A model generated the notes under the pieces. It ran no database searches and was not told the origin of the DNA. It worked only from the letters and a program-made list of their open reading frames with translations. Made by a program: the position numbers and the translations under genes. Shown here piece by piece: positions 1 through 64,000 of a stretch of DNA of 64,000 bases. Source of the DNA: Candidatus Bathyarchaeota archaeon (GTDB lineage: Archaea > Thermoproteota > Bathyarchaeia > Bathyarchaeales > Bathycorpusculaceae); NCBI GenBank assembly GCA_963772455.1, contig CAVYXJ010000012.1, forward strand, positions 64,001-128,000, in the 5' to 3' direction. The first letter of the stretch is position 1; the number at the start of each line of letters is the position of its first letter.

Positions 1-7
1 TAATATT

Positions 8-409
8 TCACGCCAATTTTTTCTTTTTCACCTTGGTTGCGCGGTATAATTCAAGTATTTCCCAAGTGGCGTTGGAAACTTTCAGATTTGAACCAGTAAA
101 ATAGTCTATGTAATTGATTTCGCTACTTGGCTTAGCAATCCCATTGGTTTCCACTAAGAAGACTTCGTGGTTGTCAAATAATGATTCGTATTTAAAAAGA
201 AATCTGCAAGCAACTGTTTCAAGGCTAGTTTCTTCTTTTATTTCTCTGATTGCAGCGGTTTTTTGGCTTTCACCTTTTTCTGCTCCGCCACCGGGCAAAT
301 AAAAAGTCCGATTGTCATGGCTAACAACAAGGATTCCCCTTAAAGTTTCTACTATGGCGGTTCCTCGTCGCCTTTTAGAATCCAGCATATTGCATATTTG
401 GTGCACCAT
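8..409 (-). CDS. Nudix hydrolase
   Basis: Nudix box GGGAEKGESQKTAAIREIKEETSL. Confidence 0.9.
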   Translation of the reverse strand: MVHQICNMLDSKRRRGTAIVETLRGILVVSHDNRTFYLPGGGAEKGESQKTAAIREIKEETSLETVACRFLFKYESLFDNHEVFLVETNGIAKPSSEINYIDYFTGSNLKVSNATWEILELYRATKVKKKKLA

Positions 410-550
410 TTTCTAATAAGCAATACGCTCTATGAATTGCAGGTTCACTTTAGAGATGATTAATACCAAATCTGAAAAATCTAGTTATCTGTATCTAAAG
501 AAGAAAAAAGTTTTTTTTAAGGGAAGAGAAAAACTTCCCTATTATACCGT

Positions 551-2702
551 TTAGATGAGACCCAATAGGTTCATGAAGAGCGGAATGAAAACGATGGACA
601 GCGTGCTTAGCAGTTTTATGAGCACGTGTAGGCTTGGTCCTGCTGTGTCTTTGAGTGGGTCACCGACTGTGTCACCGACAACTGCTGCTGCATGTGCAGG
701 TGAACGTTTGCCGCCGAATTTACCGGATTCAATCAATTTCTTCGCGTTATCCCATGCACCGCCACCTGTGTTCATGAATAGCGCTAGTGGAACTGCTGTA
801 AGTGTGGTTCCGATGACGACTGCACCGACTGCGACAGGTCCTAAGAGGATACCGATGACTATTGGAACTACAACCACTATTACACCTGGAATGACCATAC
901 CTTTGAGTGCTGCTTTGGTGCTGATGTCTACTGCTTTGCCATAGTCTGGTTTACCTGTGCCCTCCATGATGCCGGGGATTTCTTTGAATTGGCGTCTGAC
1001 TTCGTTAACCATTTGTGTGGCTGCTTTGCCGACTGCGCTGATTGCTAGCGAGCTGAACAGGAAGGGTAGCATTGCGCCGATAAAGCCTGCAACAAGTACT
1101 GCTGGCTGGGAAATGTCTACTACTAGGGTCACACCAAGCTTCGCATACACTTCTTCCGCATAGGTCTGGAAGAGTAATTGAGCTGCAAGTAACGCGGATC
1201 CTAAGGCGAAACCTTTGGTTAAGGCTTTAGTTGTGTTACCAACTGCATCTAGGGCTTCCATGGTTTCTATTCCTGTTTTTTCGCCTGCCATCTCTGCGAT
1301 GCCTGCTGCGTTGTCAGCGATTGGACCAAAACCGTCGAGTGCTAAAACCATACCCATGACTGCGAGCATACCCATGGTTGCAAGTGCGGTGCCGTAGACA
1401 CCACCTGTGTAAGCAGGTATACCGACGTTTGTGGCAAATTGTGCGCCTAAGCACGTAGGACACGAGCAGTGAAATTACTAGTGTAATTATTGGAAAAGCG
1501 GTCGTTTCTAATCCGACTGCGAAACCTGTGATGATGTTTGTTGCGCTTCCAGTTTGGCTTGCTGCTGCGATGCTGCCGACTGGTTTTCTGTCACGTCCTG
1601 TGTAGTAGTCTGTGATTTGGTCGATTAGTACGCTTGCAACTAAGCCTGTTAATAGACAACCAAAGATGTAGTACCAGTTACTTCCAAAGAAGGCTATTGA
1701 GGCTATAGCGAACATTATTGCTGATACAATGGTTGCTGCGTTTAGACCTTTGCGTAGAGCCTTCATTGGAGTGTGTACTTCGCTGGCGTTTAGCTTAACA
1801 AATGGCATAGCAATCATTGTTGCGAAGATGCCTAAAGCTCGGACAATCAGTGGGAAGATCAGGAACAATATGTTGCCTGTTGCTGCACTGACGAGTCCAC
1901 CGATAACCATTCCACCGATGTTTTCGCCAACTGCAGATTCGAATAGGTCTGCGCCGCGTCCTGCTGAGTCTCCAACGTTGTCGCCGACGTTATCAGCGAT
2001 GACTGCAGGGTTTCTTGGGTCATCTTCCGGGATGCCTGCTTCAACTTTGCCGACGAGGTCTGCACCTACGTCAGCTGCTTTAGTGTAGATACCCCCGCCT
2101 AACTGAGCGAATAATGCAACTAAAGATGCACCAAAACCCATACCTACTATTGCGCTTGCGGCTGTTGTTCCTGCATTTGCAGGAGGAGCAGTTCCAAATA
2201 AAACATCCCAACCACCATATGCCAAGAAAAGTAAACTTACACTCAACAAAGATAAACCGACCACAGCAAAACCCATAGTTGCGCCACCATAAAACGCCGT
2301 TTGCAGCGCAGCATTAGGACCGTTTTTGCCTGCTGCCACAGTACGCACGTTTGCTTTAGTGGCGTTATCCATGGCGATGTAGCCGGCGGCTAATGAGGCA
2401 ATAGAGCCTATCAGGAAAGCAATCGCCGTGCCAATGCCGAGAGCTACAGCAATCAGTGCAAAGAGCACAATGATGATTGCGCTAATAGTTTTGTATTGAC
2501 GTTTTAGGAACGCATAAGCGCCTTCGCGGATTGCGTTTCCAACTTCAATAGCCTTCGGCGAACCGGGGTCCATTTTATTGATCTTACGCATTAGTAAGAG
2601 GGAGACTAGTATAGCAATTATGCCCGCTATAGGGGCAATCCAAAATACAGATGGATTATCAAGGAATGTTAGGCTTTGTAAGAGTATGAACATATTTATC
2701 AA
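551..2702 (-). CDS. hppA: Membrane-integral H+-translocating pyrophosphatase, K+-independent type; one-base frameshift near 1449 (probable artefact)
   Basis: GGGIYTKAADVGADLVGKVEAGIPEDDPRNPAVIADNVGDNVGD, GNTTKA (Lys at the K+-dependence site) and GDTVGDPLKDTAGPS motifs; ORFs 1314-2702 and 551-1375 join by removing one base of CTTA (1448-1451). Confidence 0.95.
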
Positions 2703-2863
2703 CCGATATCCATATTCCTTATATATTTTTCCAAAAAAATTCTGTTCTTACACATCAAAAATATAAATTTTAAGTCAATAAAACAAATTTTTATTTCGAC
2801 GTTTGGTTGCATTTTTAAGCAAGTCAACACCTATTTCAAATAAGTCTTACCAAAAGGGATTGA

Positions 2864-3994
2864 ATGATGCCTTCAAGATTAATAGTGGTTAAAGTCGGCA
2901 CCAGCGGAATAACAACAGGCGAGGGAAAGCTAGACGAAATAGAAATGGAAAAATTAGCTTGCCAAATAGCTGTCGCGAGTAAACAAGGTGACAAGATAGT
3001 TCTTGTAACTTCAGGTGCAGTTGCAGCTGGAATCGCTGAACTCGAAATCCCTCCCAAACCCAAAGATGTGGCGTTTCAACAAGCAGCCGCGGCCACAGGT
3101 CAGAGCGTACTTATGGCAAAATACCGCGACCTCTTTAAAAAACATAATTTAAAAGTTGCTCAAATTCTACTAACAGCCGAAGACCTCTCTAACAGGGCAT
3201 CATACGTTCACACGTGTGACGTGCTAAGTTTACTTCTCAAAATCGGTGTTATCCCAATAATAAACGAAAACGATGTTGTCTCAGTTGATGAACTCATGAG
3301 GACTGAAGGCTACAAAGTAAACTTCAGTGACAATGACATACTCTCGGTTCTTGTTGCCGGAGCAGTCTGTGCTGATTTAGTGATTATACTCTCTGATGTT
3401 GAAGGATTATTCACTTGTGATCCCTCGGAGCCTGGAGCTAAACTGATAAAAACAGTTGATACAATCACAACAGAATTAAAAAATTCTCTTAATGGCAAAA
3501 GCAAACTTGGAAGAGGAGGAATTCAAAGCAAAATTAAAGCCGCAGAAATCGCTACTTCATGTGGTATCCCAGTTGTTATTGCGAATAGCCGAAGAGAAAA
3601 CGTTATTCACGACATTTTATCAGGTAAAGACATTGGCACATTTTTTAAACCTCAAAGTCGTATGCCCGCTGTAAAACGTTGGATAGCTTACGGTGCAGCT
3701 GTAAAAGGACAAATTCACATTAATGAAGGCGCTAAAAAAGCCATTTTGGAAGGCTCCAGCCTATTACCCGTTGGAGTTTTAAGAGTAGTTGGGAACTTTA
3801 ACGTTGGCGACGTTGTAAGCGTTGTAGATGAAAACAATATTGCGTTTGCAAAGGGAAACCCAAACTTCACCAGCGGAGAATTAAACCTAATTAAAGGCTT
3901 ACAAGTAACAGAAGTACACAAAAAACTTGGCAATGAAAAATCTAAAGAAGTTATCGAGCACCGAAATATACATTTATGCGAGGTAGAAAAATGA
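2864..3994 (+). CDS. proB: Glutamate 5-kinase with PUA domain
   Basis: VVKVGTS, VTSGAVAAG, PIINEND, FSDND, GRGGIQSKI; C-terminal PUA domain; ATGA overlap with proA. Confidence 0.95.
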   Translation: MMPSRLIVVKVGTSGITTGEGKLDEIEMEKLACQIAVASKQGDKIVLVTSGAVAAGIAELEIPPKPKDVAFQQAAAATGQSVLMAKYRDLFKKHNLKVAQILLTAEDLSNRASYVHTCDVLSLLLKIGVIPIINENDVVSVDELMRTEGYKVNFSDNDILSVLVAGAVCADLVIILSDVEGLFTCDPSEPGAKLIKTVDTITTELKNSLNGKSKLGRGGIQSKIKAAEIATSCGIPVVIANSRRENVIHDILSGKDIGTFFKPQSRMPAVKRWIAYGAAVKGQIHINEGAKKAILEGSSLLPVGVLRVVGNFNVGDVVSVVDENNIAFAKGNPNFTSGELNLIKGLQVTEVHKKLGNEKSKEVIEHRNIHLCEVEK

Positions 3995-5234
3995 TCAAAG
4001 AAATATGCCTGAAAGCCAAAATTGCTTCTGTTGAGATGGCAAAGCTCTCTGCAGAAGCTAAAAGCGCTGCAATTTGCAAGATGGCAGACGCGCTTGAAGC
4101 TAATGTTGAAAAGATTTTGATTGCAAACAAAAAGGACGTAAAAGCCGCCAAAGCCAAAGGTCTCAAAAACGCTTTACTTGACCGATTAGCGTTGGACCAA
4201 AAGAAAATTCAGACTATGGCTAAAGAACTAAGAGAAGTCTCGGCGCTCCCTGATCCTATTGGTGCAATCCTTCAGTAGTTGGACACGCCCAAACGGTTTG
4301 ATAATAAGTCAAGTACGTGTTCCACTAGGCGTCGTCGGCATAATCTATGAATCACGACCCAATGTTACCGCGGATTCTTCGGGAATCTGCATCAAATCGG
4401 GCAACGCAGTTATACTTCGTGGAGGATCAGATGCGTTGAATTCCAATATAGCCATCGGCGAAGTTTTGCGTGAATCATTGATTGGAACAGATGTGCCCAT
4501 TGATGCAGTTCAAGTGATTAATTCTCCTGATCGCAAAATTGCTGAAGAATTGATGGGCATGCGTGAATACATTGATGTTTTGATTCCTCGGGGTGGAGCT
4601 GACTTAATTAAGACAGTGGTAGAAAAGTCACGAATTCCAGTAATTGAAACAGGAACAGGCAATTGCCACATCTACGTTGAAGAAGACGCAGACCTCGAAA
4701 AAGCAACCCCCATTGTAATAAACGCAAAGGTCCAAAGACCAGGAACTTGCAACGCTGCCGAGAAGCTATTAGTTCACAGCAAAATCGCAAAAAGCTACCT
4801 ACCAATCGTGATTTCTGAGCTTCGAAAAAACGGTGTAGAAATTCGAGGCGACAAAGAAACATGCAAGATAGTTCCTGACGTAAAAGAAGCAACCGAAGCA
4901 TGACTGGAAAACTGAATACTTAGACCTAATAATAGGAATTAAAGTGGTGAAAAACTTAGATGAAGCTATCGTGCACATCAATAAGTACGGCACAAAACAT
5001 TCTGACAGCATCCTAACTAGAGACTTCGACAAAGCAATGAAGTTCATAAAAGAAATTGATTCAGCAGCAGTTTACTGGAACGCTTCGACGCGCTTCACTG
5101 ATGGTAACCAGTTTGGACTTGGTGCAGAAATCGGAATAAGCACCCAAAAACTACATGCTCGAGGACCTATGAGCGTGCAACATTTAACGACAACAAAATA
5201 CGTGATTATAGGCGATGGCCAGATTCGAAAATAA
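3991..5234 (+). CDS. proA: Gamma-glutamyl phosphate reductase; two +1 frameshifts near 4273 and 4901 (probable artefacts)
   Basis: [49 protein letters not shown] spread over three consecutive ORF pieces. Confidence 0.93.
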
Positions 5235-5360
5235 TTTTTTTCCTTAAATATTTGTTAGATTTTGAGTTGCATAGTTACTTTTATTTTTAGGCTAAAAGAA
5301 AAAGGGTTAACTTACTTATCTGCCGCCACTTTTTGAAAAATCAAGAAGAGTTGGTTTGTT

Positions 5361-6881
5361 TTATATCGATGGTATTAACGAAGATAGTTGTTGCGATGCA
5401 GGATGAATTAGTTGAAGGACTAAGTCTGGGAATAAGCCTAAGATAAAGATTGCAGCGACGAGTATGAAGACTGGGATGAGTATTCGATAGGATTCTTTTA
5501 TACGAGTTTCATCCGTGGCTTTCTTTCCATACATGGTGTTCATTAGTCTGAAGATGTAAGCTGTTTGTAGTACGCTAGTTAAGACTCCTATTATTGCTAA
5601 CCAGCTCAGGTTTGCTTGCAGTGCAGCGGTGAAGACGAGGTATTTGCCTATGAATCCCCCAAGTGGTGGGACACCAGCGAATGATAAGCCCGCAATTACT
5701 AAAGCTATACTTACCAAGGGTGCTTTCTTGCCGAATCCAGCGAAGTCTTTGAGAGTTTTTATGCCGTAACGGTTTATGATGCCTATTGTCATGAAGGCTA
5801 AAGCAGTGGTTAATCCTCCGATGAGGAAGAAGTAAAGGTTGCCTTCGAGACCAAGAGATTTAATGCTTGTTATAGCCACAAGGTTGTAGCCAACATCTGC
5901 AACACAGATGTATGCGATTAAACGTTTCACATCATTTTGAATTAAGGCAAAGATGTTTCCAACTACCATCGTGATTGCTGCGAGGATAGCTAACATGAGG
6001 GTCCAATCTAAAACTTGGTTTGGACCCGTTGGAATTATTATAAAGAGAAGTATTCGGATAACGATGTAATAGCTGCCTTGGTCAACTAATGCCGAGAGGA
6101 ATGCAGCTGAAGGTGCTGGAGCTGCGGTGTATGCATCTGGTAGCCAAAAGTGGAATGGAACAATTGCTGCTTCAATAGCGTATCCAGCTGCAACGAAGAC
6201 GAATGCTATTATGAGCAAGTTCATGTTAGATGCCACATTTGTGGCGTTCAAAGCTTCTCGGACTGCTGTGTAATTTAAGCTGCCTGTTAAGCCGTAAATG
6301 ATGGACATGCCAAATAATACGAATGCTGATGCGATGATGACCATTACTAAGAATTTCAGGGTTGCGTTGAGGCTAAAAGCGTTTTTGCGATACATCATCA
6401 GGAATGCTGCAGATGCGGTTGCTGCTTCCCAGAATATGAAGAATGTTAAGAGGTCGCCTGAAAGAACTGCACCAAGTAAGGCTGCTGTTAGGATGAGCAT
6501 TATAGCAAAGTATCGATCTGATGGACGCTCGTTTGAGTCAACGAAAAATACGCTGTAAACTATGACTACAGCGCTGATTCCAATAATAATTATTGCCATG
6601 TAAATTGAAATGGCGTCTATCAGGAAGGAGCTTGAAACTGCCGAAGATACACTTCCGTCGAGTGCTAAATTTAGCGGAAGTGGATTGGCAGTACTATAAT
6701 AGGTTAATGCCAAGTTAGCGACGGTTGCGCCAGCGATCAAGAAGACAATTAAGAACCAGCCTAATGTGTAGGCGGTCTTGTGGTTTTGGTGTTTTCTAAT
6801 TATCTTGAATACTGGAATGGTCAATAAAGCTGCGATAACAAGAGTAAATATCGGCAATATTACATCTAATATTTGTACCAT
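5361..6881 (-). CDS. NuoN/FpoN-like antiporter subunit of the hydrogenase complex
   Basis: Highly hydrophobic; FIFWE, PFHFWLPDAY, KRLIAY, AGVPPLGGFIGK; last gene of the operon. Confidence 0.88.
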   Translation of the reverse strand: MVQILDVILPIFTLVIAALLTIPVFKIIRKHQNHKTAYTLGWFLIVFLIAGATVANLALTYYSTANPLPLNLALDGSVSSAVSSSFLIDAISIYMAIIIIGISAVVIVYSVFFVDSNERPSDRYFAIMLILTAALLGAVLSGDLLTFFIFWEAATASAAFLMMYRKNAFSLNATLKFLVMVIIASAFVLFGMSIIYGLTGSLNYTAVREALNATNVASNMNLLIIAFVFVAAGYAIEAAIVPFHFWLPDAYTAAPAPSAAFLSALVDQGSYYIVIRILLFIIIPTGPNQVLDWTLMLAILAAITMVVGNIFALIQNDVKRLIAYICVADVGYNLVAITSIKSLGLEGNLYFFLIGGLTTALAFMTIGIINRYGIKTLKDFAGFGKKAPLVSIALVIAGLSFAGVPPLGGFIGKYLVFTAALQANLSWLAIIGVLTSVLQTAYIFRLMNTMYGKKATDETRIKESYRILIPVFILVAAIFILGLFPDLVLQLIHPASQQLSSLIPSI

Positions 6882-6897
6882 CAGTTTTCACCTTCTC

Positions 6898-8464
6898 CTA
6901 TCCAAATGTCACCGTTTGTATTAGATTCATGAAGAACGTCGGGTAGATTCCAATTAGAACAACCAGAACAACCAGAATTGCCAATGCAACTTTCATATAT
7001 ATGGGAACATCGACTATTCTGTGTTTTTCATGTCCTTCTTCTCCAACGCTGTGTTCGTCCATTGGTTGTCCAAGAAAAACTTTTGAAATAAATCTCAATG
7101 CATAAGCCAACGAGAAAACCGTCGCAATAAGCATAAGAGCTGTGGGTATAATGTAAAAACTGCTAAGGCCACCAGTTGAATTGATAATCTGGATTGCGCC
7201 GACGAATATGAGAAACTCACTGATGAAACATGCTAATGGAGGAGCTCCAGCAATGCTCAAAGCAGCTATAGTTCCTGAGACAGTTGAGAATGGCATCTTG
7301 CCAGCTAAGCCACCCATTTTGCGAATGTCTCGCTCTTCGGTTTGATGCATAATTCCTCCAGCCGTAAGGAAGAAGAGACCTTTGCTCGCAGCATGAGTAA
7401 CGATATGCAAGACCGTGCCCACGATTGCCGTGGCTGAAACAAGGAGAACTGCTGTTCCTCCAGCTAAACTTACTGGAAACAGCGAAAGCCCAAACATTAT
7501 GTAACCCATGTGGGCGATGCTCGAGTATGCAATAAGGCGTTTTATGTCAGTTGCTACCAACGCGAGGAATGAACCGAAAAACGCTGTTATTACACCTATA
7601 ATTGATAATACTTGAAGGAAACCTGTTCCGAACTCTATTCCGACTGCCGGGAAAACAATCCCGAAAGATAACCTTAAGATGGCGTAAGCTCCGGCGCTGA
7701 TGATAACTCCGCTTAATAGTGCAGACATTGGTGCAGGGGCTTCTGAGTGCGCATCGGGCAGCCACATATGCACTGGGAAAACAGCCATTTTCACTGCGAA
7801 TCCAGCTGTAAGGGCGATTATTATCCATTTAGCAATGACGTCTGGGAAAGCAGTCAATTAGGGCTGCTTGGGCTTGGAACATATCTGTTGTCTGGTTAAG
7901 TAATAGATTGCTCCGATTCCTAAGAGCACAAAGACTGCGCCTGCATGGGTAAATATGAATAGTTTGAAGGCGGATTTGTATGAGTTTCTGTATCCCCATT
8001 CGCCCACTATGAAGTAAGCTGGAACAAGCATGAGTTCCCAACAGAAATAGAATAGAAGCAAATTAGATGTTAAGAAGACTCCAACTAAACCTACGGAGAG
8101 CATGCATAAGAGGGCATAGTATGATGGAAGGTTCTTTTTTCCAGCCATGTAATTAACTGAGAAGAGCGCAGCTACGAAGATTAAGACTAAACTGATGAGG
8201 GCAACGGAAGCGCTAATTCCATCAAGAAAAAGCGAAAATTGCGTATTGTTCAATGTTGGAATCCATAGTATAAGATTCCGTGTATACGTGCGTTGCACCA
8301 TAGAGAATCGTTGGAACAGTCGATAAGACCAAAGAGATGTTAATCAATGCGATCAAAGCAACAAAGAAGGCTGCGGCTTTAGGTGATTTCTTTCCAGCTA
8401 AGTAAACGAAAGGTATGCTTATGGATGGGATTGCAAATACAGCTAAAAGAATTGGTAGTGTCAT
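6898..8464 (-). CDS. NuoM/FpoM-like antiporter subunit; frameshifts near 8266, 7895 and 7857 (probable artefacts)
   Basis: LDGIS, FYFCWELMLVPAY, KMAVFPVHMWLPDAHSEAP, KRLIAYSSIAHMG across overlapping ORF pieces. Confidence 0.88.
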
Positions 8465-8468
8465 TTTC

Positions 8469-10397
8469 TTACACCCTTATTCCTACAGTTAATATTATCA
8501 GCACAACGATCAAGATGAATCCAAGCACTGCTGCCGCAACATAATTTCTAAATGAATCTGAAGGTCCTTGCTTCAATGTTGTAGCGTGTCCTGGTTCTGC
8601 AGCTTCGCTAACTTGCGTGCCTGCTGAATCGGGGTATCTACCGAAGAGGGAATTTTCTATCCTTGTAAGACCGCCTGAGAAACGTTCTATTCCTTTTGAT
8701 ACAGCGCCATAGAAATCGTCGAAGAAGTAAGCGTGCTTAAGCATGGTCACTATTGGGTTTTTGCTTGCTGCAAAGTTTCTGATGCCTTTGAAGCCCTTGT
8801 AGTATGAATAGTATGCGAGTAATCCTGTGGGTATAAGCAAACCAAGGAAGATTGGAGTCTCAATGTTTAGGAATGCTCCTACCAAGCCTTCAGTTAAGTT
8901 TACATGCATGAAACTGGCGACCAATGGCTCAGATAAGCCCCAAACAATGCAGAAACCAGCTAGAATTGCTGCTGGAATGAGCATAACTTTGGGTGCTTCA
9001 TGAACATGCTGTTTCTCTAAGTGTTCAGATTTGTTACCCATAAAGGTCAAGCTAAACATGCGCACAACATATGCGAATGTTATAGCCGTAGTTGCATAAA
9101 GCAAAATTGTTTGTATAAGATTACCTGTGTCGGTTATGCTGGTAATGATTAATCCTTTGCTGAAGAAGGCGGCGAAAGGAGGCAAACCGCTTGTAGTAAT
9201 AATCATTATTGCCATTAAGATAAATGAAATTGGCATCATTTTTCGCAAGCCACCCATCAGCCGCATGTCTCTTGTTCCGATTGCATGGATGATTCCTCCT
9301 GCCAATAAGAATCCTAGACCTTCAAAGAAGGCATGGCTAACCATGTGGAATAAACTTGCAAACCAACCAACAGATGCTGCTCCTTCAACTGCTGCGCCTA
9401 ATCCAGCCATCATGAAGCCGATTTGACTAACGGTTGAATATGCAAGCACTCCTTTGATGTCGGTGGTTGTTAAGGCAAGTGTTGCGCCCACTAATGCGGT
9501 TAAGACACCTATCCAAGATATTGTGGCAAACCAGAACTGGTCACCAAGAGCTGTGATTAAACCGGGTGCTACAGAGAATATTAGGATAAACCTTGCAAGA
9601 AGGTAGACACCTGCTTTAACCATCGTTGCAGCGTGTAAGAGAGCACTGACGGATGTAGGTGCTTCCATAGCACTATACAGCCAAGTGAATAACGGAAGTT
9701 GAGCCGACTTTGCAATGGCACCACCTAAAACTAAGAACGCCACAGCAACCAAGAGACTAGTGTTCAGTGTATTTGCTGCAGCTGCCTCTTGTATTCCAGT
9801 TATTACGCCGTGGAAACTGAAGGTATTAAACATCATGTATAGGATACCGATGGCGGCGAGTAATGCTATGTCGCCAATGCGAGTCATTATAAAAACTTTG
9901 ACACCTGCTTTGATTGATTCAGGTTTTTTATACCAGAAAGAAATCAATGCATACGAGCATAAGCCTACCATTTCCCAAAAGATGAACATCTGGAGCATAT
10001 TATCGGATATTACTAGACCGATCATTGAACCGATGAAGAGCAAGATGAGGTAATAGTACCGTGTTAAGCCTTCTTCACCTTTCATATAACCTATTGAATA
10101 TACTGCGATGATCAAGGCGAAGAAAGAAACAAGGCATGTGAATAGAACGCTTAGTGGGTCAATGTATACTCCTGCTTGGAGTCCTGGAATCCAATCTACA
10201 GTGAAACTTGTGGCTGCTCCGTTGCCTAACCAAACACTTGGCACCAATGATAATGCCAAAATCGCCGTGACCGCGGCTATGGCAACAACAAAGTAGTTTC
10301 GAGCTTTATCACTATATTTACCGATGACTGGTACGAATAAGCTGGCTATTAGTGGAAGGACCCAAACAAACCATGCTGAGAATTCTTCAAGAATCAT
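8469..10397 (-). CDS. NuoL/FpoL-like antiporter subunit
   Basis: FIFWEMVGLCSYALI, TRIGD, AKSAQLPLFTWLYSAMEAPTSVSALLHAATMVKAG. Confidence 0.92.
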   Translation of the reverse strand: MILEEFSAWFVWVLPLIASLFVPVIGKYSDKARNYFVVAIAAVTAILALSLVPSVWLGNGAATSFTVDWIPGLQAGVYIDPLSVLFTCLVSFFALIIAVYSIGYMKGEEGLTRYYYLILLFIGSMIGLVISDNMLQMFIFWEMVGLCSYALISFWYKKPESIKAGVKVFIMTRIGDIALLAAIGILYMMFNTFSFHGVITGIQEAAAANTLNTSLLVAVAFLVLGGAIAKSAQLPLFTWLYSAMEAPTSVSALLHAATMVKAGVYLLARFILIFSVAPGLITALGDQFWFATISWIGVLTALVGATLALTTTDIKGVLAYSTVSQIGFMMAGLGAAVEGAASVGWFASLFHMVSHAFFEGLGFLLAGGIIHAIGTRDMRLMGGLRKMMPISFILMAIMIITTSGLPPFAAFFSKGLIITSITDTGNLIQTILLYATTAITFAYVVRMFSLTFMGNKSEHLEKQHVHEAPKVMLIPAAILAGFCIVWGLSEPLVASFMHVNLTEGLVGAFLNIETPIFLGLLIPTGLLAYYSYYKGFKGIRNFAASKNPIVTMLKHAYFFDDFYGAVSKGIERFSGGLTRIENSLFGRYPDSAGTQVSEAAEPGHATTLKQGPSDSFRNYVAAAVLGFILIVVLIILTVGIRV

Positions 10398-10714
10398 TGC
10401 ACTTCATCCTCGCTTTCGCCTTTATCTTTCAAAATCTGTATTATTTTGCCCATGTCGCTTGTGCCATACTTTTTGGATACAATGACAAGTAACGCTAAGA
10501 TTACTCCGCTTACGGCGGTATCTGTTGAGAATGCTAAGATTAAGAATGCTTGTCCTAAACCTACACCCATCGAAGAAGCAAGCATAACAAAATTCAATGT
10601 GGCTGCTGTAGCGATTAATTCAACGGATATGAAGACTTTCAAGAGTTGGCGATTGGTGAGCAATCCGTAGATTCCGATTGCTAGCATAACAAGTGATAAA
10701 ATAACAAAGTCCAT
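10394..10714 (-). CDS. NuoK-like membrane subunit
   Basis: Three TM helices, IGIYGLL...ISVELI; operon position. Confidence 0.85.
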   Translation of the reverse strand: MDFVILSLVMLAIGIYGLLTNRQLLKVFISVELIATAATLNFVMLASSMGVGLGQAFLILAFSTDTAVSGVILALLVIVSKKYGTSDMGKIIQILKDKGESEDEVQ

Positions 10715-11178
10715 TATTGACCACCCTTTTTCTTCTTCTCATACAAGACTACAGCTATTCCAAGCGCCACCGTCAAAATAACTATACCTTGCAAAACAAC
10801 ATCTAAGCCTCTTACATTCCATAAAGCGTCGCCGAAATCGAGGTTAGAAGTTGTGCCGGTTGAACCGGAAACAGAGAGGAAAATTGCTGGTAATGATAAG
10901 ATTGCTCCAGCACCAATCAAAGCGCCGGTGCGTTTTGGAGAAGCTTTCTTTTTCGGTTTATCCCCTAACATTTCTCCTGATAAGAATAATATTGCTAATG
11001 TGCCAACACCAACGGCAAGTTGAAAAACAGCTGCAAATATTGCACCGTTTGCCACGTAGATTAATGCGACAAAAAAGAAGGTTGCTGATAGTGCAGCAAC
11101 GGCGTAGATTACTTCATCAAGGAAAAGAGCCAATACGGCAGAAATTATTAATCCTACTGCAAGAATTTCAAAGATCAC
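10714..11178 (-). CDS. NuoJ-like membrane subunit
   Basis: Five TM helices, AIFAAVFQLAV; lies between I and K. Confidence 0.82.
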   Translation of the reverse strand: MIFEILAVGLIISAVLALFLDEVIYAVAALSATFFFVALIYVANGAIFAAVFQLAVGVGTLAILFLSGEMLGDKPKKKASPKRTGALIGAGAILSLPAIFLSVSGSTGTTSNLDFGDALWNVRGLDVVLQGIVILTVALGIAVVLYEKKKKGGQ

Positions 11179-11181
11179 TAT

Positions 11182-11625
11182 TTAGGCCTCCGTTGGTTTC
11201 AAGTTTGAATGTGGCTTTTGGATTAATGCACATTTGTCTGTTGTCGCCATTTCATAGAAAACCGAGCTTTTAATTGCACCTCTGGGACAACTTTCAACAC
11301 ATTGGTGGCAGAAAATGCATTTATCGAAACGAATTTGTGGCCTTCTTTTGCCTTCCACTTCAACGATTTCAATTGCACCAGCAGGACAATCTCGAACACA
11401 GACTTTACAATTAGAGCCAACAATTGAACTTACATCCAAAGTTAACCCTTTCTTGCCCGTTCCAATATCGATTACGTTGCAAGCTTCAATCGTGTAAACT
11501 GTCTTGCATCTAGCGTCATCAGGAAGTACAGGTTTCACAAAAGGATACTTCGTAGTTGCTGGCTTAGTGAATATGTGTGATGCTACCCGTTTGAATATTG
11601 GAGATATGCGTGATTTTTTGACCAT
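11182..11625 (-). CDS. NuoI-like 2x[4Fe-4S] subunit
   Basis: TTKYPF N-terminus, C-x23-CKVCVRDCP and CIFCHQCVESCP. Confidence 0.9.
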   Translation of the reverse strand: MVKKSRISPIFKRVASHIFTKPATTKYPFVKPVLPDDARCKTVYTIEACNVIDIGTGKKGLTLDVSSIVGSNCKVCVRDCPAGAIEIVEVEGKRRPQIRFDKCIFCHQCVESCPRGAIKSSVFYEMATTDKCALIQKPHSNLKPTEA

Positions 11626-11629
11626 CTTG

Positions 11630-12646
11630 CTACACTCCTAATGGATGAAAAACCCAGTTTACCAATGCCACCGTAAGCATGAGAGAAAGCAATGACGCAG
11701 GCAGTAGGATTCGCCAATTACCCGATAGTACTTGATCGATGCGGAAGCGTGCGAATACGACTGTAATGTATTCGGATATCATTACAACTACTAGCAGTTT
11801 GAGCACAAACCAAAGCGTATACCAGAACCACGATGGTCCAAAAAATACTGGTCCATATGGACCTCCTAGGAATAATTCAACCACCAAGGCTGAACCAAAT
11901 ATTATTTGCACATCACGAGTTAAGTGAAGGAAAGCTAGTTTGGCTCCAGTGAATTCTGTTTCTAATCCTCCTACTAGTTCGCTTTCAGAGTGAGGTACGT
12001 CGAAGGGGTCTTTTTCGAGTTCTGCCTGCATAGTTATTACGAATAAGACGAAAGCCCATGGCGCCAATAATATGAATGGAAGAGCATGAATAGATTGGAA
12101 TTGGGCTATCTGTGAAATTTGTAGACTTCCAGCTATGAATGCTGGAGTTAATGCAATAAGAAAGAGAGGTATGTCATAACCTAAAAATTGAGTTAAGACT
12201 CTTGCTGAACCAATTGTGCCATATGGGTTACATGATGCCCAACCAGCCAAGAACAACAAAAAGTTCGCAACTGTGGCAAAAGCCAAAATAATAATTAAAT
12301 CGCCACTAAATCCGCCAATAGAACCATCAACGGTAAGGACACTTGCGCCGTCAATAGGCAGGAAGCATAACGCAAAAATCATAATTGTAAACGCAACAAG
12401 AGGAGCAAACTTAAAAATTGTTTTCTTAGCTTCTCTTGGCGTAATATCTTCTTTTGTTAAGAGCTTAATAAAATCTGCTAAAGGTTGAAGAATGCCGCCT
12501 GGACCCGCAACCATGGGACCAACACGATTTTGCAGACGTGCCTCGATTTTTCGCTCCATCCAATCGCAAAAGAGAGTCAAAAGTAATAGAAATGTGAAAC
12601 CTGGGAAAACGAGTATGCGGAAGATTAGGAGGAAATAATCGATCAT
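11630..12646 (-). CDS. NuoH-like membrane anchor subunit
   Basis: ERKIEARLQNRVGP, LQPLADFIKLLTKE, PFDVPHSESELVGG, RFRIDQ. Confidence 0.92.
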   Translation of the reverse strand: MIDYFLLIFRILVFPGFTFLLLLTLFCDWMERKIEARLQNRVGPMVAGPGGILQPLADFIKLLTKEDITPREAKKTIFKFAPLVAFTIMIFALCFLPIDGASVLTVDGSIGGFSGDLIIILAFATVANFLLFLAGWASCNPYGTIGSARVLTQFLGYDIPLFLIALTPAFIAGSLQISQIAQFQSIHALPFILLAPWAFVLFVITMQAELEKDPFDVPHSESELVGGLETEFTGAKLAFLHLTRDVQIIFGSALVVELFLGGPYGPVFFGPSWFWYTLWFVLKLLVVVMISEYITVVFARFRIDQVLSGNWRILLPASLLSLMLTVALVNWVFHPLGV

Positions 12647-12653
12647 TTATGTA

Positions 12654-14231
12654 TCACCGATCTGTACATGAAAAGCAAGGGTCTAAACTGACAAAGTTAG
12701 CAGGAACATCAGCTATGCTTTCACCTATTGCTGATTTAAGGAATGAAGGTATATTGGCGAATGTTGGTGTGCGGACTTTAACGCGATCAGGCATGTCGGT
12801 TCCGTTACTTCTAACGTAGTAGAATAGTTCGCCTCTTGGAGCTTCAAGGCGATGTATTGCTTCTCCTGCAGGAACAGATCGAGGAACGTCAATTCGGAAT
12901 GGCCCTGAAGGCATATGGTCAAGAGCATAATCGATGATGTTGATACTTTCTTCCACTTCATCCATGCGAACATTCATTCTTGCCCATACATCGCCAGATG
13001 TATAGACTATTTCTTTAAACGGAATTTCGCCGTAGGCTTCATGAGGATCATCTTTGCGCACGTCAATATCAACACCTGAACCTCGAGCAACTGGACCAAC
13101 TACTGATAGTTTGAGTGCATCTTCTTTTGAGAGTACGCCCACATCTTTCATACGCAGTCTTAGAGTAGGTTCATTTTCGTAAACTTGTCTATAGAAAGGT
13201 AATTTGCCTCGAAGATCTTTGAGTATAGATCTGATTTTTGGCATGTCTTCGTCTTTTATGTCACGTCTAACTCCTCCCACAGTCATGAGAGAACCATAAA
13301 CGCGGTTGCCACTAGTTAATTCAACTAAATCCATTACTGGTTCTCGATCTCTCCAAAAATACTGGAAGACGCTTTCATAACCGATTTCTAAACCAGCATG
13401 ACCTAAAGTCAAAAGATGACTATGCAACCTGTTAAGTTCTAAGGCAATAACTCGCAGGTATTTGGCTCTGGGTGGAACATCAAGTTTCATGATTTTTTCC
13501 ACAGCACCAACAAAACCGTAAGCATGACAAGCATTGCAAATGCCGCAAATGCGCTCTACTAAGTAAACGTCTTGGAGGTAAGTGCGTGTTTCAGTTGCTT
13601 TTTCAATGCCTCTATGTACATAGCCGATTCGAGGTTCAACATTAGTTACTGTTTCTCCGTCAACTGTTACTGCGAATTTTTCAGGTTCCAATAGTGCTGG
13701 ATGCTGAGGTCCGATTATGATTTTAACGAGTCTACTGTTCTCAGGATTTTTATTTTCTTCTGAAGCTGGTGTTGGAACCATTTTTACCTCGTTAGCCTTA
13801 ACATCTTTTCTTAATGGATAGACACCTTGAGGCCAATTTTCTGATAAAACGAAGTGACCTGGCGTTGGGTGACCTTCAAAAACTACACCTAAGAGATCTG
13901 CAACTTCCATTTCATGGAATGTTGCGCCTGGATGAATGTCTACTATTGTTTTGATTTTAGGGTTTTCTTTAGGCACTTCTGTTTTTATTGTTAGAAAAGC
14001 TTTGGATGTATGAATGTGGTAGTAGACACCAAGGTTTGCTCCAAGGTCTAAACCTGTTATGGCAGTTATACCTGTTTTTGCGTCAGCTTCAATCATAGCT
14101 TTTAGGACATCATGGTGCAAACCATTACTCACGGTTATTGCAGCTACGCCAAGCTGACCCAATTGAATTTGGACTTTATCGCCAAATTTAGATTTTATTA
14201 ATTCAATCATGTCTATTTTATTGTTTGACAA
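12654..14231 (-). CDS. Group 4 [NiFe]-hydrogenase large subunit with fused N-terminal NuoC-like domain
   Basis: NuoC-like WPQGVYPLRKD; GPQHP, GYVHRGIEK; L1 motif RICGIC; terminal L2 motif DPCFSCTDR*. Confidence 0.93.
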   Translation of the reverse strand: MSNNKIDMIELIKSKFGDKVQIQLGQLGVAAITVSNGLHHDVLKAMIEADAKTGITAITGLDLGANLGVYYHIHTSKAFLTIKTEVPKENPKIKTIVDIHPGATFHEMEVADLLGVVFEGHPTPGHFVLSENWPQGVYPLRKDVKANEVKMVPTPASEENKNPENSRLVKIIIGPQHPALLEPEKFAVTVDGETVTNVEPRIGYVHRGIEKATETRTYLQDVYLVERICGICNACHAYGFVGAVEKIMKLDVPPRAKYLRVIALELNRLHSHLLTLGHAGLEIGYESVFQYFWRDREPVMDLVELTSGNRVYGSLMTVGGVRRDIKDEDMPKIRSILKDLRGKLPFYRQVYENEPTLRLRMKDVGVLSKEDALKLSVVGPVARGSGVDIDVRKDDPHEAYGEIPFKEIVYTSGDVWARMNVRMDEVEESINIIDYALDHMPSGPFRIDVPRSVPAGEAIHRLEAPRGELFYYVRSNGTDMPDRVKVRTPTFANIPSFLKSAIGESIADVPANFVSLDPCFSCTDR

Positions 14232-14748
14232 TTGGTTCTTCCTCCTTAACTTCCATTTGAGCCGATTTTGTTTCGGCTTCAGTTTTATTAACCTCTTTTT
14301 CTTGTTTAGACTGTTTTTTTGGTTTAGGTGGATTTAATGCGTTTAGAAGCTTCACTACGCCATCTAGGATTGCTTCGGGACGCGGTGGACAACCTGGTAT
14401 GTAAGCTGTTACGGGAATTACTTTGTCGACTCCGCCTACTACGTTATAGTTTCCTTCAAAGACTCCGCCGCTGCATGCACAAGCACCGATGGCTACTACG
14501 AATTTGGGTTGGGGCATTTGGTCATAGATGCTTTTTAGTCGTTCTGCACATTGCTGTGTTACACAGCCTGTTACTAGTAAAACGTCAGCGTGTCTTGGTG
14601 AAGGTTCAAGTTTTACGCCAAAACGTTCAACATCATATTTTGGGGTTAATAATGCTACTATTTCTATGTCGCATCCGTTGCAGGCACCTGAATTAAAATG
14701 CAAGACCCAAGGTGATTTTACTCGAGCCCATGTTTTTGTATCAGTCAT
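14218..14748 (-). CDS. Hydrogenase small subunit (NuoB-like, one [4Fe-4S])
   Basis: GACNGCDIE, SPRHAD, GACAC, PGCPPRPE; start taken at MTDTK. Confidence 0.92.
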   Translation of the reverse strand: MTDTKTWARVKSPWVLHFNSGACNGCDIEIVALLTPKYDVERFGVKLEPSPRHADVLLVTGCVTQQCAERLKSIYDQMPQPKFVVAIGACACSGGVFEGNYNVVGGVDKVIPVTAYIPGCPPRPEAILDGVVKLLNALNPPKPKKQSKQEKEVNKTEAETKSAQMEVKEEEPIVKQ

Positions 14749-15076
14749 ATTCTTTTCCTCCTTCAACGAGAACTAAACCTGCTGCAAGAACTATACCAAT
14801 ATAGAGAATTAACAGAAGTGGGTTTAAAGCAGTTAAATTAAAAGCAGCAAAAGCAAGGACTAATACTGCTGAGTCAAAAACCACAAAGTAAATCAAATAT
14901 TTGTACAATGAAACGTTAATTTTTAATCCAAAAAAGGATACTTTTTCTCCACAAGCATAGGATGCTTGAGCGTTTTCGCTTATGGTAGTTTTAGGAGCCG
15001 ATCTCTGGCCTATTGTGTAGATTGCCATTGCTGAAATAAAGATTAATACGAATGCTATGAGGGCTTCTTCAAGCAT
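14741..15076 (-). CDS. NuoA-like membrane subunit
   Basis: SYACGE loop, YLIYFVVFD, three TM helices; first gene of the operon. Confidence 0.85.
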   Translation of the reverse strand: MLEEALIAFVLIFISAMAIYTIGQRSAPKTTISENAQASYACGEKVSFFGLKINVSLYKYLIYFVVFDSAVLVLAFAAFNLTALNPLLLILYIGIVLAAGLVLVEGGKEYD

Positions 15077-15311
15077 AGTTCTTCTCTCCGTTTTTTGTCT
15101 TAACCATTAAACCCATCTCGAGGTTAAAGCGAGAATTACATATGTTATATTCAGAAGACTTACAATGAACGCATTTATATTTATCTATACAAAAACTGTG
15201 CAATCGGACATTATTTTGGGTAATTGACAGATAGTCGTCTTCTATGTATCGGACTTCTTTCCAAGCGAAGCCGCCTAGTATGCCCTCTCCACTCGCTCTG
15301 TTTTCTCCCAT
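15069..15311 (-). CDS. Possible small hypothetical protein (or a structured leader, see findings)
   Basis: ATG preceded by GGGGT RBS-like sequence and a TTTAAAA box; no recognisable motif. Confidence 0.3.
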   Translation of the reverse strand: MGENRASGEGILGGFAWKEVRYIEDDYLSITQNNVRLHSFCIDKYKCVHCKSSEYNICNSRFNLEMGLMVKTKNGEKNYA

Positions 15312-15412
15312 ACTACCCCGAGCTAGTTCATTTAGAAATACTTCACTTGCTTTTAAATTTTAAGCACAAAAAAATGCGAAATTTCATACTTCTTTGAAAA
15401 ATATAAGGAGAG

Positions 15413-15910
15413 CTAGTCAGTTTCAGCTGTTCCATGCCATCGTCTTTCCAAGTAAAGAATCAAGCTGAACAAACCTCGGCTGAATATTACCAAAATCAGT
15501 AATTCAAACTCAGGAATGGTTCTTGTGGCTACAGTACGAATGATTTCTGCTCCGATAAAGAAGTTTAAACTCAAGGTTAAGTACCCAGATAAGTAATGCG
15601 TAGATGATGAGGGTTGATATGGATCTTTTAGTTTGCTTTGAACAAATCGGATAATCACCAAAATTGCACCAAAAGTTATTACTCCGCCGCCGAAAAGATA
15701 GAGAGCGTCAGCAGCCAAAGTAAGTATAACGTATATTGCATCGTAAATAGCTCCTCCTGAAACGTAGGTTCCTCCTGAAAGTGAACTTATAAAGTCAGGG
15801 TTAAGCAACGAAATAATAGATCCTAAAATAGCTGCGACAACTATTACAACAAATATTATTAGTGCTAAGTAATTGTTCCTTTGCTTTTCTTTTTTAGAAT
15901 TTTGGGTCAT
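15413..15910 (-). CDS. DUF1622-like membrane protein
   Basis: YLTLSLNFFIGAEIIRTV...LILVIFSRGLFSLILYLE resembles the DUF1622 pattern. Confidence 0.7.
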   Translation of the reverse strand: MTQNSKKEKQRNNYLALIIFVVIVVAAILGSIISLLNPDFISSLSGGTYVSGGAIYDAIYVILTLAADALYLFGGGVITFGAILVIIRFVQSKLKDPYQPSSSTHYLSGYLTLSLNFFIGAEIIRTVATRTIPEFELLILVIFSRGLFSLILYLERRWHGTAETD

Positions 15911-16037
15911 AAAATTTAGGCAACCTAAACTTACAATTATTTAAGGTATGTTTTCCTTAATAAATTTGATTTAGAAGTGACTTAACATTTATCAAAATTC
16001 AGATAAAAAAGAAAAAATGGTTGAGTTGAGAGATAAT

Positions 16038-17138
16038 TTAGACTTTGATTTCTTCGGCCAAGCCTGCTGCAGGATATGGAAACAAATGAGCTTTGTCTAG
16101 TGGATAAGTAATTGAAACGTCTTCTCCGATTTTTATCCAATCTTCAGTTAGCGATGGTCTGTTGATAACAAATCGGTCACCGTTTTCGAGCCTAATATCG
16201 TAACGAACAACTATACCTTCAAATGTACTTTTTTCAACTTTTCCATAAAGACTATTTTCAGCAGCGATACGCCCTTTTTTCATTTCACATGTTTCAGGTC
16301 TAATTGCTAATACCACTCTTTCTTCTTGTTTGATATTCATTTGATTTAATGCATTAATCTTTAGTCCCTGACGCAACTCAATTTCTGTTTGACCATTTGC
16401 TTTAGTGATATAACCTTCTAAAAAGTTTGATTCCCCAATAAAGAAAGCTACAAACAAGCTGTTAGGATCCATATAGAGTTCCTGCGATGTCCCAACCTGT
16501 ACAATCTTACCTTTCTTCATCACAGCAATTCGGTCAGAAATGGACATTGCTTCAGATTGATCATGAGTAACGTGGATTGCTGTGAGTTTGAGGTCTTTTG
16601 CCATTCGTCGAATTTCATACCTAATCTCGTTTCGCACTTTGGCATCAAGTTGACCCAAAGGTTCATCCAAAAGCAGAGTTTTAGCGCCTGCTGCCAATGC
16701 ACGAGCGACGGCAATTCGCTGCATCATTCCGCCGCTAAGTTCACTGGGGTAGGCATTCAAACGTTCGTTAAGTTTGACAAGTTCGAGAACTTCATGTCCA
16801 ATCGTTTCTGCTTGTTTAGCATCATAATTTTTAACTTTTGGACCATACAAAACATTACTCCACGCAGTCATATGCGGAAATAAGGCGAATGTTTGGAAGA
16901 CGAACCCTATGTCACGGTCTTCCGGCGGAATTTTATCAACTCTTCTATCACCTATGTAGATTTCACCGCTGTCAGGCTCGATTAACCCTGCTATAACTCT
17001 TAGTAATGTGGTTTTGCCGCAACCGCTTGGACCAAGCAAAGAGAAGTATTCCTGGTCATGAATAGTTAAGCTGACATTGTCTAAAGCGTAGACATTTCCA
17101 TATTTCTTTGTTACATTTACGACTCTGACATCAGGCAT
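16038..17138 (-). CDS. ABC transporter ATPase (PotA/FbpC class, TOBE domain)
   Basis: GPSGCGKT, LSGGMMQR, LLLDEP, HVTHDQ. Confidence 0.92.
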   Translation of the reverse strand: MPDVRVVNVTKKYGNVYALDNVSLTIHDQEYFSLLGPSGCGKTTLLRVIAGLIEPDSGEIYIGDRRVDKIPPEDRDIGFVFQTFALFPHMTAWSNVLYGPKVKNYDAKQAETIGHEVLELVKLNERLNAYPSELSGGMMQRIAVARALAAGAKTLLLDEPLGQLDAKVRNEIRYEIRRMAKDLKLTAIHVTHDQSEAMSISDRIAVMKKGKIVQVGTSQELYMDPNSLFVAFFIGESNFLEGYITKANGQTEIELRQGLKINALNQMNIKQEERVVLAIRPETCEMKKGRIAAENSLYGKVEKSTFEGIVVRYDIRLENGDRFVINRPSLTEDWIKIGEDVSITYPLDKAHLFPYPAAGLAEEIKV

Positions 17139-17173
17139 TGTTAGCTCTCCTTATTGCATTTTTAATTGACATT

Positions 17174-18862
17174 CTAAACCTTTCCTTTCCTTGTTAAAAT
17201 CCTTAAAACCAATAGAATTACGAAACTAAACAGAATTAGCAAACCGCAAGCTAAACCAACAATTAACTCATTGACTCCGACAATCGGGGATATTGTACCT
17301 CTAACAGAATTCACCCAACTCACTATCAAAACGGGTGCCGTCTGCAACTTATTAGCAACCGCAAGAGTTGCACCTGTTTCACTAATGCTTCTTGTAAATA
17401 CGATAATTGCGCCCGAAAAGATTGAGTATTTTGTTATGGGCCAAACGATGGTTCTAAAAACAGCGAAAGGTTTAGCTCCCAATGTTCTCGCAGCTTCTTC
17501 CATGTCAAGGCTAATTCGTTCCATCGCCGCTGACATCGACCTGACAAAGTAGGGGTACGTAATTGATAGATGTGCAAACACTAATAATAAAAATTCAGGA
17601 AGGCCAGATACCCCTTGCCAGAAAAATTTAAGAGATATTCCTAGAGCTATGGATGGTACAATTATCGGAACATAAATCAACGTGTCCAGAAATGCTGAAG
17701 GCCATTTTCCAAAAGTTTTACGAGCAATCAATATTGCCATTGGTAATCCAAGCAGTATTCCTAAAACTGTCACAATAGCTGCTAAACTATACGATAGCAG
17801 TAGACTTTGCCAAAAACTTGCCCAAACTCCAGAGCCTGTGAAAGCCTGAACCAAAGTAGGCCCAGTAGCTATCGCTTGGAAGGCAGGTAAGGCTACGAAC
17901 ATTGAAGGAATAAGAATTATTAAAAAGAAAACTAGCAAAGCAATACTGTTACGCGACCAAGCACCTTTTTTATAACTCAATTTCTTTTCAAAAGAAGGCA
18001 ATCCGTGGCCAAATGGCAGTTTAAACCTATTTCCGACTATTCGTATCAATGCAAAGATTGTCAGAGAGACAGAAATCAAGATTATGCTGGCGAAAACTGT
18101 TGCTCCTTCGTAGGTTCCTTGCGTTATTGCACCCGATTTAAATTGGTTGCTTACGGTTTGGATAAAAACTGGTCCATTAAGGAAAACACCCGCAGCCACA
18201 ATGAAAGTTGCGCCAGTTTCAGATAGTGATCTAGCAAATGCAAGTGTAAATGCTGCAATTAACGAGGGCTTAAGTATAGGAAAAGTTACGGTTCTGGAAG
18301 CCGTCATCGGAGGTGCTCCCAATGTTCTTGAAGCTCTTTCATATTCCATCTTATAGTCGAGAAGGGCGCCCACCATTACTCGAACAACAACCGGAAATGA
18401 AAATGTAAAGTGTAAAATCATTACAAGAAGCCATCCAGGAGAAACAAGCGATGAACCGAAAATTGATGAGATTCCACCACTTGAACTCCAAAAGAGGAGA
18501 AGTGAATAACCCAGTGCAGCTGTTGGCACAACAAAAGGAAGATCAGCCAAGGTATCTAAGATTGGCAGCCATCTTGATTTTCCCCTAGTAATAAGCCATG
18601 CTAACGGAACGCCAGCAAGCAAATCCAAGGCTGAAACAATTAAACCAATAATAAACGAGTTTGCAATTGCTCCCAAAGCAGTATTCATCAATTCAGGTTG
18701 ATCAATAATATTTTGAAGACTTCCGGCTTTGATCAATATACCAAGTATGGGTGGAATTAGTATAATTCCAAAAAATATGATTATTGCTGAAAGATAGAGG
18801 GTGTACTTTAAGGGTTTTTTAGAGGAAAGTTTGTTTAGTGCATTCCAGAGTTTGCTAAGCAC
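17174..18862 (-). CDS. ABC importer permease with two fused permease domains (FbpB/ThiP class)
   Basis: Two EAA loops: YERASRTLGA and MEEAARTLGA. Confidence 0.9.
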   Translation of the reverse strand: MLSKLWNALNKLSSKKPLKYTLYLSAIIIFFGIILIPPILGILIKAGSLQNIIDQPELMNTALGAIANSFIIGLIVSALDLLAGVPLAWLITRGKSRWLPILDTLADLPFVVPTAALGYSLLLFWSSSGGISSIFGSSLVSPGWLLVMILHFTFSFPVVVRVMVGALLDYKMEYERASRTLGAPPMTASRTVTFPILKPSLIAAFTLAFARSLSETGATFIVAAGVFLNGPVFIQTVSNQFKSGAITQGTYEGATVFASIILISVSLTIFALIRIVGNRFKLPFGHGLPSFEKKLSYKKGAWSRNSIALLVFFLIILIPSMFVALPAFQAIATGPTLVQAFTGSGVWASFWQSLLLSYSLAAIVTVLGILLGLPMAILIARKTFGKWPSAFLDTLIYVPIIVPSIALGISLKFFWQGVSGLPEFLLLVFAHLSITYPYFVRSMSAAMERISLDMEEAARTLGAKPFAVFRTIVWPITKYSIFSGAIIVFTRSISETGATLAVANKLQTAPVLIVSWVNSVRGTISPIVGVNELIVGLACGLLILFSFVILLVLRILTRKGKV

Positions 18863-19109
18863 AGCCCCGCTCCTTTCATCGAGTTTCCTTTTGGCTAAGC
18901 TGTCAAAATAATTCGTTCAAGTATATTAGTCGTTACATAGAACAAACGTTTTTTTCCATATTCTTGAATTATATTAAGTAGTCAATTTAGATGAAACCTA
19001 AAAGGGTTAGATGCAATTCAACCTGAAGTAATTGAAGTAAGAATAAAGCGGATACCTAAACCATCTAAAGTTGACACGCATAGCTACCCTTCTAAAAAAA
19101 TCAGCTCTT

Positions 19110-19883
19110 TTAGCTGACTACTTTTCTGAACTGGTAGAGCGTTGCACTCAATGTTATGATCGCCACTAGCCCGATTACTCCCCAAGCAGGAAGAATCGTA
19201 GCCCAATCATAACCATTAATCATTAGTACACGACAGGCGTCGACGGCGTAACTCACTGGGTTAAACTTGGAAACGGTCTGTACCCATTCAGGCAAGAAGC
19301 TAATTGGAAATAATGCAGAACTTAAGAACAGTAATGGGAAAGTGATGACACCGCCAATTGCAAAAACGGTTTCTGCACTTCTTGTCTTCATTCCTAAAGC
19401 TAGAGAAATTCCAGACCACGCAAGACCAAAGAACGCAATCGTGAAGAAGATCAATAGAATTCCAATAATTCCTGTTGTAACGAAGGCACCTAACAAGTAT
19501 GCTAAACCCAAAATTATGGCGGTTTGAACAACAACTCTGAAGGCATCACTTGTCAAGCGTCCTAGAAGAATTGCGGGACGGCTCATTGGTGTTACGAGCA
19601 TTTTTTGTAAGAAACCTGAGTCAATGTCAGCTACAATAGAGTTACCTGATTGCAAGGCACTTCCAAAAGCGTTTTGCATTAGAATTCCTGCAGTTGCAAA
19701 CTCTAAATAGCCTACTCCTGGCGGCAGAATTCCTGGAAAATTGCCAAGTCTTGTCAGTAATTGTGTGAATAATACAAGAAATAGGATAGGCTGAAAGAGC
19801 GAAAAGAAGAGTAGGATAGGAGTTCGTACAAGTTTTCTCATGTATCTAACAAAAACGTACCATGTGTCTGAAAGTAAAGTCAA
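19110..19883 (-). CDS. ABC-2 type exporter permease
   Basis: Six TM helices, LSSALFPISFLPEW, FNPVSYAVD. Confidence 0.9.
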   Translation of the reverse strand: MTLLSDTWYVFVRYMRKLVRTPILLFFSLFQPILFLVLFTQLLTRLGNFPGILPPGVGYLEFATAGILMQNAFGSALQSGNSIVADIDSGFLQKMLVTPMSRPAILLGRLTSDAFRVVVQTAIILGLAYLLGAFVTTGIIGILLIFFTIAFFGLAWSGISLALGMKTRSAETVFAIGGVITFPLLFLSSALFPISFLPEWVQTVSKFNPVSYAVDACRVLMINGYDWATILPAWGVIGLVAIITLSATLYQFRKVVS

Positions 19884-20878
19884 TAACGTCGACCTCCAAA
19901 CATTCTACTTGGCGCTTTAATCAGTTCTTCAGTTCGAATTCTTTTGCCAGTGTGTTTCATGAAAACGTCATCTAATGAAGGAGAAGAAAAAGTTACAGAC
20001 GCAATCCGAATGTCGCTGCTATCTAAAGCCCGCACAATGTCAGCTATGAGCAAACCTGCATTTTTGGCATAAACCGTCAAGCATTCTTCTGAATCTAAAA
20101 TTTGATTGACATCATTGAGGCTCTTGATGAGTTCTTTTGCTCTTTCTTTGTCCTTTTCACAATTTTCAAGTGAAATCCTAATGGAATCGGCTCCAATTTC
20201 ACGTTTAAGTTCCAAAGGAGATCCGCTTGCAACTATTTTTCCAATATCAATAATCGAAAGCCGCTTACATAACTTGTCTGCTTCTTCAAGATACTGAGTT
20301 GTCAAGAAAATTGTAATGCCCTGTTCTTTGTTTAGTTTTTCCAAATAACTCCAAATCGCTGAACGCGACTGAGGATCCAAACCTGTTGTTGGTTCATCAA
20401 GAAACAAGATTTTAGGCTTATGAATAAGAGCTGTTGCCAAGTCAAGACGTTTTTTCATGCCACCAGAATAATTTCTAGCACGTTTTTCTGAAGCTGATTC
20501 AAGCCCCACAAGAACCAATAGCTCATCCACACGTTTCTTAATTTCATCTCCATTCATTTGATGGAAATGACCTTGAAGTGTAATGTTTTCTCTACCCGTT
20601 AAATCGCCATCAACAGTTGTTTCTTGACTCTGAACACCAATAATCTTACGTATTGCAGCAGCCTGTTTGTCAACATCATATCCTGCTATGTTAACTGTGC
20701 CTGATGTTTTTCTTAGAAGTGTAGTAAGAATTTTGATTGTGGTACTTTTTCCGGCTCCGTTTGGACCTAAGAACCCGAAAAATTCGCCTTCTGCTACGTT
20801 GAAAGAAACATCGTCAACGGCTTTGGTGCCATCAGAATATATTTCAACAAGATTCTTTACAGTTATTATGTCTGTCAT
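19880..20878 (-). CDS. ABC exporter ATPase (DrrA class)
   Basis: GPNGAGKST, YSGGMKKRL, DEPTTGLDP, PSLDDVF. Confidence 0.92.
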   Translation of the reverse strand: MTDIITVKNLVEIYSDGTKAVDDVSFNVAEGEFFGFLGPNGAGKSTTIKILTTLLRKTSGTVNIAGYDVDKQAAAIRKIIGVQSQETTVDGDLTGRENITLQGHFHQMNGDEIKKRVDELLVLVGLESASEKRARNYSGGMKKRLDLATALIHKPKILFLDEPTTGLDPQSRSAIWSYLEKLNKEQGITIFLTTQYLEEADKLCKRLSIIDIGKIVASGSPLELKREIGADSIRISLENCEKDKERAKELIKSLNDVNQILDSEECLTVYAKNAGLLIADIVRALDSSDIRIASVTFSSPSLDDVFMKHTGKRIRTEELIKAPSRMFGGRRY

Positions 20879-21081
20879 TAACTGTCTAGAGTCAATTTTG
20901 CACTTAATAAAATAACTGTATGTAACTGCAATCTAACTACAACAGCAAGAAAGTATAATGATAACCAATTCCAAAATCTGTTTCTTCATATTTTCTACAC
21001 TAAGAAGATTTTCTCACCGTTCGCTTGAAAAAAAAAGGTTTTATTTCATATTTTACAATATAAGGTCTTGGCTATAGACTG

Positions 21082-21882
21082 ATGAAGAATTCTAAAGATA
21101 GTCAATACATGCCTGTTTTGTTTCTGGGACATGGCAGCCCAATGAATGCTATTGAAGAAAATGAATTCGTAACTGGATTCAGAGACATTGCAACAAAAAT
21201 ACCCAAGCCAAGAAAGATACTTTGCGTGTCAGCACATTGGGAAACAAATGGAGTATTTGTGACTGCAATGGATAAACCAAAAACAATTCATGACTTTTTT
21301 GGGTTTCCAAAAGAATTATATGAGGTCCAATATCCTGCACCTGGAAGCTCTGATTTGGCAAAAGAAATCGTAGGCATCATTTCAAAAACAAACGTAGGGT
21401 TGGATTATCAATGGGGACTCGACCATGGATGCTGGGTTGTGCTAAAACACATTTTTCCGGATGCTGACATACCCGTGGTTCAGATGAGTCTGGACTATAC
21501 TAAAAATGCGCAGTTTCATTATCAATTAGCAAAAGAACTTTCCTTACTTCGAAGAAAAGGAGTATTGATAATTGGAAGCGGAAATATGGTTCATAATTTA
21601 GGCATGATTTCATGGAATAATATTGATTGGCCCGAATTTGGTTTTGATTGGGCAATCGAAGCAAGTAATCGAATGAAAAAATTCATTCTTAACAATGAAC
21701 ATCAACAGTTAATAGACTACGAATCACAAGGCCGGAATTTTAAATTAGCAATTCCCACTCCAGAACATTACCTACCGCTACTCTACATGCTTGCACTAAA
21801 AAATGAGGAGGACAAAATAATGCTATTCAACGATAAACCATTCGCAGGATCAATAACTATGACCTCGTTAAAGATCAGTTGA
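21082..21882 (+). CDS. ygiD: 4,5-DOPA extradiol dioxygenase family (LigB fold)
   Basis: MPVLFLGHGSPMNA, VSAHW, GLDHG, GSGNMVHNL, PTPEHYLPL. Confidence 0.88.
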   Translation: MKNSKDSQYMPVLFLGHGSPMNAIEENEFVTGFRDIATKIPKPRKILCVSAHWETNGVFVTAMDKPKTIHDFFGFPKELYEVQYPAPGSSDLAKEIVGIISKTNVGLDYQWGLDHGCWVVLKHIFPDADIPVVQMSLDYTKNAQFHYQLAKELSLLRRKGVLIIGSGNMVHNLGMISWNNIDWPEFGFDWAIEASNRMKKFILNNEHQQLIDYESQGRNFKLAIPTPEHYLPLLYMLALKNEEDKIMLFNDKPFAGSITMTSLKIS

Positions 21883-21974
21883 AACACTAAACCACCAAAG
21901 CACATACTACAAATCATATATGACAAATTATTAATGCAAGTTGACATGTAACAGGCACACATAGGGATTCGACC

Positions 21975-23777
21975 ATGACTGCTACGCTAACGTTTTATGG
22001 TGGGGTCAATGAAATCGGCGGCAACAAAATACTCCTCCAAACAAATGATGGTTCTGTTCTCTTAGATTTTGGCCGCAGAATGGGTGAATATGGCAAGTTC
22101 TTTTCAGAGTTCCTTGTAGCACGTTCAAAGAATGCTTTGCGGGATATGCTTAGGTTGGAGATTCTGCCTAAAATCGATGGAATCTATACACCACACTTGG
22201 TCGATATGACTCTGCTATTTGAGAGCCAGCATGTTAACGAAAAAGTTCCACTAGACAAAGCGCTAGATTATTGGAAAACCATAGATGTTTCCCCCTGCAA
22301 TCCCGAGCAACCATTAATTGATGGCGTTTTCGTTTCGCATGCTCATTTTGACCATATCCAAGATGTTAGTTTTCTTGATCCATGTATCCCAATTTACTGT
22401 ACAGAAAAAACCAAAGTTTTGGCAAAAGCAATGACTGACGTCTCTGTCTCTGGAATCGACGACCAATATTACAAAATCGCCAAGAAAGTCACAATTAGAA
22501 GTAAAGAAGAAAGTTTTAAGACCCTCTGTCCAGGTGAATTCGCTTGTATTGAAGATAAAGAAACCGAGCACCCAGTCGTTGAAGATCCTAAAACTAAATT
22601 CAAGTTCACGTATGATATTGTACCCTTGATTAGAAAATTTAACATTGCTAATGAAGGACAGATAAAAGGCATCAAATACAAGTTAATTCCAGTCGGTCAC
22701 TCTGTTCCAGGTGCCTGTTCGGTCTTGCTAACCCTTCCAGAAGGTAAACGTGTCCTCTATACTGGGGACATAAGGTTTCATGGTGTATGTGAAGTTTCGA
22801 TGGATGAATATGTTCGCTCGATTGACGGTACTGTAGATATTTTAATAATTGAAGGAACTCGAGTTGGCTCAAATGAAGTATTGACTGAGACTGATGTCGG
22901 AAAAGAGATAAGTGCTGACATTGAACGCTCTGCAGGATTAGTTCTCATTAACTTCGGTTGGAAAGATCTCACGCGATTTAAGACCATCTATCAAGCCACA
23001 AAAGAAAACGGCAGGATATTAGTAATTTCTCCAAAGTTAGCGTATCTTCTTTACGAAATGCACACCAATTTCCCTGCTGAATACCCCGACCCAAGAACTC
23101 AAACAAACCTCAAAGTCTACGTGAAGCGTGAAGGAGATCTTCTTTATTCAAAAGCAGATTATGAAAAATACAAAATGGGTTACCTCCACTATCATGGAAG
23201 AAACATTGCTCAGTCAGATCTTAATATTGTTCGTGTTGCAGAAAGGTTGGGAGTTGGCGGTGACCCAAACAATCCCAAGAATCCATTGCCATCCACAAGT
23301 GATGGAGAATTATACGATTATAATGAACTATATGGGTTAGCTATCCACCATTTGGAGAACGGCGTTAGAGCTTATCAGATTAGGCAAACCCCCTCTGAAT
23401 TCGTTTTGATGTTTTCGTATTGGGATGCAAACGAGCTCTTTGACGTAATCCCCCATGTAAGCAATCATAAGACGAGCTTTATTTCTGCATCAACTGAACC
23501 CTTTAACGAAGAAATGGAAATAGATGAAACAAAAATGTTGAATTGGCTAGATTTCTTCGAAATTTCTTATGATTATGACTTCAACGAGAAAGGGCAAAAA
23601 CAATTTACAAGAAGGCATGTTTCAGGACACGCTTCTAAAACAGAACTCAAAGAACTTATAGAGAGAATTAATCCAGCAAAAATTATTCCAATCCACACTA
23701 CCAATCTCAACGTATTTCAAGAATTATTTGGAGACAAAATCATTTACCCCAAGTACGGTCAACTCATCGAAGTGTAG
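21975..23777 (+). CDS. Metallo-beta-lactamase/beta-CASP nuclease, RNase J-like
   Basis: GGVNEIGGN, SHAHFDH, GHSVPG, YTGDIRFHG, HVSGHA, IPIHT. Confidence 0.85.
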   Translation: MTATLTFYGGVNEIGGNKILLQTNDGSVLLDFGRRMGEYGKFFSEFLVARSKNALRDMLRLEILPKIDGIYTPHLVDMTLLFESQHVNEKVPLDKALDYWKTIDVSPCNPEQPLIDGVFVSHAHFDHIQDVSFLDPCIPIYCTEKTKVLAKAMTDVSVSGIDDQYYKIAKKVTIRSKEESFKTLCPGEFACIEDKETEHPVVEDPKTKFKFTYDIVPLIRKFNIANEGQIKGIKYKLIPVGHSVPGACSVLLTLPEGKRVLYTGDIRFHGVCEVSMDEYVRSIDGTVDILIIEGTRVGSNEVLTETDVGKEISADIERSAGLVLINFGWKDLTRFKTIYQATKENGRILVISPKLAYLLYEMHTNFPAEYPDPRTQTNLKVYVKREGDLLYSKADYEKYKMGYLHYHGRNIAQSDLNIVRVAERLGVGGDPNNPKNPLPSTSDGELYDYNELYGLAIHHLENGVRAYQIRQTPSEFVLMFSYWDANELFDVIPHVSNHKTSFISASTEPFNEEMEIDETKMLNWLDFFEISYDYDFNEKGQKQFTRRHVSGHASKTELKELIERINPAKIIPIHTTNLNVFQELFGDKIIYPKYGQLIEV

Positions 23778-23819
23778 CGTCATTTTAAAGCGATCTCAGA
23801 GTTTCTCTCAAAACGAAAA

Positions 23820-24410
23820 TTGTTTATAGTCAAACAAAACATATGGCAATATAGTGGTTTAATGGTTAGAAAAAAAGGTGCCATCGCTAAGAACGTAAAT
23901 TCAAAAGATGAGAATATTTCTGGAAATGAAGGAATTCTTGAAGACAAAATAATTTATGCAATATCTAACACCAGCATAATTCTAATGAGCATGATGATGG
24001 GTGCATTCACACAAGTAATTGGATCCACCATGGGCGCCATGGCTTCAGGTATGGCAGAAGCTATAGGTGGAAAAGAAGCATCAGACAAAGTTGATAAAGA
24101 AATAAAAAAGGAACAACCTGAACTTGACGCGAAAATGAAATCAATGATTTCTGAAATAAGAAAAGATATTTACTCACAAATGAAACAAAAAAAGAAAGAG
24201 TTAGAACAGATTTTTTCTGATCCAACGTTTGCAGTTGGACCAAAAATTATCGAAAAATATAACTTTAATTTACCAATGCTTACTCAAGAATTGGACGATA
24301 ATGCCTTATCTCAGTATTCACAAATGCTTGTCAGTGAAGATGAATGTTTTGTGAAAATGTTCAAGGAACTTACTGAATGGATTAATTCCCTTCCCAAATC
24401 TAATGAGTAG
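23820..24410 (+). CDS. Hypothetical helical protein (true start possibly 23862)
   Basis: Long ORF with Met/Gly/Ala-rich segment; no motif recognised. Confidence 0.6.
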   Translation: MFIVKQNIWQYSGLMVRKKGAIAKNVNSKDENISGNEGILEDKIIYAISNTSIILMSMMMGAFTQVIGSTMGAMASGMAEAIGGKEASDKVDKEIKKEQPELDAKMKSMISEIRKDIYSQMKQKKKELEQIFSDPTFAVGPKIIEKYNFNLPMLTQELDDNALSQYSQMLVSEDECFVKMFKELTEWINSLPKSNE

Positions 24411-24485
24411 GATAGTAGAAATATTCACTATGCCTACTGCGATGTAAGACTGTTTTAAACAACATTTTATAAGTAAAGTTAACTA

Positions 24486-24505
24486 CTCGCCTCGGAAGAG
24501 GCGAG
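24486..24505 (+). promoter_or_regulatory. Perfect 8-bp hairpin/inverted repeat covering the RBS of the DUF72 operon
   Basis: CTCGCCTC-GGAA-GAGGCGAG, ending 7 nt before the TTG start. Confidence 0.55.
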
Positions 24506-24512
24506 ATGTGAA

Positions 24513-25433
24513 TTGTTACGTTTGCCTGAATACCTCATTGGAACAGGCGGTTGGGCTTATTTTAAAGTACCAAACAAGCCCTCCCTCAAAGCCTACTCTG
24601 AAGTATTCAACTTTGTAGAAGTGAATTACACTTTCTATCAGTATCCCAATATACGATTGGTTGAAGGATGGCGAAAAATTGTCCCTAAAGATTTTACTTT
24701 TTCGGTTCGGTGTCACCAAGACTTAACTCATCGGATTGGCTTGAAAGCCGTTGATGAAGCGCATAAAGTTTTTGAACAAATGTTAACTTACTGCAGAATT
24801 CTGGATTCACCGTTTCTTGTTTTGGAAACGCCTGCCAGTTATGTCCTTGACAACAGTAGCTTAAACGATGCTAAGGATTTTTTTGCTTCAGTTAGTTTTG
24901 AAGGAGTTAAGGTTGTTTGGGAAATAAGAGCCCCAATAATTGAGCAAGCAGTCGAGTTAATGAAAGATTTTAACATTATTCATTGCATTGATATTTCTAT
25001 TAACAAACCAATTGAATGGTCAGACATAGGTTATGCGAGGATTTTCGGTCAAGGTAAGCATAACCTTTGGCAATTCACCGACGAAGAACTACAAACAATC
25101 AACAAAAATGCGTCCGAAAGCAAAGCCAAAGTAGTTGCGTTGTCTTTCCACAGTGCAAGAATGATTAAAGACACCTTAAGGTTTAATCAATTTAAACTAA
25201 CGGGCAATTTCCCACAAGTAACTCCTTTCACGGGTTTGGATTCTGTAAGATCAATACTTTGTGAGGATGCAATTTTTCCATCTTCAAAGCAGACTTTGAT
25301 AAGTGATCAGGGCTGGAAAGTGTACGATGAGTCTTCTGAGAAGAGAATTCATCTGTCAGTATTGCTCTCTAAATTACCTGAGAAAACTTACTCCTCAATA
25401 GACGAAGTCATCAGAGCATTGGAGTCAAAATAA
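24513..25433 (+). CDS. Divergent DUF72 (YecE-family) protein with C-terminal DUF2795-like domain
   Basis: IGTGGWAY, VEVNYTFY, LTHR, WEIR; tail FPSSKQTLI...LPEKTYSSIDEV. Confidence 0.8.
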   Translation: MLRLPEYLIGTGGWAYFKVPNKPSLKAYSEVFNFVEVNYTFYQYPNIRLVEGWRKIVPKDFTFSVRCHQDLTHRIGLKAVDEAHKVFEQMLTYCRILDSPFLVLETPASYVLDNSSLNDAKDFFASVSFEGVKVVWEIRAPIIEQAVELMKDFNIIHCIDISINKPIEWSDIGYARIFGQGKHNLWQFTDEELQTINKNASESKAKVVALSFHSARMIKDTLRFNQFKLTGNFPQVTPFTGLDSVRSILCEDAIFPSSKQTLISDQGWKVYDESSEKRIHLSVLLSKLPEKTYSSIDEVIRALESK

Positions 25434-26251
25434 TGAGCGAATCAAATATTCATCTGGGAACCTCGGGTTGGAGCTATAAAGAGTGGGAAGGACCTTTCTA
25501 TCGGAGAGGTGAAAAAAGAAAACTCCGTGTATACTCAGGCGTTTTCAAAATCGTAGAAATAGACTCTACTTTTTATCGTAACCCTTCTAAGGGGACGGTA
25601 TTGGGCTGGCTGAAATACTCGCCTCCCGACTTCATGTTTACTGCAAAAATGCCCAAATTAATAACGCATGACAAACGCCTAGGTTTGAAAACCGACATCA
25701 AATCTGATTTAGATACTTATTTTGATTTAATGCGTCCATTACAGCTTGGTGGTAAACTGGGTTGTTTTCTGATTCAACTGCCCCCAAAATGCGACTGCAA
25801 CTATGACAATCTTGAATCTTTTTTTGGCTTGCTAGATCCCATGTTTAGGTACGCAATTGAGTTTCGCAATCTCTCCTGGTTAAAGGATGAAACTTGGGAG
25901 TTACTAAAAAAATACGATATTGCCTACACTATTGTTGACGAACCTCTATTGCCCCCGGAAGTTCATTTGACAACTGACTTTACGTATTTCCGTTGGCACG
26001 GCAAGGGAGAGAATACCTGGTTTGATTACAATTACGCAACAGAAGAACTGGACAGTTGGGCTCCTAAAATCTTGCAAACAAGCAAAAATGTAAAGAATGT
26101 AGTTGGATTCTTCAACAACCACTATCATGGATATGCTCCAGAAAACTGCTTATATATGCTTGAAAAACTCGGATTGCTGTCAGAGAGTCAGAAAAAAGCA
26201 AAGGATAAATTAAAAGTAAAGCAAATGCATTTGGGATCTTTTTTCAGCTGA
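25433..26251 (+). CDS. DUF72 (YecE-family) protein with C-terminal PIP box
   Basis: GTSGWSY, VEIDSTFY, QLPP, EFRN, YFRWHG, FFNNH; ends QMHLGSFFS. Confidence 0.9.
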   Translation: MSESNIHLGTSGWSYKEWEGPFYRRGEKRKLRVYSGVFKIVEIDSTFYRNPSKGTVLGWLKYSPPDFMFTAKMPKLITHDKRLGLKTDIKSDLDTYFDLMRPLQLGGKLGCFLIQLPPKCDCNYDNLESFFGLLDPMFRYAIEFRNLSWLKDETWELLKKYDIAYTIVDEPLLPPEVHLTTDFTYFRWHGKGENTWFDYNYATEELDSWAPKILQTSKNVKNVVGFFNNHYHGYAPENCLYMLEKLGLLSESQKKAKDKLKVKQMHLGSFFS

Positions 26252-26380
26252 ATGCGAAGCCAAATATCGATTCGGAAACGTTAATACTTACAAAATTTTT
26301 GACAAAACAAATTTAACACTACCATGCATAAAGTGTTTTGACAACTCTTCCATTAAAAAGTTAGGTATTATTTTTATGGT

Positions 26381-26611
26381 CTAATGAGGCGGCAGCAAAT
26401 TCTTAGATACTATAAAATTGCCGATATCAAGTTGCAAATTCAAATTGTTCTGAGCTGTAAAATCAGCAAGAAGCTTGTATGCACTAACGTCAATTTCTTT
26501 TCTTTCAATATACAGAACAAGTCCGTCTTCAGAAGTGTCAAGCATTTTGAGATTAATGCCGCAGTTGGAAAGAATTTTTGTTTTGAATTTCATTGCTTCA
26601 GAAATATTCAT
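26381..26611 (-). CDS. Small hypothetical protein, probable paralog of 45044-45313
   Basis: N-terminus MNISEAMKFKTKILSNC matches MNKQEASTFLKTLLSEC. Confidence 0.65.
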   Translation of the reverse strand: MNISEAMKFKTKILSNCGINLKMLDTSEDGLVLYIERKEIDVSAYKLLADFTAQNNLNLQLDIGNFIVSKNLLPPH

Positions 26612-27006
26612 CGTAAATCATCTTCCAGACGGGCTGCATTAATGCTTGATTGAGTAATTGAACATTGCCATTAAAACATAATTATTGTAAGACAAAACAG
26701 AGAAACCTAATAGATTTATTGCATTATTTTATACTTACGATAATTAATCTAAACACAAAATCACTTGACTCTGATTAGTTGTTGAATAACCTTAATGGTT
26801 TTTTTAAAGTCTAAAGAATTAAGGTCAACATCAATTTTTAAAAATTATTCTGTGTAATGACTATAATTGTTATAATTATTGAGATTTAAGGTCTTCTTTT
26901 AGTTTAAATAAGTTTTTTAGGAGTTCAGTTGTATCAAACACCTAATAATGATAAGACTTAAAAGCAGTGGAAGGGAAATACCACTTACGCAACTGGAGAA
27001 CTGGCC

Positions 27007-27282
27007 TTGCAGTCTAAAAAATCAAAACTTGAACAGTATCTCGATGTCCTGAAAGTTTTAAGACATAACGGTCCATTAACACTTAATCAGATAATAAAAA
27101 AGGCGAGCCTCGAGAGCACCATTTTCAAAAATCATGTTGATTTTCTAATTAAACAAGGAATGATTGAAAAACAAGTTTTGAAATCAAACAATGTTGTTTT
27201 CTCAATCACTCAACGTGGTACAAATGTATTGGGGTATTTCAAAGATTTTGCTCAAATTCCACCTTTAATAGAAGACATTTGA
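27007..27282 (+). CDS. Winged-helix transcription regulator (archaeal HTH_45-like)
   Basis: KSKLEQYLDVL...FLIKQGMIE...ITQRG; paralog of 48092-48385. Confidence 0.8.
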   Translation: MQSKKSKLEQYLDVLKVLRHNGPLTLNQIIKKASLESTIFKNHVDFLIKQGMIEKQVLKSNNVVFSITQRGTNVLGYFKDFAQIPPLIEDI

Positions 27283-27368
27283 ATGCGAATCTTTAGCTCA
27301 AAAACAATTCGATACCATAGAAATGCAATTGCAGATAACCTTAAGAACACACAATTTCATTTTAAAGA

Positions 27369-28691
27369 ATGATGAAGACTCGATTTCTTGGATTCTCATT
27401 ATTTATAATATTGTTTTGTTCATTTTTACTAGGTGTCTTCCCTTCTGCAAGTGTTAAAGCCGAGACTATACCAGATGTCTTTGTAGGTATAGATCTAGCC
27501 TACGGTAATTTAGATCAGATTAAGCAGTGGGTTGATGAAGTAAGTTCGTACACTAACCTTTTTGTTTTGGGTTGCACTGGGGTCACTCAAAACAGGCTTG
27601 CGTTAGAAGAGGCATGTCAGTATCTTTTTGATAAAGGTATGTTTTTTATTGTTTACCAGGATTATCCTTTGGATTTTAGTTGGTTTTCAAAAGATCAATC
27701 GACTTGGCTATTAGAGGCTAAGGCTCGCTGGGGAAATCAATTCATGGGTTTTTACTATATGGATGAAGTTGGTGGGCGACAGTTAGATTTTGATCCTCAT
27801 TGGACAACTGTAAAAAAAGCAGATAACTACACTAACGCTAATACCATATTCAACAATAGGACAAGCCACGCGGTAGATTGGTTTAGAGATTCTTATGTTG
27901 GCGGAGAGAATGTTACTTTATTTATGTCAGATTATGCGTTTTACCATTTTGATTATCAGGCAGGATACGATGTGCTTTTAGCCCAATTTGGTTGGAACTA
28001 TAGCAGGCAGTTGAATGCTGCACTCTGCAGGGGTGCCGCAACAGCGCAAGAAAAAGAATGGGGAGTCATGATAACTTGGACATATCGGCAACCTCCGTAC
28101 ATAGAGTCCGGGCAAGAATTGTATAATGATCTTTTATTAGCCTATGATAGTGGAGCAAAATACATTTTGGTTTTCAACTCAAATAAAATGTATACAGACA
28201 ATATTCTAATGAAAGAACACTTAGATGCCTTAAAACAATTCTGGCAGTATTCTCAACATAACCCTCGAAAATCAAATCTAGTTAGCGATCGAACTGCTTA
28301 TGTTCTCCCTAAGGATTATGCGTACGGTTTTCGAGGTCCAGACGATAAGATTTGGGGATTATGGGAAGCTGACAATCTATCATCAACAATTAGCATTGAA
28401 CTTGGAAACTTAATTCAACAGTACAATTTCCAATTAGACATAGTCTACCAAGATGTTCTCGGACTTGGCAGAACCAACGAATACAAATCAATCATATATT
28501 CCAATATTTCATCTGTTTTGCCCCCAACTCCCCAAGGTACAACTTCAAAACAAAACACTGACGGAACTTCAACCCCCTACATTCTTTGCGTTTTAATAAT
28601 TATTTCAACAACTTTAGCAGTAGCAGTAGGTTCCAAACTTTATCTTAACAAATTAAACAAAAAAATTAATAAATTAGAAATTAGAAAATAA
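27369..28691 (+). CDS. Secreted, C-terminally membrane-anchored protein of unknown function (possibly glycoside-hydrolase-like)
   Basis: Signal peptide, GFYYMDEVGG, Pro/Thr linker, C-terminal TM helix and basic tail. Confidence 0.75.
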   Translation: MMKTRFLGFSLFIILFCSFLLGVFPSASVKAETIPDVFVGIDLAYGNLDQIKQWVDEVSSYTNLFVLGCTGVTQNRLALEEACQYLFDKGMFFIVYQDYPLDFSWFSKDQSTWLLEAKARWGNQFMGFYYMDEVGGRQLDFDPHWTTVKKADNYTNANTIFNNRTSHAVDWFRDSYVGGENVTLFMSDYAFYHFDYQAGYDVLLAQFGWNYSRQLNAALCRGAATAQEKEWGVMITWTYRQPPYIESGQELYNDLLLAYDSGAKYILVFNSNKMYTDNILMKEHLDALKQFWQYSQHNPRKSNLVSDRTAYVLPKDYAYGFRGPDDKIWGLWEADNLSSTISIELGNLIQQYNFQLDIVYQDVLGLGRTNEYKSIIYSNISSVLPPTPQGTTSKQNTDGTSTPYILCVLIIISTTLAVAVGSKLYLNKLNKKINKLEIRK

Positions 28692-28693
28692 TA

Positions 28694-30148
28694 TTAAATT
28701 TTCTTTCCTTGTTGCCACTTATTTTTTTTGGAAAATAGTATGGTTGTAGTGGCGATAATTACGAGGACTAATAGAATTATTATTGATGGAACTTCTGAAA
28801 TAGTTGGTGTAGGGGTTGGATTTGTAGTGGGTGTGATGCTGGGTGACGATGTTGCTGTGGGACTTGGGATATTGGTTGGTATTATGGTTGGATTTGGGGT
28901 TGGAAGAGTAATGGGGTTGGTGTAGGAGTAGGGTTAGGTGTTGGTGACGCTGTGGGCGCAATAGCTGATGTGAGTAGATAGATTTTTCCATCTAGGGCAC
29001 AGATGTAAAGATTATTTTGTTCATCTACTCCGAACGAAGAAATATTTAGACCAGTAGTAATTAACAAGGTATTCACAGGTGTAGATACTCCGTCGTATTG
29101 AAGTGCCCAAATCTTGCCTGACCCGTAATCACCATAAATATATTTTAAGTAAAGATTTGCCAAAGTAGACCCACGGTATACGTAACCACCCACAACTGCT
29201 ATACCTTCTGAATGAGTATACTCCCATACAGGTAATTCAAGACCAACTTGACTTCCACTAGAGTATGTTAGTGAGCCTTCCATAATGTTCCAACCATAAT
29301 TCTTTGAAATCCTAACTAGGTCAATTTCTTCCATTAAGTTTTGTCCCACATCTCCAACCCACAGATTTCCAGTTGTTGAATCGAAACTAAATCGCCAAGG
29401 ATTCCGGAACCCGTAGGCGTAGATCTCTTCTTGATAACCCAAATTATTGCCTACATAGGGATTGTCGGGCGGTATGCTATAATTTCGGTTTTGGGAGGAC
29501 GAATCAACGTTGATGCGCAAGATTTTGCCCAGAAGTGTTGAGCGATTCTGTCCGTTTCCAAATGGGTCTCCTCCTGAGCCTCCATCTCCTAGTCCAATGT
29601 ACAGGTAACCATCTGGACCAAATGCAATTTGTCCACCTTTGTGGTTTGAAAAAGGTTGATTCACTTCAAGCAAAACATTTTCACTACTAACAAGTGCCTG
29701 ATTTGGATTGTTTTGAGAAACTTGATATCTTGCAATTACTGTTCGCAGGGGATTATTGGTGACGTAGTCAACATAGAAAAAACCGTTCTGAGAGTAATTT
29801 GGGTGAAAAGCAAGACCAAGGAGCCCTTGTTCGCCACCAAAAACAACTTTATTGGTTATATTGAGAAAAACAGTTGAATCTGCAGCTGTCTGAGAGTTTT
29901 CAAATACTCGAATGATTCCTGGTTGCTCAATCACAAAAAGCCTATTTGTATTATCTCCTGAATTCACTATTCCCACGGGCTGGTTAAATGTCAAGTTTGG
30001 AAAAGCAATCTGAATCAAATAATTAGTGTCTATTTGTCCTAAACTCTTGGGAGCACTCCAAGAAAAAAAAGCAACCAATAGAAAACCCAATATCAATATT
30101 ATGGTACATGACATCGTTACGATTTTTCGTCGATTAATGTATTTTCAT
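28694..30148 (-). CDS. PQQ-dependent sugar (glucose/sorbosone) dehydrogenase family surface protein; frameshifts near 30139 and 28903
   Basis: GEQGLLGLAFHP, NHKGGQIAFGPDGYLY, GKILRI, YGFRNPWR; the corrected C-terminus reads PT-rich linker then ISEVPSIIILLVLVIIATTTILFSKK (PEF-CTERM-like anchor). Confidence 0.85.
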
Positions 30149-30342
30149 CCCTTAAATTTATCTCGATTACTTGGATTCACAACATACTAAAAATCAATTA
30201 ATTCATAGCCAAGTAAAATATAGTGTTCCAGAAACATAAAAAGATGTGTCCAACAGTTCAATACCTTTATAGGTTTTTGGGAAAGGTAAAAAAACAAGTC
30301 CTTCAACATAATGGAATTACTAAATAGAGATTTGAGTCCATT

Positions 30343-30468
30343 ATGCCACCGTATTGCTTTGGAAAATTCGTGTGCTCAGAAGGACAGAAATTGACATGTA
30401 AATATGCTGATTTATGCCAAATGAAACAAATCGCTTCTCAACAACAACTTATCCTAAGTTTGCATTAA
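30343..30468 (+). CDS. Small Cys-rich protein, 41 aa (not in ORF track)
   Basis: Hand translation MPPYCFGKFVCSEGQKLTCKYADLCQMKQIASQQQLILSLH; four Cys. Confidence 0.5.
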   Translation: MPPYCFGKFVCSEGQKLTCKYADLCQMKQIASQQQLILSLH

Positions 30469-30519
30469 ATAAAATAGTCAAATGACCAGATAAAGCAAAT
30501 TGCTTTTCAAACTAAATTA

Positions 30520-30780
30520 TTATTTTGACTTTAATTGTCTTTTTTGGAAAATAACAACTCTTTCTTTAAGTTTAACCTTGCAAGTGTAATTAGAAGATAA
30601 CCCTAATAGGTTTTGGACGCGAGTTCTATTTTTAGAGTTCTCCCAAAATACACGGTAGTTTAGGGCTGTTTTAGGCAATTGTAAACCCAATATATTATAG
30701 ATTTCTTGATTTTGTAAAGTAATGGTTTCTACACCTGAAGAACTTATCTGATCTAAAAGAGGCTGATTCTTGTTCATCAA
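30520..30780 (-). CDS. Hypothetical protein
   Basis: 86-aa ORF; no motif. Confidence 0.5.
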   Translation of the reverse strand: MMNKNQPLLDQISSSGVETITLQNQEIYNILGLQLPKTALNYRVFWENSKNRTRVQNLLGLSSNYTCKVKLKERVVIFQKRQLKSK

Positions 30781-31001
30781 TTATCACGTTCCAGTTATTG
30801 TCATCATTTCGTACGACGTAAGATTATGTTAAATAGATTTATGAATTTAAAATCCATAAAAATTGAAGACTGCTAATCTATTTCTGTATAATATTAATAT
30901 ACATTATTATTTTTGTAATGTAACAGAAGTCAAGATACTTTTAGAATCAAAATAATGGTCTTATATGTTCAGCAAGAGTTGAATCCTTGGAGAAGGAGAA
31001 A

Positions 31002-31151
31002 ATGGACATAAAAAGACAAAAAGATGATTTAAACGAAGATGTTGTTCTAGCTGAATTAGAGAAACTAAGTTCAAATTGGAGACTCTACAATCAGCAACCT
31101 ACTAAAGAACGAATAAAACTAATTGAACTAAGCCGTTTAACCCAAAAATAA
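31002..31151 (+). CDS. Small hypothetical protein, 49 aa (not in ORF track)
   Basis: MDIKRQKDDLNEDVVLAELEKLSSNWRLY...; GGAGAAGGAG RBS and upstream TTATAT. Confidence 0.5.
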   Translation: MDIKRQKDDLNEDVVLAELEKLSSNWRLYNQQPTKERIKLIELSRLTQK

Positions 31152-31315
31152 CTAGATTTCAGTATTCTTTTTTAAGATAGATTCTGTTTCACAAATCGAT
31201 ATGTCTGTGGTAAGAAATTGAAATTAATTTTTTCAATGTGAAGAAAAACGGGAAAAAACGATTGGTTACTGCCCCCTTATTTGATTCCCTGACCAAGTTC
31301 ATTTTCAATTAATAA

Positions 31316-31399
31316 TCAAATTAATATCCAAAGCAAGAACCCGAAAACTACGAAAACACCAATTAATCCTAAACCAAGTTTTACTTGATTGTATGCCAT
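31316..31399 (-). CDS. Single-TM micro-protein, 27 aa
   Basis: MAYNQVKLGLGLIGVFVVFGFLLWILI with AGGTGA RBS. Confidence 0.45.
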   Translation of the reverse strand: MAYNQVKLGLGLIGVFVVFGFLLWILI

Positions 31400-31450
31400 T
31401 TTTTCACCTACATCAACTTTGAATAATTCAAAATAAGACAGATTTCTGAC

Positions 31451-31663
31451 TTAAAGTGTGTCTCCGTTTCTTCTCCAACTGTTTGGGTTTTGATAATTTG
31501 CTCGAGGTCCTTCTTGCCTTATTGTGTCGTAGACTTTAAGAAATTCTTCGCTTGAAAGTTTCTTACGGTTTTGAATCTTGGTGATAACTTGAAGCGTTCC
31601 TTCATCTGGCATATTCGTGTTATGGGAAAGCTTCAAAGTTTCAATTAATCTTTCTTTAAACAT
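31451..31663 (-). CDS. Small hypothetical protein, 70 aa
   Basis: ATG at 31663 preceded by GGTGAG overlapping the upstream stop. Confidence 0.5.
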   Translation of the reverse strand: MFKERLIETLKLSHNTNMPDEGTLQVITKIQNRKKLSSEEFLKVYDTIRQEGPRANYQNPNSWRRNGDTL

Positions 31664-31667
31664 ATTC

Positions 31668-31859
31668 TCACCAATTATAACTTGGGCTTTCTTGACTGGA
31701 TGGTCTTTGAGCCATGGGCTTTTGTTGCAGCTTGGGTTTTGGAATTTCAATCCCCCAAGATTTTTTAAGTGCTGCTCGACATTTTTCAGCAAAGTCATCC
31801 TCAAGATTTTGGGGGATTTTTTGGGTTACCATTTTATTTTTCACATCATCATATTTCAA
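31668..31859 (-). CDS. Small hypothetical protein, 63 aa
   Basis: Abuts the downstream ORF in an operon-like arrangement. Confidence 0.45.
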   Translation of the reverse strand: MKYDDVKNKMVTQKIPQNLEDDFAEKCRAALKKSWGIEIPKPKLQQKPMAQRPSSQESPSYNW

Positions 31860-32111
31860 TTGAAAACAATAAAAGCAATATTTCTAGCGCGTGCATATAT
31901 CAAAAACGAAAATATTGTCGTCACAGTTACTTTCCCAAAGGTGATACGTTAGAATTTTTATGGGCAAAGAATTTTATTTAATTTTGGCAAGATTGTGATT
32001 GCTTATTGTCATCACATTTCCTTAAATCATTCTTGTTACAAAACTCAAAAAAGGATTTTTTATTCGCAACTTAAAACAGGAAATAGACGAAGCAAGAAAT
32101 CAAATCCATAA

Positions 32112-32987
32112 GTGGATGCGCCCTACATTGAAGAGTTAAAAAAAGAAACTGCTTTATTGGAAGGTGGAAAAAAAAGCAAAATAGAAGACGGCAAATCTTG
32201 GGCAGATTTGCTCAAGACACTTAATGTTGACTATTCATCGAAGCTTCTTGATCATGAAAGAGATGATGCAAGAAAGGCTGAAGCGACACACAAAGTCCTT
32301 TAAAAAAGTTTCAATGCAGTTCCCAATGAAATTGTGCAAACTGCAAAAGAGCGATTATTGTTAGATGAACATTTGAAAGCAACTTTGGTTGGGATGGATT
32401 TGAGCCTGAATTTCATTGGGTAACATATTCCCTTCCTTATGATCGCAACGGAAAAGTGGAATTCTGGGAAGTGGGAAGTGACGGCAAAGTAGAAGGTACG
32501 CTGTTGGAGCTGGTAGCGGTTGGGAGGACTAACATTCAACGAGCGTAAAATGTTGGTTTTGGTACTACATATCAGGAGAATTTGCAAAGCACCCAGGAAC
32601 ATCGTATACTGACCTTACTTTGATTTGCATGGCAACCACTGGGTCAGATCAAACGATGGATACTTTACATCAAAGGAAGCATCCATAAGACTATCAATAA
32701 CAACAAGAGTTTTCAGGACCTACTACAGTTATTCGACTTTTTTCGCTTGGAACGTTCTCAACAAAGGTAATGATAACATTGATGAAAATGGAAGAGTTGA
32801 TTTCACAGGATGGAATAATACTACAAAAGGCGAAAGCCAAGTTGAGGTTGGTGAACCATTAACCGTCGAAGTTATCGCGGAGCTTCGGAGCTATGTTGAA
32901 GGCAGTGACTCACACGCTTTACTTGATTTCCAAACAGGAGAAAATAACAACATAAGGATCCCTTTTATCAGAGTGTGGATGCCTTGA
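32112..32987 (+). pseudogene. Degraded gene of unknown function with in-frame stops and frameshifts
   Basis: Protein-like reading continues past TAA at 32301 (KSFNAVPNEIVQTAKERLL), shifts frame (FEPEFHWVTYS..., AVGAGSGWED*...CWFWYY) and runs into ORF 32625-32987. Confidence 0.55.
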
Positions 32988-33123
32988 AATAACCCCTAAA
33001 TTCCTTTTTATGTTAATTTTTTTGTGAGAAAAGGACTGCAATATTTATGCTAAGTTAACCTCTTTTTTTAAACCAATTAAGTAGATAAATTTCCTAGGCT
33101 TCTATTCAAAATTCTCTTGATAT

Positions 33124-34666
33124 TTAAGTTTTGAAGATGAAGTTATCTTTACCGTTCAAGTTTTTGATTGGAATTGTTAACAATATTTTTGCTCCTTCAC
33201 CAGGTTTACTTATTTCTTGGATTTGCCAACCGTAAATATCAATCATCTTTTTCGACAGATGCAAGCCAAACCCCGTGCTTCCTCCGGTACTGAAGCCTTC
33301 TTTGAAAAGATTTTCCTTATTCTGTTCCGTGATGCCAACACCATCATCTTCAAAGAACAATCTCAATTCACCCAACTTAGAAATCTCATTGTAGACTTTT
33401 ATTTCAGTAGTTTTTTTGCCGTATTTTCTTGTATTATCAATAAAATTATAGAACAGCTGCCTTAGAAATGAATCAGCTAACAAACTCAAGCTAGGGCAAT
33501 CGACTTTTACTTTAAAGTTTAAACCGGAAAAAAGAGCTACCGCCTCATTTAGTGTCTGTTCAACTTCAATGTATTTTAATTTTTCAACACCCAGCTGATC
33601 GTAAATTCTAGCAAACTCAAAAATCTTCACCGATTCCTTTACGGCATTCTCAATTCTATCCAATCCATCAATTAAATCAGTTTGATCGGCATATTTTTTC
33701 TTTAGCAAATATGTGTTTGCTGTTACTGAGGATAATTTATTTCTAATGTCATGTCTTATCAAGGCTCCGACAACATTTAATTTTTCATTCATTAATTCAA
33801 GATTGCGATGATTTTCTTGCAAGCTTAATTCTGCTTTCTTTCGGTTAGTAATATCTAATACAACAGCCATCGTTCCAACATTTCTTCCTTCATTATCTCT
33901 TATGATTGAAGTTGAAAACAATACATTGATCAGTTCTCCATCTTTTCTAATAAACTCAAATTCAAATTCCCCTGGAACGCCTTCTTTACAAAAATTCAAA
34001 TAATATTGAGCATGTGCAACTCCTATTTCGGGTATGAAAGAGAATAGACTTTTTCCAATTATTTCACTTTCTTGAAATCCTAGGATTTCAGACATATGTG
34101 GATTTGCAAAGACTATGTCTTCTTCAGAATTAAGCGCTATTATTCCTTCGTGAGCAATTGAAACCAACTGACGATTTTTCTCCTCGCTCTCTTTTAATTC
34201 AGCCTCCGCTTTTTTATTTGTTACAACAAGTTTTACGCCATGAACCAACTCTCCATAGACTGTTTCAGGTGAACCTTGCTTGTTAAAGTACCCATCTGCT
34301 CCAAGATTCAGAGCCTTTATTGCTACTTCTTCTCGACCCTTTCCCGTAAACAATATGAATGGAGTTACATTCTTCTCTTCTCGCAACTCCTTCAAAAACT
34401 CAAGACCAGTTTTTTGGGGCATTTCATAATCAGAAATAATAATATCGTATTGACCAGTTTTCAATTTCTTAATAGCTTCATCAACACAGATAGCGTTGTG
34501 AATTTCAAAGTCTCCCTCTAGCATTAGAATCTGCTTTGAGACTTCTAGCAAAGCTCTGTCGTCGTCAACGTGTAAGACCCGAATAATGTTCTTTTTGGTT
34601 GAGGGCGTAATATCAATCGACCCACAGAATATTGAATTATCGAGATTTTGAGTTTGAATTTATCAT
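33124..34666 (-). CDS. REC-PAS-histidine kinase; 5' end frameshifted near 34660
   Basis: Frame extends upstream of 34551 as IRVLHVDDD; ISDYEMP, FTGKG, PAS domain, RHDIRN H-box, DDGVG, GSTGFGL. Confidence 0.88.
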
Positions 34667-34807
34667 ACCAGCAGAAATTAGCTTGTAAATTTATGATATA
34701 TCGTTTATGACGTTGAAATATTGAGCACTGATTAAATAATGGAGATAGCGATAGATTACTAAGGCGTTTCGATTTGATTATTGCTCGATTTTACATATTG
34801 AATTGAG

Positions 34808-37114
34808 CTAATAGTTCTCGGGAGAACAATGATTAAAGAGGTTATTGTTCTCATATCCTCTAATAGAATCGTGAACTTTTTTTATGGAGTAATTGGAGAA
34901 ACTTAGAAGACTTGCCGCGGAAGCATATAGAAGCTGCAGATATTTTCGTGTATCAGGGTTCACACCTTTATCTAATAATTGTTCAGCTTTAACTCGACGT
35001 TCAAACCGCTTGTTAGTTGAATCAGTAAATACGAAATGTACGCTTTTTCCTGCATGAACTTCGCTGCCCTCCCTCATTAATTGCTCAGCAGCAATAACTT
35101 GGCTCACATGTTGCTTGTAGTGCTTGGGATTTTTAGATAAATGCTTGGATATAATCAAATCCTCGATGGGCGCTTCACCGTCGATTAGTTTTAGCCTATA
35201 AGCCTTTATCACGTTTAATGCTTCAGGAATTTTCTGCATAAATTCTGCAGAGGTATTGGCTGCCGAAAATACGTTGATCATTTCCATTTGTGCATTATAA
35301 ACAAACATAGGCGTGTCGTGTTTCCGTACTTCTATACCCCTAATTTTTAATTTTCCGCTCTCCATTACCCCATAGTAACGATTTAAGACGCCAATGTTTG
35401 GATGCATTTTTGAAGGCAAGAAAACAATCCATTTGTATCTCCCTTCAAAGTTCAACGGAACCTCAATATCGTTACTTACTTTTTTGCATAAATCGCCATA
35501 GTCTTCCAGGGTTGCATCATCCTTTTTCAGCCATAAGGAATCAACTATTCCATGAAGAACCTCAAATCCTCTGCTCTCAGATATACGAGCAGCCCTAAGA
35601 AATGCATCTCTACCAAACGCACAAACTCCAATATGCCCATCAACAGTCCCAAACTTTGCATTCCTATAACCCAAATAACCAAAACAGGTTACTAGAATCC
35701 ATTTCAAAGCAATCTGACGGTTATCATACATCTCCTTGAGTTTGGAACTTATTACCTCATCTCGCAATTGCTTATACTTCAACCTTTTATTTACAACAAG
35801 TTTCAAGGCTTTTGGAACAACACCTTCCCGTTTCTCACAAATGTTGTAGTTTAATTCTGGGATTCGCAAATGTGAATCTGGACAGCATTTACAGAGCACC
35901 GTTTCGGCTGAAATATTGTTGTTAACCATTAGACTTGGATACATCGATGAAAAATCTACTTCACCTATGTTGTCGTGTATACCTACTTTTGGTTCATAGA
36001 CAAAGCCGCCTCTATCTGCCACGAGAAGTTCGTAGGCTGATTTGAAGGCTTCAGGTATGCTTTTGTTTCGGGGGATCAGCATTTCTTGTTTAAAGGCTTG
36101 GTAGAACTGAAGAGAAGACATACTGGTACCTATAGATGAACGGGATGAAGTGTGCAGGGGTGCCCGACAGATTCTGGCTATTTCAAATAGACCCTGAAAA
36201 CTACTTTCGTTTAGAATGAATGTGTTGCCAGCGTCTATATGGACTCTTCCATAAAGACGAATAGTTGGGGCTTTGTAGAATGTGCGACCATATGAAAAGA
36301 AGGTTTTTCCCTGTTGTGCTTTGGGAACAAATGGAATTTCATCTCGGCTTAGTATAAACTTGTCAGAAACTTCACTGACGATTGCTCGATGAAGCAAGTA
36401 TGAAAAAAAGTAGGAATCTCCTCCATTAGTAACTATTATGTCTGGATCAAGTTCCTTCACCATCTTACTTAACTGAAGGAGCTTTTCTGATTCATGATCT
36501 GTGTCAATAATAATTCGCTTTTCTTCTTGCTCTATGCTAATGTTAGCTATTGGGTCTTGAAGACTCGCTATTTTACTGGTTTTAGCTATTTCGATTTTTA
36601 GATGCATGATTCTCAAGGGGGGAAGAGCATAATCGACGCTTTCTACAGAATCCAGAAGAGTATACCTTAACCCTTCTTTGAGGTTTTCAACCTCTAAGAA
36701 CGCAAGAGGAAACAAATCGTGCGTAAAAAAATAAGTTCTATCGCCGCGTAAATCGCAATTATGAACTTCAAGGCGCATGTAATCACCCATTTTCAGTATT
36801 TGATTGGTTAAGGATGACACTTTTCTGCAATCCTTGAGGGTAATCTCTAAAACTCTTGATTTTTCTGAATCCGTCGGTTGTACGAATTTGTAGACAAAAT
36901 TCCAGTTTGCAATATCTGAGTTTGAATAGATTTTGCCGACCAGTTTTTCTTGATCTTCTTTTATTCCCGATACGTAAATCTTAGGTTGAAATTTATCGGT
37001 TAACCTGATTCTTTGGCCGTTTTCACTTATGATCCATACTGCCATCTCGCCAATGTTAGATGGATAAACGTCGAATATCCAGCCGCGAATTTTAGGGCTG
37101 GCGTTTGATTGCAT
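34808..37114 (-). CDS. polB2: Family B DNA polymerase, PolB2 subfamily
   Basis: Motif A DFSSMYPS, altered motif B KWILVTCFGYLG, altered motif C HGIVDS, IRGIEVRKHD; typical PolB2 gene context. Confidence 0.9.
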   Translation of the reverse strand: MQSNASPKIRGWIFDVYPSNIGEMAVWIISENGQRIRLTDKFQPKIYVSGIKEDQEKLVGKIYSNSDIANWNFVYKFVQPTDSEKSRVLEITLKDCRKVSSLTNQILKMGDYMRLEVHNCDLRGDRTYFFTHDLFPLAFLEVENLKEGLRYTLLDSVESVDYALPPLRIMHLKIEIAKTSKIASLQDPIANISIEQEEKRIIIDTDHESEKLLQLSKMVKELDPDIIVTNGGDSYFFSYLLHRAIVSEVSDKFILSRDEIPFVPKAQQGKTFFSYGRTFYKAPTIRLYGRVHIDAGNTFILNESSFQGLFEIARICRAPLHTSSRSSIGTSMSSLQFYQAFKQEMLIPRNKSIPEAFKSAYELLVADRGGFVYEPKVGIHDNIGEVDFSSMYPSLMVNNNISAETVLCKCCPDSHLRIPELNYNICEKREGVVPKALKLVVNKRLKYKQLRDEVISSKLKEMYDNRQIALKWILVTCFGYLGYRNAKFGTVDGHIGVCAFGRDAFLRAARISESRGFEVLHGIVDSLWLKKDDATLEDYGDLCKKVSNDIEVPLNFEGRYKWIVFLPSKMHPNIGVLNRYYGVMESGKLKIRGIEVRKHDTPMFVYNAQMEMINVFSAANTSAEFMQKIPEALNVIKAYRLKLIDGEAPIEDLIISKHLSKNPKHYKQHVSQVIAAEQLMREGSEVHAGKSVHFVFTDSTNKRFERRVKAEQLLDKGVNPDTRKYLQLLYASAASLLSFSNYSIKKVHDSIRGYENNNLFNHCSPENY

Positions 37115-37352
37115 CTAAAGCCTTCTCTAATTGACTAATTTTCTTTTGCTGCGATACCAGAATTGAGATTACCATGGGTTCGAAGAGTATAGGTTGGGTA
37201 GCATTGCTTCCAGCCGATGCAAAATTTCTGCAAGCATCCATTAGCGCATCAAATGCTGCCTTATCCTCAATTCTCAAGGCTTTTCCAAATCCAGACCACC
37301 GACTTATTTCGTCTTCCAACGCCATTCGGTAGGATTCAACTGTTTTTCCCAT
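37092..37352 (-). CDS. Small helical PolB2-associated protein
   Basis: MGKTVESYRMALEDEISRWSGFGKALRIED pattern; directly upstream of polB2. Confidence 0.8.
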   Translation of the reverse strand: MGKTVESYRMALEDEISRWSGFGKALRIEDKAAFDALMDACRNFASAGSNATQPILFEPMVISILVSQQKKISQLEKALDAIKRQP

Positions 37353-38080
37353 TAGGCGTTAGCCTCCACAAAATCAGCTAATGTTGTATCTTCCAAGGGG
37401 ACTTCAGATACACCTGTGGATAGGTAAGGATGTTTTTCTAAAAGAAATTGTCTTGCGAAACTTGTTTTCCTCAGGGATAAAACAACGTTTGCTCGGGTAC
37501 ATGTTTGGGTTTGGAGAAAGTTGTTTCTTGATGAGTCTGCATGTTGTGGGTAGGTTGCAATCACTATTGTTTGTGTTTTTCTGGCAAAATTGGAAAGATA
37601 AGTAGTTAGTTGGCTGAAGATTCTTTGAGCTTCATAATCTGGAATATCTTTATCTAAGAAGAATCCCGCTATATCCGAAATTATCACCAGTTTAGCACTG
37701 TATTTTCTGATGGTTTCTCCAAGATGGTGCATGACAAGCGAAGTTGCTTGGTAAGCTGTGAAGGCTCTAGAAATGTAAATGTTATCTAAAACTTGCTTGG
37801 GACTAAGATTATGAATCCGCGCTAATTCTGCTATGTAATACAGTCTAAAAGTGTTGCCTCCATCAATAAAGATGACATTGCTTTGAAGTCCGCCTAGTTG
37901 AGCGGGTAATTGTGCTGTTACACATAACAAAGAAGCTAAAGATAGAACAGACGAACCTTGAAGAACTGCGAAATCGCCCAATGCAAAACCTGGAAAAATC
38001 TCGTTAACGCGTCTAATGTTCAATGGAAAAATCGGTTGAGATAACGCAGGCTTAACAATTAAATTTTGATTCATTCTCAC
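37352..38080 (-). CDS. Inactive RadA/RecA-fold protein (ImuA-like)
   Basis: VIFIDGGNTF, ISRAFTAYQ; Walker A degenerate (LQGSSVLS); ends TTLADFV. Confidence 0.82.
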   Translation of the reverse strand: MRMNQNLIVKPALSQPIFPLNIRRVNEIFPGFALGDFAVLQGSSVLSLASLLCVTAQLPAQLGGLQSNVIFIDGGNTFRLYYIAELARIHNLSPKQVLDNIYISRAFTAYQATSLVMHHLGETIRKYSAKLVIISDIAGFFLDKDIPDYEAQRIFSQLTTYLSNFARKTQTIVIATYPQHADSSRNNFLQTQTCTRANVVLSLRKTSFARQFLLEKHPYLSTGVSEVPLEDTTLADFVEANA

Positions 38081-38281
38081 AAATCTCCCTTTTATCGAAG
38101 GATAGCAAAGGGCAGTTTCTCGTTTTTAAATGGTGACTTTAAACTACTATTTTGAAAAGCAGGGTCCTAATTGAAAGTGAAGTAAGAAAATGAAAGAGCA
38201 CAAAACTATAGAATCTAAGCGCAAGGCAAAATAAGCATAAAAGCAACTATACCTAACTAACGAAATTAACAAATAACTAAA

Positions 38282-38794
38282 GTGAAAAATGTGGTGCAAG
38301 AAACAGAACTTCAAAAGTCTGCAACCGAGTCTGCATTTGAAGCCATTCAACTAGAGAAAGAAGGCAAAAACGATGAAGCGATAGCATTATTCGAGAAAGC
38401 AATTAAATGTCTCTTTCAATTAGTTGAACTTCATCCAGATTCTAACTTGAACAAAGTTTACCTTAAGCAAGCAGACGCTTACCAAGACCGGACAAAAGCA
38501 TTAAAAGAAGTTAAATCGACAATTCCCCAAAATAAGCCGATAACACCTTGTGAGATTTCCCAAACATGTGGAGACAAGATAATAGACGCCTCTTCAAGCC
38601 CAATAATTTCAGAAGTTAATAACAAAACTGATAGTGAACTTGCGGATGAAGTTAAAAATTTGAAGACCGAAGTCAACGACCTCAAAAACGAAGTAACCAC
38701 ACTTAAAAGTCTTGTATCATCCTTGAATGATGAAATAGCAGATCTAAAAACCAAAATAAACATAGTTAAAGAAAACAAGTACTACTTACCTTAG
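38282..38794 (+). CDS. Stand-alone MIT-domain protein with C-terminal coiled coil
   Basis: AFEAIQLEKEGKNDEAIALFEKAIKCL...LNKVYLKQADAYQDRTKAL resembles the Vps4/CdvC MIT domain; heptads LKTEVNDLKNEVTTLKSLVSSLNDEIADLK. Confidence 0.75.
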   Translation: MKNVVQETELQKSATESAFEAIQLEKEGKNDEAIALFEKAIKCLFQLVELHPDSNLNKVYLKQADAYQDRTKALKEVKSTIPQNKPITPCEISQTCGDKIIDASSSPIISEVNNKTDSELADEVKNLKTEVNDLKNEVTTLKSLVSSLNDEIADLKTKINIVKENKYYLP

Positions 38795-38888
38795 CCAAAT
38801 CAATTAGAAAAAAGTAAAAAAGCCTCCAAAAATTAAGAAACATACAAGTATAAGAAGTGCTTAGAATGTGGAATTGCGAACGCTAAAT

Positions 38889-38965
38889 GCGGTAATAGTA
38901 CAGCTTGGTTAGTACATAGGCTTGCCAAGTCTAGGACCCGGGTTCAAATCCCGGTTACCGCACCA
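38889..38965 (+). tRNA. tRNA-Gly(GCC), intronless, CCA encoded
   Basis: Acceptor GCGGTAA/TTACCGC, anticodon arm TAGGC-TTGCCAA-GTCTA, T arm CCGGG-TTCAAAT-CCCGG, ACCA end. Confidence 0.97.
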
Positions 38966-39157
38966 TGTTCCAGTTTATGTTTTATCTACCCAAACTGGTT
39001 GTAGCTTTTTTAACAAATTAATTCAAGAATAACAACGAAATAAAAACAGTTAAGCTGCATCATTTAGAGGTTCGTGGGTTTAATTCGATTCCTTGAGTAA
39101 AAAGCCGGGGTTGGAGTTCCACTCCCGTTGAACTGCTCAAAATTCTTGTTAAGAATC

Positions 39158-39200
39158 CTTGACTAATTTTAGTCAAGTAACCTGTACGAGAATGCTTTTA
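39158..39200 (+). promoter_or_regulatory. Palindromic operator plus BRE/TATA, copy 1
   Basis: CTTGACTAA-TT-TTAGTCAAG, 7 nt, TACGAGAA, 3 nt, TTTTA. Confidence 0.65.
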
Positions 39201-39227
39201 AAACAAACTACTTCACAATAAGTAAAT

Positions 39228-41642
39228 ATGAACTGTGTGGGCAAAACCTTAGCATATATTCTTGTCATTGTCTGCTTGGCATCATTATGCCTTACATTCG
39301 TTGAACCTTCAAAAGCCCAATCCTCCACTAACGATTGGCCAATGTTCCGCCATGACCCAAACCACAGCGGCTACACCTCCAGTAACGATTCAATGAATTA
39401 TGCCAAGCTCTTATGGAATTTCACAACTGGTGGGGGTGTAGTATCTTCTCCTGCAGTGGCAAATGGATTTCTTATCGTAGGCTCCAAAGATTGCTATGTA
39501 TATTGTATAGATGTTTCAAATGGACATTTAGTATGGAAATTTCCAACAGGAAACATAGTGGATTCTTCGCCTGCGATTGTTAATCAAAGAGTCTACATAA
39601 GCTCGCAGGATGGTTGGGTTTATTGCCTAGACTTCATAACGGGAAAGCCTTTGTGGATATCGATGGTTGGGGGATTTGCGCAATCTTCACCAACAGTTGT
39701 GGATGGCAGAGTCTTTGTGGGTTCAGGAAACCCGGAACTATTTTGCTTTAACGCTTCAGATGGCTCCCTGATTTGGAGACATCCAACACCAGATAAAGTT
39801 GAGTCTTCACCTGCAGTTTCAGAAGGCATTGTATACGTTGCTACGAACAACTACCATGTTTACGCTTTCAACGCCTCTACAGGCGGCGAATTATGGCGCA
39901 CTCATACAGGAAGCACCTTCACCTCCCCATGCATAAACAATGGATGTATCTACATTGGTTCATACGACGGCTATATCTGCTGTTTGAATTCTTCCACAGG
40001 CACAAAAATTTGGCAATATCAAACGGACGATACGGTGGCTTCTTCTCCAACTATTGCTTATGGCTACGTTTATGTAGGCTCCCAAGACAACGGAGTTTAT
40101 TGCCTCAACATTACCAGCGGAGAGAAAATATGGAAGTATCCAACGGGATATTGGGTTTGGTCTTCGCCTGCTATTGCTGACGGCAAATTATACGTTGGTT
40201 CTGAGGACTATAATGTTTACTGTTTTGATGCTTTCACCGGGGCAGTAAAATGGAGTTATGCAACGGGGAGTTCTGTGGATTCTTCTCCCGCAATCGTGAA
40301 TAACATGCTCTACTTTGGATCAAACGATCACAATGTATACGCTTTAGCTCTAACCAATTCAACCACAGAAAAAGAACCCTTGCAAACAGCCAATTCTTTA
40401 GCTTGGACTACCGTTGCCTTCAATTTGATTACATGCGCCGTGGCTGCAGCGATTCTGTTTACAATCTTTGTCTTTGCTTATTCAAACAGACAAACCAAAC
40501 AAAACTCTCCACCAATCACTGTTTCTAGCCGAAAGATAAAATGGTTTTCAGCACACTTCGATGCTCTTTGCATTTTGGCGATTCTGGCTTTCTCAACGAT
40601 ATTCTTCATAAATCTTGGCAATGGACCACTTTGGGCTGCTGACGAGCAAACGTACTCGCAGTGGGCATATCACATGGTTAAAAGTGGAGACTACCTTAAC
40701 CCGTGGGCTTTCGGAGACGTTGCACTTTGGATTGGCAAACCTCCGCTTAATATGTGGCTTATGTCCCTTTCCTACCAAATCTTGGGTGTTAGTAACTTTA
40801 GTTCAAGACTTGTAAGCGCCATGTTCGGCAGTTTATCGTTAGTTCTTATCTTCTATCTGGGGAAGAAACTGTATAATGGATATGTTGGTTTATTGTCAGC
40901 GTTTGTTTTAGGCACTTTCACAACTTTTTATATGTTTGCGAGACGGGCAATGACTGATGTGCCTTTGGTTTTCTTTATCATAGCAAGTCTTTACTTTTTA
41001 GTTTTAAGCGAGAAACCCCAGAAATCTAATCGATACTTAGCATTAAGCGGTTTATTTTTTGGTTTAGCCCTAATGACAAAGCAGGTTGGAGCTTTGCTGA
41101 TTCCTATAATTATCCTTGCTTATCTAACTGTAACAAGTAGAAGCATCAGGTTTGTTTTCACTAAACGGTTTGCTCTTTTTTGGGGAGTTGGGCTTCTAAT
41201 TATTTCTCCTTGGTTAACTTATATGGCATCTTCTTTTTCTGCGGAGTTTTGGCAATCGTATATTATGTATAGCGGGTTTAATCGAACATTTAGCCCTCTG
41301 GAAGGTCACCAAGAAGGATACCTATTCTACTTTAGCTACTTAGCTATTAACGAAAAATTGTGGGTATTATTGCTGCCTTTTGCGGTGGGACTTTGCGCTT
41401 TCAAGGCTGTTGTTAAGAAAGCAAAAGCGGACACTCTACTCATTTTATGGATTGCAGTTGTCTTTTTGATTTTCACTTTTGTTCAAACAAAACTTTTTTG
41501 GTATATTCTGCCAGTTTTTCCAGCTTTTGCAATCTCCATAAGTAGTCTGCTTTATCAGTTACTAAATAAAATCCAATATTCTATAAGAAACTCTTCTTCG
41601 TGGGGAAGCGCACACAAAAAACACAAAACAAAAACAGTTTAA
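39228..41642 (+). CDS. PQQ/BamB-like beta-propeller fused to an ArnT/PMT-type (GT-C) glycosyltransferase
   Basis: Signal peptide, WPMFRHDP, repeated SSPAV...VYVGS-D...W; then ADEQTY, GKPPL, TDVPL, LMTKQ in a multi-TM domain. Confidence 0.85.
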   Translation: MNCVGKTLAYILVIVCLASLCLTFVEPSKAQSSTNDWPMFRHDPNHSGYTSSNDSMNYAKLLWNFTTGGGVVSSPAVANGFLIVGSKDCYVYCIDVSNGHLVWKFPTGNIVDSSPAIVNQRVYISSQDGWVYCLDFITGKPLWISMVGGFAQSSPTVVDGRVFVGSGNPELFCFNASDGSLIWRHPTPDKVESSPAVSEGIVYVATNNYHVYAFNASTGGELWRTHTGSTFTSPCINNGCIYIGSYDGYICCLNSSTGTKIWQYQTDDTVASSPTIAYGYVYVGSQDNGVYCLNITSGEKIWKYPTGYWVWSSPAIADGKLYVGSEDYNVYCFDAFTGAVKWSYATGSSVDSSPAIVNNMLYFGSNDHNVYALALTNSTTEKEPLQTANSLAWTTVAFNLITCAVAAAILFTIFVFAYSNRQTKQNSPPITVSSRKIKWFSAHFDALCILAILAFSTIFFINLGNGPLWAADEQTYSQWAYHMVKSGDYLNPWAFGDVALWIGKPPLNMWLMSLSYQILGVSNFSSRLVSAMFGSLSLVLIFYLGKKLYNGYVGLLSAFVLGTFTTFYMFARRAMTDVPLVFFIIASLYFLVLSEKPQKSNRYLALSGLFFGLALMTKQVGALLIPIIILAYLTVTSRSIRFVFTKRFALFWGVGLLIISPWLTYMASSFSAEFWQSYIMYSGFNRTFSPLEGHQEGYLFYFSYLAINEKLWVLLLPFAVGLCAFKAVVKKAKADTLLILWIAVVFLIFTFVQTKLFWYILPVFPAFAISISSLLYQLLNKIQYSIRNSSSWGSAHKKHKTKTV

Positions 41643-41682
41643 CCCATTCAATTGTTATTCTAAAAATTTTTTAAGCAAGTTT

Positions 41683-41985
41683 ATGATTAAGAAGTTGATA
41701 CGTATGCCAATAATTATTAAGATTGGACCCAACATCATCGGAATTTTTTGGGCATTAGTCACCTTATTAGGTGTCATATTAGCAATAAATGGATTCTTTT
41801 ATGCTGTCAGTAGTTTAACGACTTTCGGTGAAATAGCTCCAACCAACACAGCGGTTCTTTCGAATGTAAGCGGTGGGATTGGTATTTTTATTCTCGGATT
41901 AGTTGCGACAGGAATAGGTTATCTTGGAATTCGAGGAAGAATAATAATCACAACAAATGAGAACACAAAACAGACCCTTTCTTAG
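41683..41985 (+). CDS. Small two-TM protein
   Basis: Two hydrophobic segments; ends TKQTLS. Confidence 0.6.
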   Translation: MIKKLIRMPIIIKIGPNIIGIFWALVTLLGVILAINGFFYAVSSLTTFGEIAPTNTAVLSNVSGGIGIFILGLVATGIGYLGIRGRIIITTNENTKQTLS

Positions 41986-42246
41986 TTTGAAATAATCTTT
42001 TAAGTAAGGTCAAAACAAATACAATTTGGTGATTGAGTGAGAGTAGAATTGGGTTTGTTGGGTGCTTTTGCTTTTGCGTTTGGCGCAACAATAGTATTTT
42101 TGTTAGGTTTCTGGTTTTTAAAATATTCTAGTGCCCTGAATTCGCCGTTATACCTTTTCGTTTTCTTAGGTTTTCTTTCGCTTGGTTTAGGTCTATGGTT
42201 AATTGCTCTAAGCGTAAAACCTGATACAAAACAGAACCCTTCTTAG
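41965..42246 (+). repeat. 21-nt direct repeat, two copies at gene ends
   Basis: ACAAAACAGACCCTTTCTTAG (41965-41985) and ACAAAACAGAACCCTTCTTAG (42226-42246), 19/21 identical, each ending at the TAG stop. Confidence 0.65.
42037..42246 (+). CDS. Small two-TM protein
   Basis: GGTGA RBS, two hydrophobic segments; ends TKQNPS. Confidence 0.6.
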   Translation: MRVELGLLGAFAFAFGATIVFLLGFWFLKYSSALNSPLYLFVFLGFLSLGLGLWLIALSVKPDTKQNPS

Positions 42247-42279
42247 AAATCCTATAAACAATATTCTTAGTCAAGAATT

Positions 42280-42322
42280 CTTAACTGCTCTTAGTCAAGA
42301 GTCTTATACGAGAAGTCTTTTA
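42280..42322 (+). promoter_or_regulatory. Palindromic operator plus BRE/TATA, copy 2
   Basis: CTTAACTGCTCTTAGTCAAG, 7 nt, TACGAGAA, 3 nt, TTTTA; extra half-site TTAGTCAAG at 42267. Confidence 0.6.
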
Positions 42323-42348
42323 TCTCCAAACCAAACCTAACAATAAGC

Positions 42349-43158
42349 ATGGGATGTATAAACAAGGGTTTCTCTTTACTTCTTGTCGTTATCTTAGCGG
42401 TCTCAAGCCTAATGATGGTTGAATCTGCGTTTGCTCAGTCAATACCTAAACCATCCGTACCAGAATTTACTGTAAAAGTTATTGATCGCTCTTACGATGA
42501 ACCAATAAGTTACTACACCGACCCATATACTGGAAAAACCAAAACTTATCAAGGCTATCACGTAGAGAACAAAACAATTGAAATTAAAATAAAAAACCAA
42601 CAATTCAACAATTATGATAGTGCAAGTGGAAAAACTCTAAGCCTATACTACAATATAAGTGCAAAAGGACACTTTGGCGATGATTGGATGTACTACCCTA
42701 AAAATAATCAAGCTTATTCAGCTTCTGGCTCGCCTTACACAACCCTTACTTTTCTTACTAGGGGGTCTTCAAATGGCGGTGACCTTATACCTGCACCATG
42801 GGGCGGTGATATAGACGTCCAAGTACAAGCTTTGATAGGCTATTATTACACCGAGTTTGTCCCAGACAAATTCTTTGGAAGCTATGTTACAAAGTTTGTT
42901 GGTCAAAAAAGCGAATGGAGTAATATACAAACAATAACCATACCTACTAGCTCTGTTTCTAACTCTACACCAAACCCGACATCATCAACGAATCCAACAA
43001 CAGCTCCAACTTCAACCCCAACTACAACTAACTTAACAGGCAATCCAATTTCTGTACCTTTGAATACATTAATCGTGGTTATTGCAATCTTTCTAGCGAT
43101 TATTGTTGTTTTGTCATTGCTGCTTTTCAGAAAGCATCAAAAAAACCCTCCAAAATAA
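42349..43158 (+). CDS. Secreted, membrane-anchored surface protein
   Basis: Signal peptide, AQSIPKPSVPEFTV start, WSNIQTITI, PT linker, C-terminal TM and basic tail. Confidence 0.8.
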   Translation: MGCINKGFSLLLVVILAVSSLMMVESAFAQSIPKPSVPEFTVKVIDRSYDEPISYYTDPYTGKTKTYQGYHVENKTIEIKIKNQQFNNYDSASGKTLSLYYNISAKGHFGDDWMYYPKNNQAYSASGSPYTTLTFLTRGSSNGGDLIPAPWGGDIDVQVQALIGYYYTEFVPDKFFGSYVTKFVGQKSEWSNIQTITIPTSSVSNSTPNPTSSTNPTTAPTSTPTTTNLTGNPISVPLNTLIVVIAIFLAIIVVLSLLLFRKHQKNPPK

Positions 43159-43367
43159 ATCCTATGTTTTAAGAAGAAAGCATAAACTAAATTTGTAATG
43201 GAAACCTCGATAGACTTAACAATATTGCGAATATTCTTTCGCATAACAGCCTTATATTTTGCGAATTCTGTTTCACTAATAGCGTTGATGGCCTTCTCAA
43301 AAACGAATAAAGACCTTACAGTAACATCTCTAAACAACCCTAAAAAAAACATTGAGGTCAATTAAAA

Positions 43368-44318
43368 ATGCAAATAAGATCTTTCATCAAATCTCACCCA
43401 ATATCATTTATGATGATAGCTGCAACAATCGCAGTCGCTATTGCTTTACTTGCCGCACCGGCAGACTCAGCTTCTACAAATCTATGTAGTCCATGCCATC
43501 CAGGTTTGTTATCAACCACCTACAATCAGCAATTAGACATAGTTGAAGGAAACAGCCAAAACCAAATACCTACTAACATTCAAGTAGGCCAAACCCAAAC
43601 CGTCACAGTAGCTATCCAAAACATCAATGACGCTGCCAAGTACAATCAACTAACGAGTGTCGCGCTAACACTAAGTTCACAAAACGGACACTTTTCAGTA
43701 AATACACCAACCTTCAACATTGCCACCCTATCAACTGGCACATCAATAGCAACTTGGCAAATAACCGGAGTTTCAGCAGGACCAGATTCACTCTTAATTT
43801 CTGCATCGGCTTCAAATACTCACAACAACCTAAAGTTCTCAGACAGCTACTCGCCAAATCCATCCATAACTATTGTTTCAGCCCCAACTCCAACGCCAGT
43901 TCCAACCGCACTCCCAACAGCTACACCAACTCCTCAAATAACACCAAGCCCAACCCCAATACCTTCAGCAACTGATTCACCTACCCCAACTCCAACAGCC
44001 TCTTCAACTCAAACCCCAAACGCAACTCCAACTCCCTCAACAACAATGACACCTACACCCAGCCAAAACACAAATCCCACACCTACTCCAACCCCAAAAG
44101 CATCTCAAACAACTAGCTCAACCCCCGACCCCACACCAAAAACTCAGTCTGAATCAGATGACGAAACACAACCAAATAAAGAACAAGTTCCAAACCCTTC
44201 AACCCCAAAATCCCCCAGCCACTCAAAGCCCTGGGGCGATTTCCATCACCGATTCTACTTCTTCAATCATATGCATACATTATTCAGATGGTTTCCACAT
44301 TGGGGAGTTGGCTATTAA
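43368..44318 (+). CDS. Secreted protein with a CxxCH motif, Ig-like domain and Pro/Thr-rich stalk (putative monoheme cytochrome c)
   Basis: Signal peptide then LCSPCHPG; beta-rich domain; PTPTP repeats; His/aromatic C-terminus. Confidence 0.7.
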   Translation: MQIRSFIKSHPISFMMIAATIAVAIALLAAPADSASTNLCSPCHPGLLSTTYNQQLDIVEGNSQNQIPTNIQVGQTQTVTVAIQNINDAAKYNQLTSVALTLSSQNGHFSVNTPTFNIATLSTGTSIATWQITGVSAGPDSLLISASASNTHNNLKFSDSYSPNPSITIVSAPTPTPVPTALPTATPTPQITPSPTPIPSATDSPTPTPTASSTQTPNATPTPSTTMTPTPSQNTNPTPTPTPKASQTTSSTPDPTPKTQSESDDETQPNKEQVPNPSTPKSPSHSKPWGDFHHRFYFFNHMHTLFRWFPHWGVGY

Positions 44319-44393
44319 CAACCCTTATTTTCTTTTAGATAAATGAAAAAAAGTTTCTACTTAATAAGAAATGAGAAGGAACTCTGGTTATTA

Positions 44394-44627
44394 TCAATCC
44401 TGTATTACCATAAGAGTCAGGGAGCTATTTACGCCAGCTATGGATTTAATTTGTGATCTAGTTATTTCCTTAATTTGGTCTATTGATCGAGCTTTAATTT
44501 TGATTAAAAGATCGTAAACCCCTAAGAGGGCGTGTGCTTCTTCAACACCATCTACAAGTTTTAGGCTTTCTAATATTTTATCTTGGGTACCTGAATCAGT
44601 ATTTAATAAAACAACTGCAGAAATCAT
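44394..44627 (-). CDS. Stand-alone Lrp/AsnC ligand-binding domain
   Basis: VEEAHALLGVYDLLIKI...IAGVNSSLTL. Confidence 0.88.
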   Translation of the reverse strand: MISAVVLLNTDSGTQDKILESLKLVDGVEEAHALLGVYDLLIKIKARSIDQIKEITRSQIKSIAGVNSSLTLMVIQD

Positions 44628-44739
44628 ATCTTAATCCTCGCTATTTCGAGATTATCTTGAAACGGAATAATTAAGATGTGTTGTTGCGCAGGTGAAACCA
44701 CAAAGCGTTAACTATGCCAAAAAAAAGAAAAGATGTATT

Positions 44740-44913
44740 TTAGAGAGGTTCTGGTGCGCATAGGTTTTCTGCTTTGGCAGCTGTTCGCATGCAACCTTTG
44801 CAGATGTATTTCGCATCTTTAACAAGTGGCTTTATCTTTTCTATGGGTACTTTTTCCTCTACCATTTTGCAGAGGTGTTTTGCATGACCTGGATGAGGTT
44901 GATCTTTCGACAA
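44740..44913 (-). CDS. Small His/Cys metal-binding protein, 57 aa (not in ORF track)
   Basis: MSKDQPHPGHAKHLCKMVEEKVPIEKIKPLVKDAKYICKGCMRTAAKAENLCAPEPL; TTG start, AGGTG RBS. Confidence 0.8.
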   Translation of the reverse strand: MSKDQPHPGHAKHLCKMVEEKVPIEKIKPLVKDAKYICKGCMRTAAKAENLCAPEPL

Positions 44914-45043
44914 AATTTACACCTAAACAAATAGAGCAGCAATACTACATATAGAGATGTGATTGCCCAGTCACACCCACAGGAATTTTGTAGGAATCTG
45001 TTTTTTCCTTAGAAGGGAAATCTTTCGAAATGTTATAGGTGAA

Positions 45044-45313
45044 TTACTTTAGAATTAGGTGACCTGTGTGGTTTGATTTAGGCTTGTAAACTATAATTTG
45101 ATTTTGTTCTTCCACTACCGCTAAATCATGTTTCTTTGTAATTCCTTTAATGTATTGCCTGCAATCATTGTCCATAATTGCTTTTATTCTAATTTTGTAG
45201 CCAGTCGATAGCGCATCTTCGGGGATTGGCTCCAATAGAATAAATGAATTTGAATCTAATTTGCATTCAGATAATAATGTCTTAAGGAACGTGCTTGCTT
45301 CTTGTTTGTTCAT
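45044..45313 (-). CDS. Small hypothetical protein, probable paralog of 26381-26611
   Basis: Shared N-terminal pattern and similar length. Confidence 0.7.
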   Translation of the reverse strand: MNKQEASTFLKTLLSECKLDSNSFILLEPIPEDALSTGYKIRIKAIMDNDCRQYIKGITKKHDLAVVEEQNQIIVYKPKSNHTGHLILK

Positions 45314-45815
45314 TAGAAAACGCTCAAAGTCAATAGTAGCGATAATAACTTAAAGATTTGGGATGTAAACCTGCGCGGAATAAAATTTATGACTTGACAG
45401 ATTAGAACGGACTTCCTTGACCGCAAGGTAAAACACAAAAAATAGAACTATAACTCCCAACCTACATCCCATCCTGCATCCAGAAATTAAAGAAATAATC
45501 TGCAACAAAAGAAAAGAAGGCTGGAATGTGTATTCGCTGGATACCACAAGAATTGTTAGAGTCCTATGTTCTTTTGACTGTAATAACAATATTTTCAGCG
45601 TCATCTTTTCTTGTAGAAGGTTTGCGATTAAGAAAAAAGATGAAGAACTAAACCTTTTTTGGTTAAACATAGTCTGATAAGCCAAGTAATTTCATTAATT
45701 CCTCTTCTGTAGCTGTCTGAAGAAAAGTATCTATGTTTTTTTGTCTAACGTGTTAGCGCTTGAGTATAACTTAAAACAATGTTGTCTTAAAATGAAGCAA
45801 CAAGCTTATGTAAAA

Positions 45816-46340
45816 TTAAATTATCTTAAATCCATGCAGAACATGTATCAAAATGATAAGATAAAACACCATAACCAAACTCGCGTGAATAAATTTTACA
45901 GTCTTTAAACTAATCGTTCTATCGCCTATTTTTCTTTGAGATGCAAATCGTTGAGTAAAACCAAAGGCTATTTGCAGGCTCATAGCGCCAAACATTGCAA
46001 GACCAGTGCCTAAATCTGGAAGGGTGGACCTTGATATTTGAGAGGAAAAATGATAAACTATTAAGGTAAAGAAGACTAGATTGCCAATAATGTGGAAACG
46101 TATAATTTTCGTCCAAGAAGCAGGATAAGAACGTTTCATCACAGTAAACAGAGGAGTCGCTACTGCAATTCCAATTGTTCCAATAATTGAGAGCATATGC
46201 GAAAAACGCATGTTTAAAATGACCATGTTGACTATAAGAGTATGATTATAAATTATAGCTGACAAAGCGATTGCAACTATTATAATTGATAAAGCACTCA
46301 AAAAATCGATATGCTTACCAATATTCATAAAACTCTCCAA
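45816..46340 (-). CDS. Multi-TM protein with intramembrane His (possible heme-b binding)
   Basis: RFHIIG, VYHF, FIHAS, LIHVLH in TM segments. Confidence 0.6.
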   Translation of the reverse strand: MESFMNIGKHIDFLSALSIIIVAIALSAIIYNHTLIVNMVILNMRFSHMLSIIGTIGIAVATPLFTVMKRSYPASWTKIIRFHIIGNLVFFTLIVYHFSSQISRSTLPDLGTGLAMFGAMSLQIAFGFTQRFASQRKIGDRTISLKTVKFIHASLVMVFYLIILIHVLHGFKII

Positions 46341-46513
46341 ATATTGATAACCTGACTAGCTATTTAAAACAATGTTATAATTGCTTGTGCCAGTCGTTTA
46401 CCAATGAGCCATGCAGCCCCAACATGATCAATTTGTTTGACAATTACGGAAAAAATTCATTAGAAACTCTATGTTAACTTAATGTTTAGAAGCTATTTTC
46501 AGAAGGTTAGAAA

Positions 46514-47254
46514 ATGAGTGAAACTATTGGAGACGATTATCAAACAAAGACAAAATACTTACGCAACAAAAGCCTTGGAGGCAACCTCGACTGGACAAAT
46601 AAGCCTGAAATCTACAAAAACTACCCTTCCAGCAAAACCATACTGCTATCAAGTCAATTCCAAGAATCAACTATTAGCTTTGCTCAAATTCTCAAAAAAC
46701 GAAAAAGCATACGAACCTTCTCAGCGAAACCTTTAAGCAAAGTTGATTTAGCTTTTCTTCTTTGGACCTCAACTGGCATCCAAAGAACCGAACATGGCTA
46801 CGAGTTTCGTACCTCCCCGTCAGCTGGCGCATTATACCCAATTGAAACCTACATAGCTGCGAATAATGTAGAAGATATCGAGAAAGGACTTTATCACTAC
46901 AATATAAAGAACCATTTGTTGGAAGAAATAGAACTTGGAAACTTTGGCGACAAATTAGCTCACGCAGCCTTGGACCAACAGATGTGTGCAGACGCATCAG
47001 TTATCTTTATTTGGACAGCTATTTTTAGAAGATCAAAATGGAAATATTCACAAAGAGCCTACAGATACATCTACTTAGATGCTGGACACATAGCACAAAA
47101 CCTATCCTTGGCTGCAACAACCAACAACTTAGGATCCTGTGAATGCGGAGCTTTTTTCGATGAAGAACTAAATTCAATCATAGGTATAGATGGAACTAAC
47201 GAGAGCACAATTTGTCTTAGCGTAGTTGGACACCCAAAATTCCCTCAAGAATGA
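46514..47254 (+). CDS. SagB/ThcOx-type nitroreductase family protein
   Basis: KRKSIRTF, RTSPSAGALYPIE, YLDAGHIAQN. Confidence 0.9.
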   Translation: MSETIGDDYQTKTKYLRNKSLGGNLDWTNKPEIYKNYPSSKTILLSSQFQESTISFAQILKKRKSIRTFSAKPLSKVDLAFLLWTSTGIQRTEHGYEFRTSPSAGALYPIETYIAANNVEDIEKGLYHYNIKNHLLEEIELGNFGDKLAHAALDQQMCADASVIFIWTAIFRRSKWKYSQRAYRYIYLDAGHIAQNLSLAATTNNLGSCECGAFFDEELNSIIGIDGTNESTICLSVVGHPKFPQE

Positions 47255-47298
47255 CATTTCAATATTTTCTGATGTTTTTACTACGTAGAGGAATTTCC

Positions 47299-47508
47299 TT
47301 AAGAATCAAAATTCATACGTAGAAACCTATGTTTGCATTTATTGTCTTTACAGCCAAATAATAGTAAGTTAGGATTTCCAAGGTTGGTTGTCAAGATTTC
47401 AGTTTTTGAATTACAGTTTTCACATCGTTCGGCTCGAACTTGATCGTTTGATAATTTGCCTTTGAGTAGTAAAACACTCCAAGATTTCTCTTTGAACGAA
47501 TTATACAA
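47299..47508 (-). CDS. Small Zn-ribbon-like protein
   Basis: CENC...CKDNKC. Confidence 0.45.
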   Translation of the reverse strand: MYNSFKEKSWSVLLLKGKLSNDQVRAERCENCNSKTEILTTNLGNPNLLLFGCKDNKCKHRFLRMNFDS

Positions 47509-47593
47509 AATAAATTATCCTTCTGGAAAAATTTACCAATTTAGAACGTATTTTTCCAATTCAAAATAAACGTTTGCTACTTAAATTTATTTG

Positions 47594-47609
47594 TGATTGT
47601 ATACAATCA
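47594..47609. promoter_or_regulatory. Perfect 16-bp palindrome in a divergent intergenic region
   Basis: TGATTGTATACAATCA. Confidence 0.45.
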
Positions 47610-47823
47610 ACAACAATTAATGGGAATATAATTCATCAAGTAAGCGGTAACTGTATCAAATAATCATATGTGACCTTAAAACCGTTATTGATTATATTAA
47701 ATATTAAATTTTAAAAGGCAAGGTTCTGTTTTCAAGTATTTATTTTAGATAAGTAGGTTGCTTTCATAAGTTAGTTAAATACCATCAGCCTTCTGGTTTG
47801 TCAATGAATTGGGAGGAAAATGT

Positions 47824-48003
47824 ATGAAACAATTTGCCGAAAAAGATAGAAAAGAATTAGAAGCAAAATTAGCAAACGTTTTTGATGACGAAATCAATAG
47901 TTTGTCGACAGAATTGCGTGAAATACTCCTAGATGACATGGTTACAGCCCTCGAAAATAGATTAAATGTGTTAAACAAAGCTACAAGAAAGAGCGCCAAT
48001 TAA
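47824..48003 (+). CDS. Small helical hypothetical protein
   Basis: GGAGG RBS before ATG; ELREILLDDMVTALENRL. Confidence 0.7.
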   Translation: MKQFAEKDRKELEAKLANVFDDEINSLSTELREILLDDMVTALENRLNVLNKATRKSAN

Positions 48004-48091
48004 TGGCTAACATGGTCAAAACCGCTAATTATCAATACATAAATCATTTATAATAAAACGAATCATTTACACAAAAAAGAGGAATACAAAA

Positions 48092-48385
48092 GTGCGTCGG
48101 TCAAAACTTGAAATGTATGTCGATATCTTAACAGTGCTTTCCCATCGAGGACCTCTTAAGTTGACTCATATTATGTATAAAGCAAATGTTAACTGCAGCG
48201 TCCTCAAAGAATACTTAGAGTTTCTTATAAAACAAAGCTTGGTTGAAGAACGCACCGTTGGAAAGGCTCGCGTGGTTTTCGCGGTTACGCAACGCGGCAT
48301 TACGGTATTAAAGTACTTCAAGGAATTAAAAGAAGTCTTGCCTATTGTAGAGGAAGCAAGAAACCAAACTCCAATTCTCTACTAA
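48092..48385 (+). CDS. Winged-helix transcription regulator (archaeal HTH_45-like)
   Basis: RRSKLEMYVDIL...THIMYKANVN...VTQRG. Confidence 0.88.
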   Translation: MRRSKLEMYVDILTVLSHRGPLKLTHIMYKANVNCSVLKEYLEFLIKQSLVEERTVGKARVVFAVTQRGITVLKYFKELKEVLPIVEEARNQTPILY

Positions 48386-48579
48386 CCCAGGTTTAATTTT
48401 TTTAAACCTCATTATTCTTTAATCAAATATTTTTTTTCTTTTATTGTATTTAGGTTTTGTTCAGTTTGTACGTTTTTAGTTAGTTAGCCAAAATCAGTAC
48501 TGCAATGTCGCAAGACTTAATAAACTCACGAGCTTAAATTAACGAAGTGTACACACGAAATACAACTCGGGGATAACGA

Positions 48580-48975
48580 TTGATTAAAAACGAACATTCA
48601 AATAAAAAACCTTCAACGATTTTAGAAAAAATAGAAGAAACCCTCGAGAGGCTCAATGACAAAGTGGAAATAATGATCGAAATCCAAAAAAACGGCAACG
48701 GAAACTCCAACTATCAAAAAACATCCCTTCCATCATTACCTGAAGCATCACTAGACGTAATGACACTTCTATCCATGCCTGACCACTTACGAAAAACAGC
48801 AATGTCAATTTGCAGATGCACCCGAGCAACTGCTGAAGAGATCTCTGAACAAACTAAACGAGCTCGAGCTGTGGAAAGTGCATATCTTAATCAATTAGTT
48901 ACAATGGGATACTTAAAGAAAGAACGAAAAGGTAGGAAAGCATACTTTTTTATAGAAAGGGAAATTCAGAGTTGA
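48580..48975 (+). CDS. Coiled-coil plus C-terminal winged-helix DNA-binding protein
   Basis: ATAEEISEQTKRARAVESAYLNQLVTMGYLKKERKGRKAYF. Confidence 0.82.
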   Translation: MIKNEHSNKKPSTILEKIEETLERLNDKVEIMIEIQKNGNGNSNYQKTSLPSLPEASLDVMTLLSMPDHLRKTAMSICRCTRATAEEISEQTKRARAVESAYLNQLVTMGYLKKERKGRKAYFFIEREIQS

Positions 48976-48979
48976 AAAT

Positions 48980-49759
48980 ATGAGCAAAATTGTTGCAGTT
49001 CATTCATACAAAGGTGGAACGGGAAAAACCCTACTCTCAGTCAATTTGGCAGCTACATTTGCTAAGATGGGCAAAAAAGTTTGCATCTTTGACCTTGACT
49101 TTCGAGCTCCAAGCTTATTTGCAATCCTCAAAACCCCTAACACTGATTTCTGGTTCAATGATTACTTAAATAACACATGCGAAATCGACAAAACTCTAAT
49201 AGATTTAAGTAACAGGGTACCTGGAAACGGCAAATTCTTCACTGGGTTAGCAAATCCTTCAACAGAAGCAATACGAGACATATCATCAAAAGATCGCAAA
49301 TGGGAAATGCGTGCTTTAGGCCGCCTCCTAGCGCTTAGAGAATCAATGCTCAAAGAACAGAAATTTGACTACTTATTCTTTGATACAAGTCCTGGTCTAC
49401 AGTATTCATCAATTAACGCCATTGTAGCAGCTGACTTCGTGGTCGTGGCAACAACGGGAGATAGATCAGACGTTGACGGAACAAAACGCATGCTAGCTGA
49501 ACTATACAACTTATTCGAAAAGAAGACAGGCTTAGTCTTAAACAAAGTACTTGACACCTCCTTAGCTGCAAAGAAAACTGAAATGCAAAACAAAATTAAA
49601 AATGATTATCAAGTACCAATGCTTGGAATGGTGCCATGCTTCTGCGAAATTCTTAGAGCAGAAGGAAACCTGATTTTCGTCCAAGATAAACCAGACCATC
49701 CATTCACCAAGATTTTAGCTGAAATGGCTAGAAAAATAGACGATAACGAAGTAAACTAG
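48980..49759 (+). CDS. MinD/ParA-family ATPase
   Basis: Deviant Walker A KGGTGKT, DLDFRAP, DTSPG, LNKV. Confidence 0.9.
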   Translation: MSKIVAVHSYKGGTGKTLLSVNLAATFAKMGKKVCIFDLDFRAPSLFAILKTPNTDFWFNDYLNNTCEIDKTLIDLSNRVPGNGKFFTGLANPSTEAIRDISSKDRKWEMRALGRLLALRESMLKEQKFDYLFFDTSPGLQYSSINAIVAADFVVVATTGDRSDVDGTKRMLAELYNLFEKKTGLVLNKVLDTSLAAKKTEMQNKIKNDYQVPMLGMVPCFCEILRAEGNLIFVQDKPDHPFTKILAEMARKIDDNEVN

Positions 49760-49838
49760 CCTAATCATTTTATTTTTTTTACGAAAAAGCTTAAACTATA
49801 CGGCACGTGCTAGAATTTTGTAATTGGAGTTGAATTAA

Positions 49839-50498
49839 TTGAATAGATCAGCGATTATTTTGGCAAACGGTTCTTCAAAAGGATTCACAAGCGATAAAGG
49901 CATTTTAGAATTGGAAGGAAAACCTTTGCTTAACCATGTAATTGATGCTGTTGAAGGGCTTGTTGAAGAAATAATCGTTGTTACAAGTTCTCAAGACCAA
50001 GCAGATTCTTATTCAAACTTGGTTTCTTCTAACAAAGTCAAGTACGTCGTTAATGTTTCCAAACCCCAAGGAGCTTTAGTTGGTGCGTTAACAGGTTTTG
50101 AAGCGGCTAGTGGCGAATACTCTGCGCTATTAAGGTTTGATAATCCGTATATTTCCTCAGAAATCTTGTCTTTGCTTTTGGATTGTTGCATTGGGAAAGC
50201 AGCGGCTGTTCCAAGATGGACAGACCAAGAGATTGAACCCTTACACGCTGTTTATAACACAAAACAAGCAATTCAAGCGACAAAAGAAGCGTTGGCTGAA
50301 GATGGATCTGATATGCAAACTATGGTGGAGAAGTTGCGTGGAGTCCGCTATATTTCCACGATGGTGATTGAACAATTGGATCCTGATTTTAAGACCTTCT
50401 TTTACATAAACACACCTTTGGATCTTAGGAAGGCGGCTGTAATGGGTAAACCAAGAAAAACTTCAAAGACAAAGCAAACCAACATCAAAAAACGATAA
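49839..50498 (+). CDS. MobA-like molybdenum cofactor guanylyltransferase (divergent)
   Basis: IILANGSS..F..DKG, GALVG, DNP, EPLHAVY, FYINTPLDL. Confidence 0.78.
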   Translation: MNRSAIILANGSSKGFTSDKGILELEGKPLLNHVIDAVEGLVEEIIVVTSSQDQADSYSNLVSSNKVKYVVNVSKPQGALVGALTGFEAASGEYSALLRFDNPYISSEILSLLLDCCIGKAAAVPRWTDQEIEPLHAVYNTKQAIQATKEALAEDGSDMQTMVEKLRGVRYISTMVIEQLDPDFKTFFYINTPLDLRKAAVMGKPRKTSKTKQTNIKKR

Positions 50499-50803
50499 AC
50501 TTTTAAAGACTTTTCAAGATGGAGCATTAACTACATCTGCTTTCTCAATGAGACTTTACAGGTCAACAGCGATCTTCAATGGGGCTTTGCCTTTTAGAAA
50601 TGGCGTATAAAGTATAAACAAAAGAAATAAGAGAACGGTTAAAATTAACGCTGCCTAAGTCAAGCCTACTTTCACTTACAAAACTTCATATCGCCATTTG
50701 TAATTATTTTGTTGCAACTAACGTCGCATTTTAGCTTTATTGCTTCTGACATTTCTTTTAACCTTTATAACTTGTTTCCTGATCTATTTTAGACAATTTA
50801 AAC

Positions 50804-51747
50804 TTGGAAAGATCGAGAATGGTCACCTTAATTGGTTTAATTAGAACATTTATCGTATTGAATAATCCCTTTGCAGGCTTGCCGTATGAAAATAGGAAAG
50901 TACTAAAATTTAGAAGTGGCTGGCAACTGAACCTAACATATTCACAGTTCAGAGACTTTAGAGACAGCTATAGTGCTCTTAAAAATTATCGCGTTGAACA
51001 GGTGAACGAAAATCATTTTCAAGTCGATTTTAAGGTTTTCAAAATTATCAAGCAATCAAAAATCATTTGTTCAATCGCTGATCTATTAAAAAAACATCAA
51101 ATCAGCCAGATTGAAGAAGATGTATTTAGAATTAAAGGTGACAAGTTTGAACTAGAAGGCACATCTTACATGTTTCTTGTATTAGCAGAACAACTAAAAG
51201 GAGACTACAAGGGCAATTATAACGACAAAGTAGTATTGGATGTTGGCGGTTTTCAAGGAGAAACAGCTGTTCTATTTTCATTAGCAGGAGCAAAAAAAGT
51301 CATTATTTACGAGCCAGTACCAGAAAATCATAGATTCATTAAAAAAAATGTTGAGCTAAACCATGTTAATGCAGAAATCCATGAAGCAGGGATAGGCTGT
51401 GAAGATACTATCATTAAGGTAAACCCTGAACAAGCCGACGATAACTTTGGATTTTCCCCAACGAACCAAAAATTTGACATGAAAATAAATAGCATATCTC
51501 AGATTATATCTTCAAGCGAAGCCGATGTAGCTAAAATTGATTGTGAAGGTGCAGAAATATGTTTAAAGACTGTAACAAAAGAAGTTTTAGAAAAGATTCC
51601 ATGCTACATTATTGAACTTCATGGAGAAGAGGTTAGAAATGAACTGACTGAAAAATTTCTTTCAGCAGGATTTAGAATCACAAACACAAAAAATAGCAGT
51701 TTAATTTGTCAGTAATTACTTTTCTAAAACAAGGAGACAAAACATAA
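50804..51747 (+). CDS. FkbM-family SAM methyltransferase; probable frameshift near 51708
   Basis: VLDVGGFQGET, YEP, KIDCEGAE, IELH; the shifted frame continues SVITFLKQ. Confidence 0.8.
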
Positions 51748-51776
51748 CTTATTAAAAACAACATAAATACGAGAAA

Positions 51777-52793
51777 TTAGATAGGTGGCTTAGCGATTTT
51801 TTTGTTTTTTAACGTTTTAATCCACACCTTGAACTCAGCAGACGGCGGATGGTCGCGGTAAAGCTGTTTTCTCTTAGATTCCAAAAACATATTTTCCTTG
51901 CCAACATATTCAGCAGCGGTTAAAATTCTGTGCTCTGACCTTGAAGCTTTCTGGAAAACAGATTCAATTTTTTGTTTCCATCCTTCATCCCGAAGGGCAT
52001 GATGTTCCAAAATAACCAAGGGCACCTCTTGAACAACCTGTTCTAGATTCCGAAGTCCCTGCTCTATTTGCGCCATTTCCACGCGAAAACCTCCAAGATA
52101 AAGCGGTGGACCACCTATCATAATAACAGTAGGCTTGGCAGCTAAAATCAACTCCAAGGTATGCTTGGACATCGGTCCTTGAATGTCGGGAGCAAACATA
52201 AATCGTTCTTCATCGTGCTCAACTAACGTCATTATTACCCAGCCTAATGTCGAATCCTCAGTTCCATGAACTACAGCTTCAGAGAAACGCAAAGAGGTCT
52301 TTCCATAATTGAAGATTCGATTGTCTGCCATTTCCAGTACTTTGGCATGTTTGCCTCCTGTTTTCTGAAACATCCAAGCTCGTTTACGCTGATTTGCATC
52401 AATTTTTTCCTTTGAATTCTTAGCGAGAACGATTTTGTCTTGGTAGATTTGACGTGCGGTTTCACTATCTTCAGTCCAATTTACAACCCAGTCCTCGAAA
52501 GAGGGAGTGTGATGGTCGAAGTGGTAGTGGCTAATTGTTGTAATTGAGGCTTTATCGGCGGCTTCTGCAATTTTTTTTCGTAGAAAAGCGATTGTTTGGA
52601 ACTCGATTGGATGAGGTGGCAGGTTGAAGCGATACGGTGAAAGCGAGATGCCAGCATCCAAAAGTAAAGTTACATCTGGGGTTTCAACCAGAGTACACAT
52701 TGAGCGAACCCCGAAACTTTCTGAAGCCAACGGCGTAATTTGAATTGAGTTTAACAGATTCTTACGGTCGGTTTTTTCTGGTTCATGCGTCAC
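51777..52793 (-). CDS. Metallo-beta-lactamase fold protein (UPF0282-like)
   Basis: ASESFGVRSM, SHYHFDHH, DIQGP, GGPPLYL, EHHALRD. Confidence 0.85.
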   Translation of the reverse strand: MTHEPEKTDRKNLLNSIQITPLASESFGVRSMCTLVETPDVTLLLDAGISLSPYRFNLPPHPIEFQTIAFLRKKIAEAADKASITTISHYHFDHHTPSFEDWVVNWTEDSETARQIYQDKIVLAKNSKEKIDANQRKRAWMFQKTGGKHAKVLEMADNRIFNYGKTSLRFSEAVVHGTEDSTLGWVIMTLVEHDEERFMFAPDIQGPMSKHTLELILAAKPTVIMIGGPPLYLGGFRVEMAQIEQGLRNLEQVVQEVPLVILEHHALRDEGWKQKIESVFQKASRSEHRILTAAEYVGKENMFLESKRKQLYRDHPPSAEFKVWIKTLKNKKIAKPPI

Positions 52794-52922
52794 TTTGAGG
52801 AAACCTTGTTATTTTGTAATACTTAGCTGGTAAAATGGATTCCGTTGCAAGTTATTGTGTGATGACAGCCACAAACAATTAAGTTCTCAAAACAACAAGA
52901 ATAGTTTGTGTAGGCTGTTTTT

Positions 52923-53489
52923 ATGAGTCAATCAACAATTGAAAATAAGAATTTAGATATCGCAACATTAGCCGGTGGCTGTTTCTGGTGTACCGAAGCG
53001 GCATTTAGCATCATAAAGGGTGTTGAAAGAATAGAACCTGGATACACAGGCGGCAATATTGATAACCCAACATATGAGCAAGTTTCAACAGGAACAACCG
53101 GTCATGCAGAGGCTGCACAAATTTTCTTTGATCCTAAAGTGATTAGTTACCGTGAGATTTTGGAGATATTCTTCACCATGCATGACCCCACAACGCTCAA
53201 TCGCCAAGGAGCAGACATTGGAACACAATACCGCTCAGCCATCTTTTATAGCACCCCAGAACAAAGAACCACTGCAGAAAAACTAATTGAAGAATTTACC
53301 AAGGAAGAAATCTGGAACAAACCAATCGTAACAAAAGTTGAACCCCTAAAAGTGTTCTATAACGCAGAAACTTATCACAAAGATTACTTCAAAAAACACC
53401 CAAAAGAACCCTATTGCCAGGCTGTTATTGCCCCGAAAATCGCGAAGATACAAGCTCATTTTATCGATAAAATAAAGGTTCCTTTATGA
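52923..53489 (+). CDS. msrA: Peptide methionine sulfoxide reductase A
   Basis: GGCFWC, GHAE, HDPT, QYRSAIF, AETYH. Confidence 0.95.
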   Translation: MSQSTIENKNLDIATLAGGCFWCTEAAFSIIKGVERIEPGYTGGNIDNPTYEQVSTGTTGHAEAAQIFFDPKVISYREILEIFFTMHDPTTLNRQGADIGTQYRSAIFYSTPEQRTTAEKLIEEFTKEEIWNKPIVTKVEPLKVFYNAETYHKDYFKKHPKEPYCQAVIAPKIAKIQAHFIDKIKVPL

Positions 53490-54056
53490 CAACCCAAACT
53501 GGAATAAGCAGTGCAGATAAGGTTTTGAGGGCGATTGAAGCGGCTTCTGAGAAGAATTTTCTGCCAATCATAGGACCACACAAGGGCAAGTTTTTGGAGG
53601 AGGAAATTCGGAAAGCCAAACCCAAACACGTGTTAGAAGTAGGCACATTGATTGGTTACTCAACGATTCTCATGGGCAAAGAAATGGAAAAAAAATCTGA
53701 GATTATAACCATTGAAATCCACCGTGATGAAGCAGAGTTAGCAGGAAAAAACATCGTTCAAGCAAATATTCCGCCAAATGTCAAGATTGTCACAGGTGAC
53801 GCTTTAGAAGTGATTCCCACTTTGGAGGGGACAGTTTGATTTTGCATTCATCGATGCCGAGAAAAATGAATATTTCCAATACCTTAAGTTAGTTGAGGAT
53901 AAACTTCAGAGTGGCTCAGTTGTTTTTGCGGATAACGCGGGAGTTTTTGCAGATCAGATGGGTGACTACTTGGAGTATGTTCGCAACTCTGGCAAATACA
54001 GTAGCCGTTACATTCAAGTTGGCGGAGACGGAGTAGAAATAAGCATTAAAATATAG
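53486..54056 (+). CDS. Class I O-methyltransferase; +1 frameshift near 53830
   Basis: LEVGTLIGYS, GDALEVI; after the shift FDFAFIDAEK...ADN. Confidence 0.85.
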
Positions 54057-54111
54057 TCTGTCCTATTAGAGAATTGTTAAATGCATATAAAAGAGAAATT
54101 ACAATATATAC

Positions 54112-54456
54112 ATGGTGAATCTTTTGGTTTTAGCCAGAATGAGTGTTTGGCATTTTAAGGAAGGCAAAAGCGAAAAAGGTTTTTCTGAACTAGATTTGTT
54201 ACTAAATACTTTGGCACATCAAACTGAGGGTTTTCGCGGCGCCATTTCATTGCTCGATGTAGACGACCCAAACGAGGTAACAATCCTAACTTTATGGATA
54301 GATGAAGAGGCGTTACAAAAATCTGAAAAAGGTGTTTTTGCTCAAGCTATAAAAAGAGTCGAAGATTCAATTGAAAGCCCTCCAAAAATTAAGAATTACC
54401 GAGTATTTTCAACAGAACTATTTCAACGTTCACAGTGGCCGTTTCGTTGGGCTTAA
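54112..54456 (+). CDS. ABM (antibiotic biosynthesis monooxygenase-like) ferredoxin-fold protein
   Basis: WHFKEGK...EGFRG...LTLWIDEEA. Confidence 0.7.
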   Translation: MVNLLVLARMSVWHFKEGKSEKGFSELDLLLNTLAHQTEGFRGAISLLDVDDPNEVTILTLWIDEEALQKSEKGVFAQAIKRVEDSIESPPKIKNYRVFSTELFQRSQWPFRWA

Positions 54457-54574
54457 CAATTCAAGCTAAGACTGATAAAAAAAACGATTCCTGTAAAAAG
54501 GCAAATAAATCAACTTTGTAATTTTTTTTCTTTTTAACCCAAAGTTTTAATGACTGATGGGCTGTGTCTTGTTC

Positions 54575-54693
54575 TGGGTGGGCGATGACGACTCTGGCCC
54601 CGAAGACGTAAGGATGATGAGGATCTTGAGTGTGGATAAGCATTTATGATAACTTTAAAAGTTGCATAAGAAGAGCTTACAAGAGCCCACCTA
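54575..54693 (+). ncRNA. Putative box C/D-like guide sRNA
   Basis: TATA-like TTTTAA at 54545; terminal stem TGGGTGGGC/GCCCACCTA; C-like boxes ATGACGA (54585) and ATGATGA (54614); guide GGATCTTGAGT complementary to tRNA-Leu(CAA) ACUCAAGAUCC. Confidence 0.65.
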
Positions 54694-54846
54694 CTGAAAG
54701 ACCAAAAGAATAAACTCTTAGTCTTTCCAAGCAGTTTTGGGGTTAAGACTAATTGGGGCTAATTGGGAAACTCTTTTTTTGATTTAGATTTAAAAAGAAA
54801 AACAAAACAAACGTTTGGACAATTCTCTTTCTGCCTAAATGGACGG

Positions 54847-55041
54847 TCATTTTGGTATTTCCTCCTTAACCTCTATCTTAACTGTCAACGGCTTGACCTC
54901 GTAAAGCTCATATTTCTCGAAGTCCTTTGAACCGTTGTTCAGCCAATCTTCAAGGTCCTTCCGCTGCTTGAACCGGCGTAATATAGTTTCCGAATCGCTT
55001 TCCTCAATCGCTAAAAACTTTGTATCCTTGTTATCTTTCAC
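54847..55041 (-). CDS. Small hypothetical protein
   Basis: GGTGGTGA RBS upstream of GTG start; acidic, globular-looking. Confidence 0.6.
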   Translation of the reverse strand: MKDNKDTKFLAIEESDSETILRRFKQRKDLEDWLNNGSKDFEKYELYEVKPLTVKIEVKEEIPK

Positions 55042-55417
55042 CCTACTTCACCACCTTGTTTCTGAGAACACGCTCAACGCTCTACCTTCAAATATTAAAT
55101 ATTATAGGATTTAAAACTTATCTTAGCCCTTGCTCGGAGCCTCCACTTTCTGTTTGGTTTTTTTTTCAAGATCGAATTGTCTTTTTTTCCTTTAATCATG
55201 CTAATCCCTTACTCCATAATCGTTTTTCCAGTTCAACAAGGCGAGCTAGCAAGGTTTCGATTTCAAGTCTAGAAACGTTTTCCAGTTGGGCATGAGCTCT
55301 TTACTTGATTGCGTTTCATTCATTTGATTTTCAGGTGAATGCCTAAGAGCCAACCTTAAGATTGCGACTACAAGTGAAGAAATAATTAAAATTTGATTTT
55401 TGAAATAAAAAAATAAA

Positions 55418-55915
55418 TTAAGTAATTTTTTCTACAACTTTTTGTATATCTTCATAACTCGGCGCTGTATTTGAATTATTTGAAATCCATTTGTAACGCA
55501 CAACACCTTTTCCATCAAGAATGAAGATAGAACGTTTTACAATCGGGTAACAACCCGTTCCAAAGCAACATTCATTATCATCGCAAGGTGAGAATTGCAA
55601 TCCATATTTTTCAAATGCTTCGTGGTTTTTATCGCTTAGAACGGGGAATGGTAGCCTATTTTTTTCGGCAAAACGTTTACTGGTGAAGGGTGCAGTCAGA
55701 TCTATTCCAATTACTTGTGCCTTTAAATCAACCATTCGAGACATTGAATCTCGAAACTCACAAACCTCTTTAGTGCACGTCATTGTGAAGGCGCCAACAA
55801 AGAAAGCTAATACTACTTTTTTACCCAGAAAATCCTTTAGGCTTATTTGGTTCATGTGTTCATCTGGGAGAGTGAAATCCGGTGCTTGGTCTCCAACTTT
55901 TATTTCGGGTGACAT
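55418..55915 (-). CDS. Peroxiredoxin (BCP/PrxQ type)
   Basis: [33 protein letters not shown]. Confidence 0.9.
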
Positions 55916-56041
55916 AAAAACTAGTCCTTGATTAAAAATAAGAAAGCGCTTGTATAAATGGCTAATGCATTTTACATATGAAAAGAGAAAAAAGATTTAG
56001 CTTATGGTTATTTTTTCTTTAAAATAAGACAATGAAAAAAA

Positions 56042-56620
56042 TTATTTGTCTTCTGGCTTCTTTTCCCATAGCTCTAGCTTTTGCTTCTTTAGTTCTGTGC
56101 GTTTCTTCTGTAGGTAATTGTAAACTGTGTGATGTTGGCAGCCTTCAATAACCATTTGAACAGCGTTACGTGCGGCATCTGCTTCTTCAAAACTGCCGAT
56201 AATACCTATTGTATGACCGTAAACAACTACATCGGCTTCGGTTAGTTCTTCAATAAGCTTTCGAGTTTTACCTTCGGTTCCTATTATTCGCCCTTTCACA
56301 CGTATTATATCGGATTCGGAGCGCCCAAAAATCAAACGTAAATCTATCATGTCAAAAATATCGTCTTCGTTGCGGAGTAAGCGAAAAGCTGTTTCAGGAG
56401 TGAATCCTCGCCCGATGGCGGTCACTATATCTTTTGCTCGTAGAAAAACTGATGGATCAGGTATATTTTCCGGAAGTTTTATGCAGACACTGCCTTCTTT
56501 ATCAATATCTAGCTTAACGTTTAGTTTTGTTTCTATTTCCTGTTTAACTTTACCTTCAGGACCAATTAGTATGCCCACGCGTTCTTTTGGAATCTTAACA
56601 AAAGTCTCTTGACCTGACAT
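56042..56620 (-). CDS. KH-domain rRNA-processing protein (Dim2/Pno1)
   Basis: IGPEG, AIGRGF, GRIIGTEGKTR, HHTVY. Confidence 0.92.
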   Translation of the reverse strand: MSGQETFVKIPKERVGILIGPEGKVKQEIETKLNVKLDIDKEGSVCIKLPENIPDPSVFLRAKDIVTAIGRGFTPETAFRLLRNEDDIFDMIDLRLIFGRSESDIIRVKGRIIGTEGKTRKLIEELTEADVVVYGHTIGIIGSFEEADAARNAVQMVIEGCQHHTVYNYLQKKRTELKKQKLELWEKKPEDK

Positions 56621-57405
56621 TATTTAGCAACAACCATTTTGTATAATTCTTCGTCTGAAAATACTTCAACGCCTAACCGACTAAAGAACCTATTCACGTT
56701 TGCAATATCACGTTTTATCATAAAATCTGCAAGTGGATGCTGAATTGATACAGATTGGGAAACATCAAAGACAACTGGTCGTCCTTTCCACATCATTATG
56801 TTGTATTCGCTCAAGTCACCGTGAACAATTTTGGCTTTTTGATAGAGGCGTTTCAGATATGTTACTATGATTTTGTAGACTTTTTCGGGGTTAGCTGGGT
56901 TTTGTTCTTTGAGTGAGGGTGCGCTAACGCCTTTTTTGCCAATGAACTCCATAATTACAACGTTGCTTTTAACAGCTATTGGTTTTGGAACCCGCACTTT
57001 TGCTGCGTCAGCTTCTCCTAAATTACGAAACTCTTTTTGTGCCCAAACAGCTATCAAAGAACGTGTATCGTGTTTAACATCTTTGAAGCGTGGATCACCT
57101 TCAATGTATTTGTGCATGCCACGTTTGAATTCAGCTGAAGAAGTTAAGTAAATCTTCACTGCCAAATCAACACCCTCTTTAGTTGTACCCCAATAAACCC
57201 GCGCTTCCTTTCCTGAACTCACAACACCATTGAGTTCATAGAGTTTACCACTATTCATTAAATCAAAAACAATCATGCGCGTGGCTTGGTCAAAAACCTC
57301 TTCTACTGTAGCACGTTCTTTGGATTTGTCGTGATTTAGCATTTTGTCTCTTCGTTCGATTCTTCTTTCGGTGTGAGCTATTCGCTCTTGAGTTTTTCCA
57401 GACAT
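56620..57405 (-). CDS. rio1: RIO1 protein kinase
   Basis: SSGKEARVY, WAQKEFRNL, HGDLSEYN, DVSQSV. Confidence 0.93.
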   Translation of the reverse strand: MSGKTQERIAHTERRIERRDKMLNHDKSKERATVEEVFDQATRMIVFDLMNSGKLYELNGVVSSGKEARVYWGTTKEGVDLAVKIYLTSSAEFKRGMHKYIEGDPRFKDVKHDTRSLIAVWAQKEFRNLGEADAAKVRVPKPIAVKSNVVIMEFIGKKGVSAPSLKEQNPANPEKVYKIIVTYLKRLYQKAKIVHGDLSEYNIMMWKGRPVVFDVSQSVSIQHPLADFMIKRDIANVNRFFSRLGVEVFSDEELYKMVVAK

Positions 57406-57480
57406 AATATCAACGATATTAACGGCTTTATGGTATTAAAACAAGTCGAATCAATAGAAAAAAAAGAAATGTTAAAAAAA

Positions 57481-57786
57481 TTAAAGGGTTAAAATGCCTT
57501 TACGTCTAAGGGTATCTGCTTGCGAATGCGTATAACGCCAAACAACATCGCCGCGTTCGGCCGTTTGGAAATCCCAAGGTGAAACAATTACTATGTCCCC
57601 TTCACGAATCCAAACACGACGTTTCATTTTGCCACGGATTCTGCATAAACGTTCAGCGCCATCTTGGCATTTAACAAGAATACGGTCGAAACCAAGCAAT
57701 TTAATTACTACGCCTAAAACTTCGCCTTGTCCAGGATAAACTAATTCGCCAATTGCGCCTTCGCTTAACACTTTTTTCTTTCCCAA
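57481..57786 (-). CDS. eif1a: Translation initiation factor aIF-1A
   Basis: RLCRIRGKMKRRVWIREGD..SPWDFQ. Confidence 0.95.
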   Translation of the reverse strand: MGKKKVLSEGAIGELVYPGQGEVLGVVIKLLGFDRILVKCQDGAERLCRIRGKMKRRVWIREGDIVIVSPWDFQTAERGDVVWRYTHSQADTLRRKGILTL

Positions 57787-57962
57787 ACACTAAACCTCAT
57801 TTTCGACTTGAAAAAAATATGTACAGGTTGCTTAAAAGCCTGTTCATCGAACAAGAAAACTTCAACACACAAAAAAAACAAAATGTTGCATCGCCACAAA
57901 TTTCTTGTGATGTAAGTTTAAATCTCTACTCTAAATATTACTCAATATTGGAGCATCACCAA

Positions 57963-58775
57963 GTGTCCTATATCTTTAACATACCTTACCGCAGCAATCC
58001 AAAACTTAAAGCAGTAATGGAAAAAGTAAAAGATGACAAAAAACTAAAAACATACTGGCGATGCGCCAATGTTATGGCGATAGAACGAATGGGCTACACA
58101 GACCATGGACCTACCCACGTTAAAATCGTTGCCAATCTCTCACTCAAACTTCTGCGAATTCTGGTCGAAAAAAAATTCATAGTACCAAGCATAGTGGAAA
58201 ATTATGATATGAAAAACGAAGACGCCGAAGTTGTAGTGGTTTTAGGTTCAATTTTCCATGATCTAGGTATGATAGTCCAGAGAAATAACCATGAAAAATA
58301 CAGCGCATTCCTCGCTTTAGAATTCTTCGAGAAATTCCTAACGCCGACTTACAGTGAAGAAGAAAAAGCGATTATCACCTCAGAAGTCCTTCACGCTATA
58401 GTTACGCATGAAGAGCCTACGAATCACGAACCAACATGCAAAATTTTAACCAAAGAAGCCGGTATCGTAGGAATCGCAGACGCCTTAGACATGGAATCAG
58501 GAAGAGCACGAATTCCTTTCCAATCTGGAAAAGTAGACATTCATGCTGTTTCCGCTTTATCAATAGAAAAAGTTGACATTGAACTTGCAGAAGGCGGCGT
58601 TGGAGTTAAACCTATCAACATAAAAATTAAAATGTCAAATTCCGCTGGTGTTTTCCAAATCGATGAGCTTTTAAAACCAAGGATCGTTAACTCTGGACTT
58701 GAACAGTTTTTCCATGTTATAGCGGAAATTACAGGTGAAAAAGAAAACAAAATAATTGATAAATTCGAAATATAA
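57963..58775 (+). CDS. HD-domain phosphohydrolase
   Basis: DHGPTH, FHDLG, ADALD; start re-assigned to GTG 57963 after GGAG. Confidence 0.85.
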   Translation: MSYIFNIPYRSNPKLKAVMEKVKDDKKLKTYWRCANVMAIERMGYTDHGPTHVKIVANLSLKLLRILVEKKFIVPSIVENYDMKNEDAEVVVVLGSIFHDLGMIVQRNNHEKYSAFLALEFFEKFLTPTYSEEEKAIITSEVLHAIVTHEEPTNHEPTCKILTKEAGIVGIADALDMESGRARIPFQSGKVDIHAVSALSIEKVDIELAEGGVGVKPINIKIKMSNSAGVFQIDELLKPRIVNSGLEQFFHVIAEITGEKENKIIDKFEI

Positions 58776-58798
58776 GTCACTTATTTTGAGGGCAGTAC

Positions 58799-60524
58799 AT
58801 GATTCATGAATATGATGTTATAGTTATCGGAGGCGGAATTGCTGGGTTATACGCTGCATTGACTGCCTGCAGAAAGCGTCAAAGTCGCTGTGATCAGCAA
58901 AGTGCACGTGACACGTTCACATTCTGTTGCCGCCCAAGGCGGTATCGCTGCATGCCTTGGAAACGAGGAAGAAGATCATTGGGAATGGCATATGTACGAC
59001 ACTGTTAAAGGCAGCGACTACCTCGCCGACCAGAACGCAGTGGAGGTTTTAGCCAAAGAAGCCCCCAACGCTATCTACCAACTCGAACATATGGGAGTTC
59101 CATTCAGCAGAAATGAACAAGGAAAAATTGAACAACGACGATTCGGAGGACATACTAGAAACTTTGGCCAAGCACCAATCAAACGTGCCTGTTACTCCTC
59201 AGACCGCACTGGACGAGCAATCATGGACACACTCTACGATCGCTGTCTTCAAAAGGGAGTTAAATTTCATAATGAAATATTCATTCAACATTTGCTTTTC
59301 GCATTAAACAACTGCTGCGGAGCCACTGGATACGACTTAGCCACAAGCACACCTCAGGTTTTTCATTCGAAAGCTGTAGTTTTGGCAACCGGCGGAAGCG
59401 GCAAAATTTACAAAACCTCAAGCAACGGTTTTGCCTCAACGGGCGATGGGTTCGCTTTGGCACTTGATGCGCTTTTACCTTTAGAGGATATGGAGTTTGT
59501 CCAATTTCACCCAACAGGCATTTACGGTCTTGGAATTCTTATAAGCGAAGCTGCAAGAGCTGAAGGCGGCGTTTTGCGAAACGGTTTAGGCGAACGCTTT
59601 ATGGAACGTTATGCTCCTACTTTGAAAGATTTAGCGCCAAGAGATATTGTTTCAAGGGCAATCCTTAAAGAAATAAGCGAGGGAAGGGGTGTTGACGGCA
59701 AAGATCACGTTTACTTGGATCTGCGCGAGATTGGAAAGGAACGTTTGAACCAAAAACTCCCTGAAATCACCTCATTTATTAAAACTTACCTTGGAATTGA
59801 TCCAAACGAAAAGCAAATTCCTGTTGCTCCGACTTGCCACTATATTATGGGGGGTATCCCAACAGACATTGATGGACATGTCTTAGCAGATAAGGCGGGT
59901 AGCATTTTGCCCGGATTGTATGCAGCGGGAGAATGTGCTTGCGTTAGCGTTCACGGAGCTAACCGTCTTGGCTGCAACTCCCTAATTGACCTCGTTGTAT
60001 TTGGGAAAAGAACTGGATTAAGCATTTTAAAAGACATTAAAGTTCGAATTATTCAACCAATTCCATTACAAGCCGAAAAAGTTGTTGAGGAAAAAATCAA
60101 CAGTTTAATAGAATCCAAAGGTGGAGAATGCATCGCTATCTTAAGGGAAAACATGCAGCAGTTGATGACCGAACAATGTAGCGTCTATAGGAACGGACAA
60201 ACCCTTGAACTAACGCTATCAATGATTCGTCAATTAAAGAAACGCTTCCTAAATGTATGTTTAACTAACAAATCTAGAGTTTTTAATTACGAGTTGCAGG
60301 AAGCATTGGAACTAAATAATATGCTACGGATCGCAGAGGTTATCGTTTTTTCAGCACTTCAACGCAAGGAGAGCCGTGGAGCACACTTTCGAAGTGATTA
60401 CCCAGAACGAAACGATGAGGAATGGCTCAAACACACATTCGTAAACGAGTCACTTACTGGTTTGAAGGAAAGTTACAAACCTCTTGCTACAGGCAGGTTT
60501 GCGCTCGAACAAAGGAGGTACTAA
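58799..60524 (+). CDS. sdhA: Succinate dehydrogenase/fumarate reductase flavoprotein; +1 frameshift near 58868
   Basis: GGGIAG, RSHSVAAQGG (covalent-FAD His), QFHPTG, HGANRLG, ESRGAH. Confidence 0.92.
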
Positions 60525-60525
60525 C

Positions 60526-61242
60526 TTGAATGTAACTTTGAAAGTTTATCGGTTCAACCCAGAAATCGACAAAGAACCGCACTTTGATTCCTTTACGGTT
60601 GAATCTGAACCCAACGAGCGAATACTCGATTGTCTAAATAAAATAAGGTGGTCAAAGGACAGCACTCTTGCGTTTCGAATGTCATGTGCACATGGAATCT
60701 GCGGTTCTGACGGTTTAACAATTAACCACCAATCTGCTTTGGCATGCCAGAAACTTGTCAAAGATTACGATTATACAAAAGAGATTGTGATTGAACCTCT
60801 CAAATATTTTAAAGTTGTCAAGGATTTAATTGTTGATTTGAATCCTTTTTTTGAAAATATCAAATCGATAAACCCTAAAGAAGTCTTAAATCCAACTATA
60901 GTTGAGCTAGAAAAGGAAAGAATCCAAACCATTGAAGAACGCAGTCGATTTGACGATGCCTTAAAATGTATTTTGTGCGGTTGTTGCTATGGGTCATGTC
61001 CAGTCTTAACCGAGCAAGACCAAGAGTTCATTGGACCTGCCGCTATACTAAGAGAGCAACGCTATGTATTTGATTCAAGAATAAAAGCAGTGAACGAACG
61101 TCTGCAAATTCTTAAGAAACCTCATGGCATATGGGGTTGTAAAAGCTATTACATGTGTACAGTTGTTTGTCCAAAGAACATTAAAGTCACTGAAGCAATA
61201 CTTAGAACTAAAAAGAAAATAATTAATGAATCATCAAAGTAG
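60526..61242 (+). CDS. sdhB: Succinate dehydrogenase/fumarate reductase Fe-S subunit
   Basis: SCAHGICGSD...LAC, CILCGCCYGSCP, CKSYYMCTVVCP. Confidence 0.92.
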   Translation: MNVTLKVYRFNPEIDKEPHFDSFTVESEPNERILDCLNKIRWSKDSTLAFRMSCAHGICGSDGLTINHQSALACQKLVKDYDYTKEIVIEPLKYFKVVKDLIVDLNPFFENIKSINPKEVLNPTIVELEKERIQTIEERSRFDDALKCILCGCCYGSCPVLTEQDQEFIGPAAILREQRYVFDSRIKAVNERLQILKKPHGIWGCKSYYMCTVVCPKNIKVTEAILRTKKKIINESSK

Positions 61243-61262
61243 GGTAACAGGAGAGAAGACAG

Positions 61263-62649
61263 GTGGAAACTAGAAAAGAAATTGATCCATTAGGCGAGCG
61301 GACAATTCCAAAAGAAGCGTATTTTGGCATTCAAACCTTGAGGGCGACAGAGAATTTTCCAGTAAGCGGAATCAAAGCGCCAGTCCAATTTATCAAAGCC
61401 TATGTTCTTGTAAAGAAAGCTGCGGCTATGGCAAATTTTCAAGTCGGCTGGCTTGATTCAAAAATTGCAAATGCAATAACCGATGCATGTGACGAAATCC
61501 TCTCAGACAAACTCTTAGAACAATTCGTAGTTGATATTTTCCAAGCTGGCGCTGGAACCTCATTTAACATGAATGTTAACGAGGTATTAGCAAATCGGGC
61601 GCTTGAAATTCTTGGCAACCAAAAAGGAAATTACAAGATTATTAGCCCAAATGATCATGTAAATATGGGGCAATCTACCAACGACACTTTCCCAACGGCG
61701 CTCCATGTTTCCGTTCTTATGGCCCTGCAACCTTTGGAAACAGCACTTGATAACCTTGCAAAGGCTTTTGATGATTTGGGCATTAAAAATGCTCATGTTT
61801 TGAAGTCTGGTCGAACTCATTTGCAGGATGCAGTACCCGTTACGGTTGGACAAGAGTTTAGCGCTTATGGATCAGCTATCGCAAATGCATGTGCTGAACT
61901 GCGTAAAAGAGAGGAGAATCTCTACTCAGTTGCCTTAGGCGGCACCGCAACAGGTACAGGCGCTAACACTCATCCAGATTACAAGAAAATTGCAGTTGCA
62001 AAGCTAGGCTAAGCTTACAGGTTTCCCTCTAAAGCCTGCAAAAAACAATTTTGAAGCATTACAAAGCCACCGAGCTGCACAATCAGTTTCAAGTGGGCTT
62101 AAAGAGTTGGCATTGGAACTAATCCGCATTGCAAATGACCTGCGGCTACTTGCTTCAGGTCCGACAACTGGCTTAAACGAGATTACACTTCCACCAGTTC
62201 AACCTGGCTCATCGATTATGCCTGGAAAAGTGAACCCTGTTATGGCTGAATGCCTTGACATGGTAGCTTACCAAGTAGTCGGAAATGATTTAGCAACATC
62301 TATGGCTGTGCAGGCAGGACAATTAGAACTCAACGTTATGACACCTACAATAATGTATAATCTCCTCTTCTCAATTCAAATCCTCGCAAACTACATCCCA
62401 ACCTTCACAAAAAAATGCGTTCAAGGTATAACTGTCAATGAGAATAAATGTGAACAATACCTTGAAAAAAATCCTTCTTTAGCCACACTATTAGCACCAA
62501 AAATAGGGTACCTGGAGGCTGCAAAAATAGCAAAGCAAGCACAGGCAGAAAACCGCTCTGTGAAAGAAATTGTACTTGAAAAAAAACTGTTAAAACCAGA
62601 GGAAATCGAAAGGATTTTCAACCGAAAGAATCTTCTAAACGAACAATAA
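61263..62649 (+). CDS. aspA: Aspartate ammonia-lyase/class II fumarase family (aspartase-like signatures); +1 frameshift near 62007
   Basis: QAGAGTSFNMN, GQSTND, GRTHLQDA, GSSIMPGKVNP. Confidence 0.75.
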
Positions 62650-62698
62650 AGAAAATTCTCTTGAGAAGACTTCCCTATCTCATATTTCTACCCAAATT

Positions 62699-64000
62699 TT
62701 ATCCTGCAGTGCCATAACCACTAATGTTGATTGTTGCATCTGTTGAGCTTGAACTTGATTTAGCATCAGCCAGAATAGCCCAAATTATGCTCTGCGAAGG
62801 ATAGAGATTCATCATTTCTTCATCAGAAAGCCAAACCGAGCCACTCGTGGTGAAGGTTCGAACTGCTGAACTTGAGATTGCATTGTCGATATATTCTAAA
62901 CGAATTCTAACAGTAACTGTCTCGTCTTGGGATAAGCTCCCATCCACCGTAATCTGGGGTTTAAATGAAAAAATTTTAAGCGAACTTGCCCTGATACTCA
63001 CAGTCTCGCCATATTGATTGTTTAAACCCAAAGGAACGTTGACGTTTTGCCTTTGAAAAACCCCACCATCACCTACAATCCATTCACCAAATGGATTATG
63101 AATGCGAGCTGTCCAATTACCTAAGAAACTAACCCCACTATCAATAGTTGGCGATGAAGTACAGTTGTTGCCAAGGTCAATTCCAAAAAGGTATACTGGG
63201 TTAGGAGTGAAAGATTCGAAAACAACTCCAAAAAGAAGGGTTTGATCCATAGAACCATTTAATAAAATTGCAGTTTGATTTGCTCTGCTATAATCATTTT
63301 TCCCAAGCCAGAACCTAACATTCTGAATTTGACTATCAGAAAACTCCGCCAAAGGTTCAACGTTTATGCCCACTGAGAAATCTCTAAGATTAAAAGAGCA
63401 ACGATTGATTTGTGAGCTAGAATAGGAACCTGTACCGTTGCCAACTGGGGTCCGAAAAGCTATTCCTTCAGTGGCGTTGTTAAATTGACAATTTTCGATT
63501 TTGTTGTATTCACTCCAAGTGTTCGTGTTTGCTAACTCAATACCTATAGAGGTGTTTTCAAAAATGCTGTTTTGGATAGTTGTTCCAAACGAATTTTCAA
63601 CTCGAATGGTTGCATTTAACAAAGTCAAGCCCGAGATCAACGAATTTTTCGAAGTTGAATAGTCATCACCGTAGATAATTATTTTGTGTCCATTACCAAT
63701 GATTGTTGCGTCGTCACTAACGATTTTGGCATTCACCTTGTTTGAAATTACTATGTCATCTGTTAAAACGTAGGTTCCATTATTGAGATAAACTGATTTG
63801 CCAGACATTAAAGCGGAATTAATTGCAGAAGAAGCGCTTCCTTGCAATTCTGAAATGTAGCCAGTAAACATATTTTTTAATTTGTAGTTGTCTCCGTCTT
63901 GAGATAGAACATAATCATAATTTACCGCGTTGGAAGCCAATGAAGAACGAGTGTTTTCAAAAATCAAATAAGTGTTAAATGCGGTCAACAACATCAAAGC
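62699..64000 (-). CDS. Exported right-handed beta-helix protein (5' end at or beyond the window edge)
   Basis: VYLNNGTY, ISGLTL and repeated I-x-N-C-x-F/Asn-rich turns; hydrophobic N-terminal segment. Confidence 0.7.
   Translation of the reverse strand, partial: ALMLLTAFNTYLIFENTRSSLASNAVNYDYVLSQDGDNYKLKNMFTGYISELQGSASSAINSALMSGKSVYLNNGTYVLTDDIVISNKVNAKIVSDDATIIGNGHKIIIYGDDYSTSKNSLISGLTLLNATIRVENSFGTTIQNSIFENTSIGIELANTNTWSEYNKIENCQFNNATEGIAFRTPVGNGTGSYSSSQINRCSFNLRDFSVGINVEPLAEFSDSQIQNVRFWLGKNDYSRANQTAILLNGSMDQTLLFGVVFESFTPNPVYLFGIDLGNNCTSSPTIDSGVSFLGNWTARIHNPFGEWIVGDGGVFQRQNVNVPLGLNNQYGETVSIRASSLKIFSFKPQITVDGSLSQDETVTVRIRLEYIDNAISSSAVRTFTTSGSVWLSDEEMMNLYPSQSIIWAILADAKSSSSSTDATINISGYGTAG

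Follow-up and report, generated by a model that had tools for sequence, protein, structure and literature searches.

The intron of archaeal pre-tRNA-Trp carries a box C/D guide for Cm34 and Um39. In Pyrococcus, C/D sRNAs have been reviewed as guides for the wobble C34 or U34 of the leucine tRNAs with anticodons CAA and UAA and of the tRNAs for Met and Trp (PMC7994747, PMC7668247), and the D guide of P. abyssi sR47 is described as directing Cm34 of tRNA-Leu(CAA) in vitro (PMC3413156). Guides for wobble positions are reported to have a single tRNA target (PMC6009581, PMC7994747). Apart from an unrelated genome survey, our literature search found no publication linking Bathyarchae* with fibrillarin or sRNAs. 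Bathyarchaeia is an abundant uncultured class, and the sRNA described here is the first concrete, testable candidate for RNA-guided tRNA modification in it.

The window analysed is a stretch of 64,000 nt from the genome of a Candidatus Bathyarchaeota archaeon (GCA_963772455.1, contig CAVYXJ010000012.1, positions 64,001 to 128,000). Its first-pass annotation, made from the letters of the window, proposed an unannotated box C/D-type RNA and named Pyrococcus sR47 as a precedent for Cm34, correctly so. The proposed RNA is real: the locus at 54575-54693 (+ strand, ~119 nt) is an unannotated box C/D sRNA gene belonging to a family conserved throughout Bathyarchaeia, and its elements lie where they had been placed beforehand. 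The reading that we favour, with a probability of about 0.7, is that of a ~119-nt self-promoted C/D sRNA in which the D guide is directed to C34 of tRNA-Leu(CAA) and box D is interrupted by an insertion.

The window RNA and sR47 are RNAs of the same kind, with the guide located upstream of box D and with the same target nucleotide and context, GACUCAAGAUCC (PMC3413156). Compared by description, the two differ in length (119 nt versus ~60 nt for sR47) and in host, Thermoproteota-related Bathyarchaeia in one case and Euryarchaeota in the other. Unlike sR47, the window RNA has AUGACGA as box C, AAGA as box D' and a box D that appears to be interrupted by a hairpin. With the canonical archaeal C/D sRNAs, as represented by RF00095, the sR families and the Pyrobaculum sRNAs described in PMC6009581, it shares the order C-guide-D'-loop-C'-guide-D, a terminal K-turn, an internal K-loop and, if box D is read as split, guides of 11-12 nt and the N+5 rule. 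By contrast, the 3b.3n position, which is U.U in the canonical sRNAs, is C-G in the window RNA, and members of the family carry extra nucleotides between 3n and 2n (0, 1 or 3, or 37-72 counted over the whole D region).

Elements of the locus

The locus comprises the following features.

54545-54552, + strand: TATA-like promoter box TTTTAATG, with TTTTAA at 54545-54550, ~30 nt upstream of the first stem base
54575-54583, + strand: 5' strand of the terminal (C) stem, TGGGTGGGC, pairing with 54685-54693
54584-54591, + strand: K-turn bulge GAU (54584-86) and box C AUGACGA (54585-91)
54592-54602, + strand: D' guide CTCTGGCCCCG (RNA CUCUGGCCCCG), 11 nt, with the core UCUGGCCCC invariant in the genus
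54603-54606, + strand: box D' variant AAGA; members of the genus have NAGA, four sister genera AAGA and other families CUGA
54607-54613, + strand: D'-C' linker (loop of the K-loop), variable in sequence and length
54614-54620, + strand: box C' AUGAUGA, with GAUGAU nearly invariant and the last two positions variable
54621-54632, + strand: D guide GGATCTTGAGTG (RNA GGAUCUUGAGUG), 12 nt, of which 54621-31 pair with C41-A31 of spliced tRNA-Leu(CAA)
54633-54634, + strand: UG, putative first half (4n, 3n) of a split box D, whose pairing partners would be G54590 and C54589 as judged by comparison of relatives
54635-54682, + strand: lineage-specific insertion, consisting of a hairpin (54637-79) with the base UAAGC/GCUUA, short flanks and an invariant AA at 54681-82
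54683-54684, + strand: GA, putative second half (2n, 1n) of box D, sheared with A54588 and G54587 and completing the AAGA begun at 54681-82
54685-54693, + strand: 3' strand of the terminal stem, GCCCACCTA, pairing with 54575-54583

The intergenic gap holding the sRNA is bordered on one side by an ORF with an ABM domain (54112-54456); on the other side, the next ORF with a Pfam annotation encodes a peroxiredoxin on the minus strand (55418-55915). The minus-strand ORF 54461-54643 was rejected as a coding sequence, because the insertion lengths are not divisible by three and only boxes and guides show conservation. The Rfam search at gathering scores reported nothing at the locus, and below that threshold the C/D matches have 10-14 bits (E 0.5-5). 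The window RNA scores 13.5 bits (E = 4.8) on the Pyrococcus C/D model (snoPyro_CD, RF00095), versus a gathering score of 45, which sets it apart from canonical C/D sRNAs. No specific Rfam family was matched at E <= 10; generic C/D models alone came up. Fold stability of the whole RNA is ordinary (z = -1.49, with 16 of 200 shuffles equally good).

The TATA-like box found in the first pass keeps its position in relatives: a TATA-like hexamer is located at -22 to -32 from the start of the stem in all 40 homologous loci compared (20 from the genus and 20 from the order), which predicts a start at ~54575. In two of four metatranscriptome runs, both from soil, we found shallow contigs (depth 2-5) of relatives' copies, covering the conserved core only; the other two RNA runs contained no sRNA contigs. 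One of the contigs begins upstream of the TATA box, so that DNA carry-over or read-through is possible and transcription is not proven.

The terminal K-turn, too, is as it had been read, with a Watson-Crick stem followed by a 3-nt bulge and tandem G.A/A.G pairs. The stem has nine base pairs, including one G.U, all nine of which were recovered by RNAalifold from 19 genus sequences, two of them with changes on both sides. Within the genus, the stem has thus been maintained through both one-sided and two-sided changes, the locus L007 with its degenerate 3' strand being an exception, and at the order level its variants are compensatory (GGTTGAC/GTCAACC and GGTTGGC/GCCAACC). The tandem sheared pairs are G54587.A54684 and A54588.G54683, with C54589 and G54590 of box C at positions 3b and 4b. 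Bulge and box C are unchanged in 19 of 19 genus sequences, the first base of the bulge excepted, and the box C pattern [GA]ATGAC[GA] is conserved across the class. The internal D'/C' K-loop consists of AAGA, seven nucleotides and AUGAUGA. Boxes C and D depart from the consensus (C = RUGAUGA, D = CUGA), by one change in AUGACGA and by the form UG...AAGA of box D; both D-type boxes of the window RNA are non-CUGA.

The protein partners of such an RNA are encoded in the same genome, which has adjacent Nop5 and fibrillarin genes (C13:159311-160964) and two genes of the L7Ae family. L7Ae would occupy the terminal K-turn, formed by the 9-bp stem, the GAU bulge and the G.A/A.G pairs, as well as the internal D'/C' K-loop, and Nop5 and fibrillarin would join the RNA as they do in other archaeal sRNPs.

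Distribution of the family and relatives without the insertion

When the sequence 54560-54705 was compared with 60 relatives by BLAST, 30 of the 36 genomes from the same genus gave a match to the core (54575-54636) at E <= 1e-12, and 18 of the 24 from eleven other families of the order gave one at E <= 1e-4. A covariance model, R1, was built from an alignment (A2) of 18 order-level copies. Its RNAalifold structure is meaningless (six pairs near the 5' end), and R1 therefore works as a sequence model. At E <= 0.01 it matched 125 of 151 genomes sampled from the class and 84 of the 95 high-quality ones, with a single copy in the window's own genome. Conservation in relatives, which had been suggested as a check on the locus, is thus clear and goes far beyond what chance would produce: boxes C, D' and C' and the terminal stem are kept in the genus, and the family extends through most of the class genomes searched.

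Relatives without the insertion are ordinary C/D sRNAs of ~70 nt, built in the order stem, C, 11-nt guide, D', short loop or small hairpin, C', 12-nt guide, D and stem. Some of them have the consensus box C (GAUGAUGA) together with CUGA as both D' and D. They fit the generic Pyrococcus C/D model of Rfam over its full length, with up to 31 bits (E = 6e-4; gathering score 45). The window RNA is a derived member of this otherwise canonical ~70-nt family, and since homologues from other families carry GAUGAUGA and CUGA, its non-consensus boxes are derived within a true C/D family.

The first-pass annotation had read the ~120 nt of the RNA as two nested units and as a possible new guide architecture. 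The double size is instead due to a lineage-specific insertion into a canonical ~70-nt sRNA; it is a variant of that sRNA and not a two-unit architecture. The boxes on which the nested reading was built are all present, but not as parts of nested units: ATGACGA is box C, ATGATGA is an ordinary C' and AAGA at 54603-06 an ordinary D'. The inner stem that was thought to close the second unit, GTAAG (54608-12)/CTTAC (54676-80), does occur in the window; among 19 genus sequences it is found in one only, being private to this genome, and the nested layout is thus unsupported.

A broader version of the same idea is a nested or tandem RNA comprising either the inner GTAAG/CTTAC unit or a third K-motif, formed by the YGRA after the guide and a C-box-like AUGAUAA in the insertion. 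The RNP would then be larger, having three sites for L7Ae and perhaps a third guide. YGNN is indeed followed, at a distance of 9-12 nt, by an island resembling box C ([AG]TGA[TC][AG]A) in 13 of 19 genus sequences, the insertions of G007 and G010 resemble the first half of the RNA (with 5 and 3 of 300 shuffles as good, respectively), hinting at an origin by internal duplication, and G044 contains a clear duplicate of the C'-guide module. However, the island is missing from the other six sequences, the sequence following it is not conserved across the genus, only 2 of 19 have GA at positions 3-4 of the YGNN box and 7 of 19 lack it, and the self-similarity is non-significant in 17 of 19. Together with the single occurrence of the inner stem, these observations make a nested or tandem RNA highly unlikely. 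Internal duplication was also rejected as the origin of the insertion, its similarity to the first half being nominally significant in just two of 19 sequences.

The D guide and tRNA-Leu(CAA)

As proposed in the first pass, the D guide points to the wobble base of tRNA-Leu(CAA), and the tRNA of this genome contains the complement in its spliced form. Over 11 nt and without a mismatch, the guide GGAUCUUGAGU is complementary to ACUCAAGAUCC, which covers positions 31-41 of spliced tRNA-Leu(CAA); C34, the base reached by the N+5 count, faces G54628. Among the 47 stable RNAs of the genome (8,309 nt), spliced tRNA-Leu(CAA) alone reaches a score of at least 9.5 of 11, and an 11-bp match to this set was obtained with 12 of 5000 shuffled guides. 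In the unspliced genome, the exact complement of the guide occurs only on the antisense strand of the sRNA itself; in two complete genomes of the genus, the 11-mer complement is again limited to the antisense strand of the locus.

The tRNA-Leu(CAA) gene is located at C7:56836-56986 of the same genome (G000) and was found by a T-arm scan. It was absent from the ARAGORN calls (45 tRNAs) and from the matches to the Rfam tRNA model (44), which missed it because it is interrupted by two introns, the first following the D arm and the second located at 37/38. Spliced, its anticodon arm reads AAGGA-CUCAAGA-UCCUU. The guide spans the exon junction and matches the intron-containing precursor in the genus over its first 10 nt. 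The locus thus calls for caution in annotation, as Rfam gathering scores miss the sRNA, and ARAGORN and the Rfam tRNA model miss its two-intron target.

Both partners of the pairing are strongly conserved. The guide core GAUCUUGAGU does not vary among the genus sequences, in all 18 order-level sequences of alignment A2 or in the parsed class-level sequences, whereas the bases flanking it do. On the tRNA side, ACUCAAGAUC(C) is invariant in 28 of 28 genus loci of tRNA-Leu(CAA) that reach the anticodon, the other two of the 30 loci being cut by contig ends, and 11 genomes from other families of the order have the identical stretch. The target being invariant, compensatory changes between it and the guide are absent; in some families a mismatch of the guide with C41 reduces the pairing to 10 bp. 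Where relatives have CUGA right behind the 12-nt guide, C34 is paired with the fifth base on the upstream side of box D. Thus C34 of tRNA-Leu(CAA) is well supported as the guide target, in the same arrangement as in sR47, where a D guide faces the anticodon loop with C34 at N+5.

By pairing with positions 31-41 of tRNA-Leu(CAA), the D guide would set the wobble C34 at N+5 and lead to Cm34. That a C/D sRNA acting in trans guides this modification, as in Pyrococcus, is thereby predicted from sequence for a distant lineage as well. tRNA-Leu(UAA) of the genome would pair with the guide with one G.U falling exactly at position 34, which makes it a less likely second substrate. An alternative reading of the base Y after the guide is that it pairs with G29 of the tRNA.

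The guide in the pre-tRNA-Trp intron is likewise a C/D guide for the wobble C34 of an intron-containing tRNA. Unlike that guide, the one for tRNA-Leu acts in trans, as its gene is separate, self-promoted and located on another contig. We note that the tRNA-Trp intron of this genome carries such a C/D guide.

The insertion and a proposed split box D

What is unusual about the window RNA is a lineage-specific hairpin that appears to split box D. The insertion is present in 23 of 23 genus genomes examined and in three sister genera, and is lacking in the same-family genera g22, g23, g25 and g29. Where it is present, the distance from guide to 3' stem is 37-72 nt, and the inserted sequence is barely alignable and drifts freely. 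RNAalifold found no consensus for the insertion on the genus alignment because of the poor alignment in this region; single-sequence folds were therefore used. In the window, the AU-rich hairpin at 54637-79 gives the insertion a z of -2.8 against 200 shuffles. Across the genus, every insertion forms a single closed hairpin, with z below -2 in 15 of 19 sequences and a median of -3.3; it starts 0-8 nt after a conserved YG and ends 0-5 nt before an invariant AAGA. The YG directly follows the guide in 20 of 20 genus loci, and AAGAG on the 3' side of the K-turn is unchanged in 19 of 19 sequences.

The unusual size, the weak Rfam score and the two non-consensus D-type boxes would also be expected of a decaying gene, in which the insertion inactivated the RNA and left a relic. 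Such decay is scarcely credible in view of the conservation: across 19-23 species-level genomes of the genus, promoter, both stems, boxes and both guides are invariant or compensated whereas the sequence of the insertion drifts, the insertion retains its hairpin fold, and the same form has been maintained in three sister genera.

The first-pass annotation had taken TGGA at 54633-36 as a D' box. Its UG is indeed conserved, but the four letters do not form a D' box, and the GA is not kept; TGGA is a remnant of the ancestral D box, of which YG alone has been retained in the genus. The fate of the two halves of the box was followed in the D regions of 100 family loci, 75 of which were parsed automatically while 25 failed the parse. 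GA stands immediately 5' of the 3' stem in 75 of 75 parsed loci, as the parse itself required. By length of the D region, the loci fall into 19 with 4 nt, 22 with 5 nt, four with 7 nt and 30 with more than 8 nt. Regions of 4 nt read YGGA, CUGA, UAGA and the like; those of 5 nt are always CG-N-GA and those of 7 nt CG-NNN-GA, all 26 beginning with CG opposite C3b-G4b.

The first base after the guide can pair with 4b in 72 of the 75 loci (45 of 45 short forms and 27 of 30 forms with insertion), and the second can pair with 3b in 65 (37 of 45 short and 28 of 30 long forms). In the short forms, the 4b-4n pairs are 35 G-C, seven A-U and three G.U; the covariation at 4b-4n thus includes a change from G-C to A-U. 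If the 5-nt forms were read with a contiguous GNGA, 4b.4n would always be G.G, and the split box is therefore the simplest reading. In the genus sequences G003, G026 and G028, YG has an alternative pairing within the hairpin's base. Guides of archaeal C/D sRNAs are 10-12 nt long; the D' guide, with 11 nt, falls in this range, and the D guide would have 12 nt if box D starts at U54633. With contiguous AAGA as box D, 60 nt would separate C' from AAGA and the guide would lie 48 nt away, so that the N+5 rule could not apply.

This comparison suggests that box D is split into YG...GA by the hairpin-containing insertion. The YG after the guide would keep pairing with C3b and G4b, and GA would follow beyond a stretch of 37-72 nt with a protruding hairpin; as long as the YG pairing is kept and GA lies beyond the insertion, the ruler from box D to guide would be preserved in this inferred structure. 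Whether a working C/D sRNP would tolerate such a box, with anything from one nucleotide to a 70-nt hairpin extruded and a three-way K-turn keeping N+5 in place, is a more tentative matter, to which we give slightly under even odds.

The same insertion can be taken to have uncoupled the guide from box D. The RNA would then bind the anticodon arm of tRNA-Leu(CAA) or of its precursor and methylate U33 or A35, as counted from the flanks of the insertion, or methylate nothing and serve as an RNA chaperone or as a mask of the anticodon loop during splicing of the intron at 37/38. Apart from the 48 nt between guide and contiguous AAGA, several observations fit an uncoupled guide. Insertions or duplications between guide and box D arose repeatedly (in g1 and its sisters, G051/G171, G052, G126 and G044), suggesting that the linkage is perhaps not tightly constrained; the guide of G052 can pair with a downstream CAAGAUU; a contiguous GNGA in the relatives with 5-nt D regions would put N+5 on U33; and the guide matches the genus precursor over 10 nt while spanning the exon junction. 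However, the C, D' and C' boxes and GA are invariant in the genus, as in a working sRNP, the YG/CG pairing and the 4b-4n covariation retain the canonical 12-nt register, the closed hairpin is only a few bases away from YG and from AAGA, and relatives with a CUGA box have N+5 on C34. We therefore consider an uncoupled guide unlikely and retain the split box D with C34 at N+5 as the preferred reading.

A split box D with a helix emerging from it can be compared with the complex k-turns and k-junctions studied by the Lilley laboratory, in which key nucleotides are non-contiguous or an extra helix is present on the non-bulged strand (PMC5061560, PMC10573300). The third helix of the k-junctions described in PMC10573300 emerges between 1n and the C helix, facing the bulge, and the two that were tested were not folded by L7Ae. 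In the window RNA, by contrast, C stem, bulge and both G.A pairs are contiguous and the extra helix lies between 2n and 3n. A k-junction identity was accordingly rejected, since GA runs directly into the C stem and the inserted helix is 5' of GA (compare PMC10573300, PMC5061560).

The series of D regions of 4, 5, 7 and then 37-72 nt is a natural experiment on the tolerance of the K-turn in its non-bulged strand. If the split-box reading is true, the K-turn of the window RNA belongs to a structural class of C/D K-turns not described so far, box D has been enlarged at this site more than once in Bathyarchaeia, and the hairpin, with its C-box-like island kept in 13 of 19 sequences, may have acquired a separate function. 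It would also explain how such RNAs escape covariance models.

The D' guide

The scans of genome, rRNA and stable RNAs revealed no convincing target for the D' guide. Searches of the genome for exact or one-mismatch sites returned only the locus itself and sites inside ORFs, and two non-coding near-matches in G000 have no Rfam match. The best rRNA site, 23S 1435-1443 (GGGGCCAGG), was rejected, as 434 of 2000 shuffled guides match rRNA equally well. In G046 this site faces a variant of the D' guide with an A-C mismatch and does not follow the variant; 23S rRNA was not assembled in 9 of 10 other genomes compared. In two complete genomes, GGGGYCAGA occurs at the level of the reversed-pattern control once the locus's own antisense strand is set aside; nearly all of the remaining sites are in long open frames and none is in a recognizable RNA gene.

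Most of the order shares the core of the D' guide, UCUGGCCCC, which differs in more distant families. In Pyrobaculum, tRNA-directed sRNAs are described as usually combining one working guide with one orphan guide (PMC6009581, PMC7994747). The window family differs from canonical C/D sRNAs in that its orphan D' guide is conserved across an order.

C-box-like island and other features of the sRNA locus

The lineage-specific, hairpin-containing insertion of the box C/D sRNA separates its D guide from the GA and the 3' terminal stem. Positions in the window are as follows:

53486-53839 (+), 117-aa ORF
54575-54693 (+), box C/D sRNA
54635-54682, insertion
54645-54651, C-box-like island AUGAUAA inside the insertion
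54695-54698, consensus CUGA two bases 3' of the sRNA terminal stem

The island, with the consensus [AG]UGA[UC][AG]A, is retained in 13 of 19 genus sequences (the window and the homologous positions of alignment A1), 9-12 nt downstream of the YGNN that follows the D guide, while the insertion sequence around it otherwise drifts. The CUGA was not seen among the genus relatives compared at this locus; in the window it accounts for a weak hit to Rfam snR52 (20.6 bits, E 3.5). The upstream ORF matches the O-methyltransferase profile PF01596 at positions 19-112 only, of 204, and could represent a gene that has been truncated or frameshifted.

A different, second type of insertion occupies the same site in four relatives (L066, L193, L192 and L196 of genomes G051, G171, G052 and G126, respectively), in the order guide, hairpin, CAAGA(A/U)UG, CGUGA and stem. 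GAUCUUG of the G052 guide can pair with CAAGAUU of its own insertion, which might mask the guide. At L069 (genome G044), the C'-box and D-guide module is present in tandem duplicate inside one sRNA (AAAUCUUGAGUG, CGAUCUUGAGUG).

tRNA genes and their introns

The tRNA-Leu(CAA) gene of the same genome, G000 (contig C7:56836-56986, outside the window), has two introns and was called by neither ARAGORN nor the Rfam tRNA model. A same-sense copy of the D' guide (GUCUGGCCCCGAA), 10-13 nt identical, lies within the 37/38 intron of this gene in nine genus relatives (L045-48, L051-54 and L058, among L029-L058); in the G000-type intron, the anticodon region is copied instead, likewise in the same sense. 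Both programs likewise gave no call for tRNA-Leu(UAA), which has an intron near position 26 (C10:~435030-435160) and a second copy at C17:~5400-5560. The ARAGORN 'tRNA-Thr(cgt) with intron' (C5:12224-12336) looks like an intron-bearing tRNA-Leu(CAG).

Within the tRNA-Trp intron (C13:108169-108308), GAUGACGA followed by UCUGGAG is a classical intron-borne C/D guide targeting the tRNA-Trp anticodon loop. It shares with the window sRNA an unusual C-box variant with C at position 3b of the K-turn.
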